DNA of 37,136 nucleotides, from IMG/VR virus record IMGVR_UViG_3300029071_000002. The stretch is one strand, 5' to 3'. Shown here piece after piece: positions 1 to 37,136 of this stretch. Every line of letters begins with the position of its first letter. Within the stretch, counting starts at the first letter, position 1. Under the pieces are notes generated by a model. It was not told the origin of the DNA. It ran no database searches and was given only the letters and a program-made list of their open reading frames with translations. A program made the translations under genes and the position numbers. Source of the stretch: a virus.

Positions 1-92
1 TAGTCAAAAATATCACCTTCCATTTTCTCGAATTTTATAATCGCCCGCCAAAGTTTCGCAGCCGGATCACAGCTTTTTTCCACTAATGGTAT
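1..92. repeat. Terminal overlap copy 1 (identical to 37045..37136)
   Basis: Base-for-base identity of tagtcaaaaatatcacc...cactaatggtat at both window ends. Confidence 0.97.
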
Positions 93-332
93 AGAGAATT
101 CCGGAAGGACGATTGCCTTCAGGAGTTTTTTCACCGCCTCTTCAAGTGCCATTCTTTCTCGATACCACAAATCAACCTCATAACTACTTACCCATTCCTG
201 ACCGGCACCATCTCCGTTCAACCCCGAAGCGGTATAATAATCTATACAGGTGGCACAGGCAGACATCAACGGTGCTGGTTCGTTAAGAACAGGAATATTT
301 AATTCCGTTTCGATGATTTCTTTCACCGTCAT
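1..332 (-). CDS. Neck / tail-terminator-position protein (110 aa); last base of the stop codon lies across the circular junction
   Basis: ATG at 332 overlaps the stop of the upstream gene (ATGA). The frame MTVKEIIETELNIPVLNEP...KFEKMEGDIFD is open to the window edge. The complete stop is visible in the duplicate at 37044..37046. Located between the gp10-like gene and the major tail gene. Confidence 0.6.
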   Translation of the reverse strand, partial: MTVKEIIETELNIPVLNEPAPLMSACATCIDYYTASGLNGDGAGQEWVSSYEVDLWYRERMALEEAVKKLLKAIVLPEFSIPLVEKSCDPAAKLWRAIIKFEKMEGDIFD

Positions 333-781
333 TCCGTCACCTTCTTTACCATATCATCAATCGCCTTTTCTACCTCGCCCTGTGCGTCTCTCATAGCCTT
401 ATCCATAAATTGATTCCCCGGCACCCAGGTATGGCCGTCACGGGCAAAATGGCCGTCATTTATCTTATTCCACTTATATCCGGTCATTTTTCCTCCACGG
501 ATACTCGCATACAGCATCCCATTTTTATCTTTCCGTACATCTGCGGTTACATCATCCCTGGCATGTTCATACGGCCGACTGCCGTCATAGTTGGAGGGAG
601 GTATTTCTTTTGAGCGCGCTTCAATATCACTGCTGTGGAGATACTTTTTTATTTTTCCTTTGACGATAGTACCGAGTTTCCGGAGCAGCGGGCGTTCCTG
701 GCTTTCGAGTCCTTTCGGCATCTGTGCAAGCATCTGGTCGATCTCAAATATTCCCTGCTCATAATCAAATTTTACGTCCAT
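329..781 (-). CDS. HK97 gp10-family neck / tail-completion protein
   Basis: 150-aa ORF with GAGGTGA RBS. Position after the head-closure gene. Sequence resembles the HK97 gp10 family (recognition from memory). Confidence 0.65.
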   Translation of the reverse strand: MDVKFDYEQGIFEIDQMLAQMPKGLESQERPLLRKLGTIVKGKIKKYLHSSDIEARSKEIPPSNYDGSRPYEHARDDVTADVRKDKNGMLYASIRGGKMTGYKWNKINDGHFARDGHTWVPGNQFMDKAMRDAQGEVEKAIDDMVKKVTE

Positions 782-785
782 CTCA

Positions 786-1088
786 TCACCTCACGGTTAT
801 CTCCATCTCTCCAATATTTTTTTGAAATGCCCTGATAATGGTAAATAACTCTCCGTCATATCTGATCTGTGATGGCCGGTATTTCTGATTACCAATTGTC
901 TTGATACACACTTTGTAATCATCCGGATTAATATTGATTGTCAGTTTTGGCGTAAGACCAACACCATATGCCGCGAAAAATTCACTTCGAACAACGCTTT
1001 TGATTTCGCAGAACACTTCTGTTTCATGGGGAGTTATTTCTATACCTTCCGGAACCGGTGTAATCAGCACACAGATATCATTTCGCAT
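786..1088 (-). CDS. Head closure / head-tail adaptor protein (Phage_H_T_join-like)
   Basis: About 100 aa. Start MRNDICVLI overlaps the upstream stop. Canonical position after the gp6-like connector. Confidence 0.6.
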   Translation of the reverse strand: MRNDICVLITPVPEGIEITPHETEVFCEIKSVVRSEFFAAYGVGLTPKLTININPDDYKVCIKTIGNQKYRPSQIRYDGELFTIIRAFQKNIGEMEITVR

Positions 1089-1344
1089 TGTAATCACCAC
1101 ACAGACTCAGGGAATCCCTCAGCGCTACATAAGCCCGTTCGTAACGATCGGCGCTGCCATCATAGTTATACTGCCATTTGCAATAGAACTCCGCTGACTT
1201 AACAATAAGGGGATCGTTTTCTTTCCCGGCAGTAGCAACGCCCACCCGTGACAGGTCACACAGGCAGGCGTTTATATTTGCGTCGATATCATTATCCAGT
1301 TTGTCATGTGATATTCGCATAGAAAGTTTTATTTGCTCTATCAT
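1078..1344 (-). CDS. gp6-like head-tail connector (DNA-packaging) protein
   Basis: MIEQIKLSMRISHDKLDNDIDANINACLCDL motif typical of the family. AGAGG RBS. Directly downstream of the capsid gene. Confidence 0.65.
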   Translation of the reverse strand: MIEQIKLSMRISHDKLDNDIDANINACLCDLSRVGVATAGKENDPLIVKSAEFYCKWQYNYDGSADRYERAYVALRDSLSLCGDYNAK

Positions 1345-1360
1345 ATTACATAACCTCTTT

Positions 1361-2557
1361 TTATACATTCTTCTTGGTCACAGTCACAAGGGAATTTTTG
1401 TCAATTACTTTTCCGTCGCAGATCATAACTGCTTTTGTAATCTGATCCTCGGTATCATTATCCTCATAACTCTTAACCACCATATTGTAGTTGGTGTTGA
1501 ACATATAATCAGACCAATCGAACAGGAAAGCTACTACGGTATCTTTATTAATCGTTGCCCCAAGGCTTGTCATATAATCGTTTAAGACTACCCGGCGTCC
1601 GAGGAGCGTTCTCTCCGGCTTTCCGTCAATTCCATAATTTACTCTGGCAATTGGCTGTTTATTTGTATCCACCATGCCTACAAATTTCATAAATGTCTTC
1701 TTGGTCATATTCCATACTGCGCCGTTCTCATATGCTAGTGGAAGCGCCGCTTCCGCTTCTACGAGAGTCTGGTAAGTCGGATCGGAATTCGCCGCAATAT
1801 CAATATTGCAACCGGATTCCGCCGTTTCTGTTAATACACCTTTCGGCTGCCCTGACCCGGTTCCGAAGATAAACGCCTTTTCCTGAGCCTTTACCATTGC
1901 CTCTGACACACTGTTAACAAACACAGTTTCAAAAATCTGTAAAGACATCACAGATGTTTCCAGTGTCATGGAAATAGCACATCTCAATTTGTATCCTTTA
2001 ATGTCAATCTGCCCGGTTGCCTTCTTCTGCTTATCACTGGTACCGCCTTCTGCTACCCATGTTGCCTCCGGCTTAACACTGGACGTGGGAACTGTGGCTC
2101 CAGCCGCATAAGACGTCTTAGTGACAAGCGGCAGAATCATTCCCATTGATTCCATTTTTTCCACAATCCGGTTGACTATGGTCGGAGAAATCACGGATCC
2201 TACATCCGTGGTCTTTGTTGTCGCAGATACATTCCTGAATTTCTCAGGAATTGCCGTCCCTTTCAAGACGTAATTCATGAACGCTTTACGATACTCCACG
2301 GAATCGTACATATCTTCTGCGTTTTCGTCGTCTCCTCTTCCAAAAGAAGCCCCGTCACCAACTCCGGATAACGGAAGCGGCGGCGTAGACAGTGCCCTTA
2401 AGTTCGCTTCCGCCTTGGCTGCTGCTTCAAAGTTCTTATCCAGCTCCGTCACGGCCTCCATTTTTTTGTTGGCCTCCTCCAGCTTTCCTTCATTGATAAG
2501 CGCCTCCGCTTCGTTGATAAGTGCCTGTCTTTTTGTCTCATACTCTTTTCTATTCAT
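1361..2557 (-). CDS. Major capsid protein, HK97 family, with N-terminal coiled-coil delta domain
   Basis: 398-aa ORF with AGGAG RBS and a coiled-coil N-terminus (KRQALINEAEALINEGKLEEANKKMEAV). Follows the ClpP-like protease. Confidence 0.9.
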   Translation of the reverse strand: MNRKEYETKRQALINEAEALINEGKLEEANKKMEAVTELDKNFEAAAKAEANLRALSTPPLPLSGVGDGASFGRGDDENAEDMYDSVEYRKAFMNYVLKGTAIPEKFRNVSATTKTTDVGSVISPTIVNRIVEKMESMGMILPLVTKTSYAAGATVPTSSVKPEATWVAEGGTSDKQKKATGQIDIKGYKLRCAISMTLETSVMSLQIFETVFVNSVSEAMVKAQEKAFIFGTGSGQPKGVLTETAESGCNIDIAANSDPTYQTLVEAEAALPLAYENGAVWNMTKKTFMKFVGMVDTNKQPIARVNYGIDGKPERTLLGRRVVLNDYMTSLGATINKDTVVAFLFDWSDYMFNTNYNMVVKSYEDNDTEDQITKAVMICDGKVIDKNSLVTVTKKNV

Positions 2558-3257
2558 TACCTCTGTCTCCTTTCAGATTTAACAATTTCAGCCTTAACTC
2601 AGCCTGTGCTTTGTGTATTAAAAAATCCGGGGTTTTCTGTCCCGGATCCTTAATCATGTTTCTTAATTTTGCGATGGTTTCCGGCGGGATTCCTCCGAAT
2701 GCATTCTGCATTGGGATGGCGTTGTCGGAAAACATAATTTTATCGACAAATCCATGGTCTACAGCCTGTTGGGCTGACAAATAGGTTTCGTGGTCCATTA
2801 AATCCTGTAATATCTCCGCATCCATTCCGGTCTTGTCGATGTACGCATTCATGATTGACTGGTTAGCGGCCCGCAGGGCATCTCCGGTGTTATCCATGTC
2901 TCTGTAATCACCTGACGCCGACGTTTTGACATTATGGATCATAAACATTCCTGTAGGACTGATCTCGCACTCCCCGGCCTGCGCAATTACTGACGCGGCG
3001 CTTGCGGCTATTCCGGTAATCTTAATTATTTTCTTCCCGGAATAATTCCTGAGCTCTGTGTAGATTTCTGAACCGGCAAATATGCTCCCACCAGGGGAGT
3101 TGATATAGATTTCAACGTCTTCACCTCCAGCCTCCTGCAAAGCCTTAATGATTTTCTTTGGAGATGTGCTCTCTAACCCAAGCCAGTCATATACCCATTC
3201 ATTCCCAGATTCAATGATCTGCCCCTTCACATCAATTCGCTTTGCCACTCTTCTCAC
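2550..3257 (-). CDS. ClpP-like prohead (head maturation) serine protease
   Basis: Motifs INSPGGSIFAG, AASAASVIAQAG, MIHN. Located between portal and capsid genes. Confidence 0.9.
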   Translation of the reverse strand: MRRVAKRIDVKGQIIESGNEWVYDWLGLESTSPKKIIKALQEAGGEDVEIYINSPGGSIFAGSEIYTELRNYSGKKIIKITGIAASAASVIAQAGECEISPTGMFMIHNVKTSASGDYRDMDNTGDALRAANQSIMNAYIDKTGMDAEILQDLMDHETYLSAQQAVDHGFVDKIMFSDNAIPMQNAFGGIPPETIAKLRNMIKDPGQKTPDFLIHKAQAELRLKLLNLKGDRGNE

Positions 3258-4473
3258 CCCCTTCTAATAGCGCCGTGATTCCGGCCCTCGTTTCATTTAC
3301 GTTATCCAGATTCATTTGGGCCAGGAGGCCCTTGATCTGGTTGACTGTCTGTGTGTCAAGTCTTCGCAGTGGCTTATCTCCATCAGGCACCGGACTTAAG
3401 TTCAGCGTTTCTCTCCATTCGTTCGGTGTTAGGGCTCCTCTGTCTACCATGGCCTGTAAAGCCAGTTTTGTTGACAGACTGGCACAATGTAGGTTTCCTG
3501 CATCGAAATAGATTTTGTTTCCGCAGCCTCGTTCCCTCCGACTGAATAATTTCCGCGTGTACTCTCCTGACATCTGCCCGGCGAGCGGTTCAATCACCAA
3601 TTCAAAATAGCTATTCCATTCATCTTCCGTGTAATTTGCATGGACGATTTTTTCATTCGTATTGAAAAACGCATAGATCCTCTTTTTAGTATTATCCATC
3701 TGCAAAGCGTTGGGGACGTAATCCTTTGGCTCGATCCGCTCCGCTGTCGCTTTGGAATCGACTCCGGCAGCGCCAAACGTAGAACTGGAAATGCTTAAAT
3801 AGTTGTCCACAAATTCCTGAACAGAACTTTTTAGATCCTCCGGCCGCATAGACGAGTTAAATTTTAACAGCCATCGGATCACACCGCTGTTTTTGATTGC
3901 TTTTATGATCCCCTGATCCGTAGTTGATACGATGTCCATGAGCTGTGCCAGGGCTTCTTTTGGGGAATCTCCAAACAAGTCATTATCGTTGAAATCATTC
4001 CGCAGGTGAATCACTTCACTGTATGGGAACATGGACGTTTTGCCGTTCAGGTAGTAGAACTTAAGGTATAGTTCCTGATTTTCATACTTTGCATCCACGC
4101 CGGCGGCCGGAATCGGGTACAGCTGTTCCGGTATTCCATTAGGGTCCCGTACGATCAGAATAAAGGCGTTGTTGTTTAGTGCAAGCTGTGTCGCCACCTT
4201 CTCCTGCATCACCTGGCCGCACATATATGGGTTCGGTTCCTCCAGTAGAAAGCGTATGTACGGCTCAGGATTCACCGAAAAGGATTTCCCGTCATTCCTG
4301 ACATGCTTTGCTATCAGCTTCCCGACCGCCTTCGCATATGGCCGTATGCATGATCTGACAATATCGGATTCATATAGTTTTCCATTCCACGCAAAAAAGC
4401 CGTTTCCCTGCTCGGTGATCATTTTGTAAACAGCGCTTTTCCCGATATTTTGAAAAAAGTTTATTATTCGCAT
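3232..4473 (-). CDS. Portal protein, HK97 family
   Basis: 413 aa with AAAGGAGGAG RBS. Directly downstream of TerL. Confidence 0.88.
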   Translation of the reverse strand: MRIINFFQNIGKSAVYKMITEQGNGFFAWNGKLYESDIVRSCIRPYAKAVGKLIAKHVRNDGKSFSVNPEPYIRFLLEEPNPYMCGQVMQEKVATQLALNNNAFILIVRDPNGIPEQLYPIPAAGVDAKYENQELYLKFYYLNGKTSMFPYSEVIHLRNDFNDNDLFGDSPKEALAQLMDIVSTTDQGIIKAIKNSGVIRWLLKFNSSMRPEDLKSSVQEFVDNYLSISSSTFGAAGVDSKATAERIEPKDYVPNALQMDNTKKRIYAFFNTNEKIVHANYTEDEWNSYFELVIEPLAGQMSGEYTRKLFSRRERGCGNKIYFDAGNLHCASLSTKLALQAMVDRGALTPNEWRETLNLSPVPDGDKPLRRLDTQTVNQIKGLLAQMNLDNVNETRAGITALLEGGEKSGKAN

Positions 4474-4490
4474 TCTTCTCCTCCTTTCCG

Positions 4491-6191
4491 TCAGATTATG
4501 CTCAGATATTCTTCCAGATGGTTTTCCAGTGTGACATATGCGTCCAGCAGGCCGGCCATACCGTCAATTCGTCGCGTACCCTGATTCCCTTTGCATGGCT
4601 GAATATTGTCGTTTTTATCAACATCGACCGAGGTATTTGCCAGACACCATTTCAGGATCGGATTATTGTTATAAACCACTCTCTTTTTTGCCAAGTCAGC
4701 TCCTAGGGACTTCATCGGACTGCTCAGCGTTTTCTTGCCCTGAATAACGGGTTCCATCGTCGCGAGTCCGAAGGTGTTTTTCATATCCTCCACAAAATAC
4801 GATGCTGACCACGAGTCGTACCCACACTTAAACAGGTAGATGTCAAGTTCGTTCTGCACTTCTTCGAACCACTCTTTGACGTATTTGTAATGTACCTTAT
4901 TTCCTGGACTTAATCTCAACAATCCCTGTTCAGCCCATAAGTCATAAGGTATCTTATCCTCCCTTACGCGCTGCTCTAACAGATCTTCCGGCAGCCAATA
5001 CATTTGTAGCACATAGATTCTGTCATCTCCCGGTACCATGAATATTACGGTGGCGTTCGTCAAGTCCGTGGTGCTGGAAAGGTCGGTTCCCCCGATGCCG
5101 TAACGCGGCTTCAGCGCTTCGAGATCGAACAGCTCCGTGTTATTCAACTGTTCGAATGTCAGCCAAGCCTCGGAAGAAGTCTCGCGGATATTGAATTCCT
5201 TGCAAACCAGATTCTTAACAAGCTTTGGATTATCCTTCGCCTTCTCAACCTTTGCCGCAAGGGTTGACTGCTTCTTTATGGTTCCAAGGCCCGGATTTGC
5301 TTTCTTCCAGCATTCCGGATCCGTCCATTCTTTCCGGTTGTCCAACTCATAAACAAACGGGAAGAAATGAGGATCCTTGTACCCCACACTGTCAAACAGG
5401 CCATTGATAACTTTTTCAGCCTCTTCGTACTTCGCATCGTAGATGTCTTCTCGGATTACTCCGGCCGTGGAGGTAATATAGACAAGCGGCTGGTCTCTGG
5501 CCGAACAGCCGTCGGCCATGATATCGTAAAGGGCCTTTCCGTTCTTCCATTGGTGGATTTCGTCCATCAAAACACAATGTACGTTAAGGCCGTCCAGCGT
5601 ATCGCTGTCAGATGCCAGCGGCTTGAAAATCCCATCATTGAAATACTCGGAAGACAGCTCCGCAACCAATGGCTTAATGCGCTTCAAAAGTGCCGGCGAT
5701 TTCCTCACCATTCGCTTTGATTCCGTCCAGATGATCTTCGCCTGATCTCTCTTCGTAGCAACCGCGTAAACCTCCGGCCCCGACTCCCCGTCTCCAACCT
5801 GCATATACAGGCCAACGATGGAAGCCAGAAGGGACTTCCCGTTTTTCTTTCCGACGATTAACACTGACTCCCTGCATTGACGAAAACCATTGATATCCAC
5901 AAAGCCAAACACCGCAGCCAGGTGCGCTTTCTCCCAAAGTTCCAATCGCACCGGACTACCAGCGCCGGCCCCTTTGGATAGCTTGCAGTAATTCTCCGCG
6001 AACTCCAAGACATGGTTTGCCCTTGCCGGACTATAAAAATACTCGCCCGGATTATTGACTTCCCAGGCGAGGTGCTTGTACCACTCGTGTATTTTATTTG
6101 ATACGACCTCTTCCCCTGATTCTATCAGGTTCCAATATTCCAGGATCGGGTTATAGCTTAATGGATAGACTACTTTCTTTCTGCCGGCCAT
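4491..6191 (-). CDS. terL: Terminase large subunit (Terminase_1 type)
   Basis: The long ORF begins at 6272, but the ATG at 6191 (MAGRKKVVYPLSYNPILEYW) overlaps the terS stop as TAATG. A Walker-A-like region VGKKNGKS is present. Confidence 0.9.
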   Translation of the reverse strand: MAGRKKVVYPLSYNPILEYWNLIESGEEVVSNKIHEWYKHLAWEVNNPGEYFYSPARANHVLEFAENYCKLSKGAGAGSPVRLELWEKAHLAAVFGFVDINGFRQCRESVLIVGKKNGKSLLASIVGLYMQVGDGESGPEVYAVATKRDQAKIIWTESKRMVRKSPALLKRIKPLVAELSSEYFNDGIFKPLASDSDTLDGLNVHCVLMDEIHQWKNGKALYDIMADGCSARDQPLVYITSTAGVIREDIYDAKYEEAEKVINGLFDSVGYKDPHFFPFVYELDNRKEWTDPECWKKANPGLGTIKKQSTLAAKVEKAKDNPKLVKNLVCKEFNIRETSSEAWLTFEQLNNTELFDLEALKPRYGIGGTDLSSTTDLTNATVIFMVPGDDRIYVLQMYWLPEDLLEQRVREDKIPYDLWAEQGLLRLSPGNKVHYKYVKEWFEEVQNELDIYLFKCGYDSWSASYFVEDMKNTFGLATMEPVIQGKKTLSSPMKSLGADLAKKRVVYNNNPILKWCLANTSVDVDKNDNIQPCKGNQGTRRIDGMAGLLDAYVTLENHLEEYLSII

Positions 6192-6622
6192 TAAACATCC
6201 TCCCTCCCGTTTACAAAATCCTCGAAGCCGTCGTCTTCCACAACCACTTTTTTTTCTGTTTTCGGAAGACAATCAACCAGTATTTTCATGGCCTGGGTCT
6301 GTCTTTGCGAGAGCTGCAAATAATACTGTGCCTCTGGGCTCTGTTTGGTTCCATACTGATTCTCTCCATTCTTGTACTCCACTGTCGTCCCCTTACGGTT
6401 GATCGTTTCTCGGAGATCTTGCATTGTAATTGTCATGAAAGCAATGTCCTCGATGGTGGTAAATACAAGCTTCTTTTTGTTCTCATCTATGTTTGCAAAG
6501 AGTTTTTTTAATCTGCTTGTCTCCCGCTTAATCCGTTTTACTTTCTCCAAATAGTTGCCAATGCTGTCAACTTCCTCTTCTCTTTTCCTTGCTTCCGCTT
6601 CAAATTCCTTGTCTGTGTACAC
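6191..6622 (-). CDS. terS: Terminase small subunit, P27 family
   Basis: 143 aa. GTTVEYKNGENQYGTKQSPE region typical of P27-type TerS. Translationally coupled to terL. Confidence 0.8.
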   Translation of the reverse strand: MYTDKEFEAEARKREEEVDSIGNYLEKVKRIKRETSRLKKLFANIDENKKKLVFTTIEDIAFMTITMQDLRETINRKGTTVEYKNGENQYGTKQSPEAQYYLQLSQRQTQAMKILVDCLPKTEKKVVVEDDGFEDFVNGREDV

Positions 6623-6685
6623 GTTTATACCACACCCCCTTTACGTGCGACCTGTGTATTAAATAAATCTGGGGACACGGTGAAT

Positions 6686-7030
6686 TTAGAAACCACCCAC
6701 ACCTTTATTTAAGGGGGGAGGCAGCGGTATCGGCTGCCCTGATGCATCGAAGGCAACCAACAGCGCCGCCTTCTTATTCAGGCCATGACCTTCCTCTTCA
6801 TCGTGACACACCTTGCACTCCCATCTTAAGTTGTCCCAGTTCAATGTGATCTCTGGATCGTTAATGTTATCAGGTGTTATTCTAACCTTATGATGTACGA
6901 TGTATCCCAGTCGCTCGTGACACTTCTCGCACATTCCGCCATCAATCATGATTCGATTATTTATGTATGACCTTCGGCAGTCCTTCCACTTCTTTGAGTG
7001 ATAGAATGCCTGTGCGTATTCCTTTGCCAT
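6686..7030 (-). CDS. HNH endonuclease (packaging-associated)
   Basis: CEKCH...HHK...N...CKVCHD motif. Canonical position upstream of P27 TerS in cos/HNH phages. Confidence 0.85.
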   Translation of the reverse strand: MAKEYAQAFYHSKKWKDCRRSYINNRIMIDGGMCEKCHERLGYIVHHKVRITPDNINDPEITLNWDNLRWECKVCHDEEEGHGLNKKAALLVAFDASGQPIPLPPPLNKGVGGF

Positions 7031-7034
7031 GTAG

Positions 7035-7271
7035 TTACCTCTCCTTGTCCTCTACTGCCGGTGCGATCTGCGCTACAAGGTCTATGCCTGCTTCCAACAA
7101 AATGCAGTTGTGCCCTGTTCTCTTCTTCATATCTTCACAAAACGCATTGATGTCTTTTTCCCTTAAACGTTTCATAGTTTGGAATACAAGAATACTATCA
7201 GGTACATTAAGCGTCTTTACTTCCTGACATTCAATTCTCTTTCCTTCATCATCTTCAATAATAAATTTCAT
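7035..7271 (-). CDS. Hypothetical protein (78 aa)
   Basis: ORF with AAGGTGA RBS before MKFIIEDDEGK. First gene after the tRNA. Confidence 0.5.
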   Translation of the reverse strand: MKFIIEDDEGKRIECQEVKTLNVPDSILVFQTMKRLREKDINAFCEDMKKRTGHNCILLEAGIDLVAQIAPAVEDKER

Positions 7272-7340
7272 TAGCTCATCACCTTTCAGGAGGACCGGCG
7301 CCCTAAGTTTCATGCGCCGGTTGAATTATGAGAACGATCA

Positions 7341-7412
7341 TCGGAACATCGGGAATCGAACCCAAGACACACGGCTTATAAGGCCGTCGCTCTCCCGCTG
7401 AGCTATGTTCCG
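7341..7412 (-). tRNA. tRNA-Ile, anticodon UAU (reads AUA); no encoded CCA
   Basis: Hand-folded cloverleaf: acceptor CGGAACA/TGTTCCG, U8 A9, D arm GCTC-AGCGGGA-GAGC, anticodon arm ACGGC-CTTATAA-GCCGT, variable GTGTC, T arm TTGGG-TTCGATT-CCCGA, discriminator A. Confidence 0.85.
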
Positions 7413-7548
7413 CACTCTTTCCATTTGACATATCTGCTATTTTGTAAAACGTGTCGTGATCCTGTTTCTACTAATTAATGCCGCCGATTTTTATACAGTT
7501 GATTTTACACTGTCATTTTGTGACAAATTGTAGGTAAAATAAAAAGAA

Positions 7549-8097
7549 CTATCGAAAATACGATAGCTTATTGTATACCTTATCCTTCTGGTCCTGGTTG
7601 ACTCCAATGTATCGCAAGGTTATGTGAATGTCTGCATGGTTAAAAATATCCATCAGCATAGCTGCATCTTTCGTAGACTGATATACGTGATAACCAAATG
7701 TCTTCCGCAGCGTGTGTGTTCCTATCTTCTCAATCCCGAACTTCTTTCCTGCATCTGAGAGAATGTTATAAGCCTGCTGTCGCGTAATAGGCTTGTTTTC
7801 ATGTGGGTTTTTGAAAAGGAATTCATAATCATCTTTCCCAATTATGTATTGCTCCAGGGCTTTCTTAAGGTCTCTGTTAATCGGAAAACGCTTTTCTTTT
7901 CCGGTCTTCTTCTCCCTAAGAACAATATCACTTTTATCTTTTACATCCCGCACCCGGAACTTTAAAATATCTGATATCCGCAGGCCGGAATAAATACCAA
8001 AAAGGAACATGACATAATTACGCTCACTGTCCTTTCTTAAGCATTCCGCTATATCAATGACTGTTTCCTTGTCTCGTATAGGCTCTACCGTATTCAT
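7549..8097 (-). CDS. Small tyrosine recombinase, catalytic domain only (182 aa)
   Basis: Catalytic signature GLRISD (Arg), HTLRKTF (His-x-x-Arg), NHADIHITLRYIG (His, Tyr). No N-terminal SAM-like or arm-binding domain. Confidence 0.8.
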   Translation of the reverse strand: MNTVEPIRDKETVIDIAECLRKDSERNYVMFLFGIYSGLRISDILKFRVRDVKDKSDIVLREKKTGKEKRFPINRDLKKALEQYIIGKDDYEFLFKNPHENKPITRQQAYNILSDAGKKFGIEKIGTHTLRKTFGYHVYQSTKDAAMLMDIFNHADIHITLRYIGVNQDQKDKVYNKLSYFR

Positions 8098-8125
8098 TCA
8101 CTCACCTGTTTCTCCTTTTCGGCAT

Positions 8126-8154
8126 GAGAAAAGGGCCTCTGCATTTAGAAGCCC
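8126..8154 (-). terminator. Intrinsic terminator after the RinA-like gene
   Basis: Minus-strand RNA GGGCUUCU-AAAUGC-AGAGGCCC (8 bp with one G.U) followed by UUUUCUC. Confidence 0.6.
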
Positions 8155-8218
8155 TCACCTTGTTTTGTAATCCATGGTAACATATTATCACACTTGACAA
8201 GGCAAAATACGCCATCTT

Positions 8219-8635
8219 TTATATTTCACCTAATTTTTTTCCGACTGCATAAATAAAATCTCTTACAATCCGCTGCATCTGCCTTTCACGGTAAGATGTG
8301 CACCGCTCCATATCAAAATATTTCATGTTATGGTAACGATAGGACCAAAACCTCACCCGGATTACTTTTTGATGTTCCGGCCGCATATTATTATAGACAC
8401 TTTCCACTGCATCAATTTCCCGCTTTACTCTTTGCAACCATGGATCGTCGGCAATTTTAATTGCAAGGCGCTCCGTCGGATTGCCTATACTGTTCCCTTT
8501 TGGCTGCCCGTCGCTCCCGCCCTTCTGATTCATGATTTCATCAATACGCTCTTCATACTCTGCTTTATTTTGCGGATATCTACGTACTTTTGGTTCAATT
8601 ATTCTCCATGCTTCTGTTGGTATTCTGTTTCCCAT
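8219..8635 (-). CDS. Late-gene transcriptional activator, RinA/ArpU-like
   Basis: 138 aa. RRYPQNKAEYEERIDEI ... C-terminal HTH-like SYRERQMQRIVRDFIYAVGKKLG. Position just upstream of the packaging genes. Confidence 0.65.
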   Translation of the reverse strand: MGNRIPTEAWRIIEPKVRRYPQNKAEYEERIDEIMNQKGGSDGQPKGNSIGNPTERLAIKIADDPWLQRVKREIDAVESVYNNMRPEHQKVIRVRFWSYRYHNMKYFDMERCTSYRERQMQRIVRDFIYAVGKKLGEI

Positions 8636-8820
8636 TACCATTCCCTCCCTGTCTCTCTGTCTTTAAGGTGTATCCTTCCGACGATTTCAAATCCTGCCAG
8701 ACTCGCCACTGTACGCAATACATGCATCACATCTTTTACCGGTTTTGGCGGCCGATCTGCTTCTTTTATTGCCCGGTATGCCGTCGGGTCCGGATATCCC
8801 TCACCATTTTTATGTATCAT
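8635..8820 (-). CDS. Hypothetical small protein (61 aa, GYPDPTA motif)
   Basis: ORF with coupled stop/start overlaps on both sides. Confidence 0.55.
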   Translation of the reverse strand: MIHKNGEGYPDPTAYRAIKEADRPPKPVKDVMHVLRTVASLAGFEIVGRIHLKDRETGREW

Positions 8821-9074
8821 GCGTTCACCCTTCCTTTATGTAAAATTTCTAATCGAGTTTTATCCCATTCCTCACACAATTCTTGCGTGAAACTCTTTGT
8901 CTGACATTCATCAGATACCGGTACTATGTAATACTTCCGTTTTAGTTTATAGCCTCCGGAAGCCGCAGCATAAATACTTCTAACTGAAATATTTATAAGT
9001 TTGGCAGCTTCATCGGAATTTAACGTATCAACAAATTTTTCCCCGTCGTAAATATCATACATTCTTGCTTTCAT
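8817..9074 (-). CDS. Small HTH protein (possible excisionase or recombinase accessory factor)
   Basis: AAGGAG RBS before MKARMYDIYDG. HTH-like LNSDEAAKLINISVRSIYAAASGG. Immediately downstream of the XerC/D-like gene. Confidence 0.5.
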   Translation of the reverse strand: MKARMYDIYDGEKFVDTLNSDEAAKLINISVRSIYAAASGGYKLKRKYYIVPVSDECQTKSFTQELCEEWDKTRLEILHKGRVNA

Positions 9075-9087
9075 GATTTTCTTCTCC

Positions 9088-10116
9088 TTAACTGACATAT
9101 TTTCTATGTGCTTCTTTGGCTTTGCTACGGCTGTAATTTCCATAATTATCTTTTGTTGTATTAAGATTGTTGTGTCCTACTAAATCTGCTACCAAAGTAA
9201 GAGGTACGTCTTTTTCCAGAAGTTCCGTAACAAATTGTCTACGCCACTTATGCGGATTAATTGCAATCCCATTAAGACGCTTATCCATCTCGCTGAGACT
9301 CTTCAGCATTACCCGCACTGCATCATCGGTCATTCTTTTATGTGGTGCACGGCTTCCTACAAATAATGCAGGATTATCGTCAGTGCGGCTTTCAAGGTAC
9401 TCTTTCAAATGTACCGCAGCTTCACCGTTAAAATATACTGGTCTTTCCTTCCGTCCCTTTCCATACACAATACATTGCCGCCCATACATATCTATATCTT
9501 CACGATTAAGCGCTACCATTTCAGATATACGCACCCCTGTCCTGTGAAGGAAGTCAACTATAGCAATGTCGCGGAGACTATGCTCTTTTGCAATGTCTTT
9601 CACAATTGTGATCTGCTCATCTGTAAATACTTCTTTTACGCGATGCTCCACCTTATTATCCTTAATCTTAAGCATCGGATTTTTTGTAATGTATTCTTCT
9701 TCGGTAAGCCATTTAAAAAGTCCGCGGAGCATACGCGTCTTATTATTAATTGTCTGATCCGCATTATGCCTTACCAGTTTGCAATGTGCCAGATATCCAC
9801 GTATATCTCCCGTGGTAATCTCGTTCAGTGACTTGTTCACAGCGGTGAAAAACTGCTTATATTCCTGCTTATAGGTTTCTACGGTCTTTTCCGTACAGCC
9901 GCGAACAAGCATGGAAGCCAGGAACAGCCTCACCCACTCAGATGTATTATCTATCTGAGTAGACAATCCGGTCTCTTCCCGGTATATCTGCATGTTATGA
10001 AGGGCCATATATAATACCGCTTTCGCATCATTAAGCCGCGTCTGCTCTGCTATCACATTTGTAAGTCCGTACATAATGTTGGTTACAACTTCGTCTAAAT
10101 TAACCTGTTCTGCCAT
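9088..10116 (-). CDS. Tyrosine recombinase, XerC/XerD-like (342 aa)
   Basis: N-terminal SAM-like core-binding region. Catalytic motifs TGVRISE, HKWRRQF, LVGHNNLNTTKDNYGNY. AAGGAGGA RBS. Confidence 0.85.
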   Translation of the reverse strand: MAEQVNLDEVVTNIMYGLTNVIAEQTRLNDAKAVLYMALHNMQIYREETGLSTQIDNTSEWVRLFLASMLVRGCTEKTVETYKQEYKQFFTAVNKSLNEITTGDIRGYLAHCKLVRHNADQTINNKTRMLRGLFKWLTEEEYITKNPMLKIKDNKVEHRVKEVFTDEQITIVKDIAKEHSLRDIAIVDFLHRTGVRISEMVALNREDIDMYGRQCIVYGKGRKERPVYFNGEAAVHLKEYLESRTDDNPALFVGSRAPHKRMTDDAVRVMLKSLSEMDKRLNGIAINPHKWRRQFVTELLEKDVPLTLVADLVGHNNLNTTKDNYGNYSRSKAKEAHRKYVS

Positions 10117-10203
10117 GATATTATCCTCCTTCTCAGACTGGAAAATTATTCCTCTTGCTTTTCTCTGCCTGAGCCGGTTATAATATACTCAAGCAGTTAT
10201 AGA

Positions 10204-10250
10204 GCGGTGGTAAGCATCTTCCCGGGTGTCCACCGCGTTTTTCTTTTTTC
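10204..10250 (+). terminator. Plus-strand intrinsic terminator-like hairpin
   Basis: GCGGTGG-(19 nt)-CCACCGC followed by GTTTTTCTTTTTTC on the plus strand only. Confidence 0.4.
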
Positions 10251-10281
10251 GCACATACGTTCTTTACTTTCTTTTTTTATT

Positions 10282-10310
10282 GCCGGGAAATGAATCCCGG
10301 CTTATTTTTA
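10282..10310 (+). terminator. Plus-strand intrinsic terminator-like hairpin
   Basis: GCCGGG-AAATGAAT-CCCGGC followed by TTATTTTTA. On the minus strand the hairpin is followed by an A-tract. Confidence 0.45.
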
Positions 10311-10586
10311 TTCAATAATTCTCTTTACTTCTTCTTTTGCATCGTGATACGCATGGGTGTAAACTGGCGGAAATCCCTCTGGCGGCTCCATTTGGTCCAC
10401 TTTATCCCGTATCTCTGCCAGACGCATACGCAGGTACTCATTTTCTGCCTGTAATCTTTGCGTTTCGTTGTATGCAGGATTATTTTTTAATATTCTATCA
10501 ATAACTTTGTGTAATCCATGTAAGCCCCTTAACATAGCATTGCAATACGCTATCTGTAATCTTAATATAGCTCTTTTTAATTTCAT
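10308..10586 (-). CDS. Hypothetical coiled-coil protein (92 aa)
   Basis: ORF with GAAAGGGGAAG RBS. Confidence 0.55.
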   Translation of the reverse strand: MKLKRAILRLQIAYCNAMLRGLHGLHKVIDRILKNNPAYNETQRLQAENEYLRMRLAEIRDKVDQMEPPEGFPPVYTHAYHDAKEEVKRIIE

Positions 10587-10625
10587 TCTTCCCCTTTCTG
10601 AAAATCTCGATTTAGTTGTGTAACG

Positions 10626-10793
10626 TTACGTATCGTTACACATAAAAAACATTTCCAGCGCCTTGCGGATCACCCAGGAGATGGAGCGGTCCTCACGCTG
10701 GCAATAGGCCATAAGCCGCCTAAACTGTCCCGGCTCTATGCTTATATCCTGCCGTATGTATTTTTCTCCTTCTGCTTTTCTCGGTCTTGCCAT
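10626..10793 (-). CDS. Ribbon-helix-helix (CopG-like) small DNA-binding protein (55 aa)
   Basis: Not in the ORF track (under 60 aa). MARPRKAEGEKYIRQDISIEPGQFRRLMAYCQREDRSISWVIRKALEMFF has the RHH pattern. AAGGAG RBS. Confidence 0.6.
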   Translation of the reverse strand: MARPRKAEGEKYIRQDISIEPGQFRRLMAYCQREDRSISWVIRKALEMFFMCNDT

Positions 10794-10846
10794 GCCGGCC
10801 GCTCCTTTCCCTGTGTATTACTCCGTAATATTTTCTTTATCTCGAT

Positions 10847-11236
10847 TTAGGCACCGAAATGCCTTTCGATAAAAGCATCATTCTCGGCTTTCTTTTTTTG
10901 ATAATAAGCCCGGTACATTAACATTGTTCTCGTGTCTACTCCGTCCGGAATATTATCGCCACCTTTGTATTTCACCGCCTCCGTTAATTTATAGCCGTGA
11001 TACGGCGGCGGTACTTCGTTCTCCCATGGAGGCATGAAGACGGCTCTTTCTGCTACTCCGATTCTCACAAGGTAATCCATGTACTTTTTTACTTGATACC
11101 GGCTCGTCCCCAGTATAGAAGCTATATTTACAAGGTTTATAATCCCGCATAATGGACACATGATATCAAGATCACATGATACGAGAACAGAAAACACCTT
11201 CCATGAATCTACTTTTTTATATTTCATTTTGCTCAC
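10847..11236 (-). CDS. Hypothetical protein with HTH-like segment (129 aa)
   Basis: NIASILGTSRYQVKKYMDYLVRIGV resembles a winged-helix/HTH segment. Confidence 0.5.
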   Translation of the reverse strand: MSKMKYKKVDSWKVFSVLVSCDLDIMCPLCGIINLVNIASILGTSRYQVKKYMDYLVRIGVAERAVFMPPWENEVPPPYHGYKLTEAVKYKGGDNIPDGVDTRTMLMYRAYYQKKKAENDAFIERHFGA

Positions 11237-11387
11237 CTCTAAATGACGGGATCAACTTTGGTTTGATATCTTTATTAATCAACATTGGCTTGCAAAGCTT
11301 TATATCTTCCAGAAATTTGTCTTTGTTACGGCTATTAGGGTTTTTGCACTTATCTGATCGCCATGGACAGTAATAGCATTTTTTCAT
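11217..11387 (-). CDS. Hypothetical small Cys-containing protein (56 aa)
   Basis: AAGAGGT RBS before MKKCYYCPWRSDKCKNP. Confidence 0.45.
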   Translation of the reverse strand: MKKCYYCPWRSDKCKNPNSRNKDKFLEDIKLCKPMLINKDIKPKLIPSFRGEQNEI

Positions 11388-11400
11388 TTCATACCTCTTT

Positions 11401-12144
11401 TTATACAAATGTCGCTTCCGGCTCTTTTTCCGGCTCAATGTAGCTACTGTCCCATTCCTCATCAATCACTATCGCGGTTCCCGCGCGTTCCAGCCTGAGA
11501 AGAAGGACCTCAAAATCAGACAGTCTTCGTAATGATGAGATTTTGATATTGCTCGAAATGCTTATAGAATATGGGTGTTCTTTTCCATAATCGCTAACAT
11601 ACTTTGAAACCTGAATCTGCATGTTAAGGTCTTTGTCGTGATCGTTTTCAAACGTAATTGTTGCTCTCTGCAAGCAGCTCCACGACGGTTTTTCTTCCTC
11701 CTCGAATCGCATTTCGCAATCTACCGGTGCATAATACACCCCATCATCACAGCATATCTCCAAGTTATCAACATCAATGTCTTTTGCACATTGTTTTATC
11801 CACGCTTTAAACAGGTCAGTGACTTTGATTTCCTTCTGTTCCGGTTCCAGCATAAGCGCCTTAAAATTTTCTAAAATGCGCTTTTCGGCCATGCAGCTAT
11901 CAGAATTCACAATTTCAGCAAGCACAGAATCCAACTTAGGGAGAAATTCGGTAAAATCGTACTTCTCGATATACGGAACCATAACCTCCGTAATTTTATT
12001 TTTAAGCGCCCTTTCGGCGTCTCCCCAGCGGAAAGCCTCGCCTACTGCACTTTTAAATGCCTCTTTAAATTTTTCCTTTACTATTTCCCGTACTTCCTCT
12101 TCTGTCAAGACGTCCTGTGCAATTTTCAATAATTCATCTTTCAT
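11401..12144 (-). CDS. Hypothetical acidic protein (247 aa)
   Basis: AAAGGAG RBS before MKDELLKIAQD. Long uninterrupted frame. Confidence 0.6.
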   Translation of the reverse strand: MKDELLKIAQDVLTEEEVREIVKEKFKEAFKSAVGEAFRWGDAERALKNKITEVMVPYIEKYDFTEFLPKLDSVLAEIVNSDSCMAEKRILENFKALMLEPEQKEIKVTDLFKAWIKQCAKDIDVDNLEICCDDGVYYAPVDCEMRFEEEEKPSWSCLQRATITFENDHDKDLNMQIQVSKYVSDYGKEHPYSISISSNIKISSLRRLSDFEVLLLRLERAGTAIVIDEEWDSSYIEPEKEPEATFV

Positions 12145-12164
12145 CTTTTTTTCTCCTTTAAATG

Positions 12165-12374
12165 CTAATTTTGCTGAGTAACTTTGTCTTTTTTCGCATA
12201 TCTTATGCAAAACTGAAGCAACCCTTCCTGTTCGTCTTTTTTTAATATTTCTTCAAGCTCTTTTACATTATCTGAAATAAAAAACAATAATAGTCTTGCT
12301 TTAAATGCTTCTGAATAACTACATTTATACGCTTTCTGTATATCGGAAATCCTGTATATATTGGTATCTTTCAT
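12165..12374 (-). CDS. Hypothetical protein (69 aa)
   Basis: GGGAGG RBS upstream of the ATG at 12374. Confidence 0.55.
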   Translation of the reverse strand: MKDTNIYRISDIQKAYKCSYSEAFKARLLLFFISDNVKELEEILKKDEQEGLLQFCIRYAKKDKVTQQN

Positions 12375-12398
12375 TTTCTCTCTCGACCTCCCTAAATA

Positions 12399-12563
12399 TT
12401 AATTCTCTTTATGAAATTCTTTGATAGTGTCCAATGGAATATAATGCGTACCAGCACTGACTCCTGTCCTGATATAATATTTCAGGCACCCATCTTTAAC
12501 GGAGCAATCATCCACACTTTTCTGTTCTTTCTTTCCGTCTCTGTATTCGATATTTAAATACAT
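12399..12563 (-). CDS. Hypothetical small protein (54 aa)
   Basis: Not in the ORF track. MYLNIEYRDGKKEQKSVDDCSVKDGCLKYYIRTGVSAGTHYIPLDTIKEFHKEN with GGGAGG RBS. Confidence 0.5.
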   Translation of the reverse strand: MYLNIEYRDGKKEQKSVDDCSVKDGCLKYYIRTGVSAGTHYIPLDTIKEFHKEN

Positions 12564-12590
12564 TTTAGTCCTCCCTCAAATCTTAATATT

Positions 12591-12664
12591 TGCGGAGTTT
12601 TGCACCTTGCACTGTCGGGAGTCGAACCCGGCAGTTCAGGGACTCGAACCCCTCTGCACTCCGC
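12591..12664 (-). ncRNA. tRNA-like cloverleaf element with two T-loop motifs (non-canonical; possibly a tRNA relic or att-type sequence)
   Basis: 7-bp closing stem GCGGAGT/ACTCCGC plus A. Hairpin AGGG-GTTCGAGT-CCCT. Hairpin ACTGCCGGG-TTCGACT-CCCGACAGT. Mini-hairpin TGCA-AGG-TGCA. Lies in a 126-nt intergenic gap. Confidence 0.45.
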
Positions 12665-12689
12665 TGGATACCCGGTACCCATGAAAATG

Positions 12690-13079
12690 TTAATTTTTTA
12701 ACTCAATCAGGGCATCGAATATATTTTTCGATAACTCATAATGTTTACAGCGCTTTGATTCATTTTTTATAACCAGATCACCGGTTATTCCAAACATCTC
12801 CGAAACATCGGTTCGCTCCTGCTTATTTGTGCAATTTCCGTTCACATTCCATGCACAGTTAGCGCACTGTTTCTTTATCTGGATTTTTTCGGCAGCATGG
12901 CTTAGCTTGCCTAACATACAATCGCAGCCCTCGTCAACTGTACTTGACGGTATATACCGGCTGCGTCCGGTACCGTAATCCACTTCATCGTATCCATCAC
13001 GGTAGGTATATGTTCGGGTTTTCCCGCAATACGGACATAATTTTTCAAGTGTCTTTCGCTGTGGTGTAGTACTATACAT
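12690..13079 (-). CDS. Cys-rich (zinc-binding-like) hypothetical protein (129 aa)
   Basis: CPYCG, CDC and CANCAWNVNGNC motifs. Confidence 0.55.
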   Translation of the reverse strand: MYSTTPQRKTLEKLCPYCGKTRTYTYRDGYDEVDYGTGRSRYIPSSTVDEGCDCMLGKLSHAAEKIQIKKQCANCAWNVNGNCTNKQERTDVSEMFGITGDLVIKNESKRCKHYELSKNIFDALIELKN

Positions 13080-13311
13080 TTTCCTGATCCCCTTTCCATT
13101 CGATCACCAGCTCCGGTACCGTTATACATCTCGGCTGCCCTGGCACCATCTTGATAATCCCGGCGTCTGCCATCTGCTTGAGATGCAGGTGTACACTGCT
13201 CTTGCTCTCCAGTCCTACGCCTTCCCCGATCTCTCTCACCGAGGGCGGCCAGCCGTGGGCTATAGTGTACTGGACTATGTAGTCCCTGATCTGCTTATGA
13301 CGCTCTTTCAT
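13072..13311 (-). CDS. LexA N-terminal DNA-binding-domain-only protein (79 aa, no S24 peptidase domain)
   Basis: [45 protein letters not shown] parallels Bacillus LexA [44 protein letters not shown]. The ORF ends before any Ala-Gly cleavage site or Ser/Lys dyad. Confidence 0.8.
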   Translation of the reverse strand: [79 protein letters not shown]

Positions 13312-14086
13312 GGTCTGCCTTTCCGGCCTCGTGAAGCATCTCAGCTACGGTCTCCGCAAATTTCTTTTTCAGGTCTATATCATTGTCAACAAGTTCTTTA
13401 CTTTTGATGCTCCGTTTGCTTCTGGTTTTCTCTCTGTACCTTGCCTCTGCCGCCTCGAAGTCAGCACCATTTTTTCGCATCTCCCGCCATACTGCCGCAT
13501 AGGTTGAGCAGCCGTTTGTACTCCTGTCTGCTCTCGCCTCAATAAGTGGTTGAATGATCTCCTGTCTTGTCAACGCAAGTTTTGCAGCTTCCGCCGCCTG
13601 AGCTTTCTCTTCTCGTAATCTGCATTCCTCCTCAAAATTGAAAAGGATTGATTCGAAAAGATTCCTTAACTTCTCGCTCTGTGAAATGGCCTCAAGTGTT
13701 GATGGTTTTTTATCTGATCTGCCTTTACAGTCTTTTACTTCCTGCGCCAGGCAGACCCCATACTGCCGATCCATCTTAAGATATATTTTCCGCAGCACGG
13801 TATTTAACGAATCATTCTGCTTCGGATATCTCTTCGCCAGTTCAGTACCTCTTTTATTCATGTTCATTTTCCAGATCATGCACGGGTCCGGCTCCCCTTC
13901 CTGTTTTCTGACCGGCCCTGCTGTCTTCTTTTTTTCCGCCGGAGGCTCCGACTCTGTATTTATCATTTCCTGCAGCTCCCGTAATCTGCCGTCAAAGTAT
14001 GTAATCAATTCCGTTCTGAGTTCCGCAAATTTGGAATCCATGTATACCCTGTCAACAAAGTTTTCGGGATTATATCTCTTTCCCAT
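13295..14086 (-). CDS. Hypothetical protein (263 aa), replication/regulation module
   Basis: GGGAG RBS before MGKRYNPENF. Long frame. Confidence 0.55.
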   Translation of the reverse strand: MGKRYNPENFVDRVYMDSKFAELRTELITYFDGRLRELQEMINTESEPPAEKKKTAGPVRKQEGEPDPCMIWKMNMNKRGTELAKRYPKQNDSLNTVLRKIYLKMDRQYGVCLAQEVKDCKGRSDKKPSTLEAISQSEKLRNLFESILFNFEEECRLREEKAQAAEAAKLALTRQEIIQPLIEARADRSTNGCSTYAAVWREMRKNGADFEAAEARYREKTRSKRSIKSKELVDNDIDLKKKFAETVAEMLHEAGKADHERAS

Positions 14087-14873
14087 GTTCACCATCTCCC
14101 ATATTCTGTAGTCCCTGCATTACCAGAGCGTCATAATCAACCTCACGCTGTGGGAACTGCTGGAACTGGTTTGTTTTCTGTTTTCCTGTCCTTCCTTTGT
14201 CCTTCTGCTCAGCTTCTTTCACCGCATTTATCACCCATTTGCGGATTGCCAAATAATGACTCTTTGCTTTATAGCCTTTCATCTCGATATACTCATCAAG
14301 AAACGTGACTGCTTTTTCCGCCATCCCCTCGCCGTACTCAGCCTGTAGTTTTCCCTTTTCATCATCTGTTAACATAACATGTTTATATTCGCCATATTTG
14401 TGTTTTACTTTAACGTCAGGTGAGGGTGGAGCGTCAGCGGAAGCCGGTATATTATTATTAATCTTATCTATACTAATCTTATCTAATCTAATCTGAGAAG
14501 CCGAAATGGATACAGGCTGTACACATTCTGTATCCAAAGTGTATACGCCGGTCTCTGTCTGGGTCAAAAGTGCCTTTTCTTCGAGGTGGATTGTCTCCTT
14601 GTAGCGGTCCCTCTGGATGTAGTTATGGACCCACCAATGTGTGATTACACAAATCCCTTTTTCCATCTGGATTATGTAATTTTTTGCCACCAGAATCTTA
14701 TAATCATCCTCACTGGCTCCAATGCTACGCATGATCTTTTTTGCATTGTCAAGGAATCCATCGTCATCCGCCCTCATACCAAGATGGAAGTAAAGCGCCT
14801 GGGCTGATTTCGGCATATCCAGGAACATATCGCTGTCAATAATTGCCTTTGAGAACATTCTCTTGTTTGCCAT
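14070..14873 (-). CDS. Phage replisome organizer (N-terminal organizer domain plus DnaD-like C-terminal domain)
   Basis: MANKRMFSKAIIDSDMFLDMPKSAQALYFHLGMRADDDGF is the typical organizer N-terminus. The C-terminal YGEYKHVMLTDDEKGKL...YLAIRKWV is DnaD-like. Confidence 0.8.
   Translation of the reverse strand: MANKRMFSKAIIDSDMFLDMPKSAQALYFHLGMRADDDGFLDNAKKIMRSIGASEDDYKILVAKNYIIQMEKGICVITHWWVHNYIQRDRYKETIHLEEKALLTQTETGVYTLDTECVQPVSISASQIRLDKISIDKINNNIPASADAPPSPDVKVKHKYGEYKHVMLTDDEKGKLQAEYGEGMAEKAVTFLDEYIEMKGYKAKSHYLAIRKWVINAVKEAEQKDKGRTGKQKTNQFQQFPQREVDYDALVMQGLQNMGDGEHGKEI
14459..14497. repeat. AT-rich iteron cluster inside the replisome organizer gene (candidate origin)
   Basis: TAATCTTATCTA occurs twice (14459..14470 and 14474..14485), followed by TAATC TAATC TG. 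Confidence 0.45.
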
Positions 14874-14875
14874 GT

Positions 14876-15355
14876 CTACACCTCAATTCCTGTTTTTCTG
14901 GCGTTCTGTGCCGGGGTAACGATCCGCAGGTTGTCTTTCCGGTTGTCCGCCCGATTATGGTTGATATGGTCAATCACAAGCCCATCACCGCGATACTGGC
15001 CGACTAACAGCTCATGCATTCGCATCATTTTTCCGTTTACCCTGGCCTGTGGGTATCCATCTATTCCGATCGACCATGAATGTTTTGACAGCCGGTCTAC
15101 ATCTTCGGCATCTACGTTAATTTCATCACCCTTGTGGGTACGTATAACATAGCTATTTGTATCCCTCTTTCCGCGTGTCTCCTGCTCTTCCTTCAAGCAG
15201 CCACAGGACTTTACATTCCCCAGTCTAAGATGCTCTCCTTTGACCAATTTGTCTTTTCCGCAGTTAAGACATTGACACTTCCAGTATCCCTTTCCTGCAT
15301 ATTCCCGAGCCACCAGAAACCCAAAATGCATACCGCTTAAATCTATATAACTCAA
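14876..15355 (-). CDS. HNH endonuclease (HNH_3-like) with N-terminal zinc ribbon
   Basis: VIDHINHNRADNRKDNLRIVTPAQN motif. Likely TTG start 8 nt after AGGAGG (MSYIDLSGMHFGFL). Confidence 0.75.
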   Translation of the reverse strand: MSYIDLSGMHFGFLVAREYAGKGYWKCQCLNCGKDKLVKGEHLRLGNVKSCGCLKEEQETRGKRDTNSYVIRTHKGDEINVDAEDVDRLSKHSWSIGIDGYPQARVNGKMMRMHELLVGQYRGDGLVIDHINHNRADNRKDNLRIVTPAQNARKTGIEV

Positions 15356-15484
15356 TTGTAATTCCTCCTTTGTTCCCCCGCCGCTAGACGAAAGACGGCG
15401 GAGGCAGTACCATGGCAATTATTATGTTCGTGACACATTAATTCTTGCCCCCTATCTAAAGGCTCGTTTCAGAGCCGACAAGGC

Positions 15485-16111
15485 TTATTCTTTATATTTG
15501 ATACCGTATACCTTATATTTCTCTGCAAAGCTGTTAAAACCGGTTGTATGAGCCTCTGTATGATGCACACGGCACAGACATATCTTTCGATGATCCGAAT
15601 CATCAAGCGTCCTGCGATCATTTCCCATCCCGATTGCATCAACATGGTGGACTTCTCCCGGCCTTCCGCAGATAGCGCACTTTTTAAGCTTCAGACATGC
15701 ATACAGGTAATGTCCAATATCATCAGTGCGGTTAAGTGCGAAATCTAATAGCGGTACTCCAGCTTCCAGCGCATAATCCAGTATCGTGTTGATATATTCC
15801 CGGGCCGTATCCATAGAGCAAGATGAGAGCGAAAAGTACTCGCAGCCTGTACGGTAAATATGCAGATACTTAAGCCACTCTTTCATGACTTCCGGCATCT
15901 CTCCTGTGAAAGCTGCAATGTCGTTAATCGTTGCGTATGCTTTCTTCCGCTGCTCTGCGCTTATGTGCCGTCCATCGTCAAGCCAGACGTTACATGTCCG
16001 CATGTGCTTTTCCTCCAGCGGACCCATAAGGTTTTTACCTGGAATGAACACCTGCAAATACGTCCCTTCCTCTACTGGCTTGTAAGCCGTTATATGTGCA
16101 AATTCATACAT
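15485..16111 (-). CDS. HNH-motif nuclease-like protein (NinG/Rap-like position)
   Basis: CAICGRPGEVHHVDAIG...CLCRVHHTEAH. Directly downstream of the ERF recombinase. Confidence 0.5.
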   Translation of the reverse strand: MYEFAHITAYKPVEEGTYLQVFIPGKNLMGPLEEKHMRTCNVWLDDGRHISAEQRKKAYATINDIAAFTGEMPEVMKEWLKYLHIYRTGCEYFSLSSCSMDTAREYINTILDYALEAGVPLLDFALNRTDDIGHYLYACLKLKKCAICGRPGEVHHVDAIGMGNDRRTLDDSDHRKICLCRVHHTEAHTTGFNSFAEKYKVYGIKYKE

Positions 16112-16123
16112 GCCATCACCCCA

Positions 16124-16771
16124 CTAATTAAACGGTAATCCATTATCATCTGGCGGCGATAATTGTTTCATTTCATCGTCTGAGACTGGAGGTGGTATCT
16201 TCTCTTTATCCGGCTTCGATTTAAGCACCTTTACAGCTTCGCTATACTGGTCAGCCTCCATCTCCTCCAGAGTCTTAAGACCATAGTTCTTTAAAAGCCC
16301 CTTTATTCCAACGCCTGTTCTTTTCAGCTCCTCTATAATTTCGTTTCGCTGGTCCTCATTGATTTTCCCGTTGGAGTCAGCATCTTTGTTATCATCGATA
16401 CAGAACAGGCCATTAAGCGCATATTTTCGGGCGTAACTGCTTGTACTTCCAGTTATTTGAGAAGCGTCCATGCCCTTCTTTTCTTCCTCTTCCCGTGCAT
16501 ATGCCTTATTGGTAATTTCGGCCCCGGTCTCGCAATCAACAAATTTTGCAATGCCCTTAACATAATACCGGTCCCCTATCTGCTCTATCTCATCGTTGAG
16601 GAAAAGCACAGCATTCACAGATTTTAAAAGCGGTTTTACGGCCTCCTGTATGTCCTCGCAGTTACGATAATAATATTTCCCAAAGAGATTATACTGGCTT
16701 TTCGGTACTTTGAGTTCCTGCTGTACTTTCAGCAACTTCTCATACACATTCATTACACGGCTATCGCCCAT
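16124..16771 (-). CDS. ERF-family single-strand annealing protein
   Basis: VYEKLLKVQQELKVPKSQYN...YYYRNCEDI...GSTSSYARKYALNGLF is characteristic of ERF. TAATG coupling with the upstream gene. Confidence 0.8.
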   Translation of the reverse strand: MGDSRVMNVYEKLLKVQQELKVPKSQYNLFGKYYYRNCEDIQEAVKPLLKSVNAVLFLNDEIEQIGDRYYVKGIAKFVDCETGAEITNKAYAREEEEKKGMDASQITGSTSSYARKYALNGLFCIDDNKDADSNGKINEDQRNEIIEELKRTGVGIKGLLKNYGLKTLEEMEADQYSEAVKVLKSKPDKEKIPPPVSDDEMKQLSPPDDNGLPFN

Positions 16772-17667
16772 TACACATCTTTCCTCTCAAAATACAGTCC
16801 CAGACTGTTGAGCGCAGTTTCCAGTTCTTCCAGTTCCGATTCAGTACCGAGAACCGTATATATAACTTTTTTTGCTTCCGGTGCAACCGGCCAGACTCCG
16901 GCAAGTGATTCATCAACAGATTTCAACTCATCTACCGTCTCCCGGCGCGTCTCTTCTCTGATCTGCTGTTCCTGAGCTACCCGCTCACGTTCCTCACGGC
17001 GGATTCTCTCGATTTCAAGATCACGTTTTTTCTCTTCCTCTCTGCGGAGGATTTCGAGACGCTGGGATTCGTAATTGTTGATATATCTAACAGCGTTCGC
17101 AAGACTCAGGTCACGCTTGTACATTTCAAGCGCCTTCGGAACCACTTCGGAATCCATATTTTTAATGGTTGTAACCTCTTCGTATGACTTGCCGATCACC
17201 TCGATCATAGCCTTTTTAACCGCTGGTAATTTGACAGATGCATTTTCCCATTTTGGATCATAAATCTTTTCCAGGGGAAGGTATTCCAGCATCTCCCCGA
17301 TCACGCTGTCATATAACGCCTGGATATCTGTCTTTCTCTTTGCCACCCTGACAGCTTCCATTTCCTTAAGCTGGCTGTCGATGAGATTGACCGGCTTGTC
17401 TACGATTTCAAGCAGCCCATCAACCCGTACCTTAAAGGCTTCATATGGCTTCATCCACTCTGCCTTAACCTGCTTCCGGCTGTCTTCGATCTCTTTTCTC
17501 AGCTTCCGGAGGTTCGCAAGCTCACCCTTCGCCGTGGTTCTCGATTCCTCGGTAAACACAGCGCCTTCATACTCGGAAAGCTTCTCCCGCAAGCCCTTTT
17601 CCAGTTCTTCAAAATTAACTTTTATAATTCCATTGGTCTGTGCGACCTCAAATTTTAATCCCTGCAT
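16771..17667 (-). CDS. DUF1351-like protein (recombinase-associated)
   Basis: GGAGGA RBS before MQGLKFEVAQTNGIIKVNFEELEKGL. Usual partner upstream of ERF/RecT genes. Confidence 0.65.
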   Translation of the reverse strand: MQGLKFEVAQTNGIIKVNFEELEKGLREKLSEYEGAVFTEESRTTAKGELANLRKLRKEIEDSRKQVKAEWMKPYEAFKVRVDGLLEIVDKPVNLIDSQLKEMEAVRVAKRKTDIQALYDSVIGEMLEYLPLEKIYDPKWENASVKLPAVKKAMIEVIGKSYEEVTTIKNMDSEVVPKALEMYKRDLSLANAVRYINNYESQRLEILRREEEKKRDLEIERIRREERERVAQEQQIREETRRETVDELKSVDESLAGVWPVAPEAKKVIYTVLGTESELEELETALNSLGLYFERKDV

Positions 17668-17825
17668 AATAGCATATCCTCCATCTTCATTTCGTACTGG
17701 TTCCCGTTCAGCCGTATCCGTTCCGTGATCCTGTGCCGCTGCTCTGCTTTCCGCTGGCACTCGTCACACCTTCGGCCTTCTACGGGGTCGAGATAGCAAC
17801 CACACTGGTCACACCGATATCTCAT
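17655..17825 (-). CDS. Small zinc-ribbon protein (56 aa)
   Basis: AAGAGGGTGAG RBS. MRYRCDQCGCYLDPVEGRRCDEC. Confidence 0.5.
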   Translation of the reverse strand: MRYRCDQCGCYLDPVEGRRCDECQRKAEQRHRITERIRLNGNQYEMKMEDMLLCRD

Positions 17826-18009
17826 TTTTCTCACCCTCTTGATTTTCTGTGGCCCGTATGGTATCATGGGCCTGTAAAGTTTTTTCGTATTTGCCGCTGT
17901 GAGTTCGCACCTCACGCGGCTTTTTCCTTGCTTTTCCGTTTCCCCAGCCGTACGGGTTAAGCCCGGCCGCCGCAGCGGCTCTGTATGTACCGTTCTTTCT
18001 CTTGCTCAT
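17809..18009 (-). CDS. Small basic hypothetical protein (66 aa)
   Basis: GAGGTG RBS before MSKRKNGTYRAAAAAGLNPYGWG. Confidence 0.35.
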   Translation of the reverse strand: MSKRKNGTYRAAAAAGLNPYGWGNGKARKKPREVRTHSGKYEKTLQAHDTIRATENQEGEKNEISV

Positions 18010-18017
18010 CCCACACC

Positions 18018-18679
18018 TCAAATCTGTGCCAGTGCACGGCACCCAATAATATTACCGCCCTCATCCCTCACCATCTCATCAACTATGTATAAGTCCTTGC
18101 GATCCGGCGCGGCCTGTGCAGTCAGTACAGATACAATGTAGGCAATTCCCGCTTTTGGATTCGGAAGATTGACCACCTTGCGTACCCTGTCTTAGATACC
18201 GGGATACCGCCGATGTCTCCGATCCGCTCCCGTGTCTGTTCCGCTCTGGCGATACCGGAAGAAGGAATTGTCAATATGACATTGTCGTCCTTGTCTAATA
18301 TGGTAATTGCGTGTGGTGTCAGATTGATAAGCTCGGTATCGAGGAGACTCTCCAAATATCCGATCAACTCGTCCAGCCCCGTACCACCATCGTTTGTGAG
18401 TACGTCCATATAGTCGAGGCATCTAATCATGTCTGACGGAAAGCTTGATTCAGAATGAGCAAAAAATGTTATCCTAGCGTCTTCAACATCAAAGAAAAGG
18501 TATGCTCCGTCGGTGTCTCCGTCCGTATCATAGTCGTCATCGGCCTCGAGCAGTGTCTTAAAAATAGTCTGCTTGTCCCTCTTCCGCAGATCCGAAAAGT
18601 CCTTCGCGTCATCGGCCTGCATGATTTCCTTTGTTGCCTTCGCCCATTCCAGTACTCTGTTAATAGTCTCTTTCTTCAT
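18018..18679 (-). pseudogene. Conserved phage protein interrupted by a frameshift near 18175..18195 (sequencing error, decay or recoding)
   Basis: Frame 1 gives ...LINLTPHAITILDKDDNVILTIPSSGIARAEQTRERIGDIGGIPVSKTGY, then nonsense. The offset frame continues RKVVNLPNPKAGIAYIVSVLTAQAAPDRKDLYIVDEMVRDEGGNIIGCRALAQI to the stop at 18018. Confidence 0.55.
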
Positions 18680-18691
18680 CTTTTTTCTCCT

Positions 18692-18847
18692 TTATTTTGT
18701 TAAAATAATAATTGCCATCAGTGCCACAATCACCACAGCCTCGACCTGCGCCGCCGTCCGGTAACTCCTACGGCCCTCGTACGCCTCGTGAAACATACGA
18801 TTCCAATATCTGGCGCTAAATCCTGCAAAGTAGTTTTTCATATCCAT
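18692..18847 (-). CDS. Small membrane-anchored protein (51 aa)
   Basis: AGGAGG RBS. MDMKNYFAGF... with hydrophobic C-terminus VVIVALMAIIILTK. Confidence 0.5.
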   Translation of the reverse strand: MDMKNYFAGFSARYWNRMFHEAYEGRRSYRTAAQVEAVVIVALMAIIILTK

Positions 18848-19002
18848 TATCCTGCCTCCTGTTTTCCACGGCTTTTCTTCCACTCTTCGAACTCCCTCAT
18901 ATTATCCGGATTTTCAAAATATATCTTGATAATCTCACCGAGTGATCTTGCCATTGGATTTGTAGTGCTTTCCGGTATCTGTTCTATATTCACTTTAATC
19001 AT
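18847..19002 (-). CDS. Small hypothetical protein (51 aa)
   Basis: Not in the ORF track. MIKVNIEQIPESTTNPMARSLGEIIKIYFENPDNMREFEEWKKSRGKQEAG. TAATG coupling with the next gene. Confidence 0.45.
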   Translation of the reverse strand: MIKVNIEQIPESTTNPMARSLGEIIKIYFENPDNMREFEEWKKSRGKQEAG

Positions 19003-19031
19003 TGTTATCGCATCCTTTCATTCCCCATATA

Positions 19032-19089
19032 TTGCCATTTGGTTACAGATCTCCTATAATCTAAGTACAGGCGTTGCAGCGCCGAGTAC
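19032..19089 (+). promoter_or_regulatory. Promoter-plus-5'-hairpin unit, copy A
   Basis: TTGCCA, 17 nt, TATAAT (19055..19060), then hairpin GTACAGGCGTTGCAGCGCCGAGTAC (19065..19089). Confidence 0.7.
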
Positions 19090-19109
19090 AAAAGAGAGGG
19101 GATATTTGT

Positions 19110-19454
19110 ATGGAAATAGATAAATTGGTTTCTTCACTTATCTGGACTACTTTGGATAAGAAAATCAATTGGGCTGAATCGTTATATGCACCACACCCAT
19201 GCGTTGACTGCAACAGTTTTTCTTTTGAAACGCCGAACAAAAGAGTGATTATCTCAAAATGTTTTAATACTAATCCAATTTTTGATGATAATGCTGAAGC
19301 AGAATACTTTATATCAATAATGCCACTAAATTCTGAAAAAACAGATAATGCGTACACTTGTGAACAACTTGCAGAATTGTTTGATATCGTCACTGATTCA
19401 ATGAAGCCAGATAAAGATATTGAAGAAATTATAAACTATCTAAATAATCTATAA
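19110..19454 (+). CDS. Hypothetical protein (114 aa), cargo of unit A
   Basis: AGAGAGGGG RBS. MEIDKLVSSLIWTTLDKKINW... The antisense 110-aa ORF was judged a shadow. Confidence 0.6.
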   Translation: MEIDKLVSSLIWTTLDKKINWAESLYAPHPCVDCNSFSFETPNKRVIISKCFNTNPIFDDNAEAEYFISIMPLNSEKTDNAYTCEQLAELFDIVTDSMKPDKDIEEIINYLNNL

Positions 19455-19677
19455 TCTCTTTGATATCATTTTTCTCTTCATCAGTTAATGGGCGACTACA
19501 CTCTAATTTTCTACTCGTAATCTTCTCGTTTTTTTTCGGACCCTGATCCATTTTGCTATCAACTATTTTTGTGGTAACAGGAATATCCGTATTTTCTATT
19601 CGGGAAAGACCGCATTCAGTTCTTTTTTCAGCGATTGTGGTCTTTCCAGAATCGACATCGTCACAGTTTACAAACAT
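19429..19677 (-). CDS. Small early protein, paralog 1 (CGLS-x-IE motif, 82 aa)
   Basis: GGAGGTG RBS before MFVNCDD. Shares GKxxIxExRxxCGLSxIExxDI with the 53-aa ORF at 20063..20224. Confidence 0.55.
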   Translation of the reverse strand: MFVNCDDVDSGKTTIAEKRTECGLSRIENTDIPVTTKIVDSKMDQGPKKNEKITSRKLECSRPLTDEEKNDIKEIIDYLDSL

Positions 19678-19925
19678 CGTCTTCACCTCCTTTTCTTTTA
19701 TGTAGTGTGTAGGCTTCGTATAAACTCACTAATTCACGATAGCAGGATTGATCTTTTAGTAAGTGCCAATCACTAGCAAATACACATATACGTATCTCTT
19801 TCATGCATATCTCGTTGTCTGCATAATAAGAAATTTCATGTATACCATTATCCCTTTACTGTCTATGTTGTTGCATATAAATACCTCCGTATAAACAGTT
19901 GTGGTAATTCTATCCAATCCGTTTA

Positions 19926-19983
19926 TTGTATTTTTTTGTCATATCTCCTATAATCTAAGTACAGGCCATGCAGGGCCAAGTAC
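19926..19983 (+). promoter_or_regulatory. Promoter-plus-5'-hairpin unit, copy B
   Basis: TTGTAT, 17 nt, TATAAT (19949..19954), then hairpin GTACAGGCCATGCAGGGCCAAGTAC (19959..19983). Only a 15-codon ORF (20009..20056) follows. Confidence 0.7.
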
Positions 19984-20062
19984 AAAAGAAAGGAAGGAGA
20001 ATGTATTAATGACCAGTCAACAGTTACAAACTATTTTAAGGCAGCAACGGATTTAGACAACC

Positions 20063-20224
20063 CTAGTCCTTTTTGTTATCAGATATCCGTTTGGTAATAA
20101 GTATATCTCCATCTTCAATCTCTGAAAGGCCACAGCGCTTTCTAATTTCATTAATTGCGGCCTTTCCAGTATAAATATCCTCTTGAACCCTCTTGATATT
20201 TGTGTAAAAGGTACTATCTTCCAT
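20063..20224 (-). CDS. Small early protein, paralog 2 (53 aa)
   Basis: Not in the ORF track. GGAAGGAGAG RBS. MEDSTFYTNIKRVQEDIYTGKAAINEIRKRCGLSEIEDGDILITKRISDNKKD. Confidence 0.55.
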   Translation of the reverse strand: MEDSTFYTNIKRVQEDIYTGKAAINEIRKRCGLSEIEDGDILITKRISDNKKD

Positions 20225-20269
20225 CTCTCTCACTCTCCTTCCTGTGATCGTGATTTTCCTGTATCCTTA

Positions 20270-20327
20270 TTGCTATTTTCTTCCATATCTCCTATAATCT
20301 ATGTACAGGACGCGCAGGTCCGAATAC
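20270..20327 (+). promoter_or_regulatory. Promoter-plus-5'-hairpin unit, copy C
   Basis: TTGCTA, 17 nt, TATAAT (20293..20298), then hairpin GTACAGGACGCGCAGGTCCGAATAC (20303..20327). Confidence 0.7.
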
Positions 20328-20346
20328 TAAGACATGGAGCTCTACT

Positions 20347-20667
20347 ATGGAACTAACCAAAGATGCTAAAAAAGTTCTTTATGTACTATATAAAGAATAT
20401 TTGCAAAGAATAAAATCTGGTATAGCAAGAACAGAGGCTAAATCTTTTGATCCTGATATTCTTTGTCAAGATCTATTCTCTGAATATACTTCTGACGATG
20501 TTAATGATTTTCTTTGTGAGTTAGGTTCAGCCGGATATCTCGATAATTTTTTTGGCGATGGAATTGTCCAATACACCACATTGACAAACTTTTCCATTAT
20601 CGAAATGGAAAACAGATTCAAAAACGGCTTAAACGATGTTATTGATTTCATTGCTAAGTTTCTTTAG
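20347..20667 (+). CDS. Hypothetical protein (106 aa), cargo of unit C; possibly YjcQ-like winged helix
   Basis: GGAG RBS. AKKVLYVLYKEYLQRIKSG... The family assignment is a weak recollection only. Confidence 0.6.
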   Translation: MELTKDAKKVLYVLYKEYLQRIKSGIARTEAKSFDPDILCQDLFSEYTSDDVNDFLCELGSAGYLDNFFGDGIVQYTTLTNFSIIEMENRFKNGLNDVIDFIAKFL

Positions 20668-20876
20668 TTGCAAGTAATCCAATCGCTTGCAACAAGATCC
20701 TCTGCATCGGGTTCCCAGCCCCTTTGTGGAGGTTTTTTGTTATTGCTATGATAAATTATTACGCATTGGTCCGTATCTGTCGGAAGTAATTTTAATTCCC
20801 TTCCCCACCACGCTTTTTGTCTGGTTATATAGTTATTCTCATTTAAAGCCTGATTCACAGCTTCATGGATGTACAT
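20664..20876 (-). CDS. DUF2829-like protein (Tad2-family candidate, 70 aa)
   Basis: GGAGGTG RBS before MYIHEAVNQALNENNYITRQKAWW...GWEPDAEDLVASDWITCN. N-terminal EA-x-x-AL...R..W and C-terminal W-x-P-x3-DL-x-A-x-DW match the family pattern as I remember it. Confidence 0.55.
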   Translation of the reverse strand: MYIHEAVNQALNENNYITRQKAWWGRELKLLPTDTDQCVIIYHSNNKKPPQRGWEPDAEDLVASDWITCN

Positions 20877-21048
20877 CTCTTTCACCTCCATAATTATTAG
20901 CGTGTGCTGAATATATCACGTCGAATTAAAGCGGCATATTGTCACGCTTATTCTTAAAAATCTCTGAAACAGCATGCAGGACTGTCCAAATATGCATATA
21001 GCACAATCCCTAACCCTCTATTTGAACAGTCTTCAAAATGGAAAATCA

Positions 21049-21261
21049 CTACCGCAATAGCACTATTTGCAACCATTGGAGCATATCGTTCAGAACTGGC
21101 TTACATATTACAAGCAATAACGAAATTACTGAAACAAATAATGGAAAGCTTGGGTATCTGGACATAAAGTCAAGTTTATATCCCGGGTTTTCTTTTTTGA
21201 AGTTTCGTCGTTGCTCTTTAGATAGTGGTCTTTCAGGTACTACAACTATTCTGTGCTTCAT
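21049..21261 (-). CDS. Small membrane-anchored early protein (70 aa)
   Basis: GAGGAGGTGAG RBS before MKHRIVVVPERPLSKEQRRNFKKENPGYKLDF. Hydrophobic C-terminus FPLFVSVISLLLVICKPVL. Confidence 0.55.
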   Translation of the reverse strand: MKHRIVVVPERPLSKEQRRNFKKENPGYKLDFMSRYPSFPLFVSVISLLLVICKPVLNDMLQWLQIVLLR

Positions 21262-21298
21262 CTCTATTCTCACCTCCTCGATTATCAACGTGCGCCGA

Positions 21299-21460
21299 TC
21301 AGTTTGTTTTTTGCATAAGAAAATCTCTTGCGGTTTGAACCTGTCCATCGAAACGGCACTGCAATGTTTCTGGGAGTTCGTCCCAATGTTCAGCAATATA
21401 ACGTAACTGCTCAAGACGTTTTTGCTCCTTAGTTTCTAGTACTCCTCTATGATCTTTCAT
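21299..21460 (-). CDS. First early-operon protein (53 aa)
   Basis: Not in the ORF track. AAAGGGGTGAAG RBS. MKDHRGVLETKEQKRLEQLRYIAEHWDELPETLQCRFDGQVQTARDFLMQKTN. Confidence 0.5.
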   Translation of the reverse strand: MKDHRGVLETKEQKRLEQLRYIAEHWDELPETLQCRFDGQVQTARDFLMQKTN

Positions 21461-21477
21461 ATAGCTTCACCCCTTTC

Positions 21478-21582
21478 TTGTTGTTGTTAGCACTATTATA
21501 AGTCTTGTTAACACTCTTGTCAATACTTTTTTTGTTGTTGTTAGCACTTTTTGTTGACGTTAGCACATTTTTGTATTATAAT
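21478..21582. promoter_or_regulatory. Genetic switch: divergent consensus promoters with four GTTAGCAC/GTTAACAC operator-like sites
   Basis: Minus-strand TTGACA (21518..21523), 17 nt, TATAAT (21495..21500). Plus-strand TTGACG (21554..21559), 17 nt, TATAAT (21577..21582). TTGTTGTTGTTAGCACT repeated at 21478..21494 and 21532..21548. GTTAACAC at 21507..21514 and GTTAGCAC at 21559..21566. Confidence 0.75.
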
Positions 21583-21609
21583 AAAAGACATAAGAGAGGT
21601 GGTGTGAAA

Positions 21610-22011
21610 ATGAAAGACAGAATAAAACAATTAAGAAAAGCGTTAGAATTAACCCAACAAGAATTTGCTGATAGAATAGGAATAAAGAGAAACTCGTTTG
21701 CCAATTATGAAACAGGACGCAATACGCCTATAGATGCAATAATCGTTTCCATGTGTAGAGAGTTTAATGTTAACGAGGAATGGTTACGAACCGGAGACGG
21801 CGAGATGTTTAATAAGTTGGATTCTATGGACATTACATATAATCATTTTGGGTATTTAATGGGAAATGGAACAGCACAAAAAAAAGCGGTGTTATCCGCT
21901 TTAGTCGAAATGGTTTATAGTGTGCCTGATGATAAATGGGATTATATTTTTAATCAGTTCGAAGGCTGCTTAAAAGAAGCCAGGGGAAGCAATGAATCTA
22001 GGGAGGATTAG
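21610..22011 (+). CDS. CI-like XRE-family repressor (133 aa, no peptidase domain)
   Basis: GAGAGGTGG RBS. HTH LELTQQEFADRIGIKRNSFANYETGRN and NVNEEWLRTGDGEMF typical of Firmicutes phage repressors. Confidence 0.8.
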   Translation: MKDRIKQLRKALELTQQEFADRIGIKRNSFANYETGRNTPIDAIIVSMCREFNVNEEWLRTGDGEMFNKLDSMDITYNHFGYLMGNGTAQKKAVLSALVEMVYSVPDDKWDYIFNQFEGCLKEARGSNESRED

Positions 22012-22121
22012 AATTTCCTCCCCAATACCCCCATTGCTAACTGGTATATGCGTCTAGCAGAAATATTATCAAGTGTATCTACTAATTCATGTAACATTTT
22101 TTTATAGTCCATAAGAATCAT
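22008..22121 (-). CDS. Small hypothetical protein (37 aa), convergent with the repressor
   Basis: GGGAGG RBS and an upstream TATAAT. MILMDYKKMLHELVDTLDNISARRIYQLAMGVLGRKF. Confidence 0.35.
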   Translation of the reverse strand: MILMDYKKMLHELVDTLDNISARRIYQLAMGVLGRKF

Positions 22122-22344
22122 AAATATGTACCTCCCTTTCCGAGAACATATGCCGTATGTATGTACTATACATATATTATAGCATATAGTCATTAAATTT
22201 GTGCATTTTATGCAAAATAATATATGGAAAAATCTGGCAATTGCCATTATTTTCCAATTAGTTGCAAATAAATCGCAAATATTCAAAGCGCCATGTATCA
22301 AACGCTCGGGAAAGGAAGCATGATACATTGTGGGATAACGCAAT

Positions 22345-22358
22345 CGAACGTTTGTTCC
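22345..22358. promoter_or_regulatory. Cheo-type LexA (SOS) box 1
   Basis: CGAACGTTTGTTCC matches GAAC-N4-GTTC. Overlaps a TTGTTC -35-like hexamer. Confidence 0.65.
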
Positions 22359-22411
22359 TTTTATTCTATAAAAATTATATAACTATTAGGGCTAAAAATC
22401 AACCCCAAAAA

Positions 22412-22425
22412 AGAACATTTGTTCT
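22412..22425. promoter_or_regulatory. Cheo-type LexA (SOS) box 2
   Basis: AGAACATTTGTTCT, a perfect palindrome arm pair, 30 nt upstream of the TM2-gene ATG. Confidence 0.65.
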
Positions 22426-22454
22426 ATTGATAAATTATTTAGGAGGGAAATATA

Positions 22455-22913
22455 ATGTCATATTATAGTGCTTATGATGTGAGTAAAAAAAGTCATTTTA
22501 AAACAGGAGTTCTCTGCCTAATTGGAGGCATAATAGGCATGCATCGGTTTTACATGGAAAAAGTATGGACAGGCCTTGCCATGGCTGCAATGTTAGTTGT
22601 AGGACTATGCCTCGTTCCAATTAATCTGACATGGGCTGGTATTGCATTTGGTGCTGATTTTTTGATGTTAGGTGTAGACTTCTTTTGTATTTGTCAAAAC
22701 TTTGTGGAAGATGCAGATGGAAAAAAAATATCTCCAGATAATTTGAACAAGGATAAGGAACCTCTTTTTAATATGCTCTTAATGATAACATTTTCGGTAT
22801 ATAGCACTTTGTTATGTTACATATCTTATTATTTATTTATATTAACAGCGGTATTTACAGTTATTGCACTTATCTTTTTGATTATGGAGTTGAAATATAT
22901 TAAAAATAACTGA
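22455..22913 (+). CDS. TM2-domain membrane protein (152 aa)
   Basis: AGGAGGG RBS. KKSHFKTGVLCLIGGIIGMHRFYMEKVWTGLAM is the TM2 signature. Further hydrophobic helices follow. Confidence 0.7.
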   Translation: MSYYSAYDVSKKSHFKTGVLCLIGGIIGMHRFYMEKVWTGLAMAAMLVVGLCLVPINLTWAGIAFGADFLMLGVDFFCICQNFVEDADGKKISPDNLNKDKEPLFNMLLMITFSVYSTLLCYISYYLFILTAVFTVIALIFLIMELKYIKNN

Positions 22914-23062
22914 TTACATAAAGCCCCCTGTGCTGGTAACACAGAGGGCAAAAAGTAATATACCGGCAAGGCGCCGATACGATATAAAAGTGCACTTCTA
23001 TTGTATCATTTCGCGACTTGTCTGTAAAGAAATACACAACATTTAAAGGAGGAAATGATACA

Positions 23063-24652
23063 GTGAACGCAGTAATATACGCACGCTACAGCGCCGGACC
23101 CGGCCAGAATGAACAATCCATCGAAGGGCAGTTAAGAGACTGCCGTGACTATGCCAAAAAGAACGATATCACCATCATAGATACTTACATAGACCGCCAT
23201 ATATCAGGTACAGACTTTGAAAACCGCACCGAGTTCAACCGACTTATTAAGGACTGCGAGCGCCATCAGTTTTCGGCTGTGATTGTATGGAAAGTGGATC
23301 GCTTTGGCAGGAACCGCGAGGAGATCGCCATGAACAAAGTCAAAATGAAAAAACATGGCGTGAAGCTGCTCTATGCGAAAGAGCATATTCCGAATGGCCC
23401 TGAGGGGATTATACTAGAATCACTGCTGGAAGGCATGGCTGAATATTACTCTGCGGAATTGTCGCAAAAGGTTAGACGTGGGCTGAGAGAGTCCATGCTT
23501 AAAGGACACGCACTGGGAGGTAATCTGATGCTTGGATATAAGATAATTAATAAGAAATATGTTGTAGATCCAGTAACATCTCCTATCGTTGTTGAGATTT
23601 TTGAGCGGTATGCTGCCGGAGAGACAGCAAAGGCCATAGCTACCGACCTTAATACCCGTGGTGTAGTTAATGCCAAGGGAGATCCCTTTAAAAATAATAC
23701 CATATACTTTATTCTGCGGAATGAAAAATATATAGGCATATACCGTTACGGCGATATTGTTGTTAATGATGTGATACACCCCATTATAAATATGGAGTTG
23801 TGGGGGAAAGTCCAAATGATACTTGAAATGAATTCCCGCAACCGATCCAGGAGCCGATGCACTGCTCCGGAGGAGTTCCTTCTCACTGGAAAGATTTTTT
23901 GCGAATATTGCAAGCGGCCGATCATCGGGGAATCTGGGACAAGCCGGAATGGAGCAAGCCACTATTACTATAAGTGCTCTTCCAGGAAAAACAAGGGAGT
24001 AAAATGTGAAAAATCTACAGTCCGTAAAACTGATCTGGAGAATTTTATTATCTCTCAGACTATTGATAACGTGCTTCAGCCAGATACCATTGATTATCTG
24101 GCTAAAAAGGTTGTCGAAATTCAGAACTCGGATGCACAGGAATTACAGATGCAGTCACTCAGAAAGCAGCTCTCAGACGTACAGAAAGGCTTAAATAACC
24201 TTGTTAATGCTGTAGAGATGGGAATTATCACTGAGACAACGAAAGAGCGTATGATGGCCTTAGAAGAGCGTAAGGAAGAACTCAAAATCTGTATCGCCAA
24301 GGCAGAAATCAAACGCCCGAAACTCACAGAGGAGATGGTAGAGTACTGGCTCAATAAATTTAGAGATCAGGACGTTGACAGCACAGAGTTTAAGATACGG
24401 CTGATTAATACCTTTGTCAACTCAATTTATCTTCACAATGACTATGCTATCATTGTGTATAACTTCTGTGATGATGAGAGCGGACATCGTGCGGAAATCA
24501 GAGCTCAGCTTGATGATGCGTTAAGAGCAAAAAAAGAGGATCAAACGTGTTCGTCTGATCCTACTCAAGTGCCGGCGACCGTACTACAGACGAACATTTT
24601 ATTAATTACTCTAACTATTTTTGCAATAAAATTTCGTATACCACGCAAATAA
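23063..24652 (+). CDS. Large serine recombinase (phage integrase)
   Basis: Likely GTG start 10 nt after AGGAGG (VNAVIYARYSAGPGQNEQSIEGQ, catalytic Ser region). Resolvase domain, recombinase domain, zinc ribbon (CEYCKRP...YYKC) and coiled coil. Confidence 0.88.
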   Translation: MNAVIYARYSAGPGQNEQSIEGQLRDCRDYAKKNDITIIDTYIDRHISGTDFENRTEFNRLIKDCERHQFSAVIVWKVDRFGRNREEIAMNKVKMKKHGVKLLYAKEHIPNGPEGIILESLLEGMAEYYSAELSQKVRRGLRESMLKGHALGGNLMLGYKIINKKYVVDPVTSPIVVEIFERYAAGETAKAIATDLNTRGVVNAKGDPFKNNTIYFILRNEKYIGIYRYGDIVVNDVIHPIINMELWGKVQMILEMNSRNRSRSRCTAPEEFLLTGKIFCEYCKRPIIGESGTSRNGASHYYYKCSSRKNKGVKCEKSTVRKTDLENFIISQTIDNVLQPDTIDYLAKKVVEIQNSDAQELQMQSLRKQLSDVQKGLNNLVNAVEMGIITETTKERMMALEERKEELKICIAKAEIKRPKLTEEMVEYWLNKFRDQDVDSTEFKIRLINTFVNSIYLHNDYAIIVYNFCDDESGHRAEIRAQLDDALRAKKEDQTCSSDPTQVPATVLQTNILLITLTIFAIKFRIPRK

Positions 24653-24737
24653 TTTTTACAGAATAGTATTAAATTTATTTGATCGTTTTTTAAAAATGAG
24701 TTATTCTTTGATTATAAATACTCAAGGAGGTAGCTGC

Positions 24738-25106
24738 ATGAAAAAAAAGGCTCCATTTGGATATGATTTTAGAAACGGGAAACTTGCTGTCAATAATGAA
24801 GAAGCTAATATTGTAAAGTATTGCTTTGAGGCAGAACAGAATTATATGGCTGATCCGCCAGTTTGGGATAATGCTACTATAAATGACGGCTGCATATGCT
24901 TAGACAACAAAATGCTTTGCAGCACAAATACTTTTGTAAAAGGTTATATCGCAAAAGAAATAAACATAGTTAGTCTTATGGGAAAACCGGTATCTTCTTT
25001 ATCCAATGACGAAAAAGTACGCTTTTTAATTCGTCAGCAAATTACCACTCAAAGTATTAGCGAATTTTGTAGTATCACCAAGGAAAATATATCACAAGGA
25101 CTTTAA
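24738..25106 (+). CDS. Stand-alone recombinase-domain-like fragment protein (122 aa)
   Basis: AAGGAGG RBS. MKKKAPFGYDFRNGKLAVNNEEANIVKYCFE mimics the start of the Recombinase domain of large serine recombinases. Confidence 0.5.
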   Translation: MKKKAPFGYDFRNGKLAVNNEEANIVKYCFEAEQNYMADPPVWDNATINDGCICLDNKMLCSTNTFVKGYIAKEINIVSLMGKPVSSLSNDEKVRFLIRQQITTQSISEFCSITKENISQGL

Positions 25107-25160
25107 TTCTAAGTCTCCAAGAATAAATGTAGTGATTTTATAACAGAGATGGGAAAAAAG

Positions 25161-25314
25161 ATGAACCGAACAGATGAATTATTTTTTTGAGATGATTGAA
25201 ACTTACCAGCGGCACGCCCAGACTGCCAGAAACGCAAAGCATCAGGAGACCCGCGAGATGGCGGAAATGATAATCGATGTGGATATTACTGCTATGTGGC
25301 TTTTGACGCAATGA
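25161..25314 (+). pseudogene. Split small ORF across a T7 run (possible decayed gene)
   Basis: MNRTDELFF stops at 25190. Removing one T from the run at 25182..25188 fuses it to EMIETYQRHAQTARNAKHQETREMAEMIIDVDITAMWLLTQ. Confidence 0.3.
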
Positions 25315-25667
25315 ACGCCAGATGCCGGTTGATGTAACGTAGTAAGATACGCATATAAAAGTCGCCCGGGTATATGGGGGAAATATACCTAGACGACCGC
25401 AATGAAGAGCTGCTGGGAAAATCATATCACTTTTTTCTCAATAAATCAACGCTTTTTTACTCTACTCTGCTAAATTTATGCAGTTATGTATACAAAAAAT
25501 GCGGCCTGCCAATATAGCTAAGCCGCAAGTTAGAAAAGCAAAAACGCAATTATTATAGCGCGCGTATATCATTTTGTAAAGAAGGAATTTAATTGTATCA
25601 CATTTTCTATATGCAGCATACTCATTTTAGGTGTCTCTACTACTGATCACCTATACATGAATTACAC

Positions 25668-25755
25668 ACAAAAACCGCTCAGTGTATGGGGATACTGAGC
25701 GGCTTTGCATGAATACTCTTACTGGACGTGCCAGAAAGATATATATAATACGAGC
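25668..25755 (-). ncRNA. Candidate small RNA (about 88 nt) defined by its own promoter and terminator
   Basis: Minus-strand TTGCCA (25785..25790), 17 nt, TATAAT (25762..25767). Strong terminator at 25669..25702. No convincing ORF between them. Confidence 0.45.
25669..25702 (-). terminator. Intrinsic terminator (minus strand)
   Basis: CCGCUCAGU-AUCCCCAUAC-ACUGAGCGG followed by UUUUUG. Confidence 0.8.
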
Positions 25756-25908
25756 GAATTTATTATATCATTTCTGTGGCCTCCTGGCAAGAGGTGTGTT
25801 TAAAAAAAATCGACAGTCGTGAAGCGCCCTTAGAAGTAAGGAGGCCCAAGCGGACCACCTATATTATGCCGAGGAGACAGGGCGGAGCTAATGGGGGAGC
25901 TGCCGCCG

Positions 25909-26262
25909 TTATTGTTCATCACAAGCCTTCAAAAATAATTTTATTAATTCTAAGGCATATTTTTTCTTATGAATACTACAGTTGCTCAAAGCATCTATAA
26001 GCGCTTGTTGCTCTTCTTCACCATTAAAGGTGTGGAAAATTTTCTCATTATTTCCGAAGATTAAATAGTCTATAGATGTATGAAGACATTCTGCAATACT
26101 AAGTATTGTATTAATCGACATTCCACATGTCCCTCGTTCGATATCCTGATAGTACTTATATGACCGTTCAATCTTCTCAGCCACTTCTTCCTGGGTCATC
26201 CCCATTATTATCCGTTGTCTCCTAATTCTTTTTCCCAGCATCATCGGATCATATCTTTTCAA
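25909..26262 (-). CDS. XRE-family HTH regulator (117 aa)
   Basis: MGMTQEEVAEKIERSYKYYQDIERGTCGMSINTILSIAECL. TTG start 7 nt after GAGGG. Confidence 0.75.
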   Translation of the reverse strand: MKRYDPMMLGKRIRRQRIIMGMTQEEVAEKIERSYKYYQDIERGTCGMSINTILSIAECLHTSIDYLIFGNNEKIFHTFNGEEEQQALIDALSNCSIHKKKYALELIKLFLKACDEQ

Positions 26263-26511
26263 CTATTTTCCCTCTTTTACAGTAAAGCATAAAATACTGA
26301 TTACAATTTATATATCAAAGCACAGTAGTAGTATGGCTTCAATTACAAATTTTATAACATACAGATCATGTTTTCAGACGGCCCAATCGGACCGCCCTTT
26401 CTATCCTGGGCCGCTCCCCTTGTCACATCGCCTCGTTTCTTCGAGGCAACGAGGTTCCCGATCGGGAGTAGAAGGCCGTTCTGGCGGCTGAATTTTCCGC
26501 CGTGAGATTCC

Positions 26512-27210
26512 CTACAGCGCTTCGATAAACTTTTTCACTCCCTGATATATCTCCTTGTACGGCAGCCCCTCTGCCATCAGCGTAGCCAGATGCAGCTCCA
26601 CCACCGTTTCCAGTGATTTTAAGTGCATCAGCGTCCTCTGGTCTGCCTTGTCTCTCTCTCCGCTTTCAATCCCCAAACGGCAGTTTATGAGATTAGTCAG
26701 CGACACATAATACCGGTCTGCATGCTGGCTCCCCTGTGCCCTTGCGTACTCTACAAAGAGCTTAATCTGATCTGTCTCGGCCTTACGTACTTCTTTGGTC
26801 TCCTGACGGGTCCCCAGCCACTTTGCATCTTTTTCAGTGGCGATGTAGTAGCCGTTCTTTTTGATGGACAGGATCGTATCGTAAACCCAGTCGTTGAAAT
26901 CGTCTGCTATTGGCTGATTTGAGTAACGACATATTTCATATATTCCGCGTTCTTTATACATGAATACTTTATCGGTGTTTTCATTTTTATAAATCGGGGT
27001 GACAAATTGACACCCCGATACTTCCACAGAAAATTTATCCAATCTCTCTTTGTGGCGCTTATGAACAATTAGAACCGCATTCTGCGGCTGCTTATATTTT
27101 AACGCATATCCAATCTGTGTTCTGCTCATAAAAATATCGCCAATCTCATTTACATAAAAATCGCATTTCGTTCCTAAAAAATCTCCCTGTTTGACAAGTC
27201 TTAGTTTCAT
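26512..27210 (-). CDS. Antirepressor-like protein (ORF6N/ORF6C, KilAC-type)
   Basis: Internal ATG with AAAGGA RBS (MKLRLVKQGDFLGTKCDFYVNEIGDIFMSRTQIGYAL). The C-terminal YYVSLTNLINCRLGIESGERDKADQRTLMHLKSLE resembles ORF6C. Confidence 0.55.
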   Translation of the reverse strand: MKLRLVKQGDFLGTKCDFYVNEIGDIFMSRTQIGYALKYKQPQNAVLIVHKRHKERLDKFSVEVSGCQFVTPIYKNENTDKVFMYKERGIYEICRYSNQPIADDFNDWVYDTILSIKKNGYYIATEKDAKWLGTRQETKEVRKAETDQIKLFVEYARAQGSQHADRYYVSLTNLINCRLGIESGERDKADQRTLMHLKSLETVVELHLATLMAEGLPYKEIYQGVKKFIEAL

Positions 27211-27292
27211 ATTAATTCCTTTCTGCATCTTGCAATAGAAAAGCCCCGGGATTCCTCCCAGAGCTTCAGTCGCATCATTATTCTGTTGTTTG

Positions 27293-28042
27293 CTATTCCA
27301 CCCACTGCACCTCAAGATTGCCCTGTGTAAGGTTGTTCGTTACCATCAGCGCCCCGTATGTCGCCATATCAGCCTTTGATGGGTTAAGCATATAGACCAG
27401 GCCTCCGATAACCGCATAACCGGTTACCATGTTCCCGGAATCGTCCACGTAGAACCACTTATTCTTATATTTTACCCAGCGCGTCTTCTGCAACTCGCCA
27501 TTAATCGTAAAATGCCAGTTCCCTGCGCCGTCCTCAAAACTCTTCACCTCGTCCACCTGGCCGCGGATCCGCAGGCAGAAGTCCGTCCATAACTCTGGGC
27601 TGTCCATCATCTTACGAGGGCACCACTTCCGTTTCGCATCGTAGTGCCGGATTACCCGATCAGCAGGGATCCCCGTCTCCTGGATCAGATGTCTCACCAG
27701 ATCCACGCAGTTAAGCCGCGCCTTGTCGTAGCTACTGTCCGGATTAACACATATCTCGATATTGATCGTATTGTTGTTATTGGCTCCGGCCACCAACGGC
27801 GTGCCATATTGCTTACCTACCGCCCATGCTCCGTCCGTGTGGTTGAGTGTCTGGTAGATAGCTACATCATCAACGTAATAATGGACCGATGTAGCCAAAT
27901 TGCCATTATTATGCGCCCTGGCGTGGGAAGCTGCTCCGGCCCCTTTGTTGAAATTATCAGTCTCATGGATTACGATGTACTTTGGGTGATTCTGGCTTGC
28001 ATAGCAATTAATCTGTTTGATTTGTTTTGTAATAGGTAACAT
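27293..28042 (-). CDS. Endolysin: N-acetylmuramoyl-L-alanine amidase (Amidase_2) with C-terminal cell-wall-binding repeats
   Basis: AAGGAGG RBS before MLPITKQIKQ. YIVIHETDN...HYYVDD...VIRHYDA...CP motifs. C-terminal WVKYKNKWFYVDDSGNMVTGY choline-binding-type repeat. Confidence 0.85.
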   Translation of the reverse strand: MLPITKQIKQINCYASQNHPKYIVIHETDNFNKGAGAASHARAHNNGNLATSVHYYVDDVAIYQTLNHTDGAWAVGKQYGTPLVAGANNNNTINIEICVNPDSSYDKARLNCVDLVRHLIQETGIPADRVIRHYDAKRKWCPRKMMDSPELWTDFCLRIRGQVDEVKSFEDGAGNWHFTINGELQKTRWVKYKNKWFYVDDSGNMVTGYAVIGGLVYMLNPSKADMATYGALMVTNNLTQGNLEVQWVE

Positions 28043-28130
28043 AACTGTCCTCCTTAAAAGAAAAAGGCCCAGGATCTCTCCCAGGCCCCAAAAAGTTGTG
28101 ATATTACAACCATTGCGATATCGCAACAGC

Positions 28131-28388
28131 TTATTTCGTCAGCTGCTTGTACGCCTGGTTGATACCGGTAGCTGCAAGCCCCGATACAGTTCCAACCGCC
28201 GCTGCGTTGATGATGTCCGCCGCCGGGAAGTCGGGCATCGTGTACATGCCTGCAACGCCCAGGATTGCCCCAATAACGCCGCAAATCACCGGCAGCCACT
28301 TATTGTCTACCGCCGTCGCTTTCACCGCCATAGCGGCCAAATAGCACAACGCTGTGATACCTGCTACACTTGCAATTCCTAAATCCAT
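28131..28388 (-). CDS. Holin (phi LC3 / holin_4_1-like, 85 aa)
   Basis: Hydrophobic helices, basic C-terminus, immediately upstream of the endolysin. Confidence 0.7.
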   Translation of the reverse strand: MDLGIASVAGITALCYLAAMAVKATAVDNKWLPVICGVIGAILGVAGMYTMPDFPAADIINAAAVGTVSGLAATGINQAYKQLTK

Positions 28389-28390
28389 AA

Positions 28391-28630
28391 TTACCCCTCT
28401 CTTTCCAGATCCCCAATTCTGTGATTGACGACCTTAATCTGCTCCTGCATCACGGCCTGAGCCTCCTCTAACTTATAGGTCCGCTCAATTACCGTGTTAT
28501 GCCTGTCCACTTTTTTCTCTAACTGCTCTAACCGGTAGGCGGTCAGCTTCGCAGACGCAAACACACCGGCAAATGTACCGATTGCACTGCCTCCCAGGCC
28601 GATCAGAGCCACCATTACATCTGTAGGCAT
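28391..28630 (-). CDS. XhlA-like membrane protein (lysis accessory)
   Basis: N-terminal TM segment VMVALIGLGGSAIGTFAGVFASA followed by the coiled coil LEQLEKKVDRHNTVIERTYKLEE. Confidence 0.6.
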   Translation of the reverse strand: MPTDVMVALIGLGGSAIGTFAGVFASAKLTAYRLEQLEKKVDRHNTVIERTYKLEEAQAVMQEQIKVVNHRIGDLEREG

Positions 28631-28649
28631 ATATAAGCCCTCCCGTCAG

Positions 28650-28760
28650 TTATTCCGGATTTTCTTTCAACCACGCTTCTGTCTTGAGCCGCCAAAAGTT
28701 GGGTACATCATCAATTGTAATAATACCATGTCTGATCCGTGTTCCGTAAAATGCTCCCAT
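28650..28760 (-). CDS. XkdX-like small protein (36 aa)
   Basis: Not in the ORF track. MGAFYGTRIRHGIITIDDVPNFWRLKTEAWLKENPE. TAATG coupling. Typical position between fibre and lysis genes. Confidence 0.5.
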   Translation of the reverse strand: MGAFYGTRIRHGIITIDDVPNFWRLKTEAWLKENPE

Positions 28761-29140
28761 TAAATCGTACCTCCTTCTGCTAGTGTTCCAACCACTTTAC
28801 CAAGATCATTAATTGCCCCGTCCTGTACCGCCTTTCCTTCCTCCAGGGCGTCCAGGCGCTTTTCCTCAGCCGTTTTCTCACGGAGGCTATATGTTGTAAT
28901 CACCGTACCATCGGCGGCCACCATGGACGTTTCAGACACAAGTACAAGGTCAATATAATTGCCTGCCACTAACCCATCACCGTTCTTAATCTGCACTTCT
29001 GTGAGATTGTCAGGAGTCAGCGCCTCCCAGGTCGTTACCATGGCCGCCCGGTTTGCCGCCGCCACCTGTAAGGCTCCCAGGCTTGCGCCTGCCTCCAGTT
29101 CAATAATAGTTCCATTTTTTAAGATCATAGTGTCCTTCAT
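28760..29140 (-). CDS. Hypothetical protein (126 aa), between tail fibre and lysis genes
   Basis: AAAGGGAGAAAGGAG RBS. Clean frame. Confidence 0.6.
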   Translation of the reverse strand: MKDTMILKNGTIIELEAGASLGALQVAAANRAAMVTTWEALTPDNLTEVQIKNGDGLVAGNYIDLVLVSETSMVAADGTVITTYSLREKTAEEKRLDALEEGKAVQDGAINDLGKVVGTLAEGGTI

Positions 29141-29167
29141 ATACGGACTCCTTTCTCCCTTTCGGGT

Positions 29168-29192
29168 ATAAAAATAAGAGCCTTTCAGCTCT
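29168..29192 (-). terminator. Intrinsic terminator after the tail-fibre genes
   Basis: AGAGC-UGAAAG-GCUCU followed by UAUUUUUAU on the minus-strand RNA. Confidence 0.5.
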
Positions 29193-29256
29193 GATTAACG
29201 GTTTTCTTATTCGTTCAAATAGTGATTTAAGCAACCAAAGAAGGACTATCACCCGC

Positions 29257-29466
29257 GTGCGTGTTGCTATAACCAATGGATTGGGCACGTATAATGTAAC
29301 TCAGGTCGGCTTATCTGGCGGAAATTGCATACCGGTAATATACAGCATGTCGGACGGCATATTTTGGTCTGAAGTATCAGTCGCCATACAAAATGATTTG
29401 GTCGTTGTTGGATTCAGTAGTGGACAGAGCGGTTGGGCCGAAGTCAATATATTTTCCTTCGAATGA
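29257..29466 (+). CDS. Opposite-strand ORF (69 aa, GTG start) abutting the fibre gene end; uncertain
   Basis: Beta-strand-like composition (VAITNGLGTYNVTQVGLSGGNCIPVIYSMSDGIFW...). Weak GAAGGA RBS. The frame is open far upstream. Confidence 0.25.
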   Translation: MRVAITNGLGTYNVTQVGLSGGNCIPVIYSMSDGIFWSEVSVAIQNDLVVVGFSSGQSGWAEVNIFSFE

Positions 29467-29470
29467 TCAT

Positions 29471-30127
29471 TTATTGTGTATCGATTATAGTGATTATTTT
29501 TGCATCAATAGCCGAGACGTTTTTTACCACAATATCTCTGCCATTAAGCTTAATTTGATCGTCGATGTCAAACCATATATCGCTTTTGACAACGGACTCA
29601 CGTACCCTTCCGATGACGGTATATGGCGTGCATGTAACGCCACCTATAAATATCATACATATGTCGCCTTTACGTTTTGCGTACCCATCTGCTATTGTGG
29701 CTCCATTTTGTGCATCTATTCCACAAGTGTAATACGATAAATTGACGCCTAAATCACTATTTTGTTTATCAAGCTGTTCCTTCAAAGTCTTTCCTGCAAC
29801 GGCATCAAGCGCGCTCTGCCCTGCTACTGTTGCCATGAAATTGTTTGTTAATGGAGGCAGTGGTCCTGTGTCTCCTTTTTCACCTTTTGGGCCTTGCGGT
29901 CCAGCCGGTCCTACATTACCAGTGTCTCCTTTTGGACCTTGCGGCCCCGTCGCACCTGTATTTCCCTGTATTCCTTGCGGTCCAGCCGGTCCTACATTAC
30001 CTTTAGGGCCTTGTGGTCCAGTCGGTCCAGTATCCCCTTTTGGTCCTTGTGCACCTGCCGGCCCTTGCGGTCCTATATCGCCCTTTGCACCTTTTGCATA
30101 ACCAATAATCACATCAACCATTGCCAT
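29471..30127 (-). CDS. Collagen-like-repeat tail fibre / receptor-binding protein (218 aa)
   Basis: About 27 Gly-X-Y triplets ([34 protein letters not shown]...) followed by a globular C-terminal domain. Confidence 0.8.
29892..30001. repeat. 29-bp perfect direct repeat, 81 bp apart, inside the collagen-like region
   Basis: CCTTGCGGTCCAGCCGGTCCTACATTACC at 29892..29920 and 29973..30001. Confidence 0.9.
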
Positions 30128-30138
30128 ATAGTTACCTC

Positions 30139-31080
30139 CTATTTTCCATTGTCATAACTCCATTTAATAGCCCCATTTTCATTATCGTATGAAAATGGAG
30201 GGCTGTCATAAAAAGCATCATCATACACACAGTGTATAGCACTGTTATCCTCATCATCAGTATAGATGTATAAACGGCTCAGTGCCGGTATATTAACTCC
30301 AGATTTTCCTTGCGCGCCATTCTGCCCCGGTTCTCCCTTCGGCCCCTGTATTCCCTGCGGCCCCTGTGGTCCTACATCTCCTTTAGGGCCTTGTACTCCA
30401 GCTTCTCCAGTCTCTCCTTTTACCCCCTGTAGCCCCCTTGGCCCTGTGGCTCCTTGCAATCCTTGTGGTCCAGGATCTCCTTTTTCTCCTTTGAATTCTC
30501 CAGACTGTAACCGGCTAACTAAATCATTTCTAATAGATTCAGCATTGGCTGCTGCTCTATTGGCATTGGATGCTGAAATATTGGCATCATGAGCGGATTT
30601 TTCAGCATCTTCTGTAGCCTTAACGGTCCGTGGATATATATTTTCATATTGAACCAATTGAGTAATAAGGCCCTCTGCATCTGCTTCCAATTGATCCAGT
30701 TTTCCGATATATCCACCCGCATCCAGGCTATTTTCATTGATCGTATCTTCCATGACGTAGTACAGGAAACGGCAGGAGGAAGACCGCCCGTCGCTGTATT
30801 TAAACTTTACGTCGGCTACTGCCTTACCAGGTATAGACAGCTCATTCCCAAGAAGCCTATATACATAGCCATTCCCGGATTTTATCAGATTTCCCACAAC
30901 CGGAATACGGTTCTCCAGTCTGATATTAATGGTTGCACTGACTGCATCAGTCACATATGCACCGTCATTTTTTACCCGGAGCGTGAACTGAGTCTGTCCA
31001 TAGTCTCCCTGCGTGAGACAGATACCGGTATCAATCGGATCACTGTATTTCGTGTTTAACTCAATATCATAGTTTACCAT
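30139..31080 (-). CDS. Baseplate upper protein / tail fibre with BppU-like N-terminus and collagen-like repeats (313 aa)
   Basis: N-terminal [40 protein letters not shown]. About 21 Gly-X-Y triplets near the C-terminus. Confidence 0.7.
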
Positions 31081-31329
31081 CTATACCACCTTTCCCATGA
31101 TTACATACGACGCCCCTGCTCTTATCAACAAAACTTTATCTCCTATGGATGGCGCATAACTGGAAATATATTTATACGGCTTCTGGCTGGCCGTTCCCTC
31201 CCCATAAAAGCGGACATATGGACGCCCGTTAGATATACTCATCACAGTTGCCATTCGATAAGTTTTTCTCTCACCTACGACATAATCTTTTATGTCCTGG
31301 AGACGTTCACCCGGATTATCATAGATCAT
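31081..31329 (-). CDS. Small baseplate protein (DUF2577/XkdR-like, 82 aa)
   Basis: ATGA coupling with the upstream gene. ...IGDKVLLIRAGASYVIMGKVV ending typical of the family. Confidence 0.5.
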   Translation of the reverse strand: MIYDNPGERLQDIKDYVVGERKTYRMATVMSISNGRPYVRFYGEGTASQKPYKYISSYAPSIGDKVLLIRAGASYVIMGKVV

Positions 31330-32429
31330 AATTTCACCACCCGTTTTAATGTATGGGTCATAGTTCCCCCAACGCTCAATTCCATCTCCCACGCATATTC
31401 AATATACTTATTTCCAACACCAAGAGTTGTTTCATTCACAAAGATACAGTCGCGGTACTCATGGTGTGGCATCAGACCTGTAGGAATCGTAATGGTATCA
31501 TAAGTCTGACTCTTTTCTATCGCAATTCTTCTGACAAGTGCATCAAGGGTTTCCTGATCCGCGATATCATCAACGCTTTCGATATCAACAACATTCCTTC
31601 CACGGTTTACTGTTGATATTTTACTTCCCGCACTGTCGTTCACATATTCGCTTCTCAATTCCTCCCCATCCGGATCGTCTGTATATCGGACAAATATATT
31701 CGGGACATTGTACATATCAAGGCTCTGCTTCGCTCCTGCCTTAATAAGGCTTTTGTCATCCGTACGGTATGAGTGTTCCGTTCTGCGGTTTACTGGCTCC
31801 ACATATCGGCGGCTAACAGCATACCCGTTGCCATTAAAATGCAGCGGCTCATAGTTGATCGCTGTCAGCAGTGCGTTAATAACTTCCAGTTTGCTTGTAC
31901 CGATCTCAAACTCAATATTTTCGCGGGCCATTAATACCGAAGTCTCAATATTTATTTTTTTAATCCCGGCCCCATTGATGAGGTTTCTTACTTCCCTGAC
32001 GTAGTTTGATCCGGAAGCGATAAAAAGCCGTTCCCGGATCTTGTCCTCACGCAGAATTGTACTGTAATCATAACAGTCAATATTCTGATATATTCCACAG
32101 TTCTGTGTCTGACGCTCCGGGCTGCTCATGATATAGATTCCGAGTGGATATTTCAGCCAGCCATGCTCTGTCAGCAGCATAAAAACGGGGCGGATTCTAA
32201 GATCAGTCTCCTTAAAATCCACCCCTGCGGTTTCCTCCACGATAAAACTTCCAGTACCCATGATCTCCTGGGAGCTGTCAAACCGGATACTTCCAGATAC
32301 ATTATCAAGGTCTTTCAGTTTCCGTTCGTTTCTGTCCAGCAGTTCGAAACGAAAATCGATCATTCTGTCACCTTCCAGCCGTTTTAAAACTTCTTCGTGG
32401 GTATATCCTCCCTGTGCCAGATTAGTCAC
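31326..32429 (-). CDS. Tail-associated / baseplate hub protein (Tal-position, 367 aa)
   Basis: Position after the Dit-position gene, size and coupling. No enzymatic motif recognised. Confidence 0.6.
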   Translation of the reverse strand: MTNLAQGGYTHEEVLKRLEGDRMIDFRFELLDRNERKLKDLDNVSGSIRFDSSQEIMGTGSFIVEETAGVDFKETDLRIRPVFMLLTEHGWLKYPLGIYIMSSPERQTQNCGIYQNIDCYDYSTILREDKIRERLFIASGSNYVREVRNLINGAGIKKINIETSVLMARENIEFEIGTSKLEVINALLTAINYEPLHFNGNGYAVSRRYVEPVNRRTEHSYRTDDKSLIKAGAKQSLDMYNVPNIFVRYTDDPDGEELRSEYVNDSAGSKISTVNRGRNVVDIESVDDIADQETLDALVRRIAIEKSQTYDTITIPTGLMPHHEYRDCIFVNETTLGVGNKYIEYAWEMELSVGGTMTHTLKRVVKL

Positions 32430-34161
32430 CGAACCTCACCCCCAGATCGTAATTGATGCGGCTTAACGACAAATCGAAAGTCTTCCCTCTGTCAAAAAGA
32501 TCATTTTTAAAGCTAAAATCTGTAATCTCGCAGCAGATACAGGTTTCCGAGTTACGGAACAGATAGATTCCATTCAGGCCATGGATCCGTTCCAGCGATT
32601 CTGCCTCCTTATTCGGAAGGTAGAAAGAGGTACTTATCGTTGATTCTTTATGAATACCGGATTCTTTCACCTTATACGTACGGCCTTCGTAGCTGACCAA
32701 TTCCGCTTCATTGCTCTTCTTCTGTTGTATTTCGATATGCCAGTCACTGGTAGATTTTATAATCCGGATACTCTCTGCAAGGTTCCCAACCTCAGCCAGA
32801 CGCGCACCTTTATATTTAATGGTCATATCTGCTGCATTACTGTCTGAGTAGCCACCTGCGTACGCTCTGATGATATAACGGTACAGCTTTCCAGATTTCA
32901 CCGTGTAATCCTCGTATTCGTTTCCTGCAAACTTGCCTATCGGGCTGTACGCTCCGCCTTCTTCCGAACGATACACAAATTTTGTACCAGCTGTCGAATC
33001 CGTAGTTATCTTCACACCTGCATCGAGTGCGGATACCGCTATGGACGGTCGGGCCGGCGCAGCGGCAGATATGGTAAATACCTGAGCACTCTCATCTGAC
33101 CAGATACCATATGCGCTTCCAATCCTCATTTTCACAACGTACTGGCCGTTTTCCAGCATCATATCAGGCACATAGGAATCAGACAGTCCTCCGGCCCGTT
33201 CGCCGCTGTCATGAATGATTTTTCCGTCCTTTATGATCTGCAAAATATAGACTGCATTTTCTGATTCGTTGCATTTCCAGGTTATTTCTGTAATGGAATC
33301 ATTCTTCATTCCCGTTATAATTGGACTGGCCGGCCTCCCGGTGAGTTCAAATGTGCCGTATGCATACCCGGAAGCCGCATTAATGGCGTTATAGGTCTGT
33401 ACTCTCCATTCTACAATTCCGATAGATATTGCAGCCGTTTCCATCGTATAGGACTGCTCTGAAGTATTCTGTGTGACTGTGGTCCAGGAAGACTCTCCCT
33501 GTTTTCGCCAACCAAATTCAAACTTCGCCTGCCCTGTATCGTAGAGCGAATTGTATTTCCACTGAAACGTAATACTTCCGCTTTTCTCAATTACATCACC
33601 GTTAGGATATAGAATCGTTGGAAGACTCGGAACTGCGTTGTTGTATACTACATTGATATATGGGGACTTTCCGCCCTCCTTGCTTGTAAACTTCCATGAT
33701 AAGCTTGGTACCACCTTATCATCAATGCTGTATACTGCCAGAACCACGTTATTCTTTCCGACATTATTTTTTACGATACTGGTTACATCCCATTCAATCC
33801 ATTCGTTGTTATCCTCCACCGTGGCTTTGGTTTCATATTCTGTAGGGGACCATGCGACATCACTATCCAGATACTTGTTGTAAAACAAATTACCTGTAAG
33901 ATTAGAGATGTCAGGGATATTATATTGTCCACAGCCTATTATACTGTTTTTGACTTTTACTTTATTGTGTAACCTTACAACCGCCGACACAATCTCTTTG
34001 TTGTCAAATCTAGGTATATTAAACTGGAGAAAAATCCCCATGAAACTTGATGAATTGATCTCTCTCCACATTGCAAGTTCTGTGTGATTATAGTTATTAT
34101 CGTTTCCGGAATAACGACTAATAAATGTATCTCCAGTACAAAGAATTGTCTGTTCCGCCAT
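32422..34161 (-). CDS. Distal-tail-position protein with N-terminal carbohydrate-binding-like and FN3-like extensions (579 aa)
   Basis: Immediately downstream of the tape measure gene. The N-terminal DTFISRYSGNDNNYNHTEL resembles the DNRLRE-type domain. Confidence 0.6.
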   Translation of the reverse strand: MAEQTILCTGDTFISRYSGNDNNYNHTELAMWREINSSSFMGIFLQFNIPRFDNKEIVSAVVRLHNKVKVKNSIIGCGQYNIPDISNLTGNLFYNKYLDSDVAWSPTEYETKATVEDNNEWIEWDVTSIVKNNVGKNNVVLAVYSIDDKVVPSLSWKFTSKEGGKSPYINVVYNNAVPSLPTILYPNGDVIEKSGSITFQWKYNSLYDTGQAKFEFGWRKQGESSWTTVTQNTSEQSYTMETAAISIGIVEWRVQTYNAINAASGYAYGTFELTGRPASPIITGMKNDSITEITWKCNESENAVYILQIIKDGKIIHDSGERAGGLSDSYVPDMMLENGQYVVKMRIGSAYGIWSDESAQVFTISAAAPARPSIAVSALDAGVKITTDSTAGTKFVYRSEEGGAYSPIGKFAGNEYEDYTVKSGKLYRYIIRAYAGGYSDSNAADMTIKYKGARLAEVGNLAESIRIIKSTSDWHIEIQQKKSNEAELVSYEGRTYKVKESGIHKESTISTSFYLPNKEAESLERIHGLNGIYLFRNSETCICCEITDFSFKNDLFDRGKTFDLSLSRINYDLGVRFGD

Positions 34162-35867
34162 TATATCTTACTCCTTCCCGTCCGATACGCCTGGTTTTCC
34201 TGCTGGGCCAACTTTACAACTTTGTTAAAATCATCAACATTGCTGGCATCAATAGTACAGTAAAATACGTTGACTGTTCCAGCTCCGTTCTTAGCAACAT
34301 TGCTCGGCACAACACGAGATCCTCGCGGAAGACGCACCAGTTCCGGCCCGTGTTCACCCACCCAAGCATCACCATTCATCGAATAGTCGGTTCCTAAAGC
34401 ATAGTGAGGTACTTGTTGCGCTGTATTCACAGTGCTGGTCACTGCGCTCACGCTGTTTCCCACACTATTCATTGCATTTTGCAAATCATTTCCTTTGCCA
34501 ATAATTACTGCAATGACTGTAGCAAGTGCAATTAGGGCGGCTACAACTCCGACGATAATCGCCGTGGTCTTTAATGTCTGAATATCCATGCCTTTAAACA
34601 TTTTCACAACGCCCTTTCCTGCATCTGTAACACTCTTGATCCCCTTATATACCAGTACAAACCCACTCGCTGCACCTACAAGCCCGACCAATCCCTGAAT
34701 CACAGGAATTGGCACCTTTGCGATTACTTCAAACAGATCGGTAAGAATCGGAGCGAGAGCAAGCCCGAAATTATTCTTCAGGTTCTTGCTGGTATTATCC
34801 ATCCGCCGCATAGCATCATCCAGCTCACCGAACTTCTGTAAGTTTTCTGTACTCATGACGTATCCGACAGTATGGGCTTCCTTTCCCAGTTCCTTAAATC
34901 GTTTACTTCCAGCTTCTATTAACGGATTTAATTCTTTTGCTGAGCGTCCGAATAAATCCATAGCCATAGAATCACGCTCTGTCTCATTTGTCATTTTTCC
35001 AAGTGCATCTATCGTATCATAAAAAACAGCTTCTGCACTTCTGAGCTCTCCGTTATGTTCTTTATATCTGACACCGAGTCTAGCAAATTCTTTCTGAAGA
35101 TCTTTGTTGCCGTCTCTCGCATCCGCCATACTCCTCACCATTTTGGACATGGATGAACTAATTTGATCCGTGGAGACGTCCAGAAGTTCGGCAGCATAAT
35201 CCAGTTCCTGTAAAGTATCTGTTGACAGACCTGTAACACTGGAAAGGGTAAGAATATTATCGGAATATTCAGCAGCCGACTTTGAACAGTCAATCAATTT
35301 GGTTGCAAGGGTACCGAGCGCAATTACTGCCAACCCGACTTTTTCATCCACGCCGTCAAATTTAGATGCGAATGCTTCAACCATTGGATTTACTTCTACT
35401 CCCAGCGTATCGGCTATGTCCCGAATCGTATCCCCAAAAGAGCGTTGCTTTTCCTCCGATTCTTCCGTCTTTTTTCCTGCTTCGTACTGCTGTTTCGAAT
35501 ACTCATCCAGCTCCTTGCAGGCCTGACCGTATTCCCCGTTCAGTTTTTCCAGAGTCGTACGTGCGTTCAGTAGTTTTTTGTCTAGGGCATCAACCTGTTT
35601 TTCGGTTGCATTTCCGCTTGTCATTGCCTTATCGTATGCCTTCCGATTCTCGTCTACAATTTTACTCTGAAGCTTTATTTTCTGCGACAACACTTCTTTT
35701 TTTATTGTTAGTTGGTCAGTTTCCGTACCATAATTTTTCGCCTGTTCTTTTGCGAGCTTAAATTCTGCTTCCAACAGTCCCATCTTCCTATTACATTCTG
35801 CAATTCCTCCACTGAATTCGGAGTAATCCAGCCCCAGAACAATAGAACGCTTATATTGACTCGCCAC
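34161..35867 (-). CDS. Tape measure protein (568 aa)
   Basis: Coiled-coil N-terminus, central hydrophobic segment (IIVGVVAALIALATVIAVIIG), position after the G/G-T chaperones. Confidence 0.85.
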   Translation of the reverse strand: MASQYKRSIVLGLDYSEFSGGIAECNRKMGLLEAEFKLAKEQAKNYGTETDQLTIKKEVLSQKIKLQSKIVDENRKAYDKAMTSGNATEKQVDALDKKLLNARTTLEKLNGEYGQACKELDEYSKQQYEAGKKTEESEEKQRSFGDTIRDIADTLGVEVNPMVEAFASKFDGVDEKVGLAVIALGTLATKLIDCSKSAAEYSDNILTLSSVTGLSTDTLQELDYAAELLDVSTDQISSSMSKMVRSMADARDGNKDLQKEFARLGVRYKEHNGELRSAEAVFYDTIDALGKMTNETERDSMAMDLFGRSAKELNPLIEAGSKRFKELGKEAHTVGYVMSTENLQKFGELDDAMRRMDNTSKNLKNNFGLALAPILTDLFEVIAKVPIPVIQGLVGLVGAASGFVLVYKGIKSVTDAGKGVVKMFKGMDIQTLKTTAIIVGVVAALIALATVIAVIIGKGNDLQNAMNSVGNSVSAVTSTVNTAQQVPHYALGTDYSMNGDAWVGEHGPELVRLPRGSRVVPSNVAKNGAGTVNVFYCTIDASNVDDFNKVVKLAQQENQAYRTGRSKI

Positions 35868-36455
35868 TTCCGAATCCCTCCAATTCTTTCATCGATGTGA
35901 TTGTGGGTGCCTTAAAATATTTTGTCTCGTATTCATCGTCTATTTCCATGTTCTTTTCATCATTATAGATGTCTATCAGTTTTATTATTTTTACCAGGCT
36001 GCTTTTCCAAAAACCAAGCTCAGACATTTTCATCTTTACACAATATAAATAAAAGATAAAATCAAAATCGAAAAGCAGCTGGTTTAACTGGATTTTGCCA
36101 GCCCAACCAACATCTGAGCTATCACTTTTTTTGTAATTGCATCCTCCATTTCCTTATCCATAGAACCGGACGAATCAAGATAATCTGTTATAATTTCGTT
36201 TAAATCAGCAGGACGTATTGACATCGCTAGGGCTTTAGCTTCCTCTATGGTGTAATCTGTATGGTTCACTTTAATTCCAGAGTATAATACAATTGCTCCA
36301 AATTCTTCTATCGGGATTTCAGTAACGCTCTGATTAAGTTTTATAAGTTCTTCCTGCATATAGCAGACTGCCCTCATGTTAAATGTAGCAATGAAAGACC
36401 GGTCGTTAAATACGATCTCAACCTCATTAGCCGGTGCTACTGCAATTTTTTTCAT
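35851..36455 (-). CDS. Tail assembly chaperone G-T fusion via -1 frameshift at A7 (36126..36132)
   Basis: Zero frame is ACA AAA AAA GTG. After a -1 slip the frame AGT GAT AGC ... stays open and runs into MKMSELGFWKSS (ORF 35851..36033). Confidence 0.65.
36084..36455 (-). CDS. Tail assembly chaperone G
   Basis: GAAGGGAG RBS before MKKIAVAPANEVEIVF. Directly downstream of the major tail protein. Confidence 0.7.
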   Translation of the reverse strand: MKKIAVAPANEVEIVFNDRSFIATFNMRAVCYMQEELIKLNQSVTEIPIEEFGAIVLYSGIKVNHTDYTIEEAKALAMSIRPADLNEIITDYLDSSGSMDKEMEDAITKKVIAQMLVGLAKSS

Positions 36456-36457
36456 TC

Positions 36458-37060
36458 TTATGCTCCCTTCGCCGGGTATGTACTGGGTCCCGTTGTAAAC
36501 CATTTAGCTGCCTGAGCATCTGTAAAATCCGGATTAGCCGCATCACCAAAAAAACGCAACCATTTATCACTTTCTCGTGGAATAAAGTTTATAGTAACAC
36601 TGTCCGTTGAAAAAGTAATATTACCTTCAGACTGTTTGTTTGTGGAATTGATCGGTTGTGCTTGTCCTTTTAAAAGCCATACAAACTCACTTTTTCCTCC
36701 AGTCTGTTCTACCTCATACCCAAGTGCAATGTACGGCGGCTCATTACCGGCAGCTTCTACAACAACGCCGTCTTTAAATGTATTCCCGCATATTTCAGCC
36801 CTTACTTCTGCAAATACTTTATTTACATCAACCACAACCGCAATGCCATTAAGGATAGAAATATCCTCCTCTTTTACTCCTTCTCCATACAATTCCCCTT
36901 TAGACACACTGGGAGTAAGCTGGATCTGCATGGCTTTTCCAAAGCCTTTAACTTCTCCATACGTTGTACCAGTGCTATCGTCTGTCGTCAGCAGACAGTA
37001 TTTCAGATTTTTTACGTTGATTCTGTTTGATTTTCCACTTTTGCTAGTCAAAAATATCAC
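36458..37060 (-). CDS. Major tail protein (phi13/TP901-1-like)
   Basis: VKNLKYCLLTTDDSTGTTYGEVKGFGKAMQIQLTP... pattern. GTG at 37060, or more likely TTG at 37051, after GGAAGGTGA. Confidence 0.75.
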   Translation of the reverse strand: MIFLTSKSGKSNRINVKNLKYCLLTTDDSTGTTYGEVKGFGKAMQIQLTPSVSKGELYGEGVKEEDISILNGIAVVVDVNKVFAEVRAEICGNTFKDGVVVEAAGNEPPYIALGYEVEQTGGKSEFVWLLKGQAQPINSTNKQSEGNITFSTDSVTINFIPRESDKWLRFFGDAANPDFTDAQAAKWFTTGPSTYPAKGA

Positions 37061-37136
37061 CTTCCATTTTCTCGAATTTTATAATCGCCCGCCAAAGTTT
37101 CGCAGCCGGATCACAGCTTTTTTCCACTAATGGTAT
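37044..37136 (-). CDS. Duplicate 3' end of the neck/tail-terminator gene (same as 1..92 plus the complete stop codon)
   Basis: Sequence identity with the left end. The stop codon CTA (TAG on the minus strand) is at 37044..37046. Confidence 0.6.
   Translation of the reverse strand: MPLVEKSCDPAAKLWRAIIKFEKMEGDIFD
37045..37136. repeat. Terminal overlap copy 2 (identical to 1..92)
   Basis: Same 92-nt string as 1..92. It lies inside coding sequence. Confidence 0.97.

Follow-up and report, generated by a model that had tools for sequence, protein, structure and literature searches.

The viral window analysed here (i.e. the whole stretch of 37,136 nucleotides) carries three copies of a repeat in which a promoter of constant geometry is joined to a covarying plus-strand hairpin with a conserved loop and RAGUAC box, and which lies at a fixed genome position ahead of diverse small genes. 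The same unit recurs widely among temperate phages of gut Clostridia, as a cassette that had not been catalogued before. Our favoured interpretation, to which we assign a probability of about one half, is that every copy forms an independent unit for expressing a small accessory ('moron'-type) phage gene, with the hairpin acting as 5' protection next to a strong ribosome-binding site.

Three copies of the element in the window

A 20-mer, ATCTCCTATAATCTAAGTAC, was found on the plus strand only, at 19049, 19943 and 20287 (0, 0 and 1 mismatches, respectively); shuffled sequences contained a mean of 0.01 matches, and three matches were obtained in 0/100. A repeat search delimited a 75-nt family at 19025-19099, 19919-19993 and 20263-20337. 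A 51-position covariance model derived from 124 homologues matched the plus strand at ~19032-19105 (65.6 bits), ~19926-19999 (63.0 bits) and ~20270-20345 (46.2 bits). The best remaining match in the 37-kb window scored 13.7 bits, indicating that there are exactly three copies. The threefold repeat of the original prediction was thus borne out by 20-mer counts, repeat search and covariance scores alike.

Each copy starts with a plus-strand promoter in which, as had been claimed, a -35-like hexamer lies exactly 17 nt from TATAAT. The copy A promoter (19032..19060; TTGCCA at 19032-19037, TATAAT at 19055-19060) scored 11/12 in a promoter scan and that of copy C (20270..20298; TTGCTA at 20270-20275, TATAAT at 20293-20298) scored 10/12; copy B has TTGTAT at 19926-19931 and TATAAT at 19949-19954 (19926..19954). 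The 5' leader of copy A probably extends from A19067 (ACA) to 19109, this start being placed by the fixed 7-nt distance from the -10 hexamer and by T(-1)A(+1). Its hairpin (19070-19083; arms 19070-73 and 19080-83) reads GGCG-UUGCAG-CGCC and is followed by GAGUAC (19084-19089) and a purine-rich Shine-Dalgarno sequence (19090-19102). The leader of copy B, with a putative start at A19961 (19961..20008), contains GGCC-AUGCAG-GGCC (19964-19977; arms 19964-67 and 19974-77), AAGUAC (19978-19983) and the Shine-Dalgarno sequence AAAAGAAAGGAAGGAG (19984-19999). Copy C, with a putative start at A20305 (leader 20305..20346), has GGAC-GCGCAG-GUCC (20308-20321; arms 20308-11 and 20318-21), GAAUAC (20322-20327) and GGAG (20336-20339). 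All of these leader features are on the plus strand.

The hairpin was present in the minimum-free-energy folds of all three window leaders, and the complementary inner stems described earlier (GGCG/CGCC, GGCC/GGCC and GGAC/GTCC) can be read directly from the sequence. Two further claims fared less well. All three 6-nt window loops do end in GCAG, but this ending belongs to a minority of the family, for which the consensus is CUGCCA. An outer GTAC/GTAC pairing exists in copies A and B only, copy C having GTAC/ATAC, and an RNA helix at this point was unsupported: the 5' half occupies -3 to +1 of the probable transcript and so lies partly upstream of its start, positions -3 and -2 are conserved in only 32% and 48% of the family, and on this side conservation is confined to T(-1), A(+1) and C(+2).

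Conservation of the promoter and leader

Searches yielded ~195 copies in ~150 loci, comprising viral contigs, prophages and four isolated phages. The isolated phages infect Blautia, Ruminococcus gnavus and Acetoanaerobium, and the leader occurs in phages of two Clostridia orders at one to three copies per phage. Five genome matches to a 19-nt pattern were left out as chance occurrences in non-element sequence, four of the five lying in an NLGTG-like reading frame.

The family promoter consists of TTG, 17 nt and then TATAAT or TATACT. TTG lay at exactly the 17-nt spacing from the -10 hexamer in 115 of 142 unique copies; T(-35) was conserved in 97%, with this spacing in 129 of 142. Conservation climbs sharply 7 nt past the -10 hexamer, at T(-1)A(+1), with values of 94% for T(-1), 100% for A+1, 99% for C+2, 100% for A+3, 95% for G+4 and 100% for G+5. 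Transcription is therefore predicted to start at this point, giving an RNA that begins 5'-ACAGG. These patterns support a sigma-A-type promoter, as judged from sequence, at a fixed distance from the hairpin; the proposed fusion of promoter and hairpin holds for independent homologues.

Relative to this predicted start, the hairpin spans +4 to ~+17 or +21 and is preceded in essentially all copies by an unpaired ACA (3 nt), so that the conserved promoter-to-ACAGG geometry would place the hairpin 3 nt from the 5' end. The AUG start codon is at +41 to +47, corresponding to a 5' UTR of 40-47 nt. A 9-nt extended Shine-Dalgarno sequence, AGAAAGGAG, is conserved at 82-95% per position and complements the CUCCUUUCU with which 16S rRNA of Firmicutes ends on its 3' side. 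The box on the 3' side of the hairpin is RAGUAC, with GAGUAC in 107/138 leaders. Among the 6-nt loops, CUGCCA (38/138), CCGCCA (19/138), UUGCAG (12/138) and CUGGCA (10/138) were observed, and loop classes were mixed in 19 of 28 multi-copy loci. The same hairpin 'alleles' were also found behind different promoters. Loop and RAGUAC box were conserved more than the inner stem in these 138 leaders, suggesting that something reads the sequence as well as the shape and hinting at a putative binding factor.

Covariation of the hairpin and preference for RNA

Compensatory change in the stem, originally seen in three copies, was reproduced with independent homologues: 98.2% of stem cells were paired and the covariation score was 0.508 as compared to 0.156 in shuffles, none of 500 of which reached the observed value. 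Sliding the partner columns as a control left at most 43% paired. In a set assembled without a structural filter, 127 of 138 unique leaders had at least three contiguous pairs, and these unfiltered leaders contained 51 distinct stems with 529 Watson-Crick and 63 G·U pairs, the latter in both orientations. Stems are 3-6 bp long (mostly described as 4-6 bp); pairs 1-2 are nearly always G-C and pairs 3-5 include every Watson-Crick type. As a G·U pair is an A·C mismatch on the other strand, RNA (or the plus strand) is favoured over a duplex-DNA palindrome. The earlier argument for a structure rather than a fixed protein operator was therefore upheld, with the G·U pairs and 51 stems favouring RNA or the plus strand.

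The isolated stem-loop is weak (median -4.7 kcal/mol), and whole-leader folds in the window were no better than those of shuffles (z = -0.4 to -1.7). In the minimum-free-energy folds of copies A and B, GUAC(A) also paired with bases around the start codon. This second helix was rejected as a family-wide feature, GUA[CU] occurring near the start codon in 13/125 leaders against 18.7 expected. Kissing loops were likewise rejected: CUGCCA and CUGGCA are complementary, but no complementary pattern was detected among copies within one phage. Nor are the loops phage-specific, given the mixed loop classes noted above.

Exclusion of described element types

The original prediction did not recognise the element as a described phage element, and this is consistent with two negative searches. 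Rfam 15 gave nothing at the gathering threshold and no match with an E-value of ≤10 overlapping the three copies, and no description was encountered in the literature, including papers on phages of R. gnavus and OMM12. An intrinsic terminator was rejected for either strand for want of a U-run, as GAGUACAAAAG comes after the hairpin on the plus strand and UGUACUUAG on the minus strand; a terminator scan found no site at the element hairpins. For a terminator of the opposing lytic transcript there is again no U-run, and each G·U pair would turn into an A·C mismatch. A MazF/EndoA site was discarded as no more than some of the leaders contain UACAU (GAGUACAU as compared to GAGUACAA or GAGUACGA). 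A nut site combines boxA with a boxB hairpin bearing a GNRA-like pentaloop and lies upstream of terminators that are read through. A lambda-type nut site was ruled out by the hexaloop (CUGCCA or NNGCAG) and by the lack of a boxA-like sequence, and, unlike a nut site, the element directly precedes the Shine-Dalgarno sequence of a single ORF.

Cargo genes

The gene behind copy A, gpA (19110..19454, plus strand; 114 aa, from the ORF list), and that behind copy C, gpC (20347..20667, plus strand; 106 aa, from the ORF list), had no Pfam family. The sole ORF behind leader B encodes 15 aa (20009-20056). An identical gpA gene is present in L021, a 99%-identical relative. Blautia phage Montmirail (L001, 3476-3790) and L022 each have a gpC homologue behind a copy of the leader (cluster c22). 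Across the family, 125 unique cargo proteins with a median length of 75 aa fell into 79 clusters, i.e. small, unrelated and almost entirely unannotated protein families. None of the PHROG matches of the cargo had an assigned function; candidates for defence were Abi_alpha and the PADLOC candidates PDC-S47 and PDC-S16. A terminator-like site was detected within 200 nt after the cargo gene in 35/133 units as compared to 6/133 on the control strand, and the terminator scan detected none after the window cargo genes.

Some identical leaders head diverged or unrelated genes, and tandem arrays of leader plus gene occur. Copy C and gpC are missing from L021, the two sequences differing by a 1.09-kb indel whose left junction (19986) falls inside leader B, right after AAGUACAAA, and whose right junction (21078) is not at an element.

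Genome position and lysis-lysogeny context

The cassette occupies a fixed position beyond the cro-side genes and is aimed at the repressor gene. A repressor-like XRE gene was located downstream of the element in 131/135 cases and on the same strand in 109/135. The cargo genes had been predicted to run against the lytic operon, and this applies both to the window and, by these counts, to the family. The same map was seen in the independently annotated isolates phiRgPS_6, ANDSL2_ph1 and Montmirail. An XRE HTH gene lies within ~1 kb of the element nearly always; the gap between the cargo stop and the XRE start is at least 135 nt (median 594 nt), and one or more opposite-strand ORFs intervene in 64/85 loci. 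Among protein families in the locus flanks, the XRE repressor cluster was common (106/153 loci), followed by integrases, and within flanks of ~5-7 kb no family besides XRE was common to most loci.

In the window, an XRE/CI-type repressor gene (21607..22011, plus strand; Pfam HTH_19, HTH_3 and Phage_CI_repr) lies 3' of all three elements on the same strand, and a serine integrase gene is at 23018-24652 (plus strand; Pfam Resolvase and Recombinase). Within the lysis-lysogeny switch (21495..21582), the promoter scan identified an early promoter on the minus strand with a perfect consensus (TTGACA-17-TATAAT, 21523-21495), which faces the elements, and a plus-strand repressor promoter (TTGACG-17-TATAAT, 21554-21582). 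Three repeats of TTGTTGTTAGCAC detected by the repeat search at 21474-21570 are the probable operators. Their sequence bears no relation to that of the element, which was therefore rejected as a CI operator. No plus-strand terminator-like site was found by the terminator scan between 19067 and the repressor gene, and such a site precedes the XRE gene in 35/85 loci.

Proposed function of the leader

As a protected, autonomous expression cassette, the element would act in the following way. A host sigma-A promoter (TTG, 17 nt, TATAAT) would initiate RNA at the A of ACAGG, and the first 20 nt of the mRNA would fold into a 4-6 bp hairpin with only ACA unpaired on its 5' side and with C, not G, at +2. 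The RAGUAC box, the extended Shine-Dalgarno sequence and the start codon would follow. Being a 5'-terminal protective structure, the hairpin may limit 5'-end-dependent decay (RppH, RNase J type) and, with the strong ribosome-binding site, could confer high, context-independent expression. The cargo genes sit within the early lytic operon but run against it, in the direction of the repressor and integrase genes, and would therefore presumably be active in the prophage. What we infer here is where transcription starts, that the leader stabilises the mRNA and that the genes are expressed in lysogens. In B. subtilis, RppH requires at least two unpaired 5' nucleotides and G at position 2 (PMC3997798). 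In the leader, the nucleotide at +2 is C and the overhang is short, which would fit protection under this rule; the rule is that of B. subtilis and not of Lachnospiraceae. The rules of RNase J decay likewise come from B. subtilis rather than Lachnospiraceae. According to work listed among the references in PMC3997798, mRNA can be stabilised by a stem-loop at its 5' end and by a strong ribosome-binding site or a polypurine site. A generic stabiliser would, however, have no need of the conserved loop and RAGUAC box, which counts against this interpretation, as do the weakness of the hairpins and the whole-leader folds that do not surpass shuffles.

Those two features would be accommodated if an RNA-binding regulator acting in trans, encoded by the phage or by the host, bound the hairpin and RAGUAC, which would serve as a regulon handle for coordinate control of the translation or stability of all leader-bearing genes. 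We regard such a regulator as possible and hold to it only tentatively. In its favour, the loop and 3' box keep their sequence while the stem keeps only its pairing, each phage has one to three leader copies, an XRE HTH gene is almost always ≤~1 kb away, and the RNA motifs published for Aca1, Aca10 and Aca12 have a matching architecture (PMC13551039). However, the cargo operon itself holds no HTH gene, the XRE gene being separated by the gap and opposite-strand genes described above, and for this reason an acr-aca-like operon was rejected; XRE is also the only family common to most flanks, no inverted-repeat operator was seen in the promoter, loop classes are mixed in multi-copy loci and the probable CI operators of the window differ from the element. 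As phages of two Clostridia orders carry the leader, a host factor would have to be broadly conserved. With similar reserve, the leader may be viewed as the cis handle of an undescribed post-transcriptional regulon. At the mRNA 5' end, the YUGCCA loop and RAGUAC would then be read by a putative factor, which could come from the phage or be a conserved RNase or RNA-binding protein of Clostridia, and a whole set of prophage accessory genes (defence or counter-defence) would be switched between lysogeny and lytic growth; the convergent promoters may also be part of the lysis-lysogeny decision.

A role in the switch itself appears improbable. The promoters would then oppose the early lytic promoter, hinder its read-through and generate antisense RNA to early genes and, where a terminator is lacking as in the window, transcripts would enter the repressor and integrase genes, an arrangement reminiscent of PRE in lambda or of pL, the convergent promoter in phage 186. 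The fixed position and orientation relative to the XRE gene, the intervening opposite-strand ORFs over a median gap of 594 nt, the lack of a plus-strand terminator-like site in the window from 19067 to the repressor gene and the perfect consensus early promoter facing the elements are all in keeping with this. Read-through is nevertheless not general, as judged from the terminator-like sites before XRE in 35/85 loci and after cargo in 35/133 units, the promoters are near-consensus, unlike the activator-dependent PRE, each copy has a genuine ORF and an optimal ribosome-binding site, neither of which antisense transcription or read-through would call for, and the hairpin is left unexplained. It is very unlikely that the leader is a homology patch for exchange or insertion of cassettes by recombination with an incidental hairpin. 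The 1.09-kb indel between the 99%-identical prophages does begin inside leader B after AAGUACAAA, and identical leaders before diverged or unrelated genes, tandem arrays and hairpin 'alleles' shared by different promoters would be expected of such a patch; recombination alone, however, yields neither compensatory stem changes nor G·U-tolerant pairing, on its right side the indel ends at 21078, away from any element, and the conserved patch is only ~50-90 nt. We give almost no weight to action at the DNA level, as the palindromic operator of a repressor dimer or as a cruciform. The inverted repeat adjoins the -10 hexamer and the start site, and the flanks TAC(A)GG and CC(GA)GTA are imperfectly symmetric. 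Against this, the arms vary freely (51 stem variants), contrary to a protein operator, in which the half-sites would be retained; each of the 63 G·U pairs corresponds to an A·C mismatch in the complementary strand, and stem lengths of 3-6 bp shift the half-site spacing. A palindromic DNA operator was rejected on these grounds, and extrusion of a cruciform would require stems longer than 4-6 bp.

The 51-position model is specific (46-66 bits for the window copies as compared to ≤14 for background), so that this short leader serves as a marker for autonomous accessory genes of temperate phages whose hosts are abundant Clostridia of the human gut. It could guide a search for prophage defence and counter-defence genes, as aca genes did for anti-CRISPRs. 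The compact natural combination of promoter, leader and ribosome-binding site could also be of use for engineering of Lachnospiraceae, which are hard to engineer, and the loop and RAGUAC box point to a recognition step by a putative factor. Culturable systems are available in Blautia coccoides YL58 with Montmirail, R. gnavus with the phiRg phages and Acetoanaerobium with ANDSL2_ph1.

Comparison with known systems

Morons are promoter-gene-terminator units inserted between the genes of temperate phages (e.g. HK97 and lambdoid phages). The leader units resemble them in that they would be autonomous, with a consensus promoter of their own, a terminator-like site in about a quarter of cases and accessory genes that may be missing from close relatives, as copy C and gpC are from L021; in both cases expression from the prophage is probable. 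Morons are defined by layout and have no shared homologous promoter or leader, whereas here the control region itself is conserved. Lambda PRE and pL of phage 186 are lysogeny-direction promoters convergent with a lytic promoter. They resemble the element in that a promoter beyond cro is directed back at the repressor gene and runs antisense to early lytic genes. PRE, however, is weak, CII-dependent and not immediately followed by its own ORF, unlike the element with its near-consensus promoter, own ribosome-binding site and ORF and, often, a terminator.

Short conserved start-associated sequences (SAS/ESAS) have been described in Cluster K mycobacteriophages (PMC3203893). The SAS shares with the leader the inclusion of a Shine-Dalgarno sequence, a single orientation and a location ahead of many unrelated non-structural genes, and the ESAS adds an adjacent inverted repeat in some cases. 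By contrast, the SAS is a 13-bp sequence at the ribosome-binding site with no linked promoter, is present in ~10-20 copies per genome and is found in phages of Actinobacteria, and the ESAS arms, according to their own authors, show no compensatory changes (PMC3203893).

Individual stabilising leaders named through the references in PMC3997798 include E. coli ompA and papA, the B. subtilis aprE leader, ermC and the SP82 polypurine sequence. The combination of 5'-terminal stem-loop and strong ribosome-binding site that they share with the leader is one known to block 5'-end-dependent decay, and the leader has the few unpaired 5' nucleotides typical of such stem-loops (3 nt from the predicted start). 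Known stabilisers are individual leaders, whereas a family of ~200 or more homologous copies is found here at a fixed position before unrelated genes, with a conserved loop and RAGUAC box that this family does not predict.

A further parallel is provided by the hairpins in the 5' UTRs of acr-aca operons, which are bound by Aca1 and Aca2 and for which motifs have been predicted for Aca10 and Aca12 (NAR 2026, PMC13551039, in which earlier work on Aca2 is among the cited studies). The leader differs from these in having no HTH (aca) gene in its operon, no inverted repeat seen between -35 and -10 (its spacer being T/C-rich and asymmetric) and another consensus, in Clostridia hosts as compared to the 'proteo' and 'actino' motifs; its genes are co-oriented with the repressor and integrase genes, against the early operon. 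In the Aca1, Aca10 and Aca12 motifs, the hairpin comes right after the start, has a conserved lower and a covarying upper stem, and lies ~20 nt from the start codon (PMC13551039). The leader shares with these motifs a strong phage promoter with a ~20-nt inverted repeat directly past the transcription start, a conserved lower and covarying upper stem (pairs 1-2 and 3-5 of the leader, respectively), a hairpin that, from the predicted start site, ends ~20 nt before the start codon, and an association with small, diverse counter-defence or accessory genes, sometimes in several neighbouring operons.

Three leader copies in a prophage

The 20-mer ATCTCCTATAATCTAAGTAC was present three times on the plus strand of the window (at 19049, 19943 and 20287), as compared to a mean of 0.01 matches in shuffled sequences, and none of 100 shuffles contained three. 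A repeat search extended these copies (i.e. A, B and C) to a 75-nt repeat family. Every copy has a TTGNNN hexamer with a spacing of exactly 17 nt to TATAAT, six variable-looking bases between TATAAT and ACAGG, and a 4-bp stem with a 6-nt loop ending in GCAG; 3' of the hairpin lie G/A-A-G/A-UAC, a purine-rich Shine-Dalgarno and ATG. Sequence reading gave plus-strand stems of GGCG/CGCC (A), GGCC/GGCC (B) and GGAC/GUCC (C), and in each of the three leaders the hairpin was part of the minimum-free-energy fold. The original prediction of three promoter-hairpin copies, with a fixed promoter spacing and inner stems that differ yet stay complementary, was thus borne out. The ORF list placed plus-strand ORFs of 114 aa (gpA, 19110-19454) and 106 aa (gpC, 20347-20667) behind copies A and C, and only a 15-aa plus-strand ORF behind copy B. 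In copy B (19961-20056, plus strand) the promoter, hairpin and Shine-Dalgarno are intact, with only 2-aa and 15-aa ORFs behind them, and the predicted transcript would enter the minus-strand ORF 20063-20233 antisense; this copy may be the remnant of a cassette or give an antisense/non-coding transcript.

The window is a prophage. Minus-strand genes run leftward from about 21460, and a promoter scan detected a perfect consensus promoter (TTGACA-17-TATAAT, 21523-21495, minus strand) at the start of the early genes and a plus-strand promoter in the switch region (21554-21582). Three direct repeats containing TTGTTGTTAGCAC overlap both divergent promoters; they are likely operators, unrelated in sequence to the element, and the interval 21474-21582 probably forms the core of the lysis-lysogeny switch, with its operators and promoters. 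An XRE/CI-type repressor (21607-22011), a serine integrase (23018-24652) and, alongside them, a TM2-domain protein are encoded on the plus strand, so the three copies would drive plus-strand genes embedded among minus-strand early genes, i.e. against the lytic operon, as had been claimed. A 75-aa early-operon protein (20664-20891, minus strand), whose gene is immediately convergent with gpC, matched Pfam Tad2-like (Thoeris anti-defence 2; E = 5e-7). Between copies A and B, the minus-strand ORF 19429-19686 contains a 23-nt inverted repeat (19595-19617/19633-19655; 83% complementary, 15-nt spacer), and a tRNA-Ile gene (anticodon TAT; 7341-7412, minus strand) lies within the phage late region.

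A 1.09-kb segment is missing in the related prophage L021 (window 19987-21077 versus 8132-8159 of L021, reverse complement), which is 99.3-99.9% identical on both sides of it. The segment holds the copy B Shine-Dalgarno, the 15-aa ORF, the minus-strand ORF 20063-20233, copy C with gpC, and the Tad2-like gene. Its left junction falls within leader B, directly behind AAGUACAAA; in L021, the stem of leader B carries a G·A mismatch, and an 18-aa ORF lies behind the leader.

Size and spread of the family

Blautia phage Montmirail was found to contain copy A itself when GenBank phages were searched by blastn; of its two element copies, one lies ahead of a gpC homologue. Scanning with the 5'-half pattern CCTATAATCTANGTACAGG, which left the 3' half of the hairpin unconstrained, retrieved 29 viral contigs as well as 37 genome loci, nearly all of the latter from Lachnospiraceae. 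Five of these genome loci were rejected as chance matches in non-element sequence, four of them sharing an NLGTG-like reading frame. A second scan, anchored on the 3' flank GAGTACNNANGAAAGGAG only, gave at least 120 stretches; among the matches listed there were 117 distinct upstream contexts, most with the element and the rest chance matches. A covariance model built from 124 unique copies scored copies A, B and C at 65.6, 63.0 and 46.2 bits, with the next best match in the window at 13.7, and found 194 matches in the fetched loci. Searching with nhmmer gave 195 matches, with single copies in 120 sources, two copies in 24 and three in nine.

The element was found in three Ruminococcus gnavus phages, including phiRgPS_6 (3517-3569; 63.5 bits), and in Acetoanaerobium phage ANDSL2_ph1 (3505-3555; 67 bits), a phage of Peptostreptococcales, so the family is not confined to Lachnospiraceae. 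PhiRgPS_6 and ANDSL2_ph1 are isolated phages from two different orders of Clostridia, and in both the element lies between cro-side genes and replication/early genes, toward the repressor and ImmA-like protease genes. Two disrupted variants were observed: one (L009, ~5530-5548, minus strand) is identical to the L002 type as far as the loop (GGCCUGCAC) and divergent beyond, and the other (L057, 7521-7585, minus strand) has a hairpin with a much longer insert (22-nt loop region) and still scored 55 bits.

Conservation of promoter, stem and loop

Across the family, the -35 hexamer begins T97 T90 G84 (percent), 17-nt spacing occurs in 129/142 copies and the commonest -10 forms are TATAAT (71) and TATACT (39). 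Conservation is weak at -6, -3 and -2 and then jumps (T-1 94%, A+1 100%, C+2 99%, A+3 100%, G+4 95%, G+5 100%), with the values for +1 to +5 inflated by a detector that demanded A[CT]A[GA]G there. Because ACAGG always starts 7 nt after the -10 hexamer and shows a pyrimidine(-1)/purine(+1) pattern, its first A is the likely transcription start, as judged from sequence.

The stem begins at +4. In an alignment pre-filtered for at least three closing pairs, standard pairs occupied 98.2% of cells and the covariation score was 0.508 as compared to 0.156 ± 0.011 in shuffles, none of 500 of which reached it; slid partner columns were at most 43% paired. Pairs 4 and 5, which entered no pre-filter, each show all four Watson-Crick types (UA 47, CG 24, AU 21, GC 16 and CG 29, AU 12, GC 12, UA 6, respectively). 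The pairing argument rests on these two pairs and on counts from 138 unique leaders collected with no structural filter, of which 127 keep at least three contiguous pairs, several of the others being parsing artefacts or bulged stems. The stems of this set comprise 51 different sequences and contain 529 Watson-Crick and 63 G·U pairs. As hairpin 'alleles' are common to many sequences, independent compensatory events are fewer than sequences; 51 stem types remain. The G·U pairs occur in both orientations and would turn into A·C mismatches on the opposite strand, so the structure is read on the plus strand, i.e. in RNA from the linked promoter, where pairing is under selection. Conserved pairing with changing sequence, first noted in three copies, therefore extends to the homologues. 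Identical 'alleles', for example GGCG-UUGCAG-CGCC and GGCC-CCGCCA-GGCY, are seen in different phages, where they stand behind different promoter subtypes and are combined with different cargo (window copy A, L021, L026, L049, L099 and L109; also L001, L014, L026 and L096), a pattern suggesting that leader segments have spread or been exchanged horizontally.

Conservation is higher in the loop than in the inner stem, and both the loop and the RAGUAC box 3' of the hairpin are under sequence selection. The main loop types are CUGCCA (38), CCGCCA (19), (U)UGCA(G) (12) and CUGGCA (10); the conserved GCAG loop end originally described thus holds for the three window copies, whereas their NNGCAG loop is a minority type in the family. 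The box is GAGUAC in 107/138 leaders, and its A and U are invariant, also in the set where the box was not the anchor. It is followed by AGAAAGGAG (82-95% conservation per position) and by AUG at +41 to +47. The 3' end of Firmicute 16S rRNA is …CCUCCUUUCU, and we take AGAAAGGAG to be a 9-nt extended Shine-Dalgarno.

Cargo genes and genomic position

Leader-driven ORFs are small (median 75 aa), and their 125 unique proteins fall into 79 unrelated clusters. Pfam matches comprised zinc ribbons, DUF2513, KTSC, DUF2188, DUF6173, DUF1883, YozE_SAM_like and one Abi_alpha (E = 4e-38), and two candidate defence genes, PDC-S47 (2e-35) and PDC-S16 (1e-31), were matched strongly in PADLOC; loci with Abi_alpha/PDC-type cargo include L164, L149 and L080. 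No function-assigned PHROG was among the cargo matches, and the remaining cargo is without an assigned function. Apart from the XRE repressor type (106/153 loci), no protein cluster was shared by most loci. The XRE gene lies downstream of the element in 131/135 cases and on the same strand in 109/135, and the predicted expression against the lytic operon is thus general.

In the typical map, drawn with a crude longest-ORF caller and compared with deposited annotation for three phages, early lytic genes run leftward, one to three leader-driven small genes rightward, cro-side genes leftward, and the repressor, (ImmA) and integrase rightward. Independent annotations of phiRgPS_6 and ANDSL2_ph1 give the same order. 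Cargo stop and XRE start are always at least 135 nt apart (median 594 nt), and in 64/85 loci an opposite-strand ORF lies between them. Terminator-like sites follow the cargo ORF in 35/133 units, as compared to 6/133 on the control strand. With small accessory cargo, a fixed position and terminator-like sites, the units resemble morons with a single homologous control region in common.

Proposed role and relation to known leaders

The promoter-to-hairpin geometry and genomic position are fixed, an extended Shine-Dalgarno is present and the cargo is unrelated. The best reading, to which we assign a probability of about 0.5 from sequence evidence, is that the leader would give each accessory gene autonomous, strong expression. 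A near-consensus promoter would start a transcript with only three unpaired 5' nucleotides and C at +2 before the stem, and the hairpin and strong ribosome-binding site would form a putative transcript stabiliser. Bacillus subtilis RppH requires at least two unpaired 5' nucleotides and G at +2, and mRNA is known to be stabilised by 5' stem-loops and by strong ribosome-binding sites (PMC3997798). Orientation with the repressor and integrase, against the repressible early operon, suggests that the cargo would be expressed from the prophage. In the window, the copies may additionally interfere with transcription or, as lambda PRE does, provide read-through into the repressor gene, given that a terminator scan found no plus-strand terminator-like site between the copies and this gene; the terminator-like sites in many loci argue against such a role being general.

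The main alternative, a trans-acting factor that reads the conserved loop and RAGUAC box, is less likely. It would account for their sequence conservation, and acr-aca leaders offer a parallel, with hairpins at this position being read by Aca1 and Aca2 (PMC13551039), but the operon structure of those leaders is lacking, loop types are mixed within single phages, and no candidate partner protein was found in the flanks of the loci. The original prediction had left open an RNA stem-loop or a cruciform; the 63 G·U pairs favour RNA, and together with variable arms and stem length they contradict a cruciform or DNA operator, which is poorly supported. A purely recombinational role, to which the junction in leader B could point, is likewise poorly supported, as it leaves the compensatory stem changes unexplained.

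The element has no match in Rfam 15, a literature search by sequence and topic found no published description, and it goes unmentioned in the papers on Montmirail and on R. gnavus phages, in keeping with the claim that it is not a described phage element. It combines a putative recognition feature (loop and RAGUAC) with a useful cargo association. Whereas acr-aca leaders are defined by an HTH gene in the operon and a promoter operator (PMC13551039), the element has neither; it belongs with the transcription-start-proximal leader hairpins of phage accessory/anti-defence operons and 5'-terminal stabilisers, among which it is a well-supported new family.
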